Shown here: positions 1 through 64,000 of the stretch, in pieces
How the letters are laid out: every line of letters starts with the position of its first letter
How positions within the stretch are numbered: the stretch's first letter is position 1
DNA from: a virus
DNA: 64,000 nt
Reading direction: 5' to 3' (one strand)
IMG/VR virus record: IMGVR_UViG_3300010430_000004
Span: 96,001-160,000 of that record
Notes under the pieces: generated by a model
What the model was told of the DNA's origin: nothing
The model's input: the letters and a program-made list of their open reading frames with translations, nothing else
Database searches by the model: none
Program-made: the position numbers and the translations under genes

Positions 1-2
1 TA

Positions 3-788
3 AGCAACGTACCATACAGATGGTTTTTGTCCGGCACAGCTGTACGTGGTGACGGTACTGGCAAGATGTTGAAGAGTGTAATAGGGCCACAAGTTTACAG
101 TTTTAACACTAAACAAGGCATAGAGGCTGGTATACTCTGTAATTTAGAATTTAAAATAGTAAAAATACTCACGGATAAGCCTGGAAAAACCTCAAAAGAC
201 CCTATGGTTGAGAAAAGAAATCATTTGCTTAGAAATACAAATGCTTCAAATTTTTATTCAAAAATGGCTAACTTATTGTATGAAAAGAAAAATCAGAAAA
301 CGTTGATATTAGTAGAAGAGATTGAGCAGATATGTATGCTTGCTAAAAAATTAAGAGTGCCCTTTACCTATGCCCATGGCAATACTGTTAAAAAGGCTGA
401 TCTTGAAAAACTTAACAAGAAACATGGAACCAATATTGAAAGCCGAACAAAAAATGATGAAAGAATTGACGCATTTAATAAGGGTGAATTTGGTGTTTTT
501 ATTGGAACCAGCTGTGTAAGTACTGGTACAAATTTTTTCGCCAATGCTCACACAATGAATTGGCAAGGTGGAGGCTCAGAAACTTCTACTAAGCAAGGAA
601 GTATTGGCAGATCAGTTAGACAACTGCACCTATCAGAGTATGCTCATTTACATGACCCTATTACTCTTAGAACTGTATGGGACTTGGATATTGTTGGAGT
701 AGAGAAAATGCAGAAACAGTTAATGCAACGAATAGAGTACTACGAAGAAACTGGTGAAACCTTAAAGTTTATAGAAGGAATTAAATAA
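3..788 (+). CDS. SF2 DNA helicase, UvsW-like, C-terminal part (5' truncated by window)
   Basis: Frame open from window start; motif III-like SGT, motif V-like IGTSCVSTGTN, motif VI QGSIGRSVR. Confidence 0.75.
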   Translation, partial: SNVPYRWFLSGTAVRGDGTGKMLKSVIGPQVYSFNTKQGIEAGILCNLEFKIVKILTDKPGKTSKDPMVEKRNHLLRNTNASNFYSKMANLLYEKKNQKTLILVEEIEQICMLAKKLRVPFTYAHGNTVKKADLEKLNKKHGTNIESRTKNDERIDAFNKGEFGVFIGTSCVSTGTNFFANAHTMNWQGGGSETSTKQGSIGRSVRQLHLSEYAHLHDPITLRTVWDLDIVGVEKMQKQLMQRIEYYEETGETLKFIEGIK

Positions 789-1840
789 TGGCATTTAAAA
801 GATTCGACGATTCTTTTTATAAACTAGCTAATCAAATAGCTGTAGTTCTTGAAAGAAACAAAGATCCCAAATACGATGGTATGAAGGATTGGGAAATTCA
901 AAAAGAGCAACTAGAAAATCTTATGAAATATGAAGACAAGTTCAAACAATCCATATACAGAAGCATTCAGACCAGAGAGATTTACAAAAAGTTTATCATA
1001 ACTACTGTTCAAAACAATATCCTTTCAGCTCGCCCTTTCTTTAGAGAGAAAGCCAAAGTATTTAGCGCCGAAATTACACCAGCTATTCGCGAAGGTGATT
1101 TTGAGGCTCTTAAGACTTTTAAAATCAATTATAAATTTATCCAATTTATTAGAGAAAACTGGAAAGGTAAGTTTCCAAATAAAGGCGAGCAATGGTACGA
1201 AAAGATTATGAAATCTAGGACATTGCTTATAGAAAACTCTCTACCTTTGGCTGTAAACATTGCTAAACGTTTCTATAAAAGCGTACCAGAAAGCCACATG
1301 GAGCTGCTAGACGCTATTAATATTTGTGTAGACGGACTTATTTCTGGAGTAGACAAGTATTCGGCTGAAGAGTATACTAAGGTTTTTAGAAGCGTATGTA
1401 TTGGTAGAATGAAAGGTGGAATGGTAGAAGACTACTCTCAAACTCTTATTCACTTCTACCCATCTGATAAGAAAATTCTTTATAAAATTAATATTCTAAG
1501 AAATAGAGAAAAAATTACAGATATTCACCATTTATGTGAAAGACTAAATGAAGTAATTAAAGAAGACCAAAAAGAAGGCAAGAACCTAAAAGTAGATACT
1601 GTAACTGTTCCAGAAATTATGAGACTGATGCATGGCTCTTCTACGTTTAGTGCCGATCAAGCAGCAAACGAAGATGAAGAGGGCAATGATATCAATATTT
1701 ATACCTATGCTGCTGATGACAAACCCACCCAAGAAGAAATGGTTGAGAAGGCTGATCTGCTTGGTAAGATCTTTGATTCTTGTGAAGATCTTGATATTTT
1801 AGAAATGAAGATATTAAAACTCAAAGGAATTTCAATATGA
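788..1840 (+). CDS. Sigma70-family RNA polymerase sigma factor lacking region 4.2
   Basis: Region 2 pattern LIENSLPLAVNIAKRF...LLDAINICVDGLISGVDKY...RMKGGM; region 3-like segment; ends at LEMKILKLKGISI, the start of region 4. Confidence 0.75.
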   Translation: MAFKRFDDSFYKLANQIAVVLERNKDPKYDGMKDWEIQKEQLENLMKYEDKFKQSIYRSIQTREIYKKFIITTVQNNILSARPFFREKAKVFSAEITPAIREGDFEALKTFKINYKFIQFIRENWKGKFPNKGEQWYEKIMKSRTLLIENSLPLAVNIAKRFYKSVPESHMELLDAINICVDGLISGVDKYSAEEYTKVFRSVCIGRMKGGMVEDYSQTLIHFYPSDKKILYKINILRNREKITDIHHLCERLNEVIKEDQKEGKNLKVDTVTVPEIMRLMHGSSTFSADQAANEDEEGNDINIYTYAADDKPTQEEMVEKADLLGKIFDSCEDLDILEMKILKLKGISI

Positions 1841-2139
1841 CAAGTATTAATCGTGTGTTTTGTGAAACTTATCAGAAAAAAGGCGTAGAAGTCAAAGCAA
1901 GCAAGGGCCTAGCTCTTGGTGGAGCTAAACAGAAGATTTCAGTGATCAAATTAGAGGTGTTGGTTCATTGTCAAATCTTTATGGGATCACAAGTATTAGA
2001 AATCGAGGCTGGACAAAAGCTTTTAGTAAAAGAAGAAGATCTTCATATAGGCGCTACTGGTGCTCAACAATTAAATATGGATGGAATTGAAGGTCCTTTT
2101 ATTATCATTGATCCTGCTTATATTTATGGTATAGAATAA
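1837..2139 (+). CDS. GroES/Cpn10-like co-chaperonin
   Basis: 100 aa; NRVF near N-terminus, mobile-loop-like KGLALGG, EAGQKLLV, C-terminal DG..FIII....IYGI. Confidence 0.5.
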   Translation: MTSINRVFCETYQKKGVEVKASKGLALGGAKQKISVIKLEVLVHCQIFMGSQVLEIEAGQKLLVKEEDLHIGATGAQQLNMDGIEGPFIIIDPAYIYGIE

Positions 2140-2399
2140 TGGATAAAAAGCTGAAAAGCAAGATTCAACAATCAATGCTTGAGCTGTATAACGAGGAAAC
2201 TTACAAAAACAAAAATAAACCTCTAACAGTAGATCAGATGCAAGTAATGCTTCCTTTATGGTGGAAAAAATTAGAGAGACAAGGATTAACTAAACCTCTT
2301 CAGAAAAGAAATTTTGGATACTCTAAATTTGTTGAGTCTTTTTTAAGAGTAAAACAGAGAGAAGAATTATTTAAGCATTTTAATATTAACTATAGGTAG
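2139..2399 (+). CDS. hypothetical protein
   Basis: ORF coupled to neighbours (TAATG overlap). Confidence 0.55.
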   Translation: MDKKLKSKIQQSMLELYNEETYKNKNKPLTVDQMQVMLPLWWKKLERQGLTKPLQKRNFGYSKFVESFLRVKQREELFKHFNINYR

Positions 2400-2401
2400 A
2401 T

Positions 2402-3391
2402 ATGTACATTATCATTGGCGACCCTCACATTACTAAAAGAAACCTTAAAGAAAGTAAAAAATTCTTTAAAGAGCTTTTTAATAAAATAGATTCAATGAAT
2501 GGAGTCGAGCCAGTAGATGTCATTTTCCTTGGTGATGGTCAACATACTCATGCTACTATTTCCATGGAAGTTTTAAATCTTTGGGACAAAATATTCAAAG
2601 CCCTTTCTAAGGCACCTAATACAAGAAGTGTAATTTATCTTGTAGGAAATCACGACATTTCTGGAGAGGTTTCTCGTGAAAGAGAAGAATCTTCTTTTAG
2701 TGTATTCAAAGACAAATATAGTAAAGTTATGATCATTGATAAGCCAATTATATTTGGAAACGTAGCTTATGTTCCATATACTTCTTCTGAAGAGTTGTTT
2801 GTTAAAGATTGTCAATATCTTTATGATAATGGTGCAGAAAATACTGTAATTTGTCATCAGACCTTTAACGGTGCTAAATTTGAAACTGGTATGTATGCTC
2901 CTGAAGGTTTTGATCATTCTAGAGTTCCACAGAAAAATATAATCAGTGGGCATATTCATAAAAGACAAGAATTTGAAAACGTCATATATCCTGGAACGTG
3001 GAGATGGATGACAAAAAGTGATGCTAACGATGATAAGGGTATTTTCTTTGCTGAAGAATTGGATATTGAAAAAATCGAACTAGAGTTTTCAAGCACAGAA
3101 AATGTATGTACTCCAATAAAAGAATATATTCACAATGAAGGCGAAAAAATGCCTGATCTTAATCCAGATCATAAAAACTACATGACTCTTGTAGGGACAG
3201 CTAAATGGGCGAATACTACTAAGAAGAAAATAAAAGATAATGCTATTATAAAAATACACACAACAGATAATAAAGCTAGACGTGTAGAAGTTTCAGAAAA
3301 CGTAACCATAGTAGAGTTTATTGAAAAGCACATGGATCTTGAAAAAGAAGTAACCAAGAAAGAAGTCATTCAGTATATAGGTGCGCTATGA
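2402..3391 (+). CDS. sbcD: SbcD/Mre11-like nuclease (T4 gp47-like)
   Basis: Metallophosphoesterase motifs GDPH, LGD, GNHD, HQ, GHIH, YPGT; SbcC partner nearby. Confidence 0.8.
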   Translation: MYIIIGDPHITKRNLKESKKFFKELFNKIDSMNGVEPVDVIFLGDGQHTHATISMEVLNLWDKIFKALSKAPNTRSVIYLVGNHDISGEVSREREESSFSVFKDKYSKVMIIDKPIIFGNVAYVPYTSSEELFVKDCQYLYDNGAENTVICHQTFNGAKFETGMYAPEGFDHSRVPQKNIISGHIHKRQEFENVIYPGTWRWMTKSDANDDKGIFFAEELDIEKIELEFSSTENVCTPIKEYIHNEGEKMPDLNPDHKNYMTLVGTAKWANTTKKKIKDNAIIKIHTTDNKARRVEVSENVTIVEFIEKHMDLEKEVTKKEVIQYIGAL

Positions 3392-3774
3392 GTACCCTAG
3401 CAATTATTGATGATCTTAGAAAAATGATGATTATGTCTGGCAAGATGAGTGATCTTCACTATGCTAACTTACAGGGTTGGGGTCAATTAGTGTTTTCTGA
3501 CTATGAATCTGTTGAAATTGAATATGATATTAAGACCACTGATCCTAAAAAATATAGAGAACTTACAGGACATTCTCTTAAATCTGTTGACGAAAAAGCA
3601 GCTTTTGGGTCTACAATCACTTATAGAGTAAAAACTAAAAAAGGCAAGAGAATTACAAAAAAACAGGCAGAAACTGCCCTAAATAGCCTTAAGCTGTGGA
3701 TAGGCCATTTATTTTGGTCAGATATCCAAGTCCAAATCTTTATTAATAAGAAGGAATACAAGGGTTTATCGTGA
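3388..3774 (+). CDS. hypothetical protein
   Basis: 128-aa ORF with overlapping start/stop codons on both sides. Confidence 0.55.
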   Translation: MSTLAIIDDLRKMMIMSGKMSDLHYANLQGWGQLVFSDYESVEIEYDIKTTDPKKYRELTGHSLKSVDEKAAFGSTITYRVKTKKGKRITKKQAETALNSLKLWIGHLFWSDIQVQIFINKKEYKGLS

Positions 3775-4418
3775 GTGAAGAAAATAAAGACATTGTAGAT
3801 GTTACTGAAATCAGCACTGATTTTACTTTTCAGGAAGAAACAGAGCTACAAAAATTTGTAGAAAAGGATATGCCTGGACTAACAAGCGTAACTGATGATA
3901 AGCTAACTCAGCTGTTTTCTATGTATATGAAGGGTAAAAGTTATACTGAAATTTCTCAGCATCTTAAAGTCAAAAAACCTGTCATTCTATGTCTAAGCAA
4001 ACAAAACGGCTGGTATGATAAAAAGGTAGAATATTACAATGCTATTCAGGCCAATATTCAGGATCGTTTATTACAGACTAAAATAGAGTCTACTAAATTC
4101 TTGGCAGATATTGTAGGCTATTACCATTCCACTATGGGTGCCAAGGTAGAACAAGCCCTTGCTGATGGAAAAAAGATTTCTGAGCTTATGGATAGCAAAG
4201 AGTTCGCTGTATACTTTAGAGCACTAGAGGCTCTTGAAAAAGGATCAGGCAAATCAGTAGATCCAGGTGGAAAAGGCCCAACTATCAACATTCATGGTGG
4301 AGCTAAAACTACAGTTTCTGAAGATGGAAAGACTCTAGAAATAGACACTTCCTCTGGAGAAGTAGGAGATATCCTCAAGTCCTTGGCTGAATTAACAAAG
4401 GCTAGAAAAAAAGACTAG
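3771..4418 (+). CDS. HTH protein, possibly terminase small subunit-like
   Basis: KGKSYTEISQHLKVKKPVI...QNGW helix-turn-helix followed by helical/coiled region. Confidence 0.4.
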   Translation: MSEENKDIVDVTEISTDFTFQEETELQKFVEKDMPGLTSVTDDKLTQLFSMYMKGKSYTEISQHLKVKKPVILCLSKQNGWYDKKVEYYNAIQANIQDRLLQTKIESTKFLADIVGYYHSTMGAKVEQALADGKKISELMDSKEFAVYFRALEALEKGSGKSVDPGGKGPTINIHGGAKTTVSEDGKTLEIDTSSGEVGDILKSLAELTKARKKD

Positions 4419-4444
4419 CATTTTTGCCAAAAATATGTTATACT
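4416..4444 (+). promoter_or_regulatory. Early sigma70-type promoter (TAGCAT-N17-TATACT, extended -10 TG)
   Basis: One of 10 copies of the motif with exact 17-bp spacer. Confidence 0.75.
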
Positions 4445-4450
4445 ATCTGT

Positions 4451-4795
4451 ATGAGATATTTATTTATACTTTTTATAGCATTACCATGCAACGCTGATAA
4501 TTCTAAAGAAGCCATTAGAACAGCAAGCAAGGCTTTTCTTAAAACCGATCAAGGAAAGACTATAAAGAAAAACGCCGAAAGCAAGACTAGATATATAATA
4601 GAGCGATACGTTGGTGAAAACAACGCAGCAATCGCTGGGGTTTTGGCAGATGTAGCCATAACTGGTCGGATAGATTCTGGAAAATTTAATACAAAAATAA
4701 AGCTTTTTGATAAAACCTATGTAAACCCTCATATAGTATATGATATTAACAATAGTGAGGCAAGTGGCCTCCTAACCATAGACATTAAATACTAA
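4451..4795 (+). CDS. Secreted hypothetical protein (probable leaderless start)
   Basis: ATG 7 nt after the -10; signal-peptide-like MRYLFILFIALPCNA. Confidence 0.55.
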   Translation: MRYLFILFIALPCNADNSKEAIRTASKAFLKTDQGKTIKKNAESKTRYIIERYVGENNAAIAGVLADVAITGRIDSGKFNTKIKLFDKTYVNPHIVYDINNSEASGLLTIDIKY

Positions 4796-4806
4796 TAGGA
4801 GGAAAA

Positions 4807-5721
4807 ATGTCAAAATTAGTTACACTTTTATTTGCATTTGCTCTGGCATTCAGTGCTAACGCAAAAACAAGTAAAGTTGCAAAGGTCAAATTGACCGTAG
4901 ATAACACTATTGCCTTAAATGGGCCAGTAATGGAAGATAGCGTACAAGCTGTCCAACTTAAAGCCAAAAAATTGGATGCCACACTAAAAAGTGGATACCC
5001 TATTTATCTTATCTTGAATACTCCAGGTGGATCTATTCAGGCTGGATTAGAGCTTATTGAGTTTATGCGTTCACTAAATCGTCCAGTACATACTGTGACT
5101 ATTTTTGCTGCTTCTATGGGTTTTCAAATCGCCCAACATCTTGGCAAACGTTATATCCTTAAGTATGGTGTTCTTATGAGCCACAAAGCTTCTGGTGGAT
5201 TCCGTGGAGAATTTCCTGGACAATTAGATAACCGTAGAAATTTCTGGGGTCGTCGATTATATGAAATGGACGCTGTAACTGTTAAGCGTACTCGTGGTAA
5301 ACAAACAATGAAAACTTATCGTACTGCTTATGAAAATGAGCTATGGGTTGGTGGAGCAGATAGTAGAAAACTAGGATACGCTGATCAAGTTGTTCGCATG
5401 AGCTGTTCAAAAGAACTTTCTGATAGCCGTGATAAATTGGAAGTTTATTCTTTCTTTGGTAAATTTAACCTAGAATTTTCTGGTTGCCCTACTATTACAG
5501 GACCAACTGCTGTTACTGCAATGATTCGTACAACTGAAGGTTTAATGAGCATGGAAGATTTCAACAAAAAGGGTGGAGTTTATCCTAATGAAATCGGAAA
5601 AGACACCTATGCACCACTTAAAGCATTATCTCCCAAAGTTACTCAAGAGCTTATCCTTGACGAACTTAAAAAGCACCAATACAAGTTTCTTAACAGAGAC
5701 GCTGTTATTCGGAGTTACTAA
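4807..5721 (+). CDS. ClpP-like serine protease with N-terminal signal peptide
   Basis: LNTPGGS, catalytic Ser in AASMG, His in LMSHKA; N-terminus MSKLVTLLFAFALAFSANA; strong SD GGAGG. Confidence 0.75.
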   Translation: MSKLVTLLFAFALAFSANAKTSKVAKVKLTVDNTIALNGPVMEDSVQAVQLKAKKLDATLKSGYPIYLILNTPGGSIQAGLELIEFMRSLNRPVHTVTIFAASMGFQIAQHLGKRYILKYGVLMSHKASGGFRGEFPGQLDNRRNFWGRRLYEMDAVTVKRTRGKQTMKTYRTAYENELWVGGADSRKLGYADQVVRMSCSKELSDSRDKLEVYSFFGKFNLEFSGCPTITGPTAVTAMIRTTEGLMSMEDFNKKGGVYPNEIGKDTYAPLKALSPKVTQELILDELKKHQYKFLNRDAVIRSY

Positions 5722-5981
5722 TGCCTAGAATTGAATACTCTTGCACTAATAAAAAATGTAAGAAGTCATTCAAGAAGTTTTTCTCAAAAGCTTCCTCTAT
5801 AGTTGAAAAAACAGAATGTAAATTCTGTAAAGAGGAAGCCAAGAGAATACTAAGTGCGCCTAGCACTAAAAGCACAATGATAGTTGACAATGGAGTGCAG
5901 GGTAGACAAACAGAAATCATGCACGATATTGTTGAAATGAATCAAGATCGAGACAAAAAAGGCTATAACAGGGGTGATTAA
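5721..5981 (+). CDS. FmdB-like zinc-ribbon protein
   Basis: MPRIEYSC..C...CKFC...RILSAP pattern. Confidence 0.65.
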   Translation: MPRIEYSCTNKKCKKSFKKFFSKASSIVEKTECKFCKEEAKRILSAPSTKSTMIVDNGVQGRQTEIMHDIVEMNQDRDKKGYNRGD

Positions 5982-8014
5982 TGCTTTACTTAAAAGGACT
6001 ATCTATTGAAGGCTTCAGGTCTATCAGAGACAAGCAAGAGATAGATATAAATGCCTTAGGTAGAGCAACCCGAATAGCTGGGGTAAACAATGACACTGGA
6101 GGAGACTCTGGAGCAGGAAAGACTTCAGTAGCTGAAGCAATAGATTATCTTTTTAATGTCTCAAGTATTCCAGCTACAGTGCTAAAGTGCAGAGAATCAA
6201 CTGGTCCTATAGAAATTTGTGGGACCTTTCTTAATGAAAAATCTGAAGAAATTGTAATTAAAAGAAACAGCAAAGATGGTGTTTCAGTTAGCATCAACAA
6301 TGAGCTAGTTGAAGGTTTGTCTACTATTGTTGAAGAAAAGATTGATGAATTGATTTCTATTCCTAGAAAAATATTCAGAAAAATGTATCACAAGAAACAG
6401 AAAGAGTCTGGTTTTTTTCTTAAACTAACCCCTAAAGAGAGTTGGAACTTTTTAAACCAAGCCTGTGGTCTGGGTGAATGGCAGATTAAGCTAGAGAAAT
6501 TGGATATTCGCGTAAAGGAATTAAAAGATCTTTTATCTAAGAAAGAATACGAAATATCAGTAGACAAAGATTCTTTAAAAGACCTTGAAGAAAGAACCAA
6601 TTTTGTAGTACCTGAGAAACCTGTCTTAATTGATACCAAACATATTGAAAAAGAAATTAAGCAAATAGAAAGTACTGTTGAAAAGCTTATAGCTGAAAAA
6701 GATGAAACCATCTCTAAAATCCAGAAGCCGGAAAATGTGCCTACTGATTATGGCAGGCTTATTGAAAAGCTAGAAGAAGAGATAGGCAAACACGAAAATA
6801 GGCACCAAGACGTTTTAGATGAAGTAAATGCTAAATACAAAAAATTAAAAACTATTGTTGAATTTAAAGAAAAAGAATTAAATGACAAGAGATTCGCAGA
6901 ATCAAATGCCAATCATCTTAAAAAAGATATAAAAAAGAAAGTAACCGAACTCAAAATGCTTGGTGAAGAAGAATGTCCTACTTGTAATCAAGTATGGGTA
7001 GACCCTATTAAACAGGAAATTATTAACGAAAAGAAAACAGCATTAAAATCAGATAAAGCCACTTATGATAAATTAGTTAAAGAATCTGACGGACAAGAAG
7101 ATCTTGTTGAAAAAATAGCAAAAGGCAAGGCCAAACTAGAAGAGCTATCTGAGCCTGTAGTCAATAACGAGTTAGAGCATATAAACAAATATAAAGCAGC
7201 GATTAAAAAATACCAGGAAAAAATAAGCAAAGCCTCTTCAGAATATCAAACGGCCTACTCTGCATACTCTACTGAAATAGACAAAGCAAAGAATCACTTC
7301 AATGAGCTTATTGAATCTCAGAAATCCAAAGCCAGTTCTTTGGCCTCTCAGGTGCAGGAAAACGAGCTTAAGAAAGAATATTATGACAAAGCTGTTGAGA
7401 AAATAGAGTCAGATAAGGCCATTTTTGAAAATGCCAAACAAACCAGAAGAGATAAAATATTTGCTAAAGAAAAAGAACTAAGCGAATTAAACAAAGAAAT
7501 GGATCTAGCATACGAATCTAAGAAAGCCATCAGAAGCTATAACATGAAGGTTTTTCAAGAAACTTTAGATACTATAGCTTACAATGCCTCTAATATTCTA
7601 AATATGGTTCCAAATGCACAAAACTCAACAATAACTTTTGAGTCCTTTAAAGAGTTAAAGAACGGAAATATTAAGGAAGAAATTACAGCATTTATTAACA
7701 ATGGCAAGGGACAAAACGTAGATGTTAGATCGTTTTCTGGTGGAGAAGAAACATCTATTGATTTAGCCGTAGATCTAGCTGTTATTGACGTATTAGAGGA
7801 CAAATTCAACAAGGGTATAAATATCTTTCTTATGGATGAGCCCTTTAACGGCCTTGATGGGATATCTAAAGAAGGATATGTTGAAATACTTACTAATATT
7901 GATACCAATAAGAAACTAATAATCATGGACCATTCAGTAGAAGTTAAAGAAATGATTAGCGATACTATTATAGTAGAAAAATCAAACGATGTAAGCAGGA
8001 TTGTAAATGAGTAA
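5981..8014 (+). CDS. sbcC: SbcC/Rad50-like ATPase (T4 gp46-like)
   Basis: Walker A GDSGAGKTS, long coiled coil with CPTC zinc hook, signature FSGGE, Walker B FLMDEP. Confidence 0.85.
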   Translation: MLYLKGLSIEGFRSIRDKQEIDINALGRATRIAGVNNDTGGDSGAGKTSVAEAIDYLFNVSSIPATVLKCRESTGPIEICGTFLNEKSEEIVIKRNSKDGVSVSINNELVEGLSTIVEEKIDELISIPRKIFRKMYHKKQKESGFFLKLTPKESWNFLNQACGLGEWQIKLEKLDIRVKELKDLLSKKEYEISVDKDSLKDLEERTNFVVPEKPVLIDTKHIEKEIKQIESTVEKLIAEKDETISKIQKPENVPTDYGRLIEKLEEEIGKHENRHQDVLDEVNAKYKKLKTIVEFKEKELNDKRFAESNANHLKKDIKKKVTELKMLGEEECPTCNQVWVDPIKQEIINEKKTALKSDKATYDKLVKESDGQEDLVEKIAKGKAKLEELSEPVVNNELEHINKYKAAIKKYQEKISKASSEYQTAYSAYSTEIDKAKNHFNELIESQKSKASSLASQVQENELKKEYYDKAVEKIESDKAIFENAKQTRRDKIFAKEKELSELNKEMDLAYESKKAIRSYNMKVFQETLDTIAYNASNILNMVPNAQNSTITFESFKELKNGNIKEEITAFINNGKGQNVDVRSFSGGEETSIDLAVDLAVIDVLEDKFNKGINIFLMDEPFNGLDGISKEGYVEILTNIDTNKKLIIMDHSVEVKEMISDTIIVEKSNDVSRIVNE

Positions 8015-8513
8015 ATTTAAAGAAGTAGTTGATTATTTTAACTCTGAGAATAGAAACGCGTATTTCCTAACTAGAGATTTTTCCAAGCGTTTTGGTGGAA
8101 CACTAAATTCTTATTCTACATATAAGTGTTATCTCAGATCAGCAGGATATATAAGAAAAGTTGACACTGGACTTTACCAAAAAGTAAAAAATATACCAGA
8201 AAACATTACAGTTTCTAAATTATTAAACGAAGCCTATCCTAAAGAACCTAGATATTTTGGTCGTGCTCCCTTTATGGCCCCTATTAAACTTACTCCAGCT
8301 TTGATTGAAATATTTAATACAAAGAGAATGGAAATGCCTAGAACACAGATAGTTAAAAATCTTTGGGTGTATATTAAAAAGCACAATCTTCAAGATCCTA
8401 AAAACAAAAGAATTATTATTTGTGATGCAAAACTTAGAAAAGTAATGGGTAAATCAAGCATTTCAATGTTTGAAATGGTAAAAGCACTTAGTAACCACTT
8501 GGGATTCAAATGA
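8007..8513 (+). CDS. SWIB/MDM2-domain protein with N-terminal winged-helix-like region
   Basis: C-terminal PRTQIVKNLWVYIKKHNLQDPKNKRIIICDAKLRKV..ISMFEM...LSNHL is a typical SWIB domain. Confidence 0.85.
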   Translation: MSKFKEVVDYFNSENRNAYFLTRDFSKRFGGTLNSYSTYKCYLRSAGYIRKVDTGLYQKVKNIPENITVSKLLNEAYPKEPRYFGRAPFMAPIKLTPALIEIFNTKRMEMPRTQIVKNLWVYIKKHNLQDPKNKRIIICDAKLRKVMGKSSISMFEMVKALSNHLGFK

Positions 8514-8872
8514 GCAAATATGAAAACAACCAGAGAGAAGACGTTCTTCGTGACCTTAAAGAGGCACTGAATGACGCTGAAGATTTACCCAGAGAATATA
8601 GAGCTGAGAGAATTATGCAAGTTTTTGACAAGCACTTGTTACTAAACAAAATACCACTACAGATCAATCATTATGATATTACAGCTATGGTGTCCAATGC
8701 TAAAGGCAACATGATTAATATGCCTAGTTATGTAGAAATCTCTAAAAAACAAGTAGGACTTCATGAAGTTAGATTTGTTGCTATTTTACAGTCACTTATA
8801 GGATATTTAAATAGAAAAGACGCATTGAAGAGAATGCCAGAAATTGAATTTACTAAAAGAAGGCAAAAATGA
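8510..8872 (+). CDS. hypothetical protein
   Basis: 120-aa coupled ORF. Confidence 0.55.
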   Translation: MSKYENNQREDVLRDLKEALNDAEDLPREYRAERIMQVFDKHLLLNKIPLQINHYDITAMVSNAKGNMINMPSYVEISKKQVGLHEVRFVAILQSLIGYLNRKDALKRMPEIEFTKRRQK

Positions 8873-9207
8873 ATTTTATTCATATTTATTTTTATGTTTC
8901 TTGCGTAATAAGTGGAAATGATATAAATCACACAGATGCTTTTAGAAATATTAAAAGTGAGCATTTAAATATGTCACTTGAAAAACATGTGTGCTCTAGA
9001 AGAGAAGGTGTTTCTATATATATACCACCATCGAATGTCAAGCATTTAACTCCAGTTCTTATAAGAACTGCAAAGTTTACTGCTGCAAATTCGTATACTG
9101 ATCTCAATAAGGGAAGCAAATTAGAAACAGGCGCATCAGAAGGGTGCAAAATAACAACAAAAGAAAGAGTATACATTTCAGCAGTTAGCTGTAAAAGTTA
9201 CAATTAA
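8869..9207 (+). CDS. hypothetical, possibly secreted Cys-containing protein
   Basis: Coupled ORF with hydrophobic N-terminus. Confidence 0.45.
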   Translation: MNFIHIYFYVSCVISGNDINHTDAFRNIKSEHLNMSLEKHVCSRREGVSIYIPPSNVKHLTPVLIRTAKFTAANSYTDLNKGSKLETGASEGCKITTKERVYISAVSCKSYN

Positions 9208-9217
9208 GGAGAATATA

Positions 9218-9538
9218 ATGGGTAGAGGAAGAAGTGCAAAAAGTATTGAAGAAAAAATCAGTGAAGAATTGCCTGAGTTTTATGATAGTGTTCAATCAAT
9301 GAGCATTGAGCAATTAAAGGATCAGTTGGCTCGTGACGCTGGATATCGCGTAGAAAACCAAATAGCCAAAAAAGAAGATACTGAACTTAAAGCTGCTCGT
9401 GATCACGCCTCATTTCTGGCTGGCCCTTATAATGATGCTGAGAAAATGCTTAAACTTAAGGCTGAATTTGTTAAATCTCTTCTTGACGCTAAAGGTGGAT
9501 CAGTTGAGCAAAAAGACACAACCGAAAACGCATCTTAA
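9218..9538 (+). CDS. hypothetical helical protein
   Basis: Strong SD AAGGAG. Confidence 0.6.
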   Translation: MGRGRSAKSIEEKISEELPEFYDSVQSMSIEQLKDQLARDAGYRVENQIAKKEDTELKAARDHASFLAGPYNDAEKMLKLKAEFVKSLLDAKGGSVEQKDTTENAS

Positions 9539-9727
9539 TAAAGGTCTTCAGGAAAACATCAAAAAGAGTGGTGCTTTACCTGAAGATTTTGCTATGGTTA
9601 ACATAGCTGTTCGCTATGATCAGATGAGGTGCTTTATTGCTCACCTTAGAATGATTAATATTGACGTTGAGCTTCCTCCAAAAGTAGAAGCTCTTGTTAA
9701 GTTTTATGAAAACAAGGGAAAATCGGA

Positions 9728-10213
9728 ATGACTACTCTACAAAAACTAGATTATTGTATAGCAAAAACTGAGTATTCAGATTCTATGTTCGCTTGCCATT
9801 GGCTTAGTGTTACTGAAAGAACTATTAAAGCTTTTAGGGCTCTTTCTACTGAAGAACAAGAAAATCCAGAATTAAAAATAACAAAAAGAATAGGCCCTAT
9901 TTACAATTTTCTAAAACTGGCCGAAAAAGCAAATTTATTTAGAGACTATCATCCAGCCAATATTATGGGCGCTGATTTAGACGAATATACCAGAGATCCT
10001 GAAGATGATGACTGCTATCTTTCTCCATCTTTATTTGTAAAATATTTCGGAGAGTACCCTGGAGAATATTCTGAAGAAAGCTTGATGAACTATATACATA
10101 TTATTATTGTAAATTTTTGCAAAAAAGAGATAGAAATAGAAAAGCTTGAGTCAAAGATTAAGCTCATGGAAAATGAAAAAGAAATTAAAAGACTTAGAGA
10201 AGAAAACTCTTAA
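9728..10213 (+). CDS. hypothetical protein
   Basis: 161-aa coupled ORF. Confidence 0.55.
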   Translation: MTTLQKLDYCIAKTEYSDSMFACHWLSVTERTIKAFRALSTEEQENPELKITKRIGPIYNFLKLAEKANLFRDYHPANIMGADLDEYTRDPEDDDCYLSPSLFVKYFGEYPGEYSEESLMNYIHIIIVNFCKKEIEIEKLESKIKLMENEKEIKRLREENS

Positions 10214-10227
10214 TTGAAGGGCTATTC

Positions 10228-10854
10228 GTGAGGGTTCTTGCTCTAGATATGTCAACTAAAACTGGATGGGCTATTCTAGAAATGGAAAAAGGCAAATGCG
10301 AGCTCATTGATTGTGGAGTTCTTAAACAAACTCCAGAACCTGAAGGCTATGAGTATCCCTTTAGTTATCTTAAATGGTCAAATATGTGCTTTGATCAGAT
10401 AGCTAAGATCTGGGACACTAAAGCAAACCCTGAAGTAGTCGTTATAGAAGAAACCGCTAAAGGTTCTAGAAACTCTTTTACTCAGAAAATTTTAGAATTC
10501 ATCCATTTCAGAATGGCGCTTTGGCTTCAAGACGAATGTGAGCAAAACCCTGAATTAAAATATAGATACTATTTAACTGAAGAATGGCGTAGAATAGCAG
10601 GGTGCCAACAAAACGCTGCTGAAAAGAAAAACAATGCTAAACGTAGCAGAGAAAAAGCCAAAGCCAAGAAAAAAGGAGAAGCTACTACAGTTATAAAAGA
10701 TAAAGAAGGCAACCGTTTAGGTAGGGTGACTAAAAAACACGTTAATGTTAGAAGATGTAACGAGGTTTTTGGCACAGAGTTCATACTCAAGGATGAAGAC
10801 AAGGCCGATGCTTGTTTGTTAGGGTATGCTTATTATAAGGAGAATTTTGAATGA
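10228..10854 (+). CDS. RuvC-like Holliday junction resolvase
   Basis: VLALDMSTKTGWA, VVIEE, EWR, C-terminal DEDKADA (RNase H-fold acidic residues). Confidence 0.75.
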   Translation: MRVLALDMSTKTGWAILEMEKGKCELIDCGVLKQTPEPEGYEYPFSYLKWSNMCFDQIAKIWDTKANPEVVVIEETAKGSRNSFTQKILEFIHFRMALWLQDECEQNPELKYRYYLTEEWRRIAGCQQNAAEKKNNAKRSREKAKAKKKGEATTVIKDKEGNRLGRVTKKHVNVRRCNEVFGTEFILKDEDKADACLLGYAYYKENFE

Positions 10855-10962
10855 CAATAACAATACCTGATTGGATGGGTTACGCATTTGTGGCTTATTT
10901 AGTTATTAGATGTTTTCTAACATATATGGATATAAAGAGTTATAAATAATATAAGGTAAAGC

Positions 10963-11757
10963 ATGGATAAAGACAAAGTACTGCAAGCAGTAAATGACAT
11001 TAAGAAAAAGTTTGCGACTGAAAGTGTAGATGAAGAACAGGTGAAGGAAAGCTTCGTAGATAAGCTTAATGCCTTGCTACAATCTATTTTCGGAGATGAT
11101 GTTGATGCTGCCTATGAGCTTCTTGAAAAAGGCGACCTTTCTAATTATAGGAAGAGCTATATTAAACGATTAAGAAAATTTGTATATTCTAATCTGAAAA
11201 ATTTCTTCTACGCAGCGTTTATGTTCAGTATTGTAGCATTTCTAGTATCTGAAGCTGTTACTTTTTATGCCGTTGATGGAGTGGTAGAATCTAAGACGTA
11301 TATAAAGGCTATACTGACTGAAGTCAGTTTCATCTTTCTTTCCGGCTATGTAGCAACGACCAAATGGACCCAGGTAATAAGCAAATTACTCCTGGCTGGA
11401 GTATTTGGGCTTATGCTGTTTGTAATCTCTGCTGAAACTCTTAAACAGGGAGAAGCAGGAAGTCAAGAGTCTGCTATTATTGCCCAACAGATTATCACAC
11501 TAGAGACACAGATAAAAGAAAAAGAAGAATTGATTAAATACTATGTATCTATTGGTTGGCCAAGAAATGCCACAACTACTAGATTAGAGAAACAAAAATT
11601 AGTAGATAAGCTGCTATTACTAAAAGAAAAACAAGCAGCTGGAAAAAATGAAAGCGTTACTGACATTGAGCGTTATAAAAGTTATGGTAAGGCTTTCTTT
11701 AGAGTGATATTATTAATGATCAACTTACTTATTTCTAGAAGAGTGTTTAAGTTTTGA
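10963..11757 (+). CDS. Membrane protein (about 3-4 TM helices plus coiled coil)
   Basis: Hydrophobic segments such as FFYAAFMFSIVAFLV and LLLAGVFGLMLFVISA. Confidence 0.6.
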   Translation: MDKDKVLQAVNDIKKKFATESVDEEQVKESFVDKLNALLQSIFGDDVDAAYELLEKGDLSNYRKSYIKRLRKFVYSNLKNFFYAAFMFSIVAFLVSEAVTFYAVDGVVESKTYIKAILTEVSFIFLSGYVATTKWTQVISKLLLAGVFGLMLFVISAETLKQGEAGSQESAIIAQQIITLETQIKEKEELIKYYVSIGWPRNATTTRLEKQKLVDKLLLLKEKQAAGKNESVTDIERYKSYGKAFFRVILLMINLLISRRVFKF

Positions 11758-12031
11758 GAAATAGAAGTAGAATCAGGGGCTATTGTTTTTGTTGCGGTAC
11801 AGAAACTGCAAAATGGACCAATATGAAGGGTATGTCTTTTAGATGGAGGCATACTAGAAAAATACTAAGACATGATTTTTGGAATTATGTCTGTACTGTT
11901 TGTGGAGAATATGGTATGTGGAGTTGTGACATTGCAAAATTTGCCCAACTCATTAACATGGGCACTGGTGATCTTTCAGGAAATGATGACTCTCAGGGTA
12001 TGGACTACAAATATTTTAATAAGGGTGGAAT

Positions 12032-12343
12032 ATGAGCATCAAAGACAAAGAAGTCACTATTGAAGAATTTGCTAAATGGGCAAGTAATAATAAAAACTAT
12101 ACATGGTATCATGGAAAAGGCGGTGGCTTTGATTTTGGCGGCACTAATTGTCCCTTTATTAAATATATGCGCCCTGCATTGGATACTCGTGACATGAAGG
12201 TTTATAGAATAGAGTGTGACCGTAAAGAATATACTACAGATTTTAGAGACGAAGGCGAAGGTACTATCCTTGATATTTTATCCGCTAAACTAGAAAAAGC
12301 TATGAAAAACCACAACAAAGAAATGGAGAAAGAAAATGAGTAA
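12032..12343 (+). CDS. hypothetical protein
   Basis: Coupled ORF with SD-like GGTGG. Confidence 0.55.
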   Translation: MSIKDKEVTIEEFAKWASNNKNYTWYHGKGGGFDFGGTNCPFIKYMRPALDTRDMKVYRIECDRKEYTTDFRDEGEGTILDILSAKLEKAMKNHNKEMEKENE

Positions 12344-12968
12344 TGGAATAGTCAAACAATTCGCCACTTCTGATTGGCACGTTGGACATCATAATGTTAT
12401 TGATTTCTCTAACAGGCCCTTCAAGGATACTCGTGATATGCACAGAGTATTGATTAATAATTATAACTCTACCGTACCTGAAGATGGCATTTGCTATTTT
12501 GTAGGCGACATGGGCATGGGAAATCCACTTACTCTTAAACACGTTATTAAAGAGCTAAACGGTACTAAAATTTTAGTACTAGGAAATCACGACAAAGGAT
12601 TAAACAAGATGTACAGTCTAGGCTTTGACGTAGTAACGTTTGGAGCGATCTTTGATATTTGTGGTGAGCAAGTAACAATGACCCATTGCCCTCTAAGAGA
12701 CACATACAGAGAAGATACAAGCAAAATGAAAGAAGGCGAGCTTTGTCCTAACTGGCATGGTGAGCATAGAAAAAAATATAAAAAATATACCATTCCTAAT
12801 TGGGGCCAATATCATCTTCACGGCCATATCCACTCTCCAAACTCTGGTCAATCAAAAAAGATTGAAGGTAGACAAATGGATGTTGGAGTAGATGCTAACG
12901 GATATCGCCCAGTAAGTTGGAGTGCCATTGAATCATGGATAGCAAAGACTAAAAATGTCAAAGGGTAA
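12336..12968 (+). CDS. Calcineurin-like metallophosphoesterase
   Basis: SDWH, VGD, GNHD, THCP, HGHIH, DVGVD. Confidence 0.85.
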   Translation: MSNGIVKQFATSDWHVGHHNVIDFSNRPFKDTRDMHRVLINNYNSTVPEDGICYFVGDMGMGNPLTLKHVIKELNGTKILVLGNHDKGLNKMYSLGFDVVTFGAIFDICGEQVTMTHCPLRDTYREDTSKMKEGELCPNWHGEHRKKYKKYTIPNWGQYHLHGHIHSPNSGQSKKIEGRQMDVGVDANGYRPVSWSAIESWIAKTKNVKG

Positions 12969-13591
12969 TTTAAGCGTTTTTGCTGCCAATAAAACAAACT
13001 ATAATGATGGAATTAATAAAAGAGAAGATTTTATTACTAGAAGATGGTCAGCATATAGATTAGAAAAATTTGTAGGATTGAGAAGCTTTACTGATGCAGA
13101 CTCCTACAATGATATGAGAAGTAATGGGTTCGCTTATCCTCTTGATGAACACAATCATATAGAAGCTAGAAATAAGAAAGACAAAAAATGAGTAGGACTA
13201 TAGTTAATTTTGGAAAAAAAGCAAACTATAATCCTAAAGTAAACACTTCAAGCCTTAGCATTAGAGAAAAATGGCACAAGTTTAGACACGAAACATACAT
13301 AGGAATTGGCAATTTTTCTAATACTGATAATTATAATAGTGGAGTTTCAGAAAATACGAATATAAAAGAAAACAAAAGTTCAGAAATGGTAAACTTAAAT
13401 GAATGATGATTACATAAACAATATAATAGTAAAGACTAAATATTCTTATTCTCTTAATGATAGAAGTTTTCACATGGAAACCCACTGGTCTAATTATTGT
13501 ATGGAAGATTTCGTAAGTGTAGCTGGATTTACTAATACTGAAAATTACGATGAAATTGAAACAGAAGATATAGCCACGGATATAGAAGACC

Positions 13592-14290
13592 ATGATCATT
13601 ATAGCGACGAGTGATACTCATTATAGGCACGAAAAAGTGGAGCTAGCTCCAGGTGATGTGTTTATTCATGCCGGAGACAACAACGCTGGTGGACCAAGCT
13701 GTGCTCGTGATTTTATTGAATGGGTTGGCGAACTTAATTACAAACATAAAATAATTATTGCAGGCAACCATGATAATGCCTTTGCCGATGATCCCAAGTA
13801 TATTGAGCAATTATGTAAAGATAATGGGGTCATATACCTAAACGATTCTGGAGTAGAGATTGATGGGGTTAAGTTCTGGGGAAGCCCATGGACACCTAAG
13901 TATGGATTAGACATTTATGTATTTAACGCTGCACGTTCAGTAACCGAACAAGCATTCTTAGGTTTTAAATATCCATTAATAGAAGAAAAGTGGGCTCTTA
14001 TCCCTGAAGATACTGACGTATTGATTACCCACGGCCCAGCTTATGATGTTCTTGACGTAAACAAAAAAGGCATACCTTGTGGGTGCGTAGAGTTGAGAAA
14101 AGCCATAGAAAAAATAAAACCACAGGTTCATATCTTTGGTCACATTCACGAAGGCGCTGGAGATACTAAAATAAATGAGACTGAATACTATAACGTGGCT
14201 TACTTTGGTAAGATTACAAGGCACTCTCGTAACGAATACACTATTGAAAAAAATCCAGCAAGCATGATTTATATTGACGATAATAAATAA
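13592..14290 (+). CDS. Metallophosphoesterase (MPPED/239FB-like)
   Basis: SDTH, HAGD, IAGNHD, WGSPW, LITHGP, FGHIHE. Confidence 0.85.
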   Translation: MIIIATSDTHYRHEKVELAPGDVFIHAGDNNAGGPSCARDFIEWVGELNYKHKIIIAGNHDNAFADDPKYIEQLCKDNGVIYLNDSGVEIDGVKFWGSPWTPKYGLDIYVFNAARSVTEQAFLGFKYPLIEEKWALIPEDTDVLITHGPAYDVLDVNKKGIPCGCVELRKAIEKIKPQVHIFGHIHEGAGDTKINETEYYNVAYFGKITRHSRNEYTIEKNPASMIYIDDNK

Positions 14291-14292
14291 TT

Positions 14293-14639
14293 GAATCTCC
14301 AGTCTGGACGGTGCGGTGTCGAAAGCCCACGTTCTTCCTGGACCGAGGGTTATGTGCGAGGCATATTAAAATGGTTGCTAAGATCTGCCCTTTACTTGTG
14401 GTATAGTCCATGAACTTACCACAGCCCCTAGAGATAGGTAGCTCCTTGATCTAGTAGAGGCTCTGCAAGCCTACACTGTTACTAGACGCGTCTAGACAGT
14501 TGTTTTTAAGCCCTATTATGGGCAGAACAAGCAGCGCATGGTGGATGTAGGAAACGCCACTAGGAGTCACAATCCTCTCAGCAGCTCAATGATACGGGGC
14601 AACAGCTGGAAAACTGTGAGGTTGCGGCTCGCTTTTTTT
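14293..14639 (+). ncRNA. Putative large structured non-coding RNA of unknown family
   Basis: Gap with no ORF of 60 codons or more; about 49% GC by hand count vs AT-rich flanks; many complementary stems; ends in hairpin plus T7. Confidence 0.65.
14616..14639 (+). terminator. Possible intrinsic terminator
   Basis: GTGAG-gttgcgg-CTCGC followed by TTTTTTT. Confidence 0.5.
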
Positions 14640-14707
14640 ATTCAGCTCAAATCTGAGCCGAGCAAAATCTTCAATAATTTCAATGACTTTATTCTCTAAA
14701 AATTTAC

Positions 14708-14736
14708 TAGCATTTTTTAATAATCCATGTTATATT
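14708..14736 (+). promoter_or_regulatory. Early sigma70-type promoter (TAGCAT-N17-TATATT)
   Basis: Conserved repeated motif, 17-bp spacer, extended -10. Confidence 0.8.
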
Positions 14737-14969
14737 TAACTCAACAAAGGAAATAAAATGGTTTATTTAATAGTTGTAGGCTTAATATGTACCACAGGCA
14801 CTATTGATTGTTATTCAAAAATAAATAACAAAGCCGAGAAAATAAACGTTACTAGAGAAATGACCAAAAAAGAGTGTGTAGAGAAGACAATGATTCTTAG
14901 AAAATATATAACAGACAATAAATTAGGAAAACCTATAGTTGTTTGTAGAATAAACTGGGAGAAGGTACA

Positions 14970-15386
14970 ATGAATCCAAGAACGCCTAAATTTTTTAACA
15001 ATGGAATTGAAGTCAAACACATTTCTGAGAAAAAAGGCAGAGGTGTATTTGCTACTCGTACTATTAAAAAAGGTGAAGTATTTGAAATAGCGCCCTGCCT
15101 AATAGTGCCCCATGATGAGAGTGAACTAGTAAACGACACTTTTTTAGGTTTTTATACCTATTCTCCTCCAGGGCCAACTAAGGATGAGGATGAAGAAACA
15201 TACGATGAGTGCTCAATTATTGCTCTTGGTTATGGATCTTTATATAATACTAACAAGAACCCAAACGCTGACTATGCTGTTTATTATAACCATGCTAAAT
15301 ACTTTGCGCTAAGAACTATTAAAAAGGGCGAAGAAATATTAATAAACTATGGTTGGGATGAGTCTTATACAAAGGATTTTGAATGA
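14970..15386 (+). CDS. SET-domain protein (putative lysine methyltransferase)
   Basis: KGRGVFATRTIKKGE, GSLYNTNKNPN, FALRTIKKGEEILINYG. Confidence 0.85.
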   Translation: MNPRTPKFFNNGIEVKHISEKKGRGVFATRTIKKGEVFEIAPCLIVPHDESELVNDTFLGFYTYSPPGPTKDEDEETYDECSIIALGYGSLYNTNKNPNADYAVYYNHAKYFALRTIKKGEEILINYGWDESYTKDFE

Positions 15387-15718
15387 AAAAGCTAAGCCAT
15401 TGGTGGCGTTGTAGTTGGTGTGGATTTGCCACAAATGATTCGGTGCATATTTGCAAGGGGAAATGATATGGATGTTTATGTGGTTACTTATGGATATGAC
15501 TATGAAAGCACTTCTGTTCTTGGAGTATACTCTACTGAACAAAAAGCCCAAGCAGCAGTAGAAGATATGGTTGGTAATTATTATGATGAAGTGAAATGGT
15601 ACACAGACTATATGGCTAAAGAGTATAGCAGTGAATCAGACAGCACTGGTAGAAGATTTGAAATTGAACAATGTCAGTTAGATGACCAATATGAAGATGA
15701 TTTATTCGAGGACTAATT

Positions 15719-16093
15719 ATGTTATACGGACTATATATGGAAAAAGAAACAGATAATATTGCTATAAAGCGCACAGCAAACTCTATTGAAGCTTTCAATC
15801 ACACCCACTATCATAAGGTTTGGAAGGCTAGAAGAGAAATTGGTGATAATCTAGGAAATCTTGATCAACCAAACCATTCGCTTGTGGGTAAAAAGCTCAG
15901 AAATCGCAAAACAGGAGATATTTATAATGTGGAGTCTGTTAAGAAACAGTTCTATGCTGGATGGTATTTTGGAGCGCTGCTTGAGTGTAACAACAGTCAT
16001 TGTTTTGCATGGTTCCACAACGAAAGCAGTATAGATAGTATTGTTGAAAAGCATTGTATAGAATTTTGGGAAGATTTTGAGGAAGTGAAATGA
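15719..16093 (+). CDS. hypothetical protein
   Basis: 124-aa ORF in coupled small-gene array. Confidence 0.5.
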   Translation: MLYGLYMEKETDNIAIKRTANSIEAFNHTHYHKVWKARREIGDNLGNLDQPNHSLVGKKLRNRKTGDIYNVESVKKQFYAGWYFGALLECNNSHCFAWFHNESSIDSIVEKHCIEFWEDFEEVK

Positions 16094-16374
16094 AAACACT
16101 GAAAAAAATTAAACTAACTTCAGATTGTGGAACAATGGCATGGACCGTTGATTTGCATGAAGTCGCCCACGATAGGGCCTGTTACTATTCCAAAAAAGAC
16201 AGCGACAATGCCACTTATGAAGATGAATATGAATTTACCTGTGAAGACGACTACGAAGCTGTTGATTGGTTACAAAACAATATGGACTGGTATAATTGTA
16301 GATCATTAAAGATGATTATGAATTTTGAAAAACCTTTAAACGAAGTAGATATTGACGATTGGGAGATAGTATAA
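16090..16374 (+). CDS. hypothetical acidic protein
   Basis: Coupled ORF. Confidence 0.5.
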   Translation: MKTLKKIKLTSDCGTMAWTVDLHEVAHDRACYYSKKDSDNATYEDEYEFTCEDDYEAVDWLQNNMDWYNCRSLKMIMNFEKPLNEVDIDDWEIV

Positions 16375-16859
16375 TGGGCTTAGATATAGATGGAATAAAA
16401 ATTATCAGAGAAGGAAAAACCGATGACACTGTTTTTGTATACGAAGGTTTTGAACGGTCCCTTAAAGATGAAGAAATAGTAAGTCTTGATTATGATGACG
16501 AAAATTGGGAATGCGTAGCTGACGGAATCTCTATGTCTTATGGATCATATAATGGATTTAGAAGAGTGCTGGCTGAAGCAGCCCTAAACACAAGTGTAGA
16601 AAATGTATGGAAATTGGCTGGAAATCTCAAAGATAGTGAACCTTATCCTTCTCCAATTTTTCATATACTTAATTTTGCAGACAATGAAGGTTTTATAGGC
16701 CCATCGGCTGTAAAAGAATTAGATAGTTATTTTGATGAAAGACTTGAATATCTTAAGGAAGAGCTTTCGGATGATGAATACTATATGCACAAGGTTATTA
16801 GTTTAGCTGAATGTATTAAAGAAACTGCCAAAGAAAATGGCTACTTGAGGTTTGGATAA
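16374..16859 (+). CDS. hypothetical phage protein (MGLDI N-terminus)
   Basis: TAATG coupling; SYGSYNGFRR..L and DNEG motifs typical of an uncharacterised phage family. Confidence 0.55.
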   Translation: MGLDIDGIKIIREGKTDDTVFVYEGFERSLKDEEIVSLDYDDENWECVADGISMSYGSYNGFRRVLAEAALNTSVENVWKLAGNLKDSEPYPSPIFHILNFADNEGFIGPSAVKELDSYFDERLEYLKEELSDDEYYMHKVISLAECIKETAKENGYLRFG

Positions 16860-17434
16860 TGGGTAGAAAATTATCAAGGGCCTTGAACCCTAAACATGGT
16901 TGGCGAGAAGCTTTAGAAGATCTTAAGGATTTTTTATGGTACGACCCAGCTAGTTGGTGTCGATCAAAAATTGAAATGCTTCAGAGAATGGTATATTGGG
17001 GCTGGCACATGAGATGGAGTTGGGACTTTGACGCTAGTACTATTTATGAAATGCTTTACAGAAAATTAGACAGAATTTACTGCTGTATGAGAGATCATTC
17101 CCATTGTGTATGGAACAGCAGCATCGAACAGCCTAGAATGAGAGAACTAAGAGAAGCTAGAGAAATCGCTAAAAGACTATGGGAAGATGACTATGATATG
17201 GCAGCTTTCTATGAGACTGAGGAAAAATACGGCAAGCTTAAATCATGGACTGAAAAAATTCCAAACAAACCTCTCTATAGATATCATTCTTTATGGGGAA
17301 ATGACGAAGAAGTTGATAAGAAAGCTATAGTGTTTAATCGTAGAAGAGATAAGCATTGGAGAGAAGTAAAAAAGCTTCATAAAGATCGTTTATTTTATTT
17401 GCTAAACAAAAACGTAGAGTATTGGTGGGACTGA
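16859..17434 (+). CDS. hypothetical Trp-rich phage protein
   Basis: 191-aa coupled ORF ending in YWWD. Confidence 0.55.
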   Translation: MGRKLSRALNPKHGWREALEDLKDFLWYDPASWCRSKIEMLQRMVYWGWHMRWSWDFDASTIYEMLYRKLDRIYCCMRDHSHCVWNSSIEQPRMRELREAREIAKRLWEDDYDMAAFYETEEKYGKLKSWTEKIPNKPLYRYHSLWGNDEEVDKKAIVFNRRRDKHWREVKKLHKDRLFYLLNKNVEYWWD

Positions 17435-18525
17435 TGATTCATCATTATCTTTATAAAAGCTTTTCAAATAAGACAAAAATAGCATACGTTAAGTTGACTT
17501 GTACTGGAGAAAAATATGTCTATGACGCTAAGGCCAGAAATGGTTGGTCGAATACCCCAAGTAGGGTTGCTCCAGTAACTACTAGTGCTAAATTAACTAC
17601 TTGCCCATTGTGCAAGAAAAAACTAGTAGACAAGTTAGAAAGCCAATTAAAGGAGTTGAGATAATGGAAATTTTATTTTTCATCATTCCAGTGTGGATTC
17701 TTATATTTGTAATGCTTGTTGTTTACAGCATTAGCAAGAAAAGATTAAAAGCATTCTTATTGCAGTTCTTAATATATGAGGTATTTTTTGCATTATTAGC
17801 CACGGTAGCTTTTCCAGTTTTTGGGACATTCTTTGGATTTACTTCTTATACTGCTGCTGCAATGTTTTGTGCTTCTGACTTATTAGATTGGGTCAAAAAA
17901 ATAGGAGAGAAAAATGAAAAGTAAAACTACAATACTATTATCTATACTGCCTTTAGTATTTGGATACTTGATTCTTATAGGGGTCAGCAATTCAGATGGG
18001 ATGGAAGCTTTTAAAAAATCTGAACAAAAAACAGCAACTTGTAGCCTCAAAGGATTTAAAGGTTTTCCAGAAAACGTAACCGGACCAGTTACCCTAGAGT
18101 TGGCCAAATTAATCACGGTTATGGTATCCAACGATGATGAAAGTTTAGAAATTACCGTAGCAAAGAAAAGGTGCGAAATCAAATGAAAATTTTATATATA
18201 ATTTTATTAACTTTTGCTATACAATCAGCACAAGCTTTTACAGCAAAAGACGCAAAAACTTTGGCTAATATTAGTAATCTAACCACAGAAGCAGAAAATG
18301 ACGCTGAAATATGCAAACTTAATATACTAAAAGATGTTAGAAAAAAAGCAACTAAAGGTTATTCAATCCTTTTCTTAATAATGAATGATAGAGACTCTTG
18401 CAGTTGGGGAAATGTCCCAGAACTAGTTTCTAAAAAACTCGAAAAGATGGGATATAGTACGCATTTAGTTGAAGCTGGAATTAACGGTAATAAATGGACT
18501 AGAATATTGACGGTAGGGTGGTAAT

Positions 18526-18864
18526 ATGCAAGGCGCAATACTAAATGAATTATTAAGCACCATGGACGCTAAGATGTTCAATCTGGCTGTTCAGTTGTTG
18601 CTTTTCGGAGCTATCGGTTTTTGGCTAAAAGACATGAATAGTCGTATAGTAAATTATTACAAACTTAAGATGAGTGATTTTGGCCGTGGAACAAAAGTTC
18701 TTATACTAGGACACGAAGGATTTATTAGTCGGATCGGATTCAACGAAGTAGAGATTACTATAGATGTAGACAAGACCCTTTTCATTCCAGTAAATAAGTT
18801 TATAAGCACTGACAAGATCATTGTAGCTAAACAAGTTCACCAAAAAATAAGGGATGAGAAATGA
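18526..18864 (+). CDS. MscS-like small membrane protein
   Basis: One TM helix then FGRGTKVLILGHEGFISRIGF...IPV resembling the MscS middle beta domain. Confidence 0.5.
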   Translation: MQGAILNELLSTMDAKMFNLAVQLLLFGAIGFWLKDMNSRIVNYYKLKMSDFGRGTKVLILGHEGFISRIGFNEVEITIDVDKTLFIPVNKFISTDKIIVAKQVHQKIRDEK

Positions 18865-19319
18865 GTAAGGTTAGATTTAAGAGATATATGCACTCTAATA
18901 AAGAAGACAATTATGACCTTGAAGAAACATTCAAAGACAACGAACTGCTGTATTGTGGATATGAAGAAGAGTTGGTATATGAGTATGATACCCTTACTAA
19001 AGAATTAAAACTTATAGGAGCTGGTGGATATTTTCTAGGCGATGAAAAAATTTCAGAAAGTGAATTAACGGAGATAAAGGAATATGACTAAAAAATACGA
19101 TCCAGATATGCAAAATTTACCATCTATAGAAATAGATTATGGTCTAGTTCCTGAAATCTATGATGGAATAGTGCAAGATATGCACAAAGGGTACCTTACA
19201 GTTAAAGTAAATGGTCAAGAAATAGAAGATAGAGTTACTGCTAACCTTATAGAAAAATTAATAGGTTGTGTAGATCACGAAACTCTTATTGGAATACTTA
19301 AAGATATAAGGGATTATAA

Positions 19320-19895
19320 ATGATTAGTGTTGAAAAGAAAACTGTAGAGAAGTACACAGTAAGAGGCGATGGCCTTAGCTGGAGCATATTCACCCTAGAT
19401 GATGAAACTGGCGATATCAGTGTTCAATCTGATTGGGGCAACTACTCTTATATATGGAATTGCAGAGGGAATGGAAAGTCCCTAAAAGACTTTTTAATCA
19501 CCGCTGGTGTTGGCTACGTTAAAGACAAATTTAGTTACCCATGTAACGGCGGCAAAAAACACGTTTATCGTAAAGAATCCCTTGACAACTTTAAAAGAGA
19601 TATTATTAATGCTAGAAGAGATCATCAAATTCCTAAACATTATGCTAGATCTTTTTACGAAGCTCTTGATCATTTAGATCTACATGGAGATATCAATACT
19701 GTATATCATAGCGTTGAAAATATGGTTAGCTATTTGCAAGACAGCTGTGAGTTAGATTTATTTGACGATGGACCTTGGAGTGATGACTATGATTTTATGG
19801 AAAATGTAGTGGTTGGTTGTTCTCCACAGCTTAACACTTTTATGGAAAAAGTTTGGCCAGTATTTATAGACGCTTTGAAAAAGGAAAGAAAATGA
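19320..19895 (+). CDS. hypothetical phage protein
   Basis: 191-aa coupled ORF with SDWGNYSYIW motif. Confidence 0.55.
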   Translation: MISVEKKTVEKYTVRGDGLSWSIFTLDDETGDISVQSDWGNYSYIWNCRGNGKSLKDFLITAGVGYVKDKFSYPCNGGKKHVYRKESLDNFKRDIINARRDHQIPKHYARSFYEALDHLDLHGDINTVYHSVENMVSYLQDSCELDLFDDGPWSDDYDFMENVVVGCSPQLNTFMEKVWPVFIDALKKERK

Positions 19896-20401
19896 CTGAA
19901 GAAAAACTAGACTACTATATGAATAGAAAAGAACAAATTACCCTAGCTGAATCTAAGACTTTAAGGGCCAACTCTGCTCAGTGGAGGAAATTGTATTCTA
20001 AAATGGACGACAAAGCTTTGTTGAGTGTAGTCGATAATTTTCTTAACAATATATTCATAGAAGATACTGGAACTTATGATAGTCAACTGGTTCACACTAT
20101 TGTACCGTTACTTGTTAAACGTATAGATCCCAATCATAAAAGAAGCAATGACAGATACTAATTGGAGTGCTTGCTATATATGTCAGGGAGATTTGCCCGA
20201 TGACTACGAGTATGCCACCTGTTGTTCAGGAAGGGAGTGTGGTTGTATGGGAATGCCTATAGAAGTTCCTATATGCTCTTATGATTGTGAAAGATTGAAC
20301 GGTAGAATGTTTATGGATTATTCTATAGAAGTAAATATTAAAAGCTGGTATCCTGCTTGGCTGGTTAAATTAATAGTAAAATATAAGATTTGGAGAAATT
20401 A

Positions 20402-21364
20402 ATGAGTATATTTAAACCTAGAGTAGTTTATAAGCCTTTCGAATACCCATGGGCTGAAGAGTATACTGAGAAACAACAAATGGCTCACTGGCTTAAATCT
20501 GAAGTGCCCATGAGTAGTGACATTAATGATTGGAAAACCAAACTGTCTGAGTCTGAAAAGAATCTTATAGGAAATATATTAAAAGGCTTTACCCAAGTAG
20601 AGGTTATTGTGGGAGATTATTGGACAACCAAGGTTCCTTACTGGTTTCCTAAACCTGAGATTATTGCTGCTGCCATTACTCTAGGAAGCTTTGAAGTCAT
20701 TCACCAACAAGCCTATAGTCATCTCAACGATAGCCTTGGGTTAGATAACTACTCAGAATTTTTAGATGATGAGGCTACTAAAAATAAGCTAGACCTTTTA
20801 GTGGCTACTAAGAACAAAAACAAAGAAGAAATAGCTAGGAGTCTTGCCATATTTAGTGCATTTGGAGAAGGCGTACAATTATTCAGTAGCTTTGCTATTC
20901 TTATGAGCTTTAGCCTAAGAAACCTTATGAAAGGCGTAGGCCAAATAGTGAGTTGGAGCGTTAGAGACGAATCTCTACATTCTAATTTTGGCTGTAAACT
21001 ATTCAGAGAAGTTATTAGAGAGAACCCTGAGATCTGGACAGATGATTTTAAAAAGACTATTTATGACGCTGCACGACTAGTTGTTGAGTTAGAAGATGCT
21101 TTCATTGACAAGGCTTTTGAATTAGGTAATATTCCAGGGCTAACTAAAGAAGACATGAAAGCATTTATCAGACATAGAGCCAGCACCAAGCTAGGCGATC
21201 TTGGGCTAAAAATGAATTGGAAAAATATAGACCAAGCTGCATTAGACAGAATGGATTGGTTCGATAACTTAACGGCTGGAGTAAATCATCAAGACTTTTT
21301 TGCAGGTCGCGTAACAGATTACTCAAAAGGGCACGTAGACTTTAGTGGGATATTTACAAAATGA
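20402..21364 (+). CDS. nrdB: Ribonucleotide reductase class I beta subunit
   Basis: YKPFEYPW, QVEVIV, EVIHQQAYS, EGVQLFSSF, RDESLH, C-terminal DFF.GRVTDYSK. Confidence 0.93.
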   Translation: MSIFKPRVVYKPFEYPWAEEYTEKQQMAHWLKSEVPMSSDINDWKTKLSESEKNLIGNILKGFTQVEVIVGDYWTTKVPYWFPKPEIIAAAITLGSFEVIHQQAYSHLNDSLGLDNYSEFLDDEATKNKLDLLVATKNKNKEEIARSLAIFSAFGEGVQLFSSFAILMSFSLRNLMKGVGQIVSWSVRDESLHSNFGCKLFREVIRENPEIWTDDFKKTIYDAARLVVELEDAFIDKAFELGNIPGLTKEDMKAFIRHRASTKLGDLGLKMNWKNIDQAALDRMDWFDNLTAGVNHQDFFAGRVTDYSKGHVDFSGIFTK

Positions 21365-21842
21365 TAGATTTTTATGAAAAAGTTCTCAATACTAAAATTG
21401 AAAGCCATGACTTTAACGACCCTATTACTCTTAAGAGGTATCTTCAAAAATTACTAACTACTCTTATAGATGAGGAAGAAAGCTTTAGTGGCAAGAGACC
21501 TTTCGGAAACTCTGGATGGCTATGGGACGTATATCTAGCTTTAATAAAAGCCGGACATATTCCAGGCAAATTAGATGAAGATGGATATATTGAAGAAATT
21601 GAAACCAAAGACGCTGATAATTTAATCAATAATTGTATAGAGCACTTATTCAAATGAGTATATTCTATACTAAATATTTTCAAATATTTGAAGGCGAAAA
21701 CAGAGAAAGCTTATTGTTTGGAATTGGAATAGGCACTTGTTATGTATGTTCTGATGATGATGATTTTAAGGCTATTTCAATAGATATCATTTTTATAAAA
21801 CATTTCAATATTTTAATTAGATATAAAACTGTAAAAAAATAC

Positions 21843-21871
21843 TAGCATTTTGTTTGCTTTCATGTTATGAT
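21843..21871 (+). promoter_or_regulatory. Early sigma70-type promoter (TAGCAT-N17-TATGAT)
   Basis: Conserved repeated motif followed by GGAGG SD. Confidence 0.8.
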
Positions 21872-21890
21872 AAATCTAACTGGAGGAATT

Positions 21891-22283
21891 ATGGAAAACA
21901 ATAAATTAGAAAAAATGTTAACATCATTTTTAGAGCGTCTTGATAAAATTGAAGACTTTGCTATTGAACACGCTCCTGATTTTGTTAAAGATATAGTTAA
22001 GGTAGAGTACGTTAAGCTTCAAAATCAAATAATTCATAGTACAATTATCTTTGTTATAGCTGCCACTTATATTGCTGGTTTCTTTTATTTCATAGGAATT
22101 GAAGATTCTGATAATTTTGGAAAACAGTTAGTTTTTGGCATTCCAGCTATTATAGCATTTCTAGGGGTTATTGGTTCTATTTTTGACGGAATCAATGAAA
22201 TTCTCGAATATAGAGAAATGAAAGCTTCTGAAAGATTGGTAGCCATTAATGGAATAAGCAAACTTCTTAAGGGAAAATTCTAA
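21891..22283 (+). CDS. hypothetical 2-TM membrane protein
   Basis: SD GGAGG before ATG 21891; two hydrophobic segments. Confidence 0.55.
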   Translation: MENNKLEKMLTSFLERLDKIEDFAIEHAPDFVKDIVKVEYVKLQNQIIHSTIIFVIAATYIAGFFYFIGIEDSDNFGKQLVFGIPAIIAFLGVIGSIFDGINEILEYREMKASERLVAINGISKLLKGKF

Positions 22284-24251
22284 TGAAATACTCAAAAACA
22301 GCTACTATTTTAGCAATGTATGGAGCAGCTTTTTACCTTATAATGGATCCTTTCATTTTTACTGGAGTGCTTTTGTTGTTTATTGGAACAGACCTAGAAA
22401 GTAGATGGCTTAGTGGGCCTGTATTAAAGAAACCTAAAAAAGGTGGCCTTGATCGCTGGCTGAATAGGCATAAAAAATGATTTATTTATTTGAAGACTAT
22501 AGCGGAGAAGATTGGTCTGCCAATGATTATATGAAATATATTGACTGCTTTGGCAGCATTGAAGATCTTGAAAAACGCTTAATGATGGGTGATCTTAGCG
22601 CATACGAAGATTACAGAATTATGGAAAACGGTAATTGGAGAGACGTTAAATTAAAGCAGCATTATAAAAAAGTAACATCAATAAAAGATAAAATTATCAC
22701 TGATGCTTATGGAAATGAACACACTATTCCAACAGAAGTGACAAATAATGAAAAAGACTATATAACTGTGGAGTACTCGTGACTATTGGAATGTGGTTCT
22801 TTTTAATAATGATTCTGTGGTGTGGACACGTACCAAAAAATAGGAAGTGATGTGGATAGCCTTAAAAATATGCTTAAAAAATATTACAAATTCTATAGAG
22901 CGCCACTTAACGAAGATCTTGAGCTTGATCTTGAAAAAATAGTAAACGATGTTGGCACTCATTTTTATAATATGGGCAGAATAACCGAACTAGATAAAAT
23001 GAAAAGAATCAAAAGAGAAGTTATGAGCACTATGATACTTTGTGATGCTTGTGATCTTCAGGTTCCAGAGATGGCTTGTACTTGTTATGAAGTCGATATT
23101 ATAGACGTATTGGACAATATTAAAAAAATACTAGGAGAAAACGATGGATAAAACTGAAGTTGTTGAAAGGCTTAAAGAAATGGCAGCTGATCTTCAAGAG
23201 CTGGGGTTTATACTAACCAACCATGAAGAACAAGATGCTTATGAGATTTTAAACGATGCTGCTGATCTAGTAAATGAAGCCGCCGATACCATAGACGTAG
23301 GTGAAGAATGAGTAATAAAATGATGAGCACTCACGATTTGCATTGCCCTAACTGTCACACAGAGGTTGATCCAGATACTTTGCAGCAACTATGTTTTGAA
23401 CCTTATAATGGAATCTACTTTGAATGTGACGATTGTAAGCATGGATATTCTCTCAATATATATGTAGAAGCCCAATTAATCAGTGAACCAGAGACAGATG
23501 ATGAGTAGTGCTTATATAACTTTAAAAGGCAGGTATAAGTTTTTTCAAGACTTTTCAACAGTAATTATAGATTTTAAAAGAGCCAAAAAATTTGAAGTGG
23601 TAGATGAAGTAAACGGCCTTTTAAGACTAAGAGCCAAAAACTTTGGTATTCTTGGCAAGAAAAATCAGTATGGAAATGGCTGCTTATATTTAAGCCCTAA
23701 AAATATAAAAGGAATACAAGATGAGCGATAAAATGAGCGAAGAATACGGAAAAAGTAAGAGTTTTTTACAAGCATTAGATGAATTTTCTACAGAGCTTAT
23801 GAAAGATTGGATGGAAGTAGAAGAGATTGTTCTAAAAAAGCACAGCTTTATCAAAGCAGTAATGCAAACAATGCCAACTGAAATTGAATACAGAAAACCT
23901 TCAGAAAAAGACTTTCTAGCAAGAGCCCTTGAAGAGGGGTGTTTTGAAATTTATACCCATGCAAATAGAGTCACTATTAGATTGAAGGATGAGGAGTAAT
24001 GGAATTTTTTAGGAAATGTTTAAGCAAAACCACCAGTTCAGATTGGGCGTTTTTATTGGTTCAATTTGGTCTTTTGATTTATGGTGTTTATGAAGAAAAA
24101 CCTGATCTTTTATTTATAATAATTGTAGCTATTAGTTTAGGCTTTTTGTCCAGTCAACTAATATTTAGTGCTTTGCATGACGTAGTAATGGATGAAGCAA
24201 ATGATCTTATAGATATTCAAAAAAAATATATAAAAATACTTAAGGAAAAAG

Positions 24252-24614
24252 ATGAAAGTTGATCGTAGAAAGTTCCTAAAAGCCCTCGGTGGAGTGGCTG
24301 GTGCTGCTGCATTGGGAATTACTCTAATACCTGAAAGAAAAAGCAAACTAAATATTGATTGGTCCTCAGTGGAAACAAAACCTCCAGGGGCTATAGCAGA
24401 TGTTCAGGTTATAAATACTGAAGGTGGAGTTCTTACTCGTGAAATTGTTGAAGAAGCAGCAGAAAGAGCTGTACAAAGCTTTGGTCAACCCTATAAGTAT
24501 ATTATGCCCTATGACGTAGCAAAGGCTTGGATGGAAGTGGACGACAAGACTTTGAAAAAAATTCTAAAAAACAATTCAAATATTATCATTTCTGACTTTG
24601 CTTGGGGATATTAA
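24252..24614 (+). CDS. Tat-signal protein with segment resembling a major capsid protein fragment
   Basis: DRRKFLK plus hydrophobic helix; QVINTEGGVLTREIVEEAAERAVQSFGQPYKYIMPYDV resembles a Twort/SPO1-type capsid segment (recalled). Confidence 0.5.
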   Translation: MKVDRRKFLKALGGVAGAAALGITLIPERKSKLNIDWSSVETKPPGAIADVQVINTEGGVLTREIVEEAAERAVQSFGQPYKYIMPYDVAKAWMEVDDKTLKKILKNNSNIIISDFAWGY

Positions 24615-24619
24615 AAAAT

Positions 24620-24880
24620 ATGAGTCAAACACTTGCAGAAAAATTAAGAAATAAAATTCAAAAAGACCTTTCTATTTTTCTAAAACAGAAAGTTTGGTCT
24701 CCTGAAACAGAAGAGGGCAAACTACAGCGAGAAAATATACAAAAAACTGTAAGCAAAGCTGTTGAGTGCTTTTTAGAAGGAAACGTAACAGAAATACAAC
24801 CAATAATAGAAGACGTTAAAATAGTTGGCAGCTCTATAGAACTAAAGCTATCAATACCAATAAGCTACATAGAGGAATAA
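24620..24880 (+). CDS. Small protein resembling tail-sheath C-terminal / gp25-like domain
   Basis: Two helices then EIQPIIEDVKIVGSSIELKLSIPI; recalled similarity only. Confidence 0.35.
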   Translation: MSQTLAEKLRNKIQKDLSIFLKQKVWSPETEEGKLQRENIQKTVSKAVECFLEGNVTEIQPIIEDVKIVGSSIELKLSIPISYIEE

Positions 24881-24881
24881 T

Positions 24882-26597
24882 ATGAAAAAAGGCATCGATT
24901 ATCCTAATTGGATGAACGAAGTTTCTGTTCAGACAATGAACAAGGGACAATTACTTCCAGGTGAAAACGTATATCAAGCCTTTGAAAGGGTAGCTAACTC
25001 TGCTGCTTGTCGATTGCTTATTCCAGACATGAAGAAATATTTCTATGAAGCTATGGAAAAGGGTTGGCTATGTCCAGCCACTCCAGTACTTACTAATATG
25101 GGCACTTCTCGTGGTTTACCTATTAGCTGTTTTGGAATAGACGTAGACGATAACCTGTACGATATCTATGACAAGGTTACTGAACAAGCCGTACTCACTG
25201 CTCAAGGTGGAGGGGTTGGAGTAGGCATGAACCGAATCAGAGGCCGTGGAGCACCGATTAAACAGCGTGGTGAATCTGAAGGTATTATTCCATGGGCACA
25301 CGTCTATGATAGCGCCATTATTGCTACTTCTCAGGGAAATATTAGGCGTGGAGCATCATCAATTAACCTTAATATTAGACATAAAGACATTCACGAATTT
25401 CTTAGAATGAGAAGACCAGAAGGTGACACTAATCGTCAGAACCTCAACTTGCACCATTGCGTACAAATCACTGATGAATTTATGGAAAGCATCGCTAATG
25501 GAAATAAAGCCGATCAAGACTTGATGATTGAGATTCTAAAGACTAGATTTGAAACAGGCGAGCCTTATATTCACTTCATCGACACTACTAACTATGATAA
25601 TCCTGCTGGATATAAAAGACTAGACCTAGACGTTTCTATGACTAATATATGTTCAGAGATTGTTCTTCATACCGATCCAACTCACAGTTTTGTTTGTTGT
25701 TTATCTAGTCTTAACTTATTAAAATATGATGATTGGAAAGACTATGTTTTCGATAATGGTATGACTCTCCCAGAACTAACTGCTTGGTTTCTTGAAGGAG
25801 TTTTAAACGAATTTATTGAAAAAGGAAAATCTATAAAAGGCATGGAAAACGCCATCAGGTCTGCTGTAAAGGGTAGGGCTATTGGAATAGGCGTTCTTGG
25901 CTGGCATGGGTTTTTACAATCAAAAAATATTCCATTCGTTTCTCTAATGAGCACTTCCTATACTCATGGAATATTTAAATTCATTGATTCTGAATCATTA
26001 AAAGCTTCTAAACAAATGGCTGAAATATTTGGCGTACCTAAATGGTGCGTAGATACTCGACACTCTCACAGAATAGCCTTAGCTCCCACAGTAAGTAATA
26101 GTGCTAGGGCGAATACTAGTGCTTCTATTGAGCCATATAGGGCCAATGCGTGGAACTATAAAGGCGCTCAGGGAGTTTACTTAATGAAGAACCCTCAATT
26201 AGAAACTTTGCTTAAAGATCTTGGAAAAAACACCAAAGATGTTTGGAAAAGCATAGTAGTTAACGGTGGATCTGTTCAACATCTTGAATTCTTATCAGCT
26301 GACCAAAAAGAAGTATATTTGACTTTTCCAGAAATAGACCAAGTAGAGCTGGTACGTTTGGCTGGACATAGACAAAAATATATAGACCAGGCTCAAAGCG
26401 TTAATTTATGTTTTCCAGCAAATGCTGACGCTGATTATATATGGGATGCTCATTTTGAGGCTTGGAAAAAGGGCCTAAAGACTCTTTATTATTGCAGAAG
26501 TGAAAGCGTAATTAAAGGTGACACTGGAAGTAGAAGCTTTGTACGCAAAAATGTCGATAATAATGAGGAAGAAGATTGCAGTTTTTGCGAAGGATGA
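24882..26597 (+). CDS. nrdA: Ribonucleotide reductase class I alpha subunit (no ATP cone)
   Basis: PATPVL, PISCF, GGGVG, RRGA, catalytic TNICSEI, APT, TLYYCR, C-terminal CSFCEG. Confidence 0.95.
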   Translation: MKKGIDYPNWMNEVSVQTMNKGQLLPGENVYQAFERVANSAACRLLIPDMKKYFYEAMEKGWLCPATPVLTNMGTSRGLPISCFGIDVDDNLYDIYDKVTEQAVLTAQGGGVGVGMNRIRGRGAPIKQRGESEGIIPWAHVYDSAIIATSQGNIRRGASSINLNIRHKDIHEFLRMRRPEGDTNRQNLNLHHCVQITDEFMESIANGNKADQDLMIEILKTRFETGEPYIHFIDTTNYDNPAGYKRLDLDVSMTNICSEIVLHTDPTHSFVCCLSSLNLLKYDDWKDYVFDNGMTLPELTAWFLEGVLNEFIEKGKSIKGMENAIRSAVKGRAIGIGVLGWHGFLQSKNIPFVSLMSTSYTHGIFKFIDSESLKASKQMAEIFGVPKWCVDTRHSHRIALAPTVSNSARANTSASIEPYRANAWNYKGAQGVYLMKNPQLETLLKDLGKNTKDVWKSIVVNGGSVQHLEFLSADQKEVYLTFPEIDQVELVRLAGHRQKYIDQAQSVNLCFPANADADYIWDAHFEAWKKGLKTLYYCRSESVIKGDTGSRSFVRKNVDNNEEEDCSFCEG

Positions 26598-26762
26598 TAT
26601 GAAAGCTTTAACAAATATTTTATTAGCCATTGGCGGCATTGTGCTTGTAGGTGGATGTATTTATGGTGGTTTTTGGTTAAAGAGAACAATGAATTACAAC
26701 CTATATTACAAAGATCAAATAGTAAAAGAAATTAAAGAAAATGTAAAGAAAGAGTGCCTCAA

Positions 26763-27257
26763 ATGAGTTGGAGTGAAAGCGTAGCCAAAGACACTTGGGA
26801 AAACAATGAGCTTTTTGAATTCTCTTTAGTTGGGGATGACTCTATGATGGCTATTCTTTGTAATGAATTTGAGCCTTACAATGTTGTCACAAATAAGCAA
26901 TTAAGTAAAGGCGATTTATTTTACGATGGAGCCGGACAAGCAGCAGTTATTATATCTCAAATTATAACAGGACCATATAAGGTTTATGAATACGAAGCTG
27001 TTTCTGAAGAAAATCCAACTTACGCTGTTTACGAAGATCCTATAGTAAGGGCCAGAAACCTTAGATTTCTTAAAACCTCAAACACCTTTATTGATTTATT
27101 AGAAGTTTCTGGATATACTGGTCATGTAGTTGATGGAGATGTAGAGATTCATTTTAAAGGTAGTGATCATTATTGTGTGCTTGCTAGGGAACTTTTTGAA
27201 CCACAGTATTTAGAATTTATTGAACTTTGGCATGGAGTTAAAATTGAAAGTAACTGA
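26763..27257 (+). CDS. hypothetical protein
   Basis: Coupled ORF (ATGA overlap). Confidence 0.5.
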   Translation: MSWSESVAKDTWENNELFEFSLVGDDSMMAILCNEFEPYNVVTNKQLSKGDLFYDGAGQAAVIISQIITGPYKVYEYEAVSEENPTYAVYEDPIVRARNLRFLKTSNTFIDLLEVSGYTGHVVDGDVEIHFKGSDHYCVLARELFEPQYLEFIELWHGVKIESN

Positions 27258-27726
27258 TACACATATTTATTTTTGGGGAGGGATATACTCTCAATGGGCT
27301 AAGGTAAAGTTTAATGATGGAGAGAAAGAATTTTCATCTGCTGAACAATACATGATGTATAGAAAAGCAGTAACTTTTAATGATTTAGAAGCTGCTGAAA
27401 AAATTATGAAAACCAACGACCCTAAGAAACAAAAAGCTATTGGAAGAACTGTAAAAAACTTTGACCCTGATGTTTGGTCTAATATGAGCCTAGCAGTGGT
27501 TACTCTAGGAAACTTTTTTAAATTTAGCCAAAACCCTAAATTGTATAAAGAATTGTTAGCTACTGGTGATAAGACTATAGTAGAGGGCTCTCCCTATGAT
27601 AAGATTTGGGGAGTTGGGTTAGCATGGGATGATCCTAAGATTTTAGACGAAGCTAACTGGGATGGCCAAAATTTACTAGGCATAGCTATTATGGAAACTA
27701 GGTTCCTTTTAAGAGAGGTTGCATGA
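27232..27726 (+). CDS. NADAR (YbiA-like) protein
   Basis: FSSAEQYMMYRKA..F.D, KAIGRTV..FD...W, KFSQN, EGSPYDKIWGVG, GQNLLG; start uncertain (27220/27232/27244). Confidence 0.9.
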   Translation: MELKLKVTDTHIYFWGGIYSQWAKVKFNDGEKEFSSAEQYMMYRKAVTFNDLEAAEKIMKTNDPKKQKAIGRTVKNFDPDVWSNMSLAVVTLGNFFKFSQNPKLYKELLATGDKTIVEGSPYDKIWGVGLAWDDPKILDEANWDGQNLLGIAIMETRFLLREVA

Positions 27727-28005
27727 GAAATTTAATAGCTGTTCTTAGACTGTGCATTACAGTAGCCTTAGCAATGTCTGCTTACAAGTATGGAAAAATT
27801 GAAGGACGTAGAGAAGGAAGAGCCCAGGGCGCATACGATGGTATGAAATGGGGCAATGAAATGCTTAAGAAAGAAAAAAGAATCAAAGAAAATGAAATCG
27901 AAATCCTTGAAAAGGTTATAGAAAAATGCGACCTACCAGAGTCCCATGGTCTTGGTCCGGTAGAAACTGCGAGCCTTGATATTTATAAGAATATAGGAGA
28001 ATATA

Positions 28006-28932
28006 ATGAGTGATCCAAATGATATCTGGGAAGACGAAGGTTCTGACAGAGAATATATGACTGAAGAAGAATACGAAGCCGTAGCAAACGGTCAGTATAT
28101 TGATGAGGGTTATCAAGAAGTTTACGAAGATGATCCTAACAATTTCATGGATGTATATGAAGAAGAATACGAAGATATGGAAGATGAAGAGCTTCAAGCA
28201 AAAACTGATGAAGTTCTTGATGGTGCTCTTATACGTCTTGAGCAAGGCCGCTTATATAAAATGATTATGGAAACCATAGACGGTGGAATGTTTGAAGATA
28301 CTGGATGCGATGAGCGTTCTATCAAAAATGTTGAGCGTGAGATGAAAGCGTTTATTATGAGTCGCCTAGAAGTTCTTCTTGGCATTCGTAAGAAAGCTGC
28401 AAAGAAAGTAAAAGTTGTTCGTGAAAAACAAGAAAATCAACTAAGTGACGTTGAAGTAGCTGTTATTAAAAAATTAACAAACACTGCTATCCAAAAGTCT
28501 GGCATTAAACCAGTAAGTGGGAATAGCGGATCACTTAAAAAGGTTGGAGCGCCTAAACAAGCGCCTAAACCTCAACCAAAAGCTGCTGCACCTGCTCCAA
28601 AGCCTAAGCCTAAGAGAAGAAAAAAGGCAACTAAATCAGCAGCGCCTAAGAAAAAGGTTAGAAGAAAAACTAGAAAATCATCCAAATCCTTTGCTGACAT
28701 GACAGACGAAGAAAAACTGGCTAGAAATCAGGAAGTTAGTGATAGACAAGCTAGAAATAAGGTAAAATACGATGGGGTGCCAACAGCACCAGGCTCACCA
28801 GCACCACTTCCACCTCCAACAGGAGATGAAATGGCAATGTACCATCAACAACAGGCTCAACAAATGCCAAATGGAACCGATCTTAAAGGAAATTTAACCC
28901 AACACATACTTAACGCGTTGAATAAGAAATAG
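28006..28932 (+). CDS. hypothetical protein with acidic N-terminus and K/A/P-rich basic tract
   Basis: Strong SD; E/D-rich first 65 aa; PKQAPKPQPKAAAPAPKPKPKRRKKATKSAAPKKKVRRKTRK. Confidence 0.65.
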   Translation: MSDPNDIWEDEGSDREYMTEEEYEAVANGQYIDEGYQEVYEDDPNNFMDVYEEEYEDMEDEELQAKTDEVLDGALIRLEQGRLYKMIMETIDGGMFEDTGCDERSIKNVEREMKAFIMSRLEVLLGIRKKAAKKVKVVREKQENQLSDVEVAVIKKLTNTAIQKSGIKPVSGNSGSLKKVGAPKQAPKPQPKAAAPAPKPKPKRRKKATKSAAPKKKVRRKTRKSSKSFADMTDEEKLARNQEVSDRQARNKVKYDGVPTAPGSPAPLPPPTGDEMAMYHQQQAQQMPNGTDLKGNLTQHILNALNKK

Positions 28933-28940
28933 GAGAGACA

Positions 28941-29435
28941 ATGCAAAGCAATAAACCAAAAATATCTGAGAGAGTAGAAGCCCTTGAATTATCTGTAGAA
29001 AATTTAAGTGCAGCAAATTTAGGTATGGCGCAAGCTCTAGAAAATCAAAGAAGAGTAGTTGTTTCTCTGGCTGAAAAGATGGATGCTATTTTTTATCTAT
29101 CTAGTGCTAACCAGCCCATTACAGAAGAAGCAGTTGACGCTAGAGTAATTGATTTAAAAGAAAAAGAGCTTAAAGCTGAAACTGAGCAAGCATTAACTAA
29201 TGGCGACATTAAACCAGCAAAAGTTGTGGGAAATCAAAGCTTTGTGGTTGTTCGTGAGTTAGATAAAGATACGAAAAAAGTCATTCAACCTAGAGCACAA
29301 ATTGCTTTAGCTTATATGCCTGATGAAGTTAAAGATGACTTCCTTGGAAAAAAGAAAGGTGACAAAATCGAAAATGGAAACGTAATTATTGAAATTATTG
29401 AAGTTTATGATTTTGTTAAACCTGAAGGTAAATAA
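28941..29435 (+). CDS. hypothetical protein; coiled coil plus GreA-C/FKBP-like C-terminus
   Basis: C-terminal FLGKKKGDKIE...IEIIEVYD. Confidence 0.45.
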   Translation: MQSNKPKISERVEALELSVENLSAANLGMAQALENQRRVVVSLAEKMDAIFYLSSANQPITEEAVDARVIDLKEKELKAETEQALTNGDIKPAKVVGNQSFVVVRELDKDTKKVIQPRAQIALAYMPDEVKDDFLGKKKGDKIENGNVIIEIIEVYDFVKPEGK

Positions 29436-29464
29436 GGGTAATCTTTACCTTAAAGGGAGCTTAT

Positions 29465-30670
29465 ATGAGTATTAAAAATTATACAGAAAAAGAAATAGCG
29501 TATATCATTAATTCTAAAGACACCAAAGACTGGACTTGGAATGAACTAGCTGAGAAGTACAACAAGAAGTTTAATCAAGATCGTTCACCTGAAACTATTA
29601 GAGAGTGTTATAAACGCTACGTTCATCTGTATAATGATGATCAGTTTGTGGTCAAACAATTACGAACAGTAGCAAATACTAAGAAAAATTCAGCCCTAAA
29701 AGCTAAAGAAAACCGCGTAATTCTCGAAAGGCTTAATACTCTTGAAGAAATTCTAGAAGTTACCAAAAATGCTGCTCGTGAAATTATTAAAGATATTCCT
29801 AAAAAGTCAAAATTTAAACCTCTTAAATCTAAGAAACGTCTAATGACTAAGGAATTATTGCTGTCGGATATTCATTTTGGCAAATTAACTGCTACTTTTA
29901 ATTTAGAAGTATTGCACAGGCGACTAGATGAAGTTGTTCGTGCTACTCTACACGAGATTGAAAGAGACAGCAAAGAATATGCTGTAGAAAGACTGATTAT
30001 CCCTATACTAGGAGACATTATTGAGTCTGATACTATGCACGGACCAGAAAGTTCTAAGGGTTGTGAATTTGGCAATTCTAGGCAAATATACGAAGCACAG
30101 ATTGGCTTGTTCAAGCACGTTGCTAAACCTATTTTAGACTACTGCCATGATAAGGGTATTTTTGTAGAATTTGTTATGGTTACTGGAAATCACGACCGGA
30201 CTGAAGAAAAAAGAACCTTTAATGATCCAGGGGAAGACAATGTTACTTATATTATTTACAATACCCTTAAAGATTATATTGAACTTGCTGGCTATAATAA
30301 TGTATCTTTTGACATACCTAGTGGGCCTTGGGCTATTACTAGCATTTATGGCTCTACTGTTATGTATGAACATTACGATAACGCCGCTAATGACTCTCGT
30401 AAAGCGTTAGAAACATTGATGACCAAAAGAGCAACGAACAATATTAAGAAAATTATTCATTTTATGAGGGGTGGACATTTTCACAATACTACTTCTTATG
30501 ACAACAACCGCATCCAAATCAACGGTTCTTTCCCTGGAAACGATTCTTACTCTAGCATACTAGGTTTTGATTCTCCAGCTGCTCAGACTCTTAATAGTTA
30601 TGTTAAAACTTCTAGAAGAAGCAACAGCTTTTATAGAACCTTTGTTATTCAACTAGAAGACGTAAAATGA
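29465..30670 (+). CDS. HTH-fused metallophosphoesterase / nuclease
   Basis: N-terminal TWNELAEKYN HTH; LSDIHFG, LGD, GNHD, GHFH, NGSFPG. Confidence 0.75.
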   Translation: MSIKNYTEKEIAYIINSKDTKDWTWNELAEKYNKKFNQDRSPETIRECYKRYVHLYNDDQFVVKQLRTVANTKKNSALKAKENRVILERLNTLEEILEVTKNAAREIIKDIPKKSKFKPLKSKKRLMTKELLLSDIHFGKLTATFNLEVLHRRLDEVVRATLHEIERDSKEYAVERLIIPILGDIIESDTMHGPESSKGCEFGNSRQIYEAQIGLFKHVAKPILDYCHDKGIFVEFVMVTGNHDRTEEKRTFNDPGEDNVTYIIYNTLKDYIELAGYNNVSFDIPSGPWAITSIYGSTVMYEHYDNAANDSRKALETLMTKRATNNIKKIIHFMRGGHFHNTTSYDNNRIQINGSFPGNDSYSSILGFDSPAAQTLNSYVKTSRRSNSFYRTFVIQLEDVK

Positions 30671-30950
30671 TAGTAAAGTCCAGTCACCTAGCTCTTAGAT
30701 TTTATAAAAATGATGGCTGGACTATGGCCCTTTTATCTGAGTGTTTAGAGAAAGGCTCTGCTATAGAATTTTGCCCAGGTATTGGTCTGGAATATTACAG
30801 ATTAGAAGTGGGCTCACGACTAGACCTTGACAAGCTAATGCCTCATGTAACCAATGTTCAGAATTGGAGAAACGAGTTAATTGGCCCTTCCAGAGAATAT
30901 ATAGACAAAATGATGTGGTAATCTCCGATACTTAATAGTATGGAGGTTAT

Positions 30951-31307
30951 ATGTCAGCAAATTCTAAAAGATCAAATAAATTATACAACTATTTAGTCAA
31001 CACTTTTGGTTTAAACAAAGAGACTATTCTAGAATATGTAGACAACCGTGTACAGGATCTATTGCCAAAGCATATAGACAATAAAATAAACTCTTCAAAA
31101 ATGGAATATATGATACTTGGCACTGTATCTAATATTATAAATAAAGGCTTTGGCGAGCATTCTCCCTACTATGATAGGAGAGTGGCTTTTGATAAATATG
31201 TTAAAAAATGTATAAGAGAAGAAGTAATTAAAATTGTCAAAGAAACTAAGGAAATAGAAGTCAAGCTAATAGACAAAGATACTTCAACAATACGTAGGGC
31301 GGATTAA
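30951..31307 (+). CDS. hypothetical protein
   Basis: Strong SD GGAGG. Confidence 0.55.
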   Translation: MSANSKRSNKLYNYLVNTFGLNKETILEYVDNRVQDLLPKHIDNKINSSKMEYMILGTVSNIINKGFGEHSPYYDRRVAFDKYVKKCIREEVIKIVKETKEIEVKLIDKDTSTIRRAD

Positions 31308-31817
31308 TGCAACATACCCTTAAAATTAATTTAAGTTATCTTATATATAATCTAAACGCTGAAATGCTGGATACAGATTATTATATTCCATATACTGAAG
31401 AAGATGCTAAAATTGTAGATAATTTTAGTGAAGTTTTTAATAGAGCAGTTTTTCTTAAAAAGAAGAATGAAAAACGTCACGCTCTTGAGCAAACCTTTAT
31501 ACAAATGAAAGAAATGTTAAAAGAAAATGACAGTAGAGGAGCTTTTGAGCTTCTTGAAAGGTTTTCAAAATTAGGAGAAGAAAATGATTAAAGTCGGAAT
31601 GGTGCTTATGTGCATCCTTAATATAAACTATACAGAATACCCACTTAGATTAAAAAACGTACCAGTAAAAGTGTTGCACATCACCAATGACCAGAAGGCC
31701 CTTGTTAGATATGACCTTAAAACTGTATCATCGGTAGAATATAGTGGTGGACCACAGCTAGAAGTTTTTCATGTAGAAGACCTTAAGGGCGATTACATGA
31801 AGTGTAAGGGTAAATAA

Positions 31818-32585
31818 TTGAGTCGGATATGGGACAATGAAGCAGCACTAGCAAACGAACTAATCCTATGGTTAACCAAAGAGGGTTGGGTGGTTCATCA
31901 AGAAGTCCAACTTACTGGTTCTGGAAGAACAGTAGATATTGTTGCTGAAAAGGATAATAAGCTTTGGGCCATTGAATGTAAGAATACCTTTACGGAAAGT
32001 GTTCTGGATCAGTGTTATTTACATACGCCTAACTTTCATTATATCTCTTGTGCAGTTCCTGGATATCGTAGAAGCTATCGCTATTCTAGTTCACAAAAAG
32101 AAACATCTTTTGTTAAAGAGCACTTTCTAAGATGCCACGGAATAGGTCTGATTAGAGTGGGTGAAAGACAAAGAAAAAATTCACTAAACGTCCATGAAGA
32201 AATCAAGCCAGAATATCAGAGGATGTTTAAAAAGAACACAACAATGAAGCTTTTTCTTACTCGTATAAAAAAGATAAGAGCTAAGTTTCACGAATTGCAC
32301 CAGACAGCAACCGCTGGTGCCACAGGTGGACAAGTAACGGACTATAAGGTTTCCATGTACAACCTTAGAGAGTACCTTAAAGATCACGACCTCGTAGATC
32401 CTCTGGCAGTAGCCAAGATTGTAGAGCATCATTATAGAAAGCCTCACCTATTTAAGGCCGCGATATTAAGAGGCATAGACAACGGCTGGATTCCTGGCGT
32501 AGTAAAAGAAATAGTTGGTCGAAAAGCTCATATAAAATTCTTAAAAGAAGAATACAATACAGATGGTTCTCCCATAAATCCATAA
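31818..32585 (+). CDS. PD-(D/E)XK nuclease-family protein
   Basis: HQEV...RTVDIVA...WAIECK...LDQ; GIGLI. Confidence 0.65.
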   Translation: MSRIWDNEAALANELILWLTKEGWVVHQEVQLTGSGRTVDIVAEKDNKLWAIECKNTFTESVLDQCYLHTPNFHYISCAVPGYRRSYRYSSSQKETSFVKEHFLRCHGIGLIRVGERQRKNSLNVHEEIKPEYQRMFKKNTTMKLFLTRIKKIRAKFHELHQTATAGATGGQVTDYKVSMYNLREYLKDHDLVDPLAVAKIVEHHYRKPHLFKAAILRGIDNGWIPGVVKEIVGRKAHIKFLKEEYNTDGSPINP

Positions 32586-32636
32586 AATACCTATAAAATT
32601 TCCAAAAACATGATCAGTTTGTGATATTATAATACA

Positions 32637-33020
32637 ATGGATCATCTTATAACACGATCAGACAGACTTAAGAAAAAGTTAGAAGACTTAGATTTTGAAA
32701 TGTATGCTGCTAAAGCTAAAATGGATAGAGCTAGAATTAATAAAAATTACTATAAATATATGGTGATTTCTTCTGAAAAAAATCTTGCAGAATTGTCTAG
32801 GGATAACATTACAGTTAATATGAGAGAGTTTGCTAAGATACGCAAAGAGTTAGCAATGGCTCGCGAAAGGCTTGCTCACTTTCTCATGGAGTATAGTAAT
32901 CATGTACGATTTCTAGAAGCTGCTATACCTCGTTATGAAGCCATGAAAATGGAATACGACGATATTATTAACCAGTTACAGAATAGAAAAGTAATATTAC
33001 TGTTCAAGAGGAAAACGTGA
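32637..33020 (+). CDS. hypothetical coiled-coil protein (possible leaderless start)
   Basis: No SD; preceded by TGATATTAT. Confidence 0.55.
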   Translation: MDHLITRSDRLKKKLEDLDFEMYAAKAKMDRARINKNYYKYMVISSEKNLAELSRDNITVNMREFAKIRKELAMARERLAHFLMEYSNHVRFLEAAIPRYEAMKMEYDDIINQLQNRKVILLFKRKT

Positions 33021-33235
33021 AAGACGAAGAGATTAGGAAAAAAATTGAAAATGACCCTGATTACATCTATAATCCTAAGATGGGTAATTCTCTTAAAAAA
33101 ATGGTAGACAGATATCCAGATGGCATTGAGGATGAAAAGATAGCCAAAGTCCTTTGCATGGATATTGAAGAAATGAACAACATCTACGAATCTATTCTGG
33201 TTAAATTAAGAAAAGTATTAAAGGTGGAGGGCTAA
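33017..33235 (+). CDS. Stand-alone sigma region 4.2-like HTH protein
   Basis: DGIEDEKIAKVLCMDIEEMNNIYESILVKLRKVL fits the sigma4 pattern EIA..LG.....V.......L.KLR. Confidence 0.55.
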   Translation: MKDEEIRKKIENDPDYIYNPKMGNSLKKMVDRYPDGIEDEKIAKVLCMDIEEMNNIYESILVKLRKVLKVEG

Positions 33236-33742
33236 ATGGCTGGTGCAATCGCAGGAATAGCTTTGGTATTGTTTTTATTTTTAGGATTACCATTAGCTTT
33301 ATATAGAGATACTATAGATTCTCAAAGAAAAGCATTAAGAGATTTAATGAATGAGAGAAATAAAATCATTGAAAGCTCAAAGGTAGATATTCTAGTTGAG
33401 CTAAAAAAAGGAAACGATTTAACTGAATCTGTAGAATCTTATAGAGATATTTCGTACAATATATATAGCAGAAGAAGATATACAGTCTCTGCTATAGAAA
33501 GAGCTAAAAGAATTGTTAGTGGCTGGAGTGAAGCCCAGGCAGTAACTATAACTTCTAGTAATGACAGAAAAATATTCCCAATGCACAGAGTATCAAAAAT
33601 TATTATTTGTGAATCCAATGTTCTTAAATGGGAAGATGCTTACAAAGATACTGATGAATTTAAGGAAAGATTAGAAGAAATTCTAGAGAAAAAACACGCA
33701 AAGAAACTTTTCGACAAGGTATATAAAGGAAAAGTTATATGA
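33236..33742 (+). CDS. hypothetical membrane-anchored protein
   Basis: N-terminal TM helix; SD GGAGG. Confidence 0.55.
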   Translation: MAGAIAGIALVLFLFLGLPLALYRDTIDSQRKALRDLMNERNKIIESSKVDILVELKKGNDLTESVESYRDISYNIYSRRRYTVSAIERAKRIVSGWSEAQAVTITSSNDRKIFPMHRVSKIIICESNVLKWEDAYKDTDEFKERLEEILEKKHAKKLFDKVYKGKVI

Positions 33743-34368
33743 ATATATTAGTATGGGATACTGAGACTGGTGGATTAGACGCTGGAGTGCATAGTCTGCT
33801 TACTGCCTATTTTGCTATTATTGACTCTAAAACTTTTGAGGTTAAGGCCGAGCTTAATTTAAAACTAAAGCCAAATGATGGTAAGTATAATCTTACTCCA
33901 AAGGCTATGGAAATTAATGGAATTGACATTGATAAGCACGACAAGGAAGCCATCACTTATGCTGAAGGCAATAAGATTTTGGTTAAGTTTTTAAATGATA
34001 ACAAGATTAAAGGCAAACGAATTCACTATTACCCTATGGGGCAAAACATTGGCTTTGATATTGATATGATTCAGGCGTATATCCTTTCAAAAGAAGAATA
34101 CAAGAAGTGTGGAATCCATTATATTGAAATGGACACAGCAGGAATAGCCCACTTTCTAAAAGTCATTGGTATATTCCCTGATCATCTCCAGCTTAATCTG
34201 GGTAAATTAGTAGATCACCTTAACCTTCCAAAGCGTAATGCCCACGAAGCCAAAGATGACGTTTTGATGACTATTGACGTTTTTAAAGGTTTAGTAAATA
34301 TGTTCAGAGATAAAAAAGATTCTGCTTCTTCTCTAAAAACTAAGCTTATTTTAGGAAGCATTGAATAG
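33739..34368 (+). CDS. DnaQ-like DEDDh 3'-5' exonuclease
   Basis: WDTETGG, QNIGFD, MDT, HEAKDD. Confidence 0.85.
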   Translation: MNILVWDTETGGLDAGVHSLLTAYFAIIDSKTFEVKAELNLKLKPNDGKYNLTPKAMEINGIDIDKHDKEAITYAEGNKILVKFLNDNKIKGKRIHYYPMGQNIGFDIDMIQAYILSKEEYKKCGIHYIEMDTAGIAHFLKVIGIFPDHLQLNLGKLVDHLNLPKRNAHEAKDDVLMTIDVFKGLVNMFRDKKDSASSLKTKLILGSIE

Positions 34369-34378
34369 TAAAAAAGAC

Positions 34379-34407
34379 TAGCTTTCTTCGATAATTCATG
34401 TTATATT
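34379..34407 (+). promoter_or_regulatory. Early sigma70-type promoter (TAGCTT-N17-TATATT)
   Basis: Conserved repeated motif. Confidence 0.75.
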
Positions 34408-34424
34408 AAAACAAAGGAGAAATT

Positions 34425-34772
34425 ATGACACTATTCGATCTTGAACGCGAACATATATTAAATACCCTAGTTACTACTGGGTGGAGAATGGAAGAAACTG
34501 CCAATTCTTTAGGCGTAAGTACTTCAACTCTAAAAGCAAAATTAAAAATACACAATATTCCATATACAGATGAAGAAAAATGCAAGACAATTATAGCTGG
34601 CATTAATAGAATGAAATTGAGTGCCATTCGAGTATTTTTAAGTTCTATGAATACTAAAACTCTCAGAGAAGTTTTGGAATTTGCTGAGTCAAATTATGAC
34701 AACAGAACGTATTGTACCTTTTTTAAACACAAACCATTTTTATTGTTAGTAGATGAGTTGAAGGCTAGATAA
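34425..34772 (+). CDS. Fis-family HTH protein
   Basis: LFDLEREHILNTL...W..EETANSLGVSTSTLKAKLK. Confidence 0.75.
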   Translation: MTLFDLEREHILNTLVTTGWRMEETANSLGVSTSTLKAKLKIHNIPYTDEEKCKTIIAGINRMKLSAIRVFLSSMNTKTLREVLEFAESNYDNRTYCTFFKHKPFLLLVDELKAR

Positions 34773-35209
34773 TGTTTTTAGTATATTTAGTGTTTCTTCA
34801 TTTTATTGCAGACTTTATTCTTCAAAGCAGAGAAATGGGTCAAAAGAAAAGCAAAGAGCTTAAATGGTGGAGCTTGCACGTAGGTATCCAATTTTTAGTT
34901 TTTCTTTTCGGAATATGGATATTTAAAGGCCCAGATTATGCTCTAGTATTTGCTCTATGGAACGCTCTCTTTCATGGAATGGTAGACGCTGTTATTTGGA
35001 ATCTGTATGGCATTTCTGTATTTTATAGAGAATATAAAGGAAATATTCATCCTTCAGGAAGTGTAGCAGATGAAATACATAAAGAAGAGTATAAAAATAA
35101 ATTAAAGAAAAATTGGAAATACTGGGAAGATCATTTATTCTATACTACCATAGGCTTTGATCAGCTTCTTCATATCGCAACGATATTATTATTGGTGGAG
35201 AACCTATGA
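34772..35209 (+). CDS. DUF3307-like membrane protein
   Basis: HFIADFILQS...H...HGMVD...GFDQLLH with TM helices. Confidence 0.7.
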   Translation: MFLVYLVFLHFIADFILQSREMGQKKSKELKWWSLHVGIQFLVFLFGIWIFKGPDYALVFALWNALFHGMVDAVIWNLYGISVFYREYKGNIHPSGSVADEIHKEEYKNKLKKNWKYWEDHLFYTTIGFDQLLHIATILLLVENL

Positions 35210-38200
35210 GCCCTATGAAATCTTTTATTAGCCCTCACACTCATTGTGAAACATCAATGACTGGCTCTACTATTGCCAAAATGGTTAAGCGAGCAGTTGA
35301 GCTAGAGCGTAGTCATTTCTCATATACAGATCACAATACTTTTTCTGGACTATATAAGGCTTACAATGCCTCTAAAGAAAGCGGTCTAGGCTTTGTTCCA
35401 GGAGTAGAGTTGTATTTCATGGACAATCAATGTGAAACTATAGCCAATACAGATTCTCAATTTTTTAAGTACTTCAAAACTACTGTTTATTTTAAAGATC
35501 AAGAGGCTTTCCAAGCAGTAGCAAATATTACCAGAAGAGAACGTCCAACTTCAGACATTCGTGGTGAACAGCAAAAACTATATAACTGGCAGGATCTAAA
35601 AGATATTGCTGAATTGAATACAGTTTTTGCCACCTCTGATATGCAGGATCTGATTTCTAAAAATTTAATAGTTGGAAATACAAAATCTGCCCTAAATACT
35701 TACAAAAAATTAGTAAACATAGTAGGTAAGGACAGGCTATATGTTTCAATCATTGCCCACAAAGTAGATCGTACTTGGTTGCGTAAAGTCAAAGTTACTC
35801 TATTTAATGGTACTGAACTAATGCTAGATGACAATGACAAGGTAGACTCTAATAGCTTTAAAAACGTAAACCCTATGGAACTACACACCCACTCTAATAA
35901 ACACCATACCATTAAATCTATGACAATTAATGGTGTTTTTTATAACGTAAATCAAAGAGTGGAAAAGACAGAGCCAACTGAAGATTTTTATCCCATTGAT
36001 GGCGATCTTGACCTCCAGAAAAGATCAAATAAGTTTATGTATATGCTTGCTAAAAAGTTTGACCTTAAATGCTTAGTCAGTGATTATGCTTATTTTGCTG
36101 AAAAAGACGATAAAGTTGTTCAAAATATGAAGCTTGAGACTACAAAATTTGCCGCTGATTATTGTATGTTAAACAATGAAGAGGTTATTGATTACATGAC
36201 TAATGTATTAGGCATTACGATAAAAGATGCTGAAGAAATGATGGCAAATACATTATCTTTTGCTAATCAGTTTAATGATTTCAAATTAGAATATGATTAT
36301 CGATTACCTGAAGTGGGTGGAGATGCTTACCAAAAGACTCTGGAAATCATTAAGTCTACTGGTCGAGCACACTTATTAAAAGACCCAGTGTATCGTGACC
36401 GTTTAAAACATGAATTTAAAATTTTAAAAGACAATGGCATACTTGATCTTTTGCCATACTTCTTGCCTATCAGAGACGTATTAAACTATTACAAAGATCA
36501 GGGAGAATTGACTGGCCCTAGCCGTGGAAGTGCTGGTGGATGCCTTCTTATGTATCTTATGGGTATTACTCAGTTAGATCCCATTCCCTATGATTTACCG
36601 TTTGAGCGTTTCTTTTCAATGGACCGTATAGAAAACAACAACTTACCCGATGTAGATGTGGATTTGCCCCATAGAGAATTGCTGGTTGGAGATGATGGAT
36701 ATCTCACAAGGGTATATGGCAACAAATGGGCTCAAGTATCTACTAGATCTTTGCTTAAAATTAAAAGTGCGATTAAAGACGTTTCTCGTTACGTTAATGG
36801 TGGAAAAGTTACTGAAGAAGCTGAAAAAATTTCCAAAGCTTTGCCAGCTCCACCACAAGGGGTGAGTGGCCCAGACGCTGTTTTTGGTTTTGAAGATTCA
36901 TCTGGAGCACACGTTCCAGGTTTATTGGAACAATCAGATACCCTTCAAGAATACGCACTAGCAAATCCTAGAGATTGGAATATTATAACCCATGCTCTTG
37001 GGGTACCTCGTCAGATATCTCGTCACGCTTCAGCTTTTATTATAGCTGATCAAGACCTAAACGAATTAGTACCTATGATGAGCATTAAAGAAGCTAATCG
37101 AGTAACCCAATGGGAAGCTGGAGAAGTAGAAGCCGCTGGTTTAATCAAATACGACTTTCTTTGTGTATCTCAATTAAAAGATATTGGAGATTGTCTTAAA
37201 TATGTAAATGAAAAAAATAAAGACGCTTTTACTGCTGGAACTTTCACTCACAAAGATGTTGAAACTTATATATGGAACTTGCCAGTAGACCTTGAAGCCT
37301 ATGCTGCTTTTTATGAAGGCAATACCGAAACCGTTTTCCAGTGTAACACCAAGAGTATGCTTCCTTTCGTTAAGCGTATTAAGCCTAAAAATATAATGGA
37401 CCTAGCAACTATTCTAGCCCTTGTTCGTCCAGGGCCTCTAGATTTTATTGATCCTAAAACTAATAGATCAATGGCTGAAGAATATATGTGGAGAAGAGAA
37501 GGTAGATCACAACCAGACATTAAAGAGCTAGCTGAATTGTTACCAGACACTTACGGTATTATTGTATTTCAGGAAGATATTACCAAAATCGCATCTAAGC
37601 TTGCCGGATTTTCTGGACCTGACGCTGAGAATCTTAGAAAATTTATGTGTAAGAAGAAAAAGAAAGCTATGATGATGATGAAACCTGCCTTTGTTGAAGG
37701 TGCCGTTAATAACGGACATACTGAAGAAGTAGCTAACGCTATTTGGGATCAGATGGAAACTTTTGCAGCATACGGATTTTCTATCATTCACAGTGTTGGC
37801 TATGCTATGATAACCTATGCTTGCGTCTTTCTTAAGCACAACTATCCACTAGAATGGTGGGCTTCTGTTCTTTCCAATGCCAAGGATAAAGAGATCAATG
37901 AAGAACTTTGGAAGTATGTTAAAGATATGGTTGCTTCTCCTGACATTAACTTATCTAAAGAACATATAGTTATCGATTATAAAAATAACAAACTGCGTTC
38001 TAAATTATCAATGATTACTGGCCTTGGCGAAAAAGCTATCCAGCCAATTATGGAAGGTAGGCCCTACAAAGATATTAGAGACTTTGTTGATAAAGAAGTA
38101 TGTGGAATGAGCATGACAAATAAATTAGCCTATATTGGTGTGTTGGATTCTTTGTTTGATCCTAATACTCAGCCATTAGATAAGCTACAAATAATTGCTG

Positions 38201-38856
38201 ACTTGTTTGAAGAGAGAAAGTTTTATAAAAAGGTTCAGGACAAGGCTGATTCTCTTAATATAAAACTAACAAGAGAAGCTTTAAATTCTGCTGATCAACT
38301 TTATGAATTTGCTCAAGGAACTGAAGGACTTCACAGATTAGCACCTGTTAAAAAAGGCACTCTTGATCAGAAGTATTCCTTCTTATCCAGCCTAGAGGAC
38401 TTTAAACTTAAAAAGAGTATTCTGCCAAGTATGCCTATTAGTCTGATGGATGCTTTGCTTGAAATGAAAAATGACAAGATTCACGACACTAAGGATTCAA
38501 GAACAGGGTCTAGATATTGCGGCATAAACAGCAGGGGCAGAGAAACCCCAATCATAAATGGCAAACGAATGAGAATGCTTGATGAGAGAATAATAAAGAA
38601 AGACTTTTACTTTGCTGTACCTGTGTATATACATGAAGCAAAGACTTTCGATTATTCTGGTGGAAGAAAAAAAGCACTAAAAATTATAGTTGATGCTGAT
38701 GGCTATATTTCAGAAAAAGTACTCTGGCCAAACTACGAGTCTCAGGAACTGGAATATCCAGAAAATTTGAAAAAGGGAGCAACAGCTCTTATGTTCTTTT
38801 CAAAAAAAGAAGACTCGCCCTACACAAACATCAATGATATCTATGTGATAGAGTAA
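35206..38856 (+). CDS. dnaE: DNA polymerase III alpha subunit (family C)
   Basis: PHP HTH..S, TDH, GVE; RGSAGG; LPFERF; catalytic PDVDVD; RHAS; KYDFL; RPGP; TYGIIVFQE; YGFS..HS. Confidence 0.95.
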   Translation: MSPMKSFISPHTHCETSMTGSTIAKMVKRAVELERSHFSYTDHNTFSGLYKAYNASKESGLGFVPGVELYFMDNQCETIANTDSQFFKYFKTTVYFKDQEAFQAVANITRRERPTSDIRGEQQKLYNWQDLKDIAELNTVFATSDMQDLISKNLIVGNTKSALNTYKKLVNIVGKDRLYVSIIAHKVDRTWLRKVKVTLFNGTELMLDDNDKVDSNSFKNVNPMELHTHSNKHHTIKSMTINGVFYNVNQRVEKTEPTEDFYPIDGDLDLQKRSNKFMYMLAKKFDLKCLVSDYAYFAEKDDKVVQNMKLETTKFAADYCMLNNEEVIDYMTNVLGITIKDAEEMMANTLSFANQFNDFKLEYDYRLPEVGGDAYQKTLEIIKSTGRAHLLKDPVYRDRLKHEFKILKDNGILDLLPYFLPIRDVLNYYKDQGELTGPSRGSAGGCLLMYLMGITQLDPIPYDLPFERFFSMDRIENNNLPDVDVDLPHRELLVGDDGYLTRVYGNKWAQVSTRSLLKIKSAIKDVSRYVNGGKVTEEAEKISKALPAPPQGVSGPDAVFGFEDSSGAHVPGLLEQSDTLQEYALANPRDWNIITHALGVPRQISRHASAFIIADQDLNELVPMMSIKEANRVTQWEAGEVEAAGLIKYDFLCVSQLKDIGDCLKYVNEKNKDAFTAGTFTHKDVETYIWNLPVDLEAYAAFYEGNTETVFQCNTKSMLPFVKRIKPKNIMDLATILALVRPGPLDFIDPKTNRSMAEEYMWRREGRSQPDIKELAELLPDTYGIIVFQEDITKIASKLAGFSGPDAENLRKFMCKKKKKAMMMMKPAFVEGAVNNGHTEEVANAIWDQMETFAAYGFSIIHSVGYAMITYACVFLKHNYPLEWWASVLSNAKDKEINEELWKYVKDMVASPDINLSKEHIVIDYKNNKLRSKLSMITGLGEKAIQPIMEGRPYKDIRDFVDKEVCGMSMTNKLAYIGVLDSLFDPNTQPLDKLQIIADLFEERKFYKKVQDKADSLNIKLTREALNSADQLYEFAQGTEGLHRLAPVKKGTLDQKYSFLSSLEDFKLKKSILPSMPISLMDALLEMKNDKIHDTKDSRTGSRYCGINSRGRETPIINGKRMRMLDERIIKKDFYFAVPVYIHEAKTFDYSGGRKKALKIIVDADGYISEKVLWPNYESQELEYPENLKKGATALMFFSKKEDSPYTNINDIYVIE

Positions 38857-38876
38857 ATTTTACTTAAAAATTTTAT

Positions 38877-38905
38877 TAGCATTTTTCAACAATCTATGTT
38901 ATATT
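38877..38905 (+). promoter_or_regulatory. Early sigma70-type promoter (TAGCAT-N17-TATATT)
   Basis: Conserved repeated motif. Confidence 0.8.
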
Positions 38906-38924
38906 AAAAGAAATAGGAGGCTTT

Positions 38925-39089
38925 ATGCCAACACTAATTGCTAGTATTATTAATTTTTTTAAAGTACCTGTAGTATTGGGTGCTGCTATTTATCTTAAAT
39001 ATGGAATGCCCATGTTTGCTGATTACTTATTTGTAGTAGCTGGCGTTTGGATGGTTCTTGGTTTAATTAAATGGATTAGAGGAGAGTAA
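38925..39089 (+). CDS. Small 2-TM membrane protein (54 aa, below ORF-track cutoff)
   Basis: AGGAGG SD right after the promoter; hydrophobic ORF MPTLIASII... Confidence 0.55.
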   Translation: MPTLIASIINFFKVPVVLGAAIYLKYGMPMFADYLFVVAGVWMVLGLIKWIRGE

Positions 39090-39359
39090 GATGAAATATA
39101 ATAAAGTAAAAATGAATGAATACTGTAGCTACCACAGCAAGACTATTACCTATACTAACGATAAAGGTCGTAGAATACAAGAAGAAAGCGTGGTAATTAA
39201 ATGTGACCCTTGCAAACACGCTGATGCGATTGTTAGAGCTAACGGACAAGAGTATGGCCTTAGAATGATTGCTTCTGCTGCCCATAATGCTCCAAAGGGT
39301 TCTTTTTGGAAAAACTGCCACGGCTATGCCAAGAGAAAGTATTCGGCAAAGGCTTCATA

Positions 39360-40178
39360 ATGATTGAAACACGCCGCCACAAAAAGATAGCTTTTATAAC
39401 AGATATTCATGGTTCTCAAGCAACTCTTGAAGCTTTGTTAAAAAAGATCCCAAAGGACTATACCATCGTTGGCGGTGGAGATCTTATTGATCGTGGAAAA
39501 CGTTCAAGAGAAGTTGTTCAAATGTTTATAGATAATGATTGGCCCTGTGTTATGGGCAATCACGATTTTTTTATGACTGATGAGCGTAATCCAAGATTTT
39601 GGAAAGCTCGCCATTCCTTGTGGTGGGCCAATGGTGGAAAATCTACTATCAGAAGTTATGGTGGAAAGTGGAAGATTCAAAACGATACAGATCATAGGCA
39701 AATCTTCCAAGAACACAGAGCTTGGATGAGGGCGCTTCCCATAGTGATAAAATTTCCAAATATAAAGATCAATGGTAGAGAAGTGTGGGTTTCCCATTCT
39801 CCTCTAGATAGGTCTATGGAAATAGCCATGACTTCTGAAATTCTTGAAAAAGTTTTAAAGACTTGTGACAGAGAGTACGCGCTTACTCAACCAAATTCCC
39901 CTGAAGGTTTAATTGTTCAAAATGCTTTTTGGAGACACTGGGATGATGGAATAGTAACCAAAGAAAATAAAAGACCCAAGGGTTATCCCAAGGATAATTT
40001 TCCATTCTTTAACGTAACAGGCCATACTACTCTGTTTGATGTTCATATAGATGAACACTTTGCTTGCGTAGATACTGGCTCTTATTATCCAGACGGCAAA
40101 ATGTCTGCTTTACTGTTGCCTGAAATGACGGTAATTGAGCAGGAACCTATTGAAGATACTTATCTTTACAAAAAATAA
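39360..40178 (+). CDS. Ser/Thr protein phosphatase (PrpA/lambda NinI-like)
   Basis: TDIHG, GDLIDRG, GNHD, W..NGG..T, GHT, DTG. Confidence 0.85.
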   Translation: MIETRRHKKIAFITDIHGSQATLEALLKKIPKDYTIVGGGDLIDRGKRSREVVQMFIDNDWPCVMGNHDFFMTDERNPRFWKARHSLWWANGGKSTIRSYGGKWKIQNDTDHRQIFQEHRAWMRALPIVIKFPNIKINGREVWVSHSPLDRSMEIAMTSEILEKVLKTCDREYALTQPNSPEGLIVQNAFWRHWDDGIVTKENKRPKGYPKDNFPFFNVTGHTTLFDVHIDEHFACVDTGSYYPDGKMSALLLPEMTVIEQEPIEDTYLYKK

Positions 40179-40188
40179 TAAAAAATAC

Positions 40189-40217
40189 TAGCATTTTTTT
40201 ATTTTTCATGTTATATT
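40189..40217 (+). promoter_or_regulatory. Early sigma70-type promoter (TAGCAT-N17-TATATT)
   Basis: Conserved repeated motif. Confidence 0.8.
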
Positions 40218-40235
40218 AAAATAACTGGAGGATTT

Positions 40236-41165
40236 ATGAAAAATATACTGATTCTACTTTTTATGGTTTTTATGTTGAGTCATTTCGCCAAAGCTGAGAC
40301 TATTAAAATAGCAGTCATTGACACTGGCTTTGATTTTAAATCTGAATGGGGTCCAAATAAACATGGGCTTGTTAAGCCTAAATTTTGTGTAGCAGATTCT
40401 AAAAAGGGAATTTACACTCATAGAGATTTTGTTCTAGAAGAATTAATGAGACCTGAATTTGAAGAATTGAAAGCACTGCTTAAATCTCCTAACCCAGATG
40501 GAGATAGGGTAATGGCCCTTTCTGTTGGTCACAATATCAGGAGAAGATCATTGGCTCAAGATAATCATGGACATGGCACCCACGTTGCTGGTATTATAGC
40601 TAAAGAACTAAAAGACGTAGACTATTGCATGATCATTCTTAAATATTTTGATCCCAATTCTGCTACTAACAATTTGAAAAATACCATAAAGGCTTTTAAA
40701 TATGCTGTATCTTTAAATGTAGACTATATTAATTACAGTGGTGGAGGTTTAGAATACTCTCAAGAAGAAAAAAATATTGTCATGGAGGCACTTAAAAAGG
40801 GCATAAAAGTTGTCACTGCTGCTGGTAACGAAAGAACAAATAGTGACGTTAATAAGTATTACCCTGCTCAATATGACCCTAGAATAATAAATGTGGGAAA
40901 CAGATGCATTGAGTGCGATGGTGGATATATTGAAGGAAAAGACAGATTTGGTAAGACTATAAAAATTTCAAGTAGTAGCAATTATGGAAACTCTATAGAC
41001 TATTATGAAATTGGTGAAAAAGTTATTAGCTTGTATCCAAACAATGGATACGGCCCAATGACTGGTACAAGTCAAGCAACACCCAAGGCTTTGGCTAAAG
41101 AAGTAAAAAGAGACATTCTTCGTAAAAAGATTGAATTTTACGAAAAGACAAAAAACATAATCTAA
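40236..41165 (+). CDS. Subtilisin-like S8 serine protease with signal peptide
   Basis: IAVIDTG, HGHGTHVAGII, AAGN, YPA, GTSQATP; N-terminal signal. Confidence 0.9.
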   Translation: MKNILILLFMVFMLSHFAKAETIKIAVIDTGFDFKSEWGPNKHGLVKPKFCVADSKKGIYTHRDFVLEELMRPEFEELKALLKSPNPDGDRVMALSVGHNIRRRSLAQDNHGHGTHVAGIIAKELKDVDYCMIILKYFDPNSATNNLKNTIKAFKYAVSLNVDYINYSGGGLEYSQEEKNIVMEALKKGIKVVTAAGNERTNSDVNKYYPAQYDPRIINVGNRCIECDGGYIEGKDRFGKTIKISSSSNYGNSIDYYEIGEKVISLYPNNGYGPMTGTSQATPKALAKEVKRDILRKKIEFYEKTKNII

Positions 41166-41443
41166 CGATATTATGTAATGAAGGAGTTTTTATGAGAAAA
41201 CAATTATTGGATACTATAGAACACTCTGAACACCTTAAAGTGAAAATGTTGATTAGCACCGATGAAACTACTCTTTTTGCTCATATTAATTATGACGATG
41301 GAAAACAAAAAGCCACCATTGAAAAGGGCTTTAGAAACAACATACTAGGTGTAAAGGCTATGGATAGCTTTATCGACAAGATGGTAGATAACGATGGAAT
41401 ACTTGATTATTTTAATTTGAGGAAATAAACTAAAGGGGCAATA

Positions 41444-42214
41444 ATGCTTAAGCAAATATTAGAAGAAATTAAATCAAATAAAGAAATGGCTGCTCGTGAT
41501 CCAGAAAGCGTACCGCAAGAGATTGCTGCCGCTGCTCGTGGAGACATTCGTAGAGCTAAAGAAAACCTTAAAGGTCTTTATTTTAAATATAAAAACGAAC
41601 TTCAAAAAAGAATCATCTTTATTATGGTTAATGGTAAGTCTTCAAAAAAGTTTGCTCAAACCATGACTAAAAATTATCCAGGGGTAGATTTTAATGCTGA
41701 AGATTTTTACCAAAAGATAGTAGATCAAATTGACCCTCAGAACTATACAAATAGAACGTTAAGCAATTCTGTTGTTGACATTCTTAACGCTGTAGTAGAT
41801 AACAGATGTCTTGAAATCGGAGTAAGTGGTCGTCCAGCTTTGCTATATAAAGAAGAATACAACACCTTGTTAGAAACTAAGGAAGACCTAGTTAACGTTT
41901 TTTCTAGAATGTTAAACGATCAAGTTGGTGGAGAATTTGTTGGAATTGACTACCTTGATCAAGCAACAACTAAAGCAGTGACTGAAGGTTTTTCAGGTAA
42001 AGTTTTACCAATCGTTGTTCATTCTCAAAACGTAGAACTTTTAGAGTCTTTGGGCAAAGACTTTTATGAAAAACTTACACCAAATGTTTTTACAATAACC
42101 GCTGGAATTGCTTCTAAAGAAGTTTCCGAAAAATCAACCCTAACTGTAACAGGCAAAATAACTAAAACCAGTATCGAAAAAGCGATCAAACAAATTAAAG
42201 CCGAATTGCGATAA
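41444..42214 (+). CDS. hypothetical protein, possibly degenerate P-loop kinase fold
   Basis: IIFIMVNGKSSKKF; adjacent to SSB. Confidence 0.4.
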   Translation: MLKQILEEIKSNKEMAARDPESVPQEIAAAARGDIRRAKENLKGLYFKYKNELQKRIIFIMVNGKSSKKFAQTMTKNYPGVDFNAEDFYQKIVDQIDPQNYTNRTLSNSVVDILNAVVDNRCLEIGVSGRPALLYKEEYNTLLETKEDLVNVFSRMLNDQVGGEFVGIDYLDQATTKAVTEGFSGKVLPIVVHSQNVELLESLGKDFYEKLTPNVFTITAGIASKEVSEKSTLTVTGKITKTSIEKAIKQIKAELR

Positions 42215-42235
42215 TTAAAATAAAAGGAGAATATA

Positions 42236-43312
42236 ATGAGTAGACCAGCTATTGGAAAATCAAACCTAAGTGGTGAGTATGTAAGAAAGAAATACTTTTC
42301 TTGCAAAGATGGAAATAACATTTACCGAATCCTACCAGCAATGTTTAATCTTGCTACTACTGGAGAGTGGAGTAAATTTTACAGAGTAGAGTTTGGATAT
42401 AAAAATTCAGATAATCGAATGAAACCTTTTCTTTCGCCTCGTAGAGTAAACAAAGATAAGATGGTTGAAGTTGAATCAGCTGCTCATGTTTACCGTCAAG
42501 AGCTTAAGGCAGAGACTGAAGCTTTAAAAGCCTCTATCAAAGAAGGTTTAGAAAACAAAACAATCACTAAGGAAGAAGCTAAAGAAGCTTATGATAACCA
42601 AAAAGCAATCAACAAGCGATTTAACCTAGATAGCAAGCACTACATGAATGTAATCAACGAAGCTGGCGAAATTGGTCAACTTAAAATTCCAAACAGAGCT
42701 ATGCAAGGTCTTCGTCCACTTCTTAAAGAACTTGAGCAAAAAGGAATCGATCCACTTAGCGTAGACAATGGTCGTTGGTTTAATTTCCATAGATCTGGTT
42801 CTAGTCTAGATACAGTATATACTGTTAGTGTGGTTAAAGAACAAGTTGAAGTAGAAGGTCACGGTACCCTTGAAAAAGATAAAGTACACGTTCTAAGTGA
42901 CAGCGTTCTTGATCGTCTAGAAAAAGAAGCTTTCAAACTAGATCAACTATTTCCTGCTCCAAGTGCTGAAGAAGTTGAGCGCATTGTAAAAGAAGGACCT
43001 AGTGCAGTTGATGAGATTCTTTCTCCTAAAAAGCCTGCTGCTTCTGAGACTGCTCCTGTAGCTAAACAAGAGCCTGAAGTTCCAGCTGCTCAAAGTGCCG
43101 CTGCTACTGTAGAAGCACCAGCTCCTACCCCAAAAGTAGAAGCAGTTGCTGAAGCTCAAGAACCAGTTATTGAAACTAAGAAACCAGATCTTAACGCTTT
43201 AAAAGCTGCTGCTGGTGTTGCACCAACCCCAAAAGCCGCCGTTGCTCCTACTCCAGCGCCTGCTGCTTCTAATGAAGAGGACGATGACGCATGGATGGAC
43301 GAGTTTCAGTAA
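42236..43312 (+). CDS. Single-stranded DNA-binding protein (gp32-like)
   Basis: KDGNNIYRILP, DPL...G..F...G....T.Y.V, Ala/Pro linker and acidic tail EEDDDAWMDEFQ. Confidence 0.7.
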   Translation: MSRPAIGKSNLSGEYVRKKYFSCKDGNNIYRILPAMFNLATTGEWSKFYRVEFGYKNSDNRMKPFLSPRRVNKDKMVEVESAAHVYRQELKAETEALKASIKEGLENKTITKEEAKEAYDNQKAINKRFNLDSKHYMNVINEAGEIGQLKIPNRAMQGLRPLLKELEQKGIDPLSVDNGRWFNFHRSGSSLDTVYTVSVVKEQVEVEGHGTLEKDKVHVLSDSVLDRLEKEAFKLDQLFPAPSAEEVERIVKEGPSAVDEILSPKKPAASETAPVAKQEPEVPAAQSAAATVEAPAPTPKVEAVAEAQEPVIETKKPDLNALKAAAGVAPTPKAAVAPTPAPAASNEEDDDAWMDEFQ

Positions 43313-43689
43313 AACAAGTAATAGTTGTCCGTAAGGATCTTAAAATGCCTAGTGGTAAGTTAGCTGCGCAAGTAGCTCATGCGTCACTAGGCGCTTTTCT
43401 TTGTGGAGTGCCTAAAGATAGAAAAGTTCTTCAAATGCCTATAGATGAGTGCAAGCGCATTTGGCTAAATGATGAATTTACCAAGGTTTGCTTAATGGTA
43501 AACTCTGAAGAAGAATTACTTGAAATACATAAAATAATCAAAGCCAACCTAACTGGTATACCCCATGCACTAATTAAGGATGCTGGACATACAGTATTTA
43601 AAGAGCCAACCATCACTTGCCTTGGGATTGGCCCATGGTATTCTGATGTTATAGACTCTGTTACTGGGAAACTTAAATTATATAGGTAA
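43291..43689 (+). CDS. pth2: Peptidyl-tRNA hydrolase, Pth2 family
   Basis: KQVIVVRKDLKM..GKLAAQVAHAS, IKDAGHT, TCLGIGP. Confidence 0.9.
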   Translation: MDGRVSVKQVIVVRKDLKMPSGKLAAQVAHASLGAFLCGVPKDRKVLQMPIDECKRIWLNDEFTKVCLMVNSEEELLEIHKIIKANLTGIPHALIKDAGHTVFKEPTITCLGIGPWYSDVIDSVTGKLKLYR

Positions 43690-43691
43690 TT

Positions 43692-44255
43692 ATGTACGAA
43701 TTTAATGATAGAATTTATGATAAGAAGTGGCAAACCAAGGAAAATAAGGAATACGCTAAAAAGGCCAAATCTTTTCTAGAACTAAGGGCACCACTTTATT
43801 CTCGCGTACCTGATTCTTGGGCTAAGGAAGTTTATGAATTGCTTATGCTTTGGGAAAAGCAACACGGCATTACCATAACAGATTCTAAATATTTTAACAG
43901 CTACGATCATTCTTTTAGTTTTAAAGGTTTAAAAATAGCAGTTCTTGCTTATTTTCGATATCTTAAAAAGAAACCTACAAAATTTGATCCAGATAAAAAG
44001 CAGGCATTGTGGGATCTCAAAAGAGACCTAGCTATATTTACGGTTCTTTTTAGAAAGACCCTTGGAAAACTCATTAATATTCGTAAAAAGCCAGGTATAC
44101 ATATTACTCAATTAAAAGAGAAATATGGTAGACTGGTCATTTATTGGGAAGCCACTAATAAGCAGGATGAACTATTTATTAAAGACATGGTTAAGTATGA
44201 TATTAAAAGAGTAAGCGAAGAGCTTACAGCAAAAGGTGTATATAATAATGAGTAA
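43692..44255 (+). CDS. hypothetical phage protein (QxKEKxGxL motif)
   Basis: TQLKEKYGRL. Confidence 0.55.
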   Translation: MYEFNDRIYDKKWQTKENKEYAKKAKSFLELRAPLYSRVPDSWAKEVYELLMLWEKQHGITITDSKYFNSYDHSFSFKGLKIAVLAYFRYLKKKPTKFDPDKKQALWDLKRDLAIFTVLFRKTLGKLINIRKKPGIHITQLKEKYGRLVIYWEATNKQDELFIKDMVKYDIKRVSEELTAKGVYNNE

Positions 44256-44748
44256 AAAGCTTATAATTCCAGGCCATGGCCACTGTAAACAATTAGAACT
44301 GTCTATGGATAAAATTAAAGAAGCACAATCTCGTACTCACGAAACTAAAGTAGTTACGCCTGCTACTTATAATGAATTGGAATACGTCTTTAATGAAGCC
44401 TACAGAGACGCTATTAAATATATCACTGAAATTAGACACGAAAAAACTAAAATTGAAAAAAGTATGCAGGAACGCAAAGCAGATATTATACTGGATATTA
44501 TACCAAAAATGCTAGCTGACCAACCAAAAAGCAGTAACAACGCTGACTTTAGAAACGCCGTTATTGCTCGTGATGAAGAATATCAAAACCATCTAGAGCA
44601 TCTTAATAAACTTGTTGCCCTTGAAAGCCATTTTGAAGGCATTGAAGATCACATGACTAGAACTTGTAGGGCCATGAAAAAGTCCATGGATCTAATAATC
44701 AGGGCTGGGTATATACCTCCGGTTCAAAATACTGGAGAAAAACTATGA
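44248..44748 (+). CDS. UvsY-like recombination mediator (putative)
   Basis: Helical coiled-coil protein between SSB and RecA. Confidence 0.4.
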   Translation: MSKKLIIPGHGHCKQLELSMDKIKEAQSRTHETKVVTPATYNELEYVFNEAYRDAIKYITEIRHEKTKIEKSMQERKADIILDIIPKMLADQPKSSNNADFRNAVIARDEEYQNHLEHLNKLVALESHFEGIEDHMTRTCRAMKKSMDLIIRAGYIPPVQNTGEKL

Positions 44749-45085
44749 CTAAAAATTTTGAAAAAGAAGTAGCACTTAGCTACTCAGAATCGGAGTGGAA
44801 TATTGTTTGTTTAGAACTTACCCATGTACCAACAAACACTAAATTTGAAAAGCGTTATGATAAAAAGCTAATAATAGACATGAATATTTACGATGATGCT
44901 CTTATGCACTTGTTTAATATAGTACATTCTAAAGGCGAAGATATCTTAACTTCTGAAGTCTTTCACGAAAGCAACAGATGCGTAAGGCACACTCTTACCT
45001 GTGGAACTACAGGCAAGCAAGCAAGTATGGTAGTTAGTGTGCATGATCTAATCAATATAAAAGAAGCTCTTAGGGAAAAAATTAA

Positions 45086-45643
45086 ATGAAATACACCTTA
45101 GATGATTTGCCTAACATTGAACTTGGAGTTTCTGAGCGTTTGGAACTTTTTAGAGAAGGTTGTGGCGAAAAAAATAAAATAAAGCTTTTTTGGGAAAAGG
45201 GTTGGCTACCTGTTCTTTCTATGTGGGATTATAGATGGGAAAAAGATAGAGACTCAGATCTATGTGAATCTATAGCTTTTATAGCAAAGCCTATTAAAAT
45301 TAAAAAATTAATAAAATCATTCAAGCAAGATCACTGGGCAGCGATAAACCCAAACTTAGGCGAGCTTCTTAGTGATGTTGAAATAGATTTAAGTAAAGTA
45401 ACATTTAATCTTAAGAAACACGAAGCTAGCGGTTACTACAGTTATACTACGCTTGATCTTTATGAAGAAAGAATGGAAACTGATGAAGAATTTGCTAAAA
45501 GAAAAAACCTTCAAGAAGCCTATATAAACAAAACTAAAAAAGCAGAATTAAAAAGAAAACAAGCAATAGTTGAAGAAGAAAAAGAAAAAGAATTAAAAGA
45601 ATTAAAAAGGCTTCAAAATAAATACTATGAGGAGAATATATGA
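45086..45643 (+). CDS. hypothetical protein
   Basis: 185-aa coupled ORF with ETDEEF..R motif. Confidence 0.55.
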   Translation: MKYTLDDLPNIELGVSERLELFREGCGEKNKIKLFWEKGWLPVLSMWDYRWEKDRDSDLCESIAFIAKPIKIKKLIKSFKQDHWAAINPNLGELLSDVEIDLSKVTFNLKKHEASGYYSYTTLDLYEERMETDEEFAKRKNLQEAYINKTKKAELKRKQAIVEEEKEKELKELKRLQNKYYEENI

Positions 45644-46686
45644 GTACTGGAAAATTTTTAAATCAGCTAAGAAAAATGGAAGGTGCTGTTGACCAAGAAT
45701 ATAATCCGTTTTTAAACGTGATAACTTCTGGTTCACCTAGTCTTGATTGGATATATGGCAAAGGCATGGGTCTCCCTCTAGGATATTCTGAGATTCTTTT
45801 CGGGCCTCCTAAGTCTGGAAAATCATTATTGACTTATATGAAGGCTGGTGCCTTGCATCAATCAGACCCTGAAGCTATTGTTATTAAATTTAATACTGAA
45901 ATGCGTGAAGGTGGACAGTTAGCTCCTTATTGGGGTATTGACCCTGAGCGTTATATAGCCTTTGACGTTAACGAACCTGAACTTATTTTTAACAGGTTAG
46001 TAAACGATATCTTGCCAATGGTTCAAGGTGGATTGCCTGTTAAATATATTATTATTGATTCCATTCAAGGTATTCGTGGATTAAAAGAACTTAACAGCAA
46101 TGACGTATCTCAGCATCTTATCGGAGATCACGCTCAAACTGTTCAAAAAGGTTTGAAGATGATTCTTCCAATGCTTCGTAGAAATAAGATTGCATTGACC
46201 TGTACTGCTCATGTAAGAGCAAACGTAGATATTGGTCCAGGTGGAAAAGGGCCATCAACTAAGATGGGTGGAGCGTGGGCTCTTAAGCATTTTGCTGAGT
46301 ACTTTGTAAGCGTAAATCGTGCAGCTGCTAAGGATGATAAGGTAGATATTGCTGGTAAGAAGTTTGAGAAAGATGACACTAAGGATCTTAGAGGAAATAA
46401 AGAACAATATGGACATAAGATTTGGGTTAAAATGGAAGAGTCTTCTGTAGGAGTGGCTGGTCGAGCTGGTCAATTTACTCTTAGCTATGATGAAGGTTTG
46501 ATCAACACCGATGAGGAAATTTTTAAACTAGGAAATGCTTATAACCTTATTGAACAAGCCGGAGCGTATTTTACCATTAATGGCCAAAAATTCCAAGGTA
46601 GAGCAAACGCTGCAATGGCTTTAAGAGAAGATAAAGATCTTCAAGATTCCATTATGAAGGTTGTTCGTGAAAACAACAAAGGATAA
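45640..46686 (+). CDS. recA: RecA/UvsX-like recombinase
   Basis: SGSPSLD, Walker A GPPKSGKS, Walker B IIIDSI, GGAWALKH, C-terminal IEQAGAYF...FQGR. Confidence 0.88.
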   Translation: MSTGKFLNQLRKMEGAVDQEYNPFLNVITSGSPSLDWIYGKGMGLPLGYSEILFGPPKSGKSLLTYMKAGALHQSDPEAIVIKFNTEMREGGQLAPYWGIDPERYIAFDVNEPELIFNRLVNDILPMVQGGLPVKYIIIDSIQGIRGLKELNSNDVSQHLIGDHAQTVQKGLKMILPMLRRNKIALTCTAHVRANVDIGPGGKGPSTKMGGAWALKHFAEYFVSVNRAAAKDDKVDIAGKKFEKDDTKDLRGNKEQYGHKIWVKMEESSVGVAGRAGQFTLSYDEGLINTDEEIFKLGNAYNLIEQAGAYFTINGQKFQGRANAAMALREDKDLQDSIMKVVRENNKG

Positions 46687-47312
46687 TTGGAAAAATTACT
46701 GTGCTAAAGAAGACATGGCAGGGGTTTGCTTAACCAAAGACAAACCTGCAATGTCTAAGGCTTTTAAAAAACTATCAATTTATGAATGGGCTGGACAACT
46801 AGTTTGCCCTAACCCTAGAGAAGTAGCAATGAGACAAATGGTTATTGATCCTTTTTGGTACTCTTTTAGAAAGGATAAATGATGTGCATGATGTGTGTTG
46901 AAATCATTAACGAGAGAATGAGAATGGAAGAAGCTATGCGCAATGTAGGTGAACTTATTCGTTCTGCTAAAGACTATGAAGAATTCGAACACTATACAGA
47001 GCTTTCTGAGGCCATTTTAACCGATGATGATGAAAAATTAAAAAAAGTACTAGATAAAGGAACAGATAATGGAAATAAAAGAACATCTTGAACTTCTTGA
47101 TAAGAAGTTTGAAAAAGTTAGAAAAGCTATTATTGAACAACACAGTAGAATAGATCCTATACAAAATGAGCTATTAGGAAATAGGAATGAATATCATATA
47201 ATGATGGAAGCTCTTAAACAGCAAAATCAGAGAATGCAAAAAGTAGAAAGTGAAAATAAGCTCATTTTACAAACACTGAAAACTTTATCGACTCAAAACG
47301 AGAAAAAAGGAC

Positions 47313-47341
47313 TAGCATATTTTCTAAAATCATGTTATACT
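47313..47341 (+). promoter_or_regulatory. Early sigma70-type promoter (TAGCAT-N17-TATACT)
   Basis: Conserved repeated motif in the 3' end of the upstream ORF. Confidence 0.75.
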
Positions 47342-47374
47342 AAATTTGTGAACATTTTTTCATAAGGAGAGTAT

Positions 47375-48286
47375 ATGGAAGTGAAAAGAGAAGTATCAGA
47401 AAACATCGACATCAATGAGCGCATTGATTATAATGACAACCTTGAATTAGTGACTATGCGTTGGAAGTACTTGCTTAGATCACCTAATCCAGAAGAAGCT
47501 TTGATGAAACAATCCAAACCTATTATTGAAAAGGTTTCTAAAGAAAATTGGAATAAGTTTAATCATGTATACTATACAGTAGGTTATGATCTGGATGATA
47601 TTCTAAATATTGCCAGATGCCATACGGTTAGTTTCTATGGGATCTTTTCTGTAAGAACTGAAGAGAAGCATAAAGAAAAATTTGTTCAATGGTATAAAAA
47701 CAAAAATGGAGAAAATACATACCCTACTGAAAAAGACTTTTTGTATAAGGATATGTACAATCTTCAAAAGTTTCTTATTCAACGCATGGAAGAGGTAGCT
47801 AAGGTTTGTTTTCAAAAAAATAGAAATATTAGAGGCACTAAAGAGATCTTTAAAATTTTTAAAGCTACAAATCCTCTACAAGTAGATGATATTGCCCTTA
47901 TTGAAGATCCTAAAAAATATAACTATATTGAAATTACCAAGAAAGAATACAATGCCACTAAAAAGGCCCTTAAACTAAAAGGCGACAATTCTTTTTACAA
48001 TGGAGACGATTATATCAGAGTGGTAGCTATTGCTGCTCAAGATATTAAAACTGTAGATTTTTTGGATCATTATTTGACTGAAAACTCTGAATATTACAAA
48101 ACTCCTGAGCGAAAAATGTTTGACATGGAGACAAAGGCAGAGTTAATGGAAATGAAAGATAAATATGAAGGCTTTAGTTCTGATAAAAAGAAAAGAACCC
48201 TTAAAGAGTTTATTGATCAGAACAAGGGCTGTGATAGAATGAAGGTAGAAGTTAGCCAAGCCAGAGCTATGCTTAAAGGACTTTAA
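47375..48286 (+). CDS. hypothetical protein, weakly sigma-factor-like
   Basis: Own promoter and SD; YDLDDILNIA resembles sigma region 2.2. Confidence 0.4.
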   Translation: MEVKREVSENIDINERIDYNDNLELVTMRWKYLLRSPNPEEALMKQSKPIIEKVSKENWNKFNHVYYTVGYDLDDILNIARCHTVSFYGIFSVRTEEKHKEKFVQWYKNKNGENTYPTEKDFLYKDMYNLQKFLIQRMEEVAKVCFQKNRNIRGTKEIFKIFKATNPLQVDDIALIEDPKKYNYIEITKKEYNATKKALKLKGDNSFYNGDDYIRVVAIAAQDIKTVDFLDHYLTENSEYYKTPERKMFDMETKAELMEMKDKYEGFSSDKKKRTLKEFIDQNKGCDRMKVEVSQARAMLKGL

Positions 48287-49209
48287 TGACTGAGAAGCAG
48301 GAAAAATTCTTAAACTTATTAATGGATGAGGGTGAAACTTTTTGTGTCGCCCATAATCCTTACGGCTATCATTCCATTAGTCGTAAAGATCTTAATAAGC
48401 CAGAATTCTTACTGACTCCACCTGAGCCTTCTCCTGAACAACTAGCTGAAGGCAAGTATCTAAAACCAGAAAATATAACCCTGGACATGATAAATATGTT
48501 AGCTATCAACCCTATTTCTGGCTGGAGAGATGACCGCTCTGTAACTTCTCTAAGAAATTTTTTAGTAGAGATTGATGATGGACCACTTAAAGAGCAAAAA
48601 GAATACATGGATAAAACCGGATTGCCCTACAGTGCTTGTGTATTCTCTGGAGGTAAGTCTTTGCATTTTGCTGTTTGTTTAGACGTACCATTGCCAAATA
48701 TTGAGGCTTATAAAATGATTAGTAGGTGGATACTTGCTATAGTAACTCGTGCTGATCAGCAGACTATAAACCCTAGTAGAAGTATCCGTTTTCCTGGAAA
48801 CAAGCGTAGAGTATATGGCAAAAAAGTAGTGCCATTTGAAGAGCGTAGAGATCAGAAGCTTCTTATATGTCGCGAAAGAATCACCCAAAAAGAGCTATTT
48901 AACTGGCTAAGTAAGCATAAAGATAAGAAACCTAAAATAAACGTCAGAAAAAAGACCATATCAACCAACGCTTCTCTTAAAAGCCTAAGTAAATGGGCAA
49001 AAGGTGAAATAAAAGATGGAGTTCCTGCTAGAGACGGCAGAAATAAGACATGGTTTGCTCTTGGCTACGACTTTTGTTTGGCAGGATTCGAAATAAACGA
49101 TACTTATAGTATATTAGAGGCTTACTTCGCTGAAGAGCACGATTTTACCAGGCGAGAGTGGGAATATACTATTAACCGTGGCTACAAAAAGTGTATTGAG
49201 GAAAATTAA
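48286..49209 (+). CDS. Primase-polymerase (AEP/RepB'-like) with PriCT-like C-terminus
   Basis: LVEIDD, VFSGGKSLH, NPSRSIRFPG, DGRNKTWF. Confidence 0.7.
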   Translation: MTEKQEKFLNLLMDEGETFCVAHNPYGYHSISRKDLNKPEFLLTPPEPSPEQLAEGKYLKPENITLDMINMLAINPISGWRDDRSVTSLRNFLVEIDDGPLKEQKEYMDKTGLPYSACVFSGGKSLHFAVCLDVPLPNIEAYKMISRWILAIVTRADQQTINPSRSIRFPGNKRRVYGKKVVPFEERRDQKLLICRERITQKELFNWLSKHKDKKPKINVRKKTISTNASLKSLSKWAKGEIKDGVPARDGRNKTWFALGYDFCLAGFEINDTYSILEAYFAEEHDFTRREWEYTINRGYKKCIEEN

Positions 49210-50693
49210 TGAAAAGAACGACCAATGAGTTTAATGTCAAGTATCTTAGTCACTTAAAGGATGTAAATTTCCTATTAGAAGGCTCATGCAAGCAATGGAA
49301 CTCAGTCGCTACTAATCAGCTCAAGAGAAAGCTAAAATTAGAAGAAGACTATTTTGAAGATGAGCGCACTAAATGTATTAGTTTTGATGTTAACTTTCAA
49401 AACGGTTCTGTAGCTTCTTTTCTATTTGTTCCAGAAGATATAAAGACCTTTGATCTTCAAGAAGAATTAGTATCTTCCTTTGGTGATACCATTAAAGAAT
49501 CAAACAACATCTCATTCAACATATTGGGCCTTGATAAAAAACTTCAAAAATCATTAGTTAGAGATATGACTAGTCTTATCAAGCTATATGAATGGGAAAA
49601 GCCTACTTTCGGCAAACGCAAAAATAAGAAAGAGAAATATCCCAAGAAAAAGAACTACGGATTTTATAGTGAACTGGAAGACAGTGAAACTTATATCACT
49701 GAAGGTATTGAGCTAGCTGAAGCAAATAACCTAGCCAGAACACTTTGCGTAATGCCTGGAAACTTCATGAAAAGCAAAGACCTACTAAAAGCTGGCATTA
49801 AGGTTGCTAAAAACCTTAGATGTAAGTATGAAGTTCTTAAAAAAAGCAACCTTATGCACTTAAGGGCTGGGGCTTTTTTATCAGTTATGCAAGCAGACCC
49901 AGATAGTGAAGGTGGAATTCTTCATATAAAATACCGCACAAGAAGCAAAGCAAAGTCTGTAAAAAATATAGCCATTGTAGGAAAAGGTATAGTATTTGAT
50001 ACTGGTGGGTACTCAATTAAAGACGATGAGAGTATGCAAAATATGCACAAAGATATGACTGGAGCTGCCATTGCCTTGGGAGCTTTTAAAGCTTTAGTTA
50101 AAACTAAACCTAAGTGCAATATTGATTGTTATCTAGCAGTAGCTGAGAACCTTATATCTCCTACCGCTTATCGTCCAGAGGATGTTGTTACGGCTATGGA
50201 TGGTACAAGTATAGAAATAAAAAACACTGACGCTGAAGGCCGTATGTGTCTCATAGATACTATGATCTACGCCCAACGTCAAGAACTTAAAATTGACTTG
50301 ATGCTTGACTTTGGTACCCTTACTGGAGCTGCACCGTATTCTATGGATACTAAGTATGCTTGCGTATTTTCTAATAACTACGAATTAGCACTAAAAGCCG
50401 TAGAGGTAGGGCAAGAATGCGGAGAAAGAGTGTGGAATTTTCCAGTAGGAGAAGATTACGCTGAACAATTAGAAAGTGAAATAGCTGATATACGTCAGTG
50501 TCAAAAATCAGAAAATGCCGATCACATATATAGTGCTACTTTTCTCAAGCATTTTGTAGGCGACAAGTTAGATTGGGTCCATGTAGACCTTTCAGCTGAA
50601 GAAAACGAAGGTGGACTGGGACTAGTAGAAACAGACACTACTGGCCATGGTGTTCGCTGGGCCTACGATTTTATCAAAAAATATACAGAATAA
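49209..50693 (+). CDS. pepA: Leucyl aminopeptidase (M17)
   Basis: VGKGIVFDTGGYSIK, KDMTGAA, AEN, NTDAEGR, TLTGA, WVHVD. Confidence 0.9.
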   Translation: MKRTTNEFNVKYLSHLKDVNFLLEGSCKQWNSVATNQLKRKLKLEEDYFEDERTKCISFDVNFQNGSVASFLFVPEDIKTFDLQEELVSSFGDTIKESNNISFNILGLDKKLQKSLVRDMTSLIKLYEWEKPTFGKRKNKKEKYPKKKNYGFYSELEDSETYITEGIELAEANNLARTLCVMPGNFMKSKDLLKAGIKVAKNLRCKYEVLKKSNLMHLRAGAFLSVMQADPDSEGGILHIKYRTRSKAKSVKNIAIVGKGIVFDTGGYSIKDDESMQNMHKDMTGAAIALGAFKALVKTKPKCNIDCYLAVAENLISPTAYRPEDVVTAMDGTSIEIKNTDAEGRMCLIDTMIYAQRQELKIDLMLDFGTLTGAAPYSMDTKYACVFSNNYELALKAVEVGQECGERVWNFPVGEDYAEQLESEIADIRQCQKSENADHIYSATFLKHFVGDKLDWVHVDLSAEENEGGLGLVETDTTGHGVRWAYDFIKKYTE

Positions 50694-50700
50694 AAAATAC

Positions 50701-50729
50701 TAGCATTTTTTAATAATCCATGTTATACT
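50701..50729 (+). promoter_or_regulatory. Early sigma70-type promoter (TAGCAT-N17-TATACT)
   Basis: Conserved motif; 30 bp identical to the copy at 14705-14734. Confidence 0.8.
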
Positions 50730-50740
50730 GTTTTTAGTAC

Positions 50741-50805
50741 GGTAGGCTACGGTGTGGTACCCTCTGTTGGCCAAACACCCAGGTTCGAATCCTGGGTAGC
50801 CTGCC
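50741..50805 (+). ncRNA. Minimal tRNA-like RNA (acceptor stem + T arm, no D arm)
   Basis: AGGCTAC/GTAGCCT acceptor stem, CCAGG-TTCGAAT-CCTGG T arm, only 28 nt between them. Confidence 0.65.
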
Positions 50806-50823
50806 CGAATTTTTGGAGGAATT

Positions 50824-51213
50824 ATGGGAATGTTTGATAGTTTTTATTTTGCTAAAGATCTATTACCTAAAAATAAAGTAGATGAAAATCACGAATTCCA
50901 GACAAAAAGCCTTGGATGTGATCTTGACAAATACTATATTGACTCTAATAGAAACGTTACAAGGGTTCCTTTCTTTGAACAAGGCGAAAAAGACCAAGAA
51001 TTAATCAGGAGATATGAAATTGAGGAAAAAATAAACGAAGTAGTTTATGTTCGTTCTCATGTTTTTTACTATGAAAATGAAAACGATCTTTTTGGTAGAA
51101 AATATTTAGGAAGTGACGTTCAAGAATATAAAATTGTAATAAAAGATAATAAATTAGTATATGCTGAAAAAATATTAGACGAAGTTATGGGAGAAGATAA
51201 TGAAAACCCTTAA
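50824..51213 (+). CDS. hypothetical phage protein (MGMFD...FQTK family)
   Basis: GGAGG SD; characteristic N-terminus. Confidence 0.6.
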   Translation: MGMFDSFYFAKDLLPKNKVDENHEFQTKSLGCDLDKYYIDSNRNVTRVPFFEQGEKDQELIRRYEIEEKINEVVYVRSHVFYYENENDLFGRKYLGSDVQEYKIVIKDNKLVYAEKILDEVMGEDNENP

Positions 51214-51772
51214 AGAATTATGCGAAGAATCTCTAGAAAAAAGAACAACAACCCTTTATATGGCTCTTAAAGAAAAGGCTTCCTTTGAAAACAATCAAAG
51301 CATTAAAGATCATTTACTCAACCAACTAAATGAGTTTCAATACAGATTTGAAGTAGGCTATCGAGAAGGTTTTTGGTTTTCTCAGAAATTAAATAAAGAA
51401 AAAGATGAAAAAACAGATAAACTTTTAAAGGCTTTAAATAGCATCGCCCATATTGGTGTGGTAATGGACAATGAAACTGGCCAACAATGGGATTGTGACC
51501 CTATTCAAGTAGCACAAGAAGCCCTATCAGAATATGCGGATATGCCATGACTTATGAAGAAGCTGTAAAATCAGACAAACCATTTAATAGAAAGAAATAT
51601 AAAGATGGATGGTATAATATAGATGACAGGGGCTACACCTGCCACATAAGAGATTTATCCATCAGATGTCCAGCCTTTACTGAAGAAGACAAGAAAGCCA
51701 CTGATTGGCACGTTTGGGATGGAAAAACTTTAACTGAAATTAGAAAACAACTCAGAGAACAAAGGAAGAAAA

Positions 51773-52549
51773 ATGATAACACTAAATGAGAAGCCAGTAA
51801 AAACTGATATGTTTCCAGACAATACTAGCCAGGTATGGAAGGTTGAAAATCTTCCACCTAAAGGTTTGGCAGCTAAAGTGGTATGGACTTATTCACATGA
51901 AGGTGAATTCATGCAGCTTGCTCAGTTAAGAGCCTTGCTTCACAAAAATGAAAATCCTGCTTATCTTACTATATGCTATTTACCTTATGGTAGACAAGAC
52001 AAGGAAATTTCCAATGAAGCTACTTTTGCTTTACAGCCCTTTGCAGCGTTATTAAACTTTTTAGATTTTAGACACGTTACTATAGTGGACCCTCATTCTA
52101 CTATTGCCACTGATCTTATATACAACTCTGATGCGTATTATCCTATAACCACGATACTTAATCTTATAAGTAAGACAAGTACTGATCTACTTTGTTATCC
52201 AGATAAGGGCGCTTTAGGAAAATATGCGTCAATGTTTGAGATGGACCATGTATATGGTGAAAAAGTAAGAGATCAGTCGAGTGGTTGGATCACGGACTAT
52301 GCTCTTATCGGCGATGTGAAAGATAAGACGGTTCTAATCGTAGATGATATTTGCGATGGTGGAATGACCTTTAAACTTCTAGCAAATGCCTTGATGGAGA
52401 ATGGCGCAAAGGAGGTAAATCTATATGTATCGCATGGTCTTTTTTCTAAGGGCCTAAAAACACTTAAAGAAAACAAAATTAATCGGATTTTCACTAAAGA
52501 AGGTGAATGTAGTGAGGTCCAAGGAAATATAACTTATAGGAGATTATAG
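51773..52549 (+). CDS. Ribose-phosphate pyrophosphokinase-like protein (probable NARP1 Adps)
   Basis: FPD, YLPYGRQDK, DPHS, YPDKGA, EKVRD, LIVDDICDGGMTF, YVSHGLFS; directly upstream of NAMPT-like gene. Confidence 0.88.
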   Translation: MITLNEKPVKTDMFPDNTSQVWKVENLPPKGLAAKVVWTYSHEGEFMQLAQLRALLHKNENPAYLTICYLPYGRQDKEISNEATFALQPFAALLNFLDFRHVTIVDPHSTIATDLIYNSDAYYPITTILNLISKTSTDLLCYPDKGALGKYASMFEMDHVYGEKVRDQSSGWITDYALIGDVKDKTVLIVDDICDGGMTFKLLANALMENGAKEVNLYVSHGLFSKGLKTLKENKINRIFTKEGECSEVQGNITYRRL

Positions 52550-52551
52550 TT

Positions 52552-54069
52552 ATGAGAGATTTAAATGCAATGTTATTATGTGATTTTTATAAACTGAGCC
52601 ACAGAGCTCAATACCCAACAGGTACAGAGAAAGTATACTCTACCTGGACCCCAAGAGCCAGCAGAATGAAGGGCGTAGACCATGTAGTCGCTTACGGTTT
52701 TCAAGGCTTTATCAAAAAATATCTTATTCAATTTTTTAACAATGAGTTTTTTAGTAGACCCATTGCAGAAATTACCGAACAATATTCTAGAATTATAAAA
52801 GGAACGCTAGGCGTAGAAGAGCCTGATTTTTCTCATATAGTTGCTTTACATAAACTTGGATATTTGCCGATTAAAATTAAAGCCCTTCCAGAAGGTACAA
52901 AAACCCCTCTAAGAGTTCCAATGATGACTATTCAAAACACTCACAAAGATTTTGCTTGGTTGACAAATTACTTAGAGACTCTTGCCTCTTGTGAATTGTG
53001 GCAAGCCTGCACTAGTGCAACTATTGCTGACCAATACCGTCAGATATTAGACAAATATGCCAACAAAACTGTAGGAAATACAGAGTTTGTTCAATTTCAA
53101 GGTCACGATTTTTCCATGCGTGGAATGAGCAGCTTAGAATCTGCTATGATCAGTGGTTCTGGACATTTACTAAGCTTTGCTGGTACTGATACCATTCCAG
53201 CTGTTAGTTATCTTGAAGAATATTATAATGCTGACGTAACTAAAGAATTAGTTGGTACAAGCATTCCAGCTACTGAGCACTCTGTTCAATGTGCTTATGG
53301 CAATGATGATCTTTACCTTAAAAGAATGATGACTGAGGTTTATCCTACTGGGCCAGTAAGTATCGTGTCTGACGGATATGATTTTTGGGATGTTATTGGT
53401 AGAGTTTTGCCTAGCCTTAAAGAAGATATTCTTGCTCGTGGTGGAGATCGTGGTCCAGAATTTTTGGATAAAGTAGTTATTCGACCTGATTCTGGTGATC
53501 CTGTAAAAATCGTATGTGGAGATCCATCAATAGGGGCTTTGATTAAAGATTTGGAAATATATTCAAAAGAAGATGAAATGATAGCAAAGGGTGCTGTTGA
53601 ATGTCTATGGGATATTTTTGGTGGACACGTCAATGAACAAGGTTATAAGGTTCTTAACCCTAAAATTGGTCTAATTTATGGAGATGCCATTACACTCAAT
53701 CGTTGCGAAGAGATTTGTAAACAATTAGAAGCCAAAGGCTTTGCAAGCACTAACGTAGTGTTTGGTATTGGAAGCTACACTTACCAATATAACACCAGAG
53801 ATACTTTTGGGTTCGCTCTTAAGAGCACTCTTTGCGTTATTGACGGAGATGAGAAACAAATTTTTAAAGACCCTAAAACTGATAATGGCATTAAAAAGAG
53901 CCAAAAAGGTCGGGTAGTAGTTCTTGAAAAGGATGGTGAGCTTACTTTTATGGATGGCCTATCTCTTGAAGATAAAATGAGCAAGGATCTTTTAAAGACA
54001 GTTTTTTGTGACGGTAAACTTGTAATTGACCAAAAATTGGAAGATATTCGAGAAAGAGTAAGAAAGTGA
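52552..54069 (+). CDS. Nicotinamide phosphoribosyltransferase-like protein (probable NARP1 Namat)
   Basis: DFYKLSH, HDFSMRG, GTDT, IPATEHS, IVSDGYD, IRPDSGDP, IYGDAI, KDPKTD..KKS.KG. Confidence 0.92.
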   Translation: MRDLNAMLLCDFYKLSHRAQYPTGTEKVYSTWTPRASRMKGVDHVVAYGFQGFIKKYLIQFFNNEFFSRPIAEITEQYSRIIKGTLGVEEPDFSHIVALHKLGYLPIKIKALPEGTKTPLRVPMMTIQNTHKDFAWLTNYLETLASCELWQACTSATIADQYRQILDKYANKTVGNTEFVQFQGHDFSMRGMSSLESAMISGSGHLLSFAGTDTIPAVSYLEEYYNADVTKELVGTSIPATEHSVQCAYGNDDLYLKRMMTEVYPTGPVSIVSDGYDFWDVIGRVLPSLKEDILARGGDRGPEFLDKVVIRPDSGDPVKIVCGDPSIGALIKDLEIYSKEDEMIAKGAVECLWDIFGGHVNEQGYKVLNPKIGLIYGDAITLNRCEEICKQLEAKGFASTNVVFGIGSYTYQYNTRDTFGFALKSTLCVIDGDEKQIFKDPKTDNGIKKSQKGRVVVLEKDGELTFMDGLSLEDKMSKDLLKTVFCDGKLVIDQKLEDIRERVRK

Positions 54070-54506
54070 TAGTTGAAGAAATTCAAGGAAATCTTTTAGA
54101 TACAACCGTGAGCGCAATTGCTCACGGTGTTAATTGTCAAAATACTATGGGTAGTGGAGTAGCTAAGGCCTTGTTTACCAAATGGCCTGAGATTAAATCT
54201 AAATACCATGATTTTTGCAACATGAATGGCCCATCTCACAGATTAAGCCAAGTTCAGGCCGTGAATACTGATGATAAAACTATATTGAATTGCTTTACTC
54301 AAGAGTGGTATGGTTATGATGGCAGAAAATATGTCAGCTATGATGCTATCTATGAGTGTTTCAATTTTATTTCTCAGTTTTATGACGAAGTAGCTATTCC
54401 AAAAATAGGCTGTGGCCTAGCAGGTGGTGATTGGAATGTTGTCAAAGAAATAATAAATTCTGCTACTGGCAGCGACTGTAAAGTTTACGTTTATTATTTA
54501 AAATAA
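54066..54506 (+). CDS. Macrodomain protein (TARG1/DarG-like)
   Basis: GNLL, IAHGVNCQNTMGSGVA, NCFTQ, AIPKIGCGLAGGDW. Confidence 0.9.
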   Translation: MIVEEIQGNLLDTTVSAIAHGVNCQNTMGSGVAKALFTKWPEIKSKYHDFCNMNGPSHRLSQVQAVNTDDKTILNCFTQEWYGYDGRKYVSYDAIYECFNFISQFYDEVAIPKIGCGLAGGDWNVVKEIINSATGSDCKVYVYYLK

Positions 54507-54511
54507 AAAAT

Positions 54512-54540
54512 TTGCTTTTCTGTACGTTTCATGTTATATT
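54512..54540 (+). promoter_or_regulatory. Early sigma70-type promoter (TTGCTT-N17-TATATT)
   Basis: Variant of the repeated motif. Confidence 0.75.
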
Positions 54541-55261
54541 AAATTTAACTTAGGAGATTGCATGAAATTCTACCACGTTACAACTAACCACGTTTACCTA
54601 CAAAAAGTAGGTTTCATGGAAAAAGGCATGATGTTTACTACAGACCTTGCCTATGCCAAACAACAATTAAAATCTAAGAGAAAAGGCTTAAACAAAATGC
54701 AACCCATGATTGTTTCTATTGAAATGATTGATTCAGCATTTGAAAGAACTAAAGCTAAAAAAGAAACTTATAAAAATATTGTAATGTTCCTTTCACATAT
54801 AGAGGTTCTTAATGTTTGATTTATACCCAACAGATTATCACATGACTGTTTATAGAAACCCTAAAGGCAGTTCTAGTGGGCTAGATTATTCTTTTTATTT
54901 AAGCAACCATGACGGTGCTTCTAGACTTATGAATCTTACAGACTTGTCGATGGATGAAATCGAAGGTATTGTTGGCCGATTTAGGCAAAACCACGAAAGA
55001 GCAGGAAAATTAAAAGGCGAAGTATTTGTTTATATGGATGGCCTTGTTAGAATCAAACATCACTTTACTAAAAAAATTATATGGGAGAACAGATAATGCT
55101 ATATTTAGGACACGTTTCGGTTTGGTTTTTTATAATTCTTTTATTGCTAATCTCAAAAATTGTAAAACTAAAAAAAGGAAATGCTTTAATTGCTTGCTTG
55201 GTTTTTGGTATGATTTTTGCTGTACCAAGCTGTACAATTCAACTGGTTTTTGGAGGATAAA

Positions 55262-56458
55262 ATGAGAACAATTAATTTAGATCAAAACGACAATGCTGAT
55301 ATTACAAAATTTCCAACCCTATACAAGCAAACCACTACTGGAAAAATCCAACAGTGGCAGGTTCAAGTTTTTGGAAACGGAGTGACCTCTACTTATGGTC
55401 AAGTAGATGGCAAGCTTCAAGAAACTACTGACATTGTTAAATCTGGAAAAAATATAGGAAAAGCAAACGAAACTACCCCTGAAGAACAAGCAGGGCTCAA
55501 GGCTCAACAGCTTTTTGATAAAAAAGTAAAAGAGGGATATGTTACAGATATCACCCTTGCTCAACAAAATGCTAACAACCTTGAAGGTGTCGAGCCTATG
55601 CTGGCCTTTGATGCTGAAAAGAAAAAGAAATATATGACTTTTCCAGGAACAGGTCAGCCAAAACTAGATGGCTTTAGGTGTATAGCAGTTATTCAAAATG
55701 GAAAATGCCAACTATACACTCGTACTCAAAAACCTATCAATACGCTTCCTCATATAGTTCAAGAATTAGAACAAGTGTTTGGTACAGCAAAATCTATAGT
55801 TTTGGATGGAGAACTTTATAATCACGAATTGAAAAATGATTTTGAAAAGATTTGCTCCTATATTAAAAGAGACGAAGTACATGAGAATCACGAAATTATT
55901 CAGTACCATATCTATGATCATGTTTCCGAAGGGACTCACCATCAAAGATATTCCATGGTTAACGCTGCTTTAAATATAAGAATGGTACCTTGTATGTTTT
56001 TGAAAACAGTAGAAACAGTTACAGTTAACTCTGAACAAGAATTAGAGGCTTTTTTCCACAAATGTTTAGCAGATGGCTATGAAGGCGCAATGTATCGTCA
56101 TCCTGAAATGGAATATGAACACAAACGATCAGCTGGTTTACTCAAAATTAAAGTTTTTGAAGACGCTGAGTTCGAAGTTACTGGTGTTCAAGAAGGCACT
56201 GGTAAACTCATGGGCCAAGCAGGGGCTATCCTTGTTAAGGACTCTGACGGAAAAGAATTTAAAGCCAAACTAAAAAGTCTTACGGATAGCAACGGCAAAC
56301 GTGTAGAAAGCAAAGAAGACTATCAAGCAAGATGCGCTGATTGGCTAGTCAATATTGAAAACTATATAGGAAAAATGATTACTGTTCAATATCAGGGCAA
56401 AACCAAACACGGAATTCCACGGTTTCCTATAGCCCTTAGAATCAGGGAGGCAGAATGA
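55262..56458 (+). CDS. ATP-dependent DNA ligase with N-terminal WGR-like domain
   Basis: QPKLDGFRC, LDGELY, EGAM, LLKIK, PRFP; SD GGAGG before ATG 55262. Confidence 0.92.
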   Translation: MRTINLDQNDNADITKFPTLYKQTTTGKIQQWQVQVFGNGVTSTYGQVDGKLQETTDIVKSGKNIGKANETTPEEQAGLKAQQLFDKKVKEGYVTDITLAQQNANNLEGVEPMLAFDAEKKKKYMTFPGTGQPKLDGFRCIAVIQNGKCQLYTRTQKPINTLPHIVQELEQVFGTAKSIVLDGELYNHELKNDFEKICSYIKRDEVHENHEIIQYHIYDHVSEGTHHQRYSMVNAALNIRMVPCMFLKTVETVTVNSEQELEAFFHKCLADGYEGAMYRHPEMEYEHKRSAGLLKIKVFEDAEFEVTGVQEGTGKLMGQAGAILVKDSDGKEFKAKLKSLTDSNGKRVESKEDYQARCADWLVNIENYIGKMITVQYQGKTKHGIPRFPIALRIREAE

Positions 56459-57123
56459 ATGAAATTTTAAAAGCAATCCAAGACAATAAAACTGTTATAA
56501 GCTATGTGCCATCTAGATTTGCTGATAAATTTAATAGTTTAACTTGGGATCGTCATACCTGTCAGAAAATACACATGGCTTATAAAATAGCTGCTGGTGG
56601 CGTTATTGTTAAAAATATACCAACAAAAGTTCAACTATCTAAATTTGTGGAGTATACTAAATGAAATTTTTTAATAGATTTTCTTATTATAGAGACAAAA
56701 ATGAAGACGTTTATGTAAACTTGGGCGTTTCTTGGATCTGGGATAGATACGTTAATGTAGTGCCTTCTCAGGAAACTCAAAGTTTCCTATCTAAAGTTGG
56801 CTGGGGTGGACCCAAAGGGAAAGGGATCAGTAGAACTTTTACTTTTTATTTATATACTAGAAAATATGTCAGAATGTTTACTATTGATTTTAGCACTATT
56901 GAAAGGCCGTGGACAACTGAAGAATTAAAAAGCGCACCGACTGAAATGGATAAATATAATGAGAGAATGAAAACTGTTAGAGAACTATCCAAAAGACTGG
57001 GAAGACACAAAAAAACTTCAAATAATGATATTTAATTATTATGAATAAAGAAAAGATAACAGAATCTAAATGGTGGAAGCGACAATTTGCTTATCACTAT
57101 AAGAAATTTGGGGTTTGGTACTG

Positions 57124-57942
57124 ATGAAATTTAAAAAAGAAAACAATACTAGGCGTTATGTCTGGGTAGATCAATACGGAATTATTGGACACGCTTACCC
57201 TGGAGGGGTAGAAGGTGGAGATTCTGTTTGCTGGAATGGACATTATAAGTATTTTTCTGAAATTGATGATGGCGTTTCTATGAGGGAAACCTTTGAAGTA
57301 GCCTTTGGAGGCTATGTTCGTCACCCACATCATCACCCAATATACAATCGCTTTGGCTCTTATTATGAAAACGCTTATATGGGAGTTATTTCTCGTGACC
57401 AAAAGACTGGTGTTTTATTGGGCCTAATTGCCGAAAAAGATAGAATTGGAATGCTTAGACTAATAGCAAATTGGGCACTAAAGGGCTTTTTATTTAGCAA
57501 CAATGTCGTCCACAATGGCGTAGAGCCCTCTGAGACTAAATTCAATCTTATTAAATTTTTCTATAATCCTGAAGATAAAGAAAAAGGAATAAAAAGGACA
57601 AACCATTATCACATTCCAGGCTTTACTGGGCCAAATATGTGGCAGATGGCCCTTAGAGGTTTTGGGGTGTTTTCATGGTTATTTTGGCCAATCTTGTTCT
57701 TTCTAGATCTGCATATACTTTTAGATACTGGCTTTGAAAACGCTGATACTGATGACGATTCTATTAATTATCTTGGAAGATTGCACGTAGCTAAAACTAT
57801 AGTGCCAACACCTATTAGTTGGTTGGCTGTTAAACTTCTAGATAAAGAAGAATTAAAACAAGAATTAGCTACATATTGGATTGGCTGGAGAGATAACCCT
57901 GGAATGTATGACATTCACGCAAAGGCTATTGATGCACTCTAA
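57124..57942 (+). CDS. hypothetical protein
   Basis: 272-aa ORF with GGDS, RHP, SRDQ motifs and a hydrophobic segment. Confidence 0.55.
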   Translation: MKFKKENNTRRYVWVDQYGIIGHAYPGGVEGGDSVCWNGHYKYFSEIDDGVSMRETFEVAFGGYVRHPHHHPIYNRFGSYYENAYMGVISRDQKTGVLLGLIAEKDRIGMLRLIANWALKGFLFSNNVVHNGVEPSETKFNLIKFFYNPEDKEKGIKRTNHYHIPGFTGPNMWQMALRGFGVFSWLFWPILFFLDLHILLDTGFENADTDDDSINYLGRLHVAKTIVPTPISWLAVKLLDKEELKQELATYWIGWRDNPGMYDIHAKAIDAL

Positions 57943-58267
57943 AACTGTTCTTCTTATTGATGACGCTCGTGATGAAGGCCATAAAAAGATACATAGGCGA
58001 GTAGATATTATTGCCAGAAATTATTGGACAGGCATTGAATGTCTTAAGTTAAGAAAATGGGACTTATTGCTTCTTGATCACGACTTAAATAGCTTTGAAG
58101 ACATTGCTGATGCTACTACTGAAAAGACTGGCTATGATATTATGTGTTTTCTTGAGCAAAATCCAGAATACTTGCCTAAGAAAATAGAACTAGTCACTTC
58201 AAACCCTGCTGGAAGAAAAAATATGCAATTAGCTATTGATGCTATTAAAAGAAGAGGGCTGTTGTGA
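57932..58267 (+). CDS. Cyclic-phosphate-processing receiver-like domain protein
   Basis: LLIDD.R, LLLDHDL, TGYD, TSNPAG. Confidence 0.7.
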   Translation: MHSKTVLLIDDARDEGHKKIHRRVDIIARNYWTGIECLKLRKWDLLLLDHDLNSFEDIADATTEKTGYDIMCFLEQNPEYLPKKIELVTSNPAGRKNMQLAIDAIKRRGLL

Positions 58268-58393
58268 GACTGGGTAGGGTAGAAATTGGCAAAACTGTCT
58301 GGGTTGCTAAGAAAATTAAAGAGCCATTTATAGCCCTATATAAAGGCAGCTGTGGTTGTATATTTCTTGATCTATTTTTTGCTACATTTTATA

Positions 58394-58422
58394 TTACTTG
58401 GTTGGGAAATGAGTGTTATGAT
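58394..58422 (+). promoter_or_regulatory. Possible additional early-type promoter (TTACTT-N17-TATGAT)
   Basis: Same TGT-TATGAT -10 and spacing; weaker -35. Confidence 0.45.
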
Positions 58423-58448
58423 ATTATTAAAAATAAAGGAGAAAATCA

Positions 58449-59057
58449 ATGAACCCAAAAGTTAAAAATTATTCTAGAAAGCAACGAAGAAACCCTGCTT
58501 ATCATGGGGAAATTCTAGACCAACACGCTAATGCGCTTAAGCAAATGGAAAACGCTGTTGTTCGCAATATTAAAAGTTTAAATGCACTGAATAAAGATTT
58601 TACTAGTCTTCTTCGCCTCAATCCAGCTGATACGATTACTGAAGGTGACATGGTTGTTGTCGATTTTGTTGGTCGTTTAGTTAATGAAGATCGTTCATTA
58701 GGCGATGGCTTTCAAGGAAATTCTGCTAAAGGCATGACAATTAAAACTCTTGGAAATGGTGAATTGGTTGAAGGTTTTGAAGACCAGCTAGTTGGTTTGA
58801 AGGTTGGAGATACTGTAGAAGTTGATTTAACTTTTCCAGAAGACTATCACCCTCACCTTGCTAAAAAAGATGTTAAATTTTTCGTAGCAATTATGGAAGT
58901 TCTTCGTGAGCCAGCCAATGGTGGTTACGTTGATCAAAAGTTAGCAGACCTTGATAAGTATAATGCTGAAAAAATTAAAAAAAGTGAAGACTCTATGAAA
59001 GCCGCTCAAAAGCTTGCTGGAGTTTCGGAAGATACAGAAGTTGAAGTGAAATCGTAA
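58449..59057 (+). CDS. Trigger-factor-type FKBP PPIase domain protein
   Basis: GDMVVVDFVG, F.G..A, LG.G..VEGFEDQLVGLKVGD, LTFPEDYH..LA.KDV.F.V; no ribosome-binding domain. Confidence 0.85.
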   Translation: MNPKVKNYSRKQRRNPAYHGEILDQHANALKQMENAVVRNIKSLNALNKDFTSLLRLNPADTITEGDMVVVDFVGRLVNEDRSLGDGFQGNSAKGMTIKTLGNGELVEGFEDQLVGLKVGDTVEVDLTFPEDYHPHLAKKDVKFFVAIMEVLREPANGGYVDQKLADLDKYNAEKIKKSEDSMKAAQKLAGVSEDTEVEVKS

Positions 59058-59282
59058 TGATTTCAATAAAAGCAGTCAGTAATTCTGGTTCTAGCTTACA
59101 AAAACTGTTCGAAAATGAACAAGCAGATGAAGCTATGGAATATTATAGAGAATTGAGCAAAGAAGGATATTCTGTTCAATACACTTCTCTCCCAGATATG
59201 ACTGTTGAACAATATATCACAGATTTAAATAATAGGGTTAAGAAAATTCTAGACCCTAATGCCTAAGGGCTCCTTTGTTTTG

Positions 59283-59309
59283 GTCTCACCTCTCCGGTGG
59301 GACTTTTTT
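59283..59309 (+). terminator. Intrinsic terminator
   Basis: GTCTCACC-tctcc-GGTGGGAC followed by TTTTTT. Confidence 0.75.
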
Positions 59310-59324
59310 ATTTCAAAAAAATAG

Positions 59325-59353
59325 TAGCTTTTTTCAGAAAACCATGTTATGAT
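59325..59353 (+). promoter_or_regulatory. Early sigma70-type promoter (TAGCTT-N17-TATGAT)
   Basis: Conserved repeated motif directly after a terminator. Confidence 0.8.
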
Positions 59354-60318
59354 AAATTTAACTGGAGGTTTTTATGAAAAAAGAATATTTAAAATATTTA
59401 ATTTCTGGAATAGATGGCAAAATTCTATTTGCTATTGAAGTCTGTGGTCATAAAAAACAAGTCGAAGGTTGGCCAAAATATTTGAAATATTATGGTGGTC
59501 CGGTTTATGCCGTTGATCAAGATGGAATTGTTTATAATTGCAAAAGAAACGATATACATGAAAATGGAAATTTAATCCCAATGAAAGATAGGAAGGCTAA
59601 GGCTTTTACTATAGTTGAGCCTTCTTGTGATAAAAAGGCCATTAACTTTGGCAAGGAAATGTTGGAATGGTACAAAGCAATTTAGTAGAAAATCCAATAA
59701 CAAAATTGGAAAAAGAAATTGAAAAATATGAAAAAGTGGTAGACAATATGCCAGCTTGCAGCTTTAGGGATACTTTTGTTGATAAGGTATATTTGCTCAA
59801 GAAACAATTAAAAGCTGCTAAAAAGAAAGCAGAAAAGAAGGTACAAAATGAAATCTAAAAACGGACAATTTTGGATGGAAGCTAGTATAGCAACCAACGA
59901 TGATGATAAAATACTTGAAGTCACTGCTGGACCCTATGATTATAACGCCAATACAGATGGGTTTAAGGTAACTATAAAAAGCTGTGATATAAAAGATCCA
60001 AAAATATATACAGAGCTTTGGCTAACCCCTAGAGAACTTGATAGTGTTGCCAAAATGTTTGCTGCTGTTAGAAAGCATCACAATACTATGGCTAAATATG
60101 AAAAAGGAGATAAGGATGAGAATTGATATTTGTGTAGTTTTAATTAGTGCCTTTATCGAAAAGAACCAAATCTGGCTTGCTGGCTCACCTGGATGCCAAT
60201 TTGCTGAGGTTTATAGTGTTGCCCAAGATAATGGCGATGAAGAAATTATGGCTTGCCTAGACAGGGTAGATGAGCTTGGAATGGTTGAACACTGCTTTAG
60301 CGAGCTATAGGAGAGGTT

Positions 60319-60705
60319 ATGAAGGTTTTAATTAACGACTGTTTTGGTGGGTTTGGAATAAGCACTGAAGGTTTTGAATGGCTTATTAAAAATAAGAACT
60401 GGAAAGTTACAGAGTTTAAAGATAGAGGATATAAAGATGAAACTGCCCAAATAGTTTTATCTAATAGTGGAAAGATAGACATGAGCCCAATGGGTATTGA
60501 GTACTATTTCACTCAAAGTAGAAGTGATAATAGTCTTAGGACAAATGCTGATCTTATCGAAATGGTAGAAACTTTAGGGTCAGAAAAAGCCTCTGGGAGA
60601 TTTTCCGAGCTTAAAATTTTAGAAATACCAGATAATGTGGATTTTACCATTGAAGACTACGATGGCAGTGAACATATCGCTGAAGTGCATAGGACTTGGA
60701 GATAG
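60319..60705 (+). CDS. Conserved phage hypothetical protein
   Basis: MKVLINDCFGGFGIS...IEDYDGSEHIAEVHRTW pattern. Confidence 0.6.
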   Translation: MKVLINDCFGGFGISTEGFEWLIKNKNWKVTEFKDRGYKDETAQIVLSNSGKIDMSPMGIEYYFTQSRSDNSLRTNADLIEMVETLGSEKASGRFSELKILEIPDNVDFTIEDYDGSEHIAEVHRTWR

Positions 60706-61104
60706 TATGTTTGGGTTTTTAAAGAAGAGAAAAATAACATTAACAAAAGATATAGTTGAAGATATTAAAAATCTACCAAAAGAAGAGGAGGCTTATATAA
60801 CTAGTATTTTGGATATAATCACGCCTGAATATTTAGAAAATAAGGCCGTAAAAACTATGGATTTTTATTATACCTTTATAAGTGACAGTATTGTTTATTT
60901 TATTAAGGTAAAAAAAGATATTTGCATTTTTGAATGGAAAATACCATCAAGCTATACTACGTTAAAAGAACTTGGAGAAACAAACAAGGATGAAAAAGAA
61001 GGATAAAATTTTATTAGCAATAGCAATATTTGCACCATTTGGTATTTCGATAGCATTGTCTATTAAAGCACACGATTTATATAAAGCTAAAAAGGAAAAG
61101 GAAA

Positions 61105-61605
61105 ATGAAGACAGAAGTAAAAATGACAGAAAAGATGGGTAGAGGCGTATTTGCCACTGCTGATATTAAAATGGGCGAATTAATTATGGAAGACCATATT
61201 CTTCTTGTTCCCCATGATGAAACTACTTTTGCACTTTCCAGAACCATAGTCAATTTGTATGTTTTTGGCTTTGGAACAAAAGGAGTGGCAATTTCTCTAG
61301 GTCATGGAAGTTTGATCAATCACGACCCTAGCCCTAGTGTAGAAGTTCACCAACAACATGATAAAGACACTATTCAGTTTGTAGCTAACCAAGATATCAA
61401 GGCTGGTGATGAGATTTTTATAGATTATATGTATACTATAGAAAAAGCTCACGGTATTTATGAAAGAACAAGAGCGTCATATAAAGATGGCACTGCCCAA
61501 GCAGCAATGAAGGGCACTGAAACTAAATATTCTAGAGATGATATGATCAAGGCTCTTGACCTTGCTGAAAAAGATCTAAAAGAATTAAACCAAAGGTCAT
61601 TATGA
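61105..61605 (+). CDS. SET-domain protein (putative lysine methyltransferase)
   Basis: MGRGVFATADIKMGE, GSLINHDPSP, FVANQDIKAGDEIFIDY. Confidence 0.85.
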   Translation: MKTEVKMTEKMGRGVFATADIKMGELIMEDHILLVPHDETTFALSRTIVNLYVFGFGTKGVAISLGHGSLINHDPSPSVEVHQQHDKDTIQFVANQDIKAGDEIFIDYMYTIEKAHGIYERTRASYKDGTAQAAMKGTETKYSRDDMIKALDLAEKDLKELNQRSL

Positions 61606-61791
61606 AACATTTAAGAGAAATTCACAACGCTTCATTAAAGCAAACAAAAATGGAAATACGCAAGGCAAGGACCGTATTGGTTTTTGCCAGTGCTTTAGAT
61701 AGTGTGGTTAAAATTTCTAAAAAAGAGGCACTGGCCTCTTTAAGTAACTTTGCTGATTATGGTACTTTTGATTTGTTTATAGACGACAATC

Positions 61792-62016
61792 TTAAAGAGA
61801 TTCAGGTGGAATACCCTTCACACGATTACCCAGCTTCTTTTTGAGCTTTTTAATACGTCTTTCAATTACTCTTCTTTGTTTTCTGTTTAGTTTTAGTTTA
61901 TGCTTTTTTTCTTCAATTTTTATAGAATGAACAGTTGTACACTCGCACCTTGTAGTGTTGTATTTGGTTTCCTTACAATAATCACAATAAAAGTCAGTAT
62001 AGGTAGTTGAGTACAT
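61792..62016 (-). CDS. Small Cys-rich basic hypothetical protein
   Basis: CDYC...CEC; coupled to the upstream MuF-like gene. Confidence 0.5.
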   Translation of the reverse strand: MYSTTYTDFYCDYCKETKYNTTRCECTTVHSIKIEEKKHKLKLNRKQRRVIERRIKKLKKKLGNRVKGIPPESL

Positions 62017-62762
62017 TATAACATCTTCTTCTGTGCTTCATATTGATCGTGTTTGCGACCAATATAGGTGACCCTACCCTTGTCATCAAAACCATAGCCA
62101 GGTGCCAGAAACGTCAACACACAGCGACAGTTAGGGTGTCCACCATATATACTTGGCGCATTCATTCCTTTTTTCCAAAACTCATGTTTTATTTCTGAAA
62201 GCTTCCACACTCTAGGAATAGTGGTACCTTCTATAAGGTGAAGGGTTTTTTCTGGTTCTTTAGCTGTTTTATCATCTAAAGTAACAACCCAAAACACATC
62301 AGGGTCTTCTACTCCTCTTTGACTGCTCATCTTTTCAATCTTCATTGCAGTAGACAAGTTTCTAATCTTAGTAGCTTCACTAGAAATGGCAGTTTTAAAA
62401 TTAGAACCAGCAACAGATAATTCTTTACCTATTATGCTCCTGACTTTGTTAAAGTCTATAGGGTTGTCAGAATCAGCAGCTGAAACAGATTCACTAACTA
62501 CTTTATCTAGTATTCTAGATTTGGTTCTGGCTTGAAGCCCTTCAATATAAGCGTTAGTGATTTGAAGAGAAGTCTTGAGTATATCTCTTTCTTCAGGGCC
62601 AGGATTTTCACCAAGACCAGATAAAAATATAGATATGAGATTATTTTGGCGAGTAGATATCTTGCCACTTTTAGGATTAAAACCCATAAAGTCGTATGCC
62701 ATAGACTGAAATAAATTGTCTATGATATTTGCTATCTTTGTCGTTGCTTTATTGCTTATCAC
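62016..62762 (-). CDS. Head morphogenesis protein (MuF/SPP1 gp7-like)
   Basis: C-terminal HPNCRC motif; located downstream of portal. Confidence 0.65.
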   Translation of the reverse strand: MISNKATTKIANIIDNLFQSMAYDFMGFNPKSGKISTRQNNLISIFLSGLGENPGPEERDILKTSLQITNAYIEGLQARTKSRILDKVVSESVSAADSDNPIDFNKVRSIIGKELSVAGSNFKTAISSEATKIRNLSTAMKIEKMSSQRGVEDPDVFWVVTLDDKTAKEPEKTLHLIEGTTIPRVWKLSEIKHEFWKKGMNAPSIYGGHPNCRCVLTFLAPGYGFDDKGRVTYIGRKHDQYEAQKKML

Positions 62763-63330
62763 TCTTAATTGCCTTTTCTATTGCACTAGAAGCATCAGAA
62801 CTTCCAGTATCCCAGTTGGCAATCATAGACTTTACTACTTTATGCTGTTCAGTAAGTACTTTAGGAGCTGGTTTGCCTGTGGTAATATTTACTGCTTTTT
62901 TAGTTTCGTCAAGTTTACTAACTTTCCATAAACTTTTGTTTAGTTTCTCAGCATCGGCTTTAATCTTGTCTAAAGACTTTTGAAGTTCTTGTTTGTTTTT
63001 TCCACGAGACTTAGCAACTAAAGCTTCCATTTCCTGAAGAGATTGATCAAGTTCAGTAGCATTAGGATCACCCTGTTCAGCAGCTATATCTGCTTGTTCA
63101 GCGTTTAGTGCAGCAGGATCTTGTCCAGTAGGATCTTCTTGTCCAGGCAAACCTGCTTGGGCAGCAGCTTCAGCTTGAGCTTGGGCTTCTTTTTCAGCTG
63201 CCATTTGCTCTTTCTCAGCGTCATCTAGACCTTTTTGATAACCTTTTTGAAAAGCTAAATCAACTCCGTTCATATACTTACTGAGTAAGGTTTTATATTT
63301 AACTTCCCAATCAGTTTTCTTCATCATCAT
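62749..63330 (-). CDS. hypothetical head-module protein
   Basis: Between portal and MuF-like genes; Ala/Gln/Glu-rich linker. Confidence 0.55.
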   Translation of the reverse strand: MMMKKTDWEVKYKTLLSKYMNGVDLAFQKGYQKGLDDAEKEQMAAEKEAQAQAEAAAQAGLPGQEDPTGQDPAALNAEQADIAAEQGDPNATELDQSLQEMEALVAKSRGKNKQELQKSLDKIKADAEKLNKSLWKVSKLDETKKAVNITTGKPAPKVLTEQHKVVKSMIANWDTGSSDASSAIEKAIKSDKQ

Positions 63331-64000
63331 CTCCTAAATCAGCCATTTCTTGATCGATCATTTCTTGAATAAGCATTTTATAATTTTCAAAAGCAAACTC
63401 TGGATCTTCAGCGTAAAAAGCCCTAACAGCATTTGGATTAGTATCCATCATAAGCTGTAGGTTTTGCTGCCAAAAGGCATCTCTTTTATATTTTAATATC
63501 GTATTGAAAAAGTGGGCAGGATCTTCTAATTTTTCGCCCATAAACTTGTTAACATCTATATATTTATCAACTATGAGGCCGTGATATTCGTTAAATAAAA
63601 CGTCTCCACCAAGATGGGGTCCAACTTTTTGTTTGTCAACTTCTTCAAGGATTTCATCCATACTCATATGAATTGGTTGATCCTGCTGAAGTCTGAGGGA
63701 CTCTTCTTGTCTAGACTGTGCATCAAGACCAGAAAGTTTGATTTCTACTATTTGAGCAAGCTCAGGGTCAACAATGGGTAACAACTTTCTATTAAGAAAA
63801 TCTTGCCATTTTAGTATAAGTGGACGCAAGCCAGTATCACGAGCAGCAGTTAATTTAAATTCGTTATTACTCTCAGATAGGGTTTTTTGATTAGTTCCAC
63901 GGCTAAGGTGAGTATATCCAGGCAATTCATCTGGACTCATATTAAAAGCTGCTAGGATATTTCTAGAAACTTCTTCATAAAGGAATTCAAATTCTCCATC
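63311..64000 (-). CDS. Portal protein, C-terminal part (5' truncated by window)
   Basis: Frame open to window edge (DGEFEFLY...ILAAFNMSPDE...TLSES...DTGLRPL...LN), matching the portal pattern as recalled for Twort/SPO1-like phages. Confidence 0.7.
   Translation of the reverse strand, partial: DGEFEFLYEEVSRNILAAFNMSPDELPGYTHLSRGTNQKTLSESNNEFKLTAARDTGLRPLILKWQDFLNRKLLPIVDPELAQIVEIKLSGLDAQSRQEESLRLQQDQPIHMSMDEILEEVDKQKVGPHLGGDVLFNEYHGLIVDKYIDVNKFMGEKLEDPAHFFNTILKYKRDAFWQQNLQLMMDTNPNAVRAFYAEDPEFAFENYKMLIQEMIDQEMADLGDDDEEN

What the first reader, a model, noticed from the sequence alone, without database searches (positions are those of the whole stretch)
14293..14665. About 350-nt GC-rich, highly structured intergenic RNA of unrecognised family
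Seen: the largest ORF-free gap, about 49% GC. Stems: TCCAG 14298/CTGGA 14338; TATGT 14351/GCATA 14361; long-range TCTGCCC 14384/GGGCAGA 14520 enclosing TGTGGTA 14397/TACCACA 14417, CCTA-GAGA-TAGG 14427 (GNRA loop) and TCTAGTA 14450/TACTAGA 14480 with inner AGGCT/AGCCT; CAGCT 14582/AGCTG 14604. Mutually exclusive alternatives exist (ACTGT..CTAGAC/GTCTAG.ACAGT, 14475-14500; terminator arm vs GAGCCG near 14655). A candidate YGATA promoter precedes it and a hairpin plus T7 follows. I could not match it to tmRNA, RNase P, SRP or self-splicing introns. Inference: a possibly novel large phage ncRNA or RNA switch.
Basis: partly seen in the sequence, partly recalled or inferred. Interest (0 to 1): 0.72.

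Follow-up and report, generated by a model that had tools for sequence, protein, structure and literature searches.

The report
Conserved phage operon-end RNA element
The largest gene-free stretch of this uncultured 168-kb phage is a real non-coding element whose two ends, but not its middle, recur in other phages; it matches no described RNA family and most likely forms the structured, terminator-bearing tail of an early transcript.

Summary
Window 14291-14757 is the largest ORF-free gap of the whole 168.5-kb genome. Its first 350 nt have 50% GC against 36% for the genome, every listed stem exists, and a hairpin plus T7 closes it. The claim 'highly structured' does not hold overall: inverted-repeat counts equal chance and the MFE z-score is only -0.8 to -1.7.

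No Rfam 15 family, tRNA, tmRNA or coding signal was found. Homologues took long to find but exist.
- A related phage contig (L233) has an orthologue in the same place.
- A ~45-nt 5' hairpin (14298-14342) keeps all 14 pairs there: 6 changed on both sides, none broken.
- The ~85-nt 3' module, with a 23-nt invariant block (14615-14637) running into the T-run, recurs in a locus that shares no detectable protein with this genome, right after its DnaB-type helicase gene.
- The element is missing from the sister phage.

Best reading: a modular, accessory, sense-strand RNA element at the end of an early operon, an undescribed motif of untested function. The scan noted this same stretch before, only in overlapping windows of this genome, not on other DNA.

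The parts
13592..14290 (+). Upstream gene: calcineurin-like metallophosphoesterase (232 aa). It is the last gene of a run of overlapping + strand genes, and the element starts right after its stop codon.
   Evidence: Pfam PF00149, E 1.4e-12. ORF map.
14292..14297 (+). Six-base leader in front of the 5' hairpin, identical in the orthologue L233.
   Evidence: Alignment A3.
14298..14342 (+). 5' hairpin P1: three stacked stems (5+4+5 bp). The apical part is a 5-bp stem with a one-base bulge and a 7-nt loop, GUCGAAA (14318-14324). In shape it recalls a tRNA T-arm.
   Evidence: Window and L233 fold on their own into the same shape. In a common 14-pair structure, 6 pairs changed on both sides, 2 on one side, 6 are unchanged and none is broken. 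nhmmer window vs L233: E 3e-6.
14343..14560 (+). GC-rich central domain, specific to this lineage.
   Evidence: The stems exist, but there is no significant similarity to any homologue. MFE z is -2.4 to -2.8 on both strands for a sub-region chosen after the fact.
14561..14640 (+). Conserved 3' module. It consists of a box with UCACA at 14567-14571, a variable apical part, the partner UGUGA at 14615-14619, a 23-nt block at 14615-14637 that is identical in L233 and L238, the terminator-like hairpin 14616-14632, and T7 at 14633-14639.
   Evidence: Local alignment window vs L238 covers 84 nt, z 15.7 against shuffles. RNAalifold on 5 sequences keeps the 5-bp helix in 5 of 5, with one compensatory change. 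Terminator scan.
14635..14666 (+). Second small hairpin, in which the T-run pairs with a downstream A-run. It is not part of the conserved block.
   Evidence: RNAfold. Its conservation could not be assessed.
14706..14734 (+). Early-promoter consensus (ACTAGCA, 13-nt spacer, CATGTTATA) that starts the next transcription unit (orf71 at 14758).
   Evidence: Eight + strand copies in the window and three - strand copies in the left arm share this consensus. The same arrangement follows the element in L233.

Best explanation
Window 14291-14640 is a sense-strand, non-coding RNA element at the 3' end of an early operon of an uncultured 168-kb phage. It has three modules.
1. A 45-nt 5' hairpin with a T-arm-like tip, kept by compensatory changes in the orthologue of a related phage.
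2. A ~215-nt GC-rich filler, specific to this lineage and with no proven fold.
3. An ~85-nt 3' module, in which a conserved box pairs with the start of a 23-nt invariant block that runs into a hairpin and a T7 run.

The likely course of events is as follows. The operon is read through from the metallophosphoesterase gene. Transcription stops at the T7 run. The structured GC-rich tail then protects the transcript's 3' end, or is cut off as a stable 3'-UTR-derived RNA. The invariant terminator-proximal block would act as a sequence-specific landing site for a protein or RNA partner.

Shown: it is non-coding, its two ends are conserved, base pairs covary, it has a terminator-like end, the next promoter lies behind it, and it is accessory (present or absent among relatives). 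Inferred: that it is transcribed, that it terminates transcription, that it stabilises or is processed, and that a partner exists.
For: Non-coding and unusual in composition:
- It is the largest ORF-free gap of the genome and the third highest GC island. Other gaps of this genome have 21-45% GC.
- There is no coding signal. A 2-nt indel sits inside the best conserved 5' block and a 1-nt indel inside the 3' alignment, which argues against a shared reading frame.

Conservation:
- An orthologue sits at the same place in L233: after a metallophosphoesterase of 65% identity, before homologues of window orf124, orf94 and orf191, with the same terminator block and early promoter behind it.
- P1 keeps 14 of 14 pairs, 6 of them through changes on both sides.
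- The 3' module is present in L238, whose 14-kb locus shares no protein with this genome at E<1e-4. There it lies directly after a DnaB_C helicase gene.
- Diverged copies occur in L244-246 and L251.
- Identity is 100% over the last 23 nt but about 70-75% just upstream. This fits selection better than recent transfer.

Place in the transcription map:
- Hairpin plus T7.
- The next unit has its own consensus early promoter.
- The module occurs only once in the genome, so it is not the phage's general terminator.
Against: - There are no expression data.
- The family has only five distinct members so far. P1 covariation rests on two sequences, and the 3' helix on one compensatory change.
- The overall MFE z-score is not significant.
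- The terminator hairpin itself is weak: 5 bp with one G-U and a 7-nt loop.
- Predicted folds of the 3' module differ between homologues.
- The element is absent from the sister phage, which is collinear over 49 kb at 50-88% aa identity, and from other relatives. It is therefore dispensable.
- A plain terminator would not need 23 invariant bases or a 5' hairpin, so a pure 3'-end role may be too small an explanation.
Confidence: 0.5

Rival explanations
1. It is a tRNA-like or tmRNA-derived trans-acting RNA. P1 would be a relic or mimic of a tRNA top half (acceptor plus T-arm minihelix). The RNA would be handled by tRNA enzymes such as RNase P, or would act as a decoy for host tRNA-targeting factors.
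For: - The apical P1 hairpin has a 5-bp stem and a 7-nt loop, GUCGAAA, close to the T-loop consensus.
- In L244, L251 and L248 a ~150-nt tRNA-like RNA lies right next to the 3' module (in L248, after a hairpin and T-run that show no similarity to it). It has a 7-bp acceptor stem, a canonical T-arm and a discriminator base, with or without CCA.
- A weak local alignment links L233's 5' region to that unit (score 25).
- L233 carries a further canonical T-arm hairpin.
- The phage has another tRNA-like element at 50737-50806.
Against: - The window element has no acceptor stem closed by its two ends and no CCA.
- ARAGORN finds nothing at its default setting or at -ps80. Calls appear only at -ps60 or in its mitochondrial mode and are noise.
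- Rfam tRNA and tmRNA models score nothing.
- A multiple alignment of P1 with the T-arm regions does not come into register.
- The score-25 alignment is at the level of shuffled sequences (shuffled mean about 24).
Confidence: 0.17
2. It is a regulated terminator (attenuator or switch). The conserved UCACA box pairs with UGUGA, which overlaps the 5' arm of the terminator hairpin by four bases. Box pairing and terminator formation would then exclude each other and set how much transcription reads through into the next genes.
For: - The box and its partner pair in 5 of 5 homologues, with one compensatory change.
- The overlap with the hairpin found by the terminator scan follows from the coordinates: 14615-14619 against 14616-14632.
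- In L238 and L251 the next gene or RNA follows with no promoter of its own.
Against: - In the window and L238 the MFE fold uses a different register (CCUC with GAGG) and forms one long hairpin. Enforcing the box helix costs 6-9 kcal/mol.
- There is no conserved sensor domain: the centre is not conserved.
- In the window and L233 the downstream unit has its own strong early promoter, so read-through control would matter little.
Confidence: 0.13
3. It is mostly non-functional filler. In this view a mosaic of foreign or decayed sequence sits in a fast-changing accessory slot, and only a shared terminator cassette is kept.
For: - The slot between the metallophosphoesterase gene and orf191 holds 2.57 kb here and about 0.5 kb in the sister phage, with different contents.
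- The centre is unconserved and no more structured than chance.
- In the published GC-IGR surveys, most long GC-rich intergenic regions turned out to be unannotated ORFs, low-ranking candidates or unnamed.
Against: - P1 shows six double compensatory changes and no broken pair, which decay does not predict.
- Neutral sequence in a 36% GC genome should drift towards AT, as the other gaps have.
- No protein remnant was found in any frame.
- Four further contigs from other samples are 100% identical, so there is no sign of ongoing decay.
Confidence: 0.13
4. It is a DNA-level element, such as a replication origin, a packaging site or an array of protein-binding sites. It would act as DNA, not RNA.
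For: - Both strands fold about equally well.
- There is a perfect 14-nt palindrome at 14482-14495, and five CTAG sites lie within 150 nt.
- In the other lineage the module follows the replicative helicase gene.
Against: - P1 keeps pairing through G-U intermediates (G-U to G-C, A-U to G-U). These are meaningful only on the + strand RNA.
- The region has no iterons or direct repeats and no GC-skew turn.
- The CTAG cluster is not exceptional for this genome.
- The palindrome lies in the unconserved centre.
Confidence: 0.05

Closest known systems
Candidate structured RNA motifs found in long GC-rich intergenic regions (GC-IGR pipeline, PMC11109978; earlier PMC6429828)
   Same: It was found by the same signature: a long intergenic region much richer in GC than an AT-rich genome. 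Support then comes from conservation and compensatory changes in homologues.
   Different: No named motif in Rfam 15 matches. The carrier is a phage, not a bacterium. Only the two ends are conserved.
Intrinsic (Rho-independent) terminators and 3'-UTR-derived small RNAs that share their mRNA's terminator (general bacterial knowledge, my own recall)
   Same: It has a hairpin followed by a T7 run, sits at the end of an operon and just before the next promoter, and is a structured 3' tail in the sense orientation.
   Different: The 23 bases around the hairpin are invariant across phages that share no detectable protein, and a conserved upstream box pairs with them. Ordinary terminators conserve shape, not sequence. 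Transcription and processing are untested.
tRNA-like structures and the tRNA-like domain of tmRNA
   Same: The apical P1 hairpin has T-arm dimensions and a T-loop-like 7-nt loop. tRNA-like RNAs sit beside the module in the other phage lineage.
   Different: The window element has no acceptor stem, no CCA and no D- or anticodon-arm equivalents. ARAGORN and the Rfam tRNA, tmRNA and tRNA-like models fail.
Transcription attenuators and riboswitch expression platforms (terminator versus anti-terminator)
   Same: Two conserved segments can pair in a way that excludes the terminator hairpin.
   Different: There is no conserved sensor domain. The element lies at a 3' end, not in a 5' leader. The predicted energies do not favour the alternative pairing.

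Membership tests
Any Rfam 15 family (including tmRNA, RNase P, SRP, 6S, group I/II introns, self-cleaving ribozymes, T-box, phage motifs) | Covariance-model score at or above the family's gathering score | tested here: not met
   No match at gathering score in the window. At E<=10 on 14100-14900 there are only three sub-threshold matches (23, 17.9 and 15.6 bits) to two snoRNA families and one microRNA family. The homologous regions of L233, L238 and L244 give nothing either.
tRNA / tmRNA / tRNA-like structure | Acceptor stem formed by the 5' and 3' ends, with a discriminator base and CCA or a CCA-addition site | tested here: not met
   ARAGORN finds nothing at its default setting or at -ps80. 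Only noise calls appear at -ps60 or in its mitochondrial mode. No such stem shows in the folds.
tRNA / tmRNA / tRNA-like structure | T-arm: 5-bp stem and 7-nt loop of the UUCRANY type | tested here: inconclusive
   The apical P1 hairpin has 5 bp (with a bulge) and the loop GUCGAAA. The first loop base differs from the consensus. Alignment with true T-arms does not come into register.
Intrinsic terminator | GC-rich hairpin directly followed by a run of T on the transcribed strand | tested here: met
   14616-14632 forms 5 pairs (3 of them G-C) with a 7-nt loop, followed by T7. Alternatively, a long imperfect hairpin 14564-14630 of -23.6 kcal/mol ends 2 nt before the T-run. Function is untested.
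Riboswitch / attenuator | Conserved sensor (aptamer) domain upstream of the expression platform | tested here: not met
   The central domain has no similarity to any homologue. The inserts between box and partner range from 9 to 48 nt.
Riboswitch / attenuator | Mutually exclusive terminator and anti-terminator pairings, both conserved | tested here: inconclusive
   The box helix is kept in 5 of 5 homologues and overlaps the terminator's 5' arm. The MFE folds of the window and L238 use another register.
Structured ncRNA motif by comparative criteria (conservation plus covariation) | Homologues in independent genomes with compensatory base changes that keep the pairs | tested here: met
   Met for P1 (two sequences, 6 double changes, 0 broken). 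Met weakly for the 3' helix (five sequences, 1 double change). Not met for the centre.
Protein-coding gene or pseudogene | Open frame or detectable protein similarity | tested here: not met
   There are 2-10 stops per frame. Pfam finds nothing for any stop-to-stop piece. The least-interrupted frame, read through its two stops, matches only a tandem-repeat ORF on a 28.7-Mb record, with a score inflated by nine repeats.

The most novel reading that the evidence does not exclude
The element would belong to an undescribed family of mobile phage RNAs built from a tRNA-derived hairpin and a sequence-invariant 3' hairpin with a U-tail. The family would move between phages that share no detectable proteins and lodge at the ends of early or replication operons. 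It would act in trans, for example as a decoy or sponge for a host RNA-binding or tRNA-targeting factor, rather than as a mere terminator.
Probability: 0.15. Interest if true: 0.8.

Novelty: new variant of a known kind. Interest (0 to 1): 0.55.

Why it matters
Phage genomes are so compact that a 350-nt gene-free, GC-rich stretch needs an explanation. This one has a 5' hairpin kept by compensatory changes. It also has a 23-nt 3' block that is identical in phages sharing no detectable proteins. No RNA family in Rfam 15 covers it.

If it is more than a terminator, it would add a new class of accessory phage RNA, possibly tRNA-derived. Such a class would be of interest for phage-host conflict and for RNA 3'-end biology. 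If it is only a sequence-specific terminator and stability cassette, it is still a portable part worth knowing.

The work also corrects the first picture. Most of the stems that made the region look 'highly structured' lie in the unconserved centre and are no more numerous than chance.

Tried and rejected
Searches with the window element that found no homologue:
- BLAST against 50,697 GenBank phage records and 72,556 plasmids.
- BLAST of the L233 and L238 versions against the phage records.
- blastn and nhmmer against 160 loci around metallophosphoesterase homologues from IMG/VR and JGI metagenomes.
- BLAST against 54 whole related virus records.
- Exact-pattern scans of IMG/VR with four other segments.
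- One 18-mer scan of 185,579 bacterial and archaeal genomes: 48 hits, none of which extends beyond the seed.
- The invariant block with up to 3 mismatches in 401 genomes of one bacterial phylum: 4 hits against 6 for the reversed control.

Neighbouring proteins as leads:
- The neighbouring SET-domain protein and the DnaE-type polymerase have no close relatives in IMG/VR.
- orf71 is an orphan.

Population variation: four further contigs from other samples are 100% identical, so they carry no information.

Other readings tried and dropped:
- Coding: stop-to-stop pieces against Pfam. The minus-strand frame with only two stops was read through and searched against 1.84 billion proteins. The single hit is an artefact of nine repeats in a tandem-repeat ORF on a 28.7-Mb record.
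- Decayed tRNA cluster: rejected.
- Antisense regulator of other phage genes: the longest complementarity is 13 nt, which is chance level.
- CTAG-site cluster as a protein-binding array: not exceptional.
- Csr/Rsm-type sponge: I counted 6 GGA motifs by eye, about the number expected.
- Hammerhead core: none in the region.
- P1 as a true homologue of the neighbouring tRNA-like units' T-arm: the alignment is not convincing.

I built no covariance model.

Full report
**What is there.**
- The finding covers the stretch that follows the stop codon of a calcineurin-like metallophosphoesterase gene (13592-14290; Pfam PF00149).
- All genes in the neighbourhood are on the + strand.
- The window is positions 96001-160000 of a 168,536-bp IMG/VR virus record, rated complete.
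- By its DnaE-type polymerase, the nearest cultured phage is Myxococcus phage Mx1, at only 32% identity.
- Window 14291-14757 is the longest stretch of the whole genome without an ORF of 60 aa or more on either strand (467 nt).
- 14301-14600 has 49.7% GC against a genome mean of 35.9%. It is the third highest 300-nt island. Other gaps of this genome have 21-45% GC.

**Check of the observation.**
- Their number is not remarkable. The region has three perfect 7-bp inverted repeats, and dinucleotide shuffles give 3.2. The result is the same for 6- and 8-mers.
- The MFE z-score is -1.7 for 14291-14680 and -0.8 for 14293-14640. The minus strand does as well.
- Split into thirds, the 5' part has z -0.05, the centre -2.4 and the 3' part -1.1.
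- A hairpin plus T7 at 14616-14639 is confirmed.
- The proposed upstream promoter is not confirmed. The phage's early promoters share a clear consensus: ACTAGCA, a 13-nt spacer, CATGTTATA. There are eight + strand copies in the window. One copy lies behind the element, at 14706-14734, and starts the next unit. The element therefore belongs to the upstream transcript, or has a promoter of a kind I could not recognise.

**Not a known RNA and not coding.**
- Rfam 15 gives no hit at gathering score. At E<=10 it gives only three weak, sub-threshold matches, to two snoRNA families and one microRNA family.
- ARAGORN finds no tRNA or tmRNA at its default setting or at -ps80. Calls appear only at -ps60 or in its mitochondrial mode and are noise.
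- All six frames carry 2-10 stops, and no stop-to-stop piece matches Pfam.
- One minus-strand frame has only two stops. I read it through and searched it against 1.84 billion representative proteins. The single hit is a tandem-repeat ORF on a 28.7-Mb record, whose score is the sum of nine weak repeats.

**The search for homologues.** Most searches found nothing.
- GenBank phages and plasmids.
- 160 loci next to metallophosphoesterase homologues.
- 54 whole related virus records.
- Four exact-pattern scans of IMG/VR.
- An 18-mer scan of 185,579 prokaryote genomes.
- Four other contigs of the same phage from other samples are 100% identical, so they carry no information.

The sister phage (L002, and L234 from another sample) is collinear with this genome over 49 kb at 50-88% protein identity. 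It has no such region. There, the metallophosphoesterase stop codon is followed after 30 nt by an unrelated 130-aa gene. The slot up to orf191 holds 2.57 kb here and about 0.5 kb there.

**Two searches succeeded.**
- A protein search found a metallophosphoesterase of 65% identity on a 4.6-kb JGI contig, L233.
  - Downstream of it comes one small extra gene and then a ~440-nt region. nhmmer aligns that region to the window element end to end (E 3e-6).
  - After it come the same terminator block, an early promoter, and homologues of window orf124, orf94 and orf191. This is an orthologue at the same place.
- A 17-mer from the block shared by the window and L233 then found L238 in IMG/VR.
  - L238 is a 21-kb contig. 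Its 14-kb fetched locus shares no protein with this genome at E<1e-4.
  - The region lies directly after a 654-aa DnaB_C helicase gene.
- The L238 helicase has more than 240 relatives. Among six that I could inspect:
  - Two groups carry diverged copies of the 3' module: L244-246 (93% helicase identity) and L251 (85%).
  - L247 and L250 carry none, and a further relative (P0127), for which only the gene map could be read, has only a ~125-nt gap after the helicase gene.
  - L248 has other content.
- So the element is accessory in that lineage too.

**What is conserved.**
- Local-alignment scores against shuffles give z 15.7 (window-L238), 8.8 (window-L233), 9.8 (L233-L238), 24.8 (L238-L244) and 45.7 (L244-L251).
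- The window's centre (14345-14557) scores at chance against every homologue, z -0.7 to 1.3.
- The 5' hairpin P1 (14298-14342) and its L233 counterpart fold on their own into the same three-stem shape. In a common 14-pair structure, 6 pairs differ on both sides, 2 on one side through G-U, 6 are identical and none is broken. A 2-nt indel lies in the loop.
- In the 3' module, RNAalifold on five sequences keeps one helix, UCAC(A/C) with (U/G)GUGA, in all five, with one compensatory change. It encloses an insert of 9 to 48 nt.
- The 23 bases from that partner into the T-run (14615-14637) are identical in the window, L233 and L238, while the bases just upstream are about 70-75% identical. That gradient speaks for selection on the block rather than recent transfer.
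- The module occurs once in this genome and nowhere else in 1.72 Mb of fetched loci. It is not found above the control rate in 401 genomes of one bacterial phylum.

**How it probably works.**
- The safest reading is a modular operon-end element. Transcription from the upstream early genes would run through P1 and the GC-rich filler and stop at the T7 run. The structured tail would protect the 3' end, or be released as a stable 3' fragment.
- The invariant block suggests a sequence-specific partner. None of this has been tested by experiment.
- The terminator hairpin by itself is weak. In the window and L238 the favoured fold is a long imperfect hairpin in another register. Enforcing the box helix costs 6-9 kcal/mol.
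- Because the UGUGA partner overlaps the 5' arm of the small terminator hairpin, a terminator versus anti-terminator switch is possible. There is no conserved sensor, and two of the five copies are followed by their own promoter.

**A lead that stays open.**
- The tip of P1 has T-arm dimensions and the loop GUCGAAA.
- In L244 and L251 the 3' module is followed at once by a ~150-nt tRNA-like RNA. L248 has the same unit after a hairpin and T-run that show no similarity to the module. The tRNA-like RNA has a 7-bp acceptor stem, a canonical T-arm and a discriminator base, with or without CCA. Neither ARAGORN nor Rfam recognises it.
- L233 has an extra canonical T-arm hairpin.
- A weak alignment links L233's 5' region to that unit. 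It is at the level of shuffles, and a multiple alignment does not come into register.
- I therefore report a resemblance, not homology.

**Verdict.**
- The feature is real and non-coding. Its two ends are under selection in at least two phage lineages, and it is outside every family in Rfam 15.
- As a prior, most long GC-rich intergenic regions in the published bacterial surveys did not become strong RNA candidates (PMC11109978). What lifts this one is the covariation in P1 and the invariant 3' block.
- I put 0.5 on the operon-end element reading, about 0.7 on 'functional RNA of some kind', and rate interest at 0.55.

Noticed in passing
Outside the window: genome 46912-47281 (L173:6912-7281); core at L173:7145-7211 (+): This is the second largest ORF-free gap (370 nt, GC 0.42, MFE z -2.4). 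It holds a complete hammerhead core in sense orientation between two + strand genes: helix I, CUGAUGA, a minimal stem II, GAAA, a helix III hairpin and a GUC cleavage site. Rfam gives only a weak match to the RAGATH-1 hammerhead (RF03152: 15.2 bits, gathering score 56.3, E 2.3), which also has a minimal stem II.
   Followed up: partly
window 50737-50806 (+): A tRNA-like element lies directly after a consensus early promoter and before the gene at 50824. It has a canonical T-arm and a 10-bp acceptor-like stem but no CCA. ARAGORN calls it tRNA-Tyr only at a relaxed threshold. Rfam gives only weak mascRNA-like and tRNA-Sec-like matches.
   Followed up: partly
L244:4190-4345, L251:3551-3700, L248:5098-5235: These are ~150-nt tRNA-like RNAs in ~80-kb phages (7-bp acceptor stem, T-arm, discriminator base, with or without encoded CCA, and a long internal stem). 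They lie next to the conserved 3' module downstream of the replicative helicase gene. ARAGORN and Rfam do not detect them. They could be miniature tmRNA-like or other tRNA-derived RNAs.
   Followed up: partly
window 4400-54570, + strand (motif TGTTATA at 4436, 14728, 34399, 38897, 40209, 47333, 50721, 54532); three - strand copies at genome 30747, 36121, 40325: A well-defined early-promoter consensus (A-rich run, ACTAGCA, 13-nt T-rich spacer, CATGTTATA) occurs in 11 copies, oriented outwards from a switch region near genome 40-44 kb.
   Followed up: partly
window 14291-17434 compared with L002:3700-4800 and L233:1037-3224: The slot between the metallophosphoesterase gene and orf191 is hypervariable among three related phages. 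This phage has the RNA plus six small genes (including a SET-domain protein and DUF7336). The sister phage has one 130-aa gene. L233 has a PQ-loop-like 84-aa gene, the RNA and three small genes.
   Followed up: yes
window 14699: Two independent assemblies (ENA ERZ27250943, JGI 3300027820) both end their contig at exactly window 14699, just in front of the early-promoter repeat. The promoter copy at 50700 shares about 29 identical bases, so short repeats may break these assemblies here.
   Followed up: no
Outside the window: genome 51530-51600: This is the only tRNA that Rfam finds in the genome (48 bits). ARAGORN reports it with an undetermined, two-base anticodon.
   Followed up: no

Follow-up and report, generated by a model that had tools for sequence, protein, structure and literature searches.

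A phage gene that couples a Tat-type leader to a probable segment of the major capsid protein

Why would a phage gene lying among replication functions begin with a probable twin-arginine export signal and continue with what looks like a piece of the major capsid protein? The gene in question, P0001, was found in a window of 64,000 nucleotides that covers positions 96001-160000 of a virus record 168,536 bp long (labelled G000), a relative of Myxococcus phage Mx1. The open reading frame (ORF) that a preliminary description of this DNA had singled out, at 24252-24614, proved to be a 120-amino-acid gene with an AAGGA ribosome-binding site (Table 1). The same gene, identical in DNA, occurs on four further metagenome contigs of this phage, and a selection test on these near-identical contigs found zero substitutions between copies. 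As read from its sequence, the product is made up of a Tat-type leader and a passenger some 70 residues long, joined by a flexible linker of about 22 residues. P0001 is a genuine and rapidly evolving accessory gene, and the phage that carries it is an uncultured myovirus of the Mx1 type.

Table 1 Features of the P0001 gene and its immediate surroundings, in window coordinates.
Feature	Position	Strand	Details
Upstream 87-aa protein	23999-24262	+	Two hydrophobic helices, charged C-terminus; its stop overlaps the P0001 start by 11 nt
AAGGA ribosome-binding site	24242-24246	+	5 nt 5' of the P0001 ATG; read from the sequence
Whole gene P0001	24252-24614	+	120 codons plus stop; ATG at 24252, stop at 24612-24614 (ORF list, translation)
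Tat-type leader	24252-24329	+	Residues 1-26; n-region with D-R-R-K-F-L-K (residues 4-10, nt 24261-24281), h-region residues 11-26
Linker	24330-24398	+	Residues 27-49; Pro/Glu/Lys-rich, AF2 pLDDT <50
Capsid-like core	24399-24539	+	Residues 50-96; counterpart in the phage's own major capsid protein about 198-244, in the phage K-type protein 187-233
C-terminal tail	24540-24611	+	Residues 97-120; predicted helix and strand, little conservation

P0001 sits amid genes of replication and nucleotide metabolism. Small ORFs of unassigned function surround it, followed by the large subunit of ribonucleotide reductase (RNR), and the window also holds genes for a helicase, SbcCD, a recombinase, a primase, a ligase and NAD salvage. 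The phage's own major capsid protein (MCP, of the SPO1/Twort/Mx1 type) is encoded at G000:C1:1387-2760, about 50 kb away, which bears out the earlier remark that the gene is far from the structural genes. The 11-nt overlap makes translational coupling of P0001 with the upstream gene likely. The upstream protein itself has no family match, and no homologue of it adjoins P0002, the one homologue of P0001 that we describe below. Its two helices had prompted a spanin or antiholin reading, which was rejected since there is no lipoprotein partner and no endolysin nearby and the protein is not conserved beside P0002. Directly 3' of P0001, an 86-aa ORF (window 24620-24880, + strand), for which a likeness to a tail-sheath C-terminus had been suggested, gave no PHROG or Pfam match and no in-genome paralogue at E <= 10. 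In a scan for promoters and terminators, sites were no commoner than in shuffled sequence. As a separate observation, the genome is rich in ORFs with N-terminal hydrophobic leaders of Sec or lipoprotein type (window 4807-5721, + strand; 40236-41165, + strand; and others), among them one that resembles ClpP/prohead proteases and one of 309 aa in which a leader is combined with a D-T-G motif. Judged by such leaders, unusually many proteins of this phage appear to be sent to the envelope.

The twin-arginine motif D-R-R-K-F-L-K and the hydrophobic stretch after it, both pointed out in the preliminary description, pass the cut-offs of two signal models. P0001 scores 23.6 bits with Pfam TAT_signal (PF10518; cut-off 22.7) and 22.6 bits with TIGR01409 (cut-off 16.7). 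The motif is followed by a 16-residue, Gly/Ala-rich h-region with a mean hydropathy of 2.2, in agreement with the consensus (S/T)-R-R-x-F-L-K and a moderately hydrophobic h-region, and the basic residues R29, K30 and K32 stand directly behind it. Inspection by eye found no A-x-A signal-peptidase site close behind the h-region: no small residue occurs within seven positions after I26, the small residues near the h-region are confined to the alanine run A18-A20, and an A-I-A at residues 47-49 is too distant from the h-region and missing in P0002. In P0002, PF10518 scores 20.7 bits by hmmscan and 22.8 bits in a six-frame search, around the cut-off of 22.7. The leader is the best-conserved part of the two proteins, with 13 of its first 21 residues invariant (R-R-K-F-L included), and the Ala-rich h-region is retained as well. 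We consider it likely that the P0001 leader is a working Tat signal. With known Tat signals (PF10518, TIGR01409), including the uncleaved Rieske-type anchors, it shares the R-R-x-F-L-K motif, the weakly hydrophobic Gly/Ala-rich h-region and the basic residues after it. In contrast to the usual Tat substrates, P0001 comes from a lytic-type phage, carries a 70-aa virion-protein piece instead of a cofactor enzyme and has no clear A-x-A.

The likeness of the passenger to a capsid protein was examined at the level of single sequences and of profiles. The MCP of this phage is itself a member of phrog_752 (E = 1e-43). Among named phages, Mx1 of Myxococcus has the closest MCP (52% identity), and SPO1/Twort-type Herelleviridae MCPs come next. 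The preliminary description had aligned the passenger with a 42-residue stretch of a Twort/phage K-type MCP. That 42-mer is found at 100% identity in Staphylococcus phage K-like MCPs, and it aligns gap-free to residues 53-94 of P0001 with 15 of 42 positions identical. BLASTP of P0001 against the MCP of Stab20 gave E = 2e-4, pairing residues 53-109 with MCP residues 187-243, and P0002 matched the same protein in the same register (E = 0.01). An alignment to the phage's own MCP, also suggested beforehand, succeeded in part: BLASTP missed the segment, which is detectable by profiles only, whereas profile comparison placed it at about residues 198-244. At the level of databases the signal is borderline. 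In single-sequence hmmscan the best PHROG match of the core is phrog_752, major head protein (E = 0.034-0.11), and P0002 alone gives no phrog_752 match. The family profile built from the two members P0001 and P0002 (A1) ranks two MCPs, 9row and 5lii, at the top of the PDB sequences, at E = 0.23.

Direct profile-profile comparison yielded a clearer picture. Aligned by hhalign with seven MCPs, the two-member family gave a probability of 88% and an E-value of 3e-6 (88-92% across runs), and the passenger alone scored 46.3, whereas none of 300 column shuffles exceeded 19.6. A profile match to capsid proteins, on which the preliminary description had staked its reading, thus held. When the MCP profile was run against the 261 ORFs of the phage's own genome, P0001 reached 39.1; only the MCP and one protease-like ORF scored higher, and the other 258 stayed at or below 23.7. 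In 18 jackknife runs, with the family, P0001 or P0002 set against each MCP subgroup, the top local match was always the same MCP segment, and core residues 50-96 align gap-free to it in each of the seven MCPs, 8-15 of 46 positions being identical. Additionally, a six-frame A1 search of 42 related phage records returned a match in 28. The best match was the MCP gene in 26 of them (E = 2e-5 to 2e-2 per genome; the frames matched are 462-497 aa long, or 328-356 aa at one contig end), and in G000 and G001, the two genomes that carry a family member, the MCP was the sole non-self match. Taken with a bridging ORF in a sister phage described below, the hhalign, shuffle and jackknife results and the genome-wide MCP matches make it very likely that core residues 50-96 derive from about residues 198-244 of the MCP.

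The relation is to a segment. P0001 has 120 residues where the MCPs have 457-468, and the matched profile positions are 186-242 of 475. The full-length MCP fold (N-arm, E-loop, P-domain with spine helix, A-domain) is not present, the match being confined to residues 50-96, at most up to 109, and membership of the phrog_752 family holds for this segment at profile level. The copied piece is probably a strand, helix, strand and helix of the A-domain, judged from its place after the E-loop and a spine-helix-like stretch and from its pattern in comparison with HK97 gp5 (NC_002167). Since neither A1 nor the MCP profile matched HK97 gp5 significantly in hhalign, this assignment draws on position and pattern only. 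A likeness to 4-oxalocrotonate tautomerase (PDB 7puo, E = 0.75) was rejected: no Pfam tautomerase match appeared at E <= 10, there is no proline at a plausible mature N-terminus, and with the family profile the 7puo match vanished and MCPs ranked first. Elsewhere in the genome, a 585-aa ORF at G000:C1:166758-168515 on the minus strand (L020 976-2733) matches the putative prohead protease of Mx1 with its N-terminal third, and its residues 361-418, approximately, resemble the N-terminal 50-60 residues of the MCP, with an hhalign score of 43 and an in-genome E-value of 4e-3; a similar stretch is found at G001:C1:23600-23740.

Structure prediction added little. AF2 models of P0001 reached a pLDDT of 39.6 from the single sequence and 54.7 from a two-row alignment, both too poor for use, and an Atlas model was equally poor, with feature matches below 0.9. 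Both AF2 runs share a helix at residues 63-77, a strand at 84-86, helices at 87-94 and 98-107 and a strand at 112-114, and the core is predicted, at low confidence, as strand, helix, strand, helix. Foldseek with these low-confidence models found nothing at E <= 0.001 in the PDB and BFVD.

We next turn to the distribution of the gene. An exhaustive HMMER search through 1.84 billion representatives returned a single homologue, P0002, of 108 aa and 37% identity, on a 153.5-kb record of a related phage (G001). Word-index searches for family members of near and longer lengths and a scan of viral contigs gave P0002 only, a metagenome scan gave none, and tblastn against named phages including Mx1 gave no match. 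P0002 retains both leader and core, with a whole-protein identity to P0001 of 37-41%. In the core, 22 of 47 residues are invariant between the two, compared with four positions in the linker, and the best-conserved positions of the passenger are those that it has in common with the MCP segment. The MCPs of the two phages are 73% identical; against the 37% identity of P0001 and P0002, this indicates that the gene evolves much faster than the MCP. The two loci have zero neighbouring genes in common. Tat leaders above the Pfam cut-off were found in only 2 of 27 Mx1-like records, namely G001 and G000, the latter with P0001 and a second ORF, which makes an essential role in assembly unlikely. The second ORF of G000 (G000:C1:49210-49917; L015 711-1415) encodes 235 aa with the leader M-N-R-R-D-L-L-K (23.8 bits; cut-off 22.7), and its passenger has no family match and no in-genome paralogue at E <= 10. 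In 38 loci around related RNR genes no ORF with a Tat leader was found. The low identity relative to the MCP, the unshared neighbours and the presence in 2 of 27 records argue for an accessory, conflict-type character. Leader and core are selectively maintained, the distribution is patchy, and the neighbours are of envelope type.

The surroundings of P0002 deserve a note of their own. It is flanked by two lipoprotein-like ORFs (L007 4693-4995 and 5275-5730) with the lipobox-like motifs L-V-G-C and L-T-A-C, the second of which also carries an H-E-L-G-H motif and a weak PhageMetallopep match (20.3 bits, under the cut-off). Beyond them lie an NMN adenylyltransferase/Nudix-like gene and a NAMPT gene.

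The capsid segment also turns up outside this pair. A leaderless 73-aa ORF of G014 (L147 1456-1677) is 51% identical to its own MCP over 35 residues (E = 7e-8) and 46% identical to P0001 over 28 residues (E = 7e-5); being similar to both, it bridges MCP and P0001. In G008, a small leaderless frame (L146 1243-1638) bears the MCP-segment motif at its C-terminus, and a third weak match to the segment among the sister phages lies at G005:C1:22430-22534. The preliminary description had further called for a search for other fusions of a Tat leader to a structural fragment, and one candidate emerged. In G020 (IMGVR_UViG_3300043540_000091), a 107-aa ORF (L171 1237-1557, minus strand, corresponding to G020:C1:1365-1685) starts with the Tat-like leader M-D-R-R-R-F-L-R, which with a score of 17.8 bits falls short of the cut-off. 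Over 72 residues, the passenger shares 33% identity with a 162-aa frame of the same genome (E = 1.3e-5); it also matches the G000 ORF at 20721-21170, a virion structural protein of phrog_985. This G000 ORF directly follows a sheath-sized gene and is probably the tail tube. The G020 passenger copies the first half of this virion structural protein of about 150 aa, so that a Tat-type leader joined to a virion-protein piece recurs in the clade with another virion protein.

What could such a protein do? The reading that best accounts for the whole, and which we put forward tentatively, at somewhat less than even chances, is that P0001 is an exported or membrane-held mimic of a capsid segment that takes part in conflict. 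The host Tat pathway would recognise the leader and bring the passenger to or across the inner membrane, where it would be either released into the periplasm or tethered by the uncleaved leader, as with Rieske-type anchors. At this site the passenger, by mimicking the capsid segment, would bind a factor of the host or of a rival element that recognises this segment. P0001 would accordingly be a gene of conflict, in defence, counter-defence or competition between phages, and not a building block of the virion. We hold the claim that it acts by mimicry of the capsid segment with the same reserve. A piece taken out of a larger fold may be unable to fold alone, and Tat proofreading might reject such a passenger.

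A different possibility is that P0001 is an ordinary exported envelope protein, acting for instance in superinfection exclusion, receptor masking or the timing of lysis, for which the capsid was merely the source of a domain and is irrelevant to its role. The Tat leader itself, the membrane or lipoprotein genes that adjoin both homologues, the many candidate exported proteins of the genome and the fast evolution would all fit. On the other hand, the best-conserved passenger positions are exactly those shared with the MCP segment, the segment recurs in other mini-ORFs, and G020 has another virion piece behind a Tat-like leader; together these observations point to selection for likeness to the virion itself. 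We therefore regard an ordinary envelope protein as unlikely.

Somewhat less likely still is that P0001 is an assembly poison or exclusion factor, whose capsid piece would bind the MCP of the same phage, of a related phage or of a satellite, either in the cytoplasm before export or at the Tat receptor, and so disturb or localise capsid assembly. The second idea of the preliminary description, a device that hinders or anchors the assembly of capsids, corresponds to this reading. Such a role agrees with a passenger that copies a conserved MCP segment, with the patchy distribution and with the leaderless mini-ORFs of the sister phages, which imply that the segment is usable without export. Yet a working Tat leader would take the piece away from the compartment in which capsids assemble, and a poison of this kind would endanger the phage's own assembly.

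The capsid likeness might also be a matter of chance or convergence, a helix-strand pattern that only resembles the MCP, in which case P0001 would be an unrelated small Tat substrate. The database-level E-values of 0.03-0.23, the profile of only two members and the poor structure models leave room for this explanation. It is nevertheless improbable in our judgement, given the outcome of the shuffle and real-protein controls, the single register found in every MCP subgroup, the fact that the MCP is the best match in 26 related genomes and the sole non-self match in the two carriers, and the bridging mini-ORF of G014. Least probable of all, and by our estimate very remote, is that the leader is the active part, a non-exportable passenger jamming or occupying the TatBC receptor or recruiting leader-binding chaperones so that host Tat export stops: the leader is indeed the most conserved module, and the passenger, predicted at low confidence, may not fold alone, but the retention of the MCP-like core and the different virion piece of G020 would be left unexplained.

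Returning to the exported or membrane-held capsid-segment mimic, we considered what it might bind. The preliminary description had proposed a decoy for capsid-sensing defences such as CapRel and Lit. CapRel and Lit are cytoplasmic sensors; to our knowledge, no capsid reaches the periplasm, and known sensors of capsids work in the cytoplasm. A simple decoy for CapRel or Lit therefore sits poorly with an exported protein, because the Tat leader would remove the passenger from the cytoplasm, and it would fit only if the sensor were captured before or during export. A decoy for capsid-sensing defences is possible but unsupported. The Tat pathway carries folded proteins together with bound partners, by the so-called hitchhiker route. 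Because Tat moves bound partners, a mimic could, as a more remote possibility, capture a cytoplasmic sensor and then expel it into the periplasm or fix it at the membrane.

Comparison with known systems shows how P0001 departs from each of them. Relative to the HK97-fold MCPs (phrog_752; Pfam SU10_MCP for SPO1; PDB 5LII, 9ROW, 9VEL), it has about a tenth of the protein, lacks the N-arm, the E-loop, the spine helix and the C-terminal part, lies 50 kb from the head genes and has gained an export leader. The vertex protein gp24 of T4, a paralogue of the MCP, likewise represents a capsid gene that was duplicated and retained within one genome; it is, however, full-length, cytoplasmic and part of the virion, whereas P0001 consists of a short fragment behind an export leader and is missing from most relatives. 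The Gol peptide of T4 gp23, recognised by Lit, and the sensing of MCP by CapRel offer cases in which a short MCP segment is the recognised unit, and P0001 resembles them in this respect. The Gol and CapRel triggers belong to the real MCP and are recognised in the cytoplasm, in contrast to the export-tagged copy seen here. We know of no other phage-made, export-tagged copy of an MCP segment. Full-text literature searches and family libraries yielded no description of Tat-tagged phage capsid fragments, and a 2026 Tat review, as far as a look-up of terms in it reaches, makes no mention of phage-encoded Tat substrates. The T4 antiholin RI (PMC8385771), a periplasmic regulator, is, like P0001, a small phage protein with an N-terminal signal that is encoded away from the late genes; its signal is cleavable and of Sec type, as opposed to the Tat type of P0001, and it has no likeness to a capsid protein.

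The abortive-infection systems of bacteria respond chiefly to capsid, portal and tail-tube proteins. A broader version of our proposal, which we consider a long shot, is that several phage lineages encode export-tagged virion mimics, that is, Tat-leader copies of those segments (capsid, tail tube, portal) that are seen by immune sensors or rival elements. If the design is real, phages reuse parts of their own virion proteins to make accessory proteins that are exported or held at the membrane. Since proteins of this kind trigger abortive infection, export-tagged copies could mark the virion surfaces that are under surveillance and reveal a new way in which sensors are disarmed. P0001 and its like would, if the reading is true, form the first clear class of phage-encoded Tat substrates and connect the Tat pathway with phage infection in a way that can be tested, and the eviction of sensors by Tat-tagged mimics, should it prove true, would be a new principle of counter-defence.
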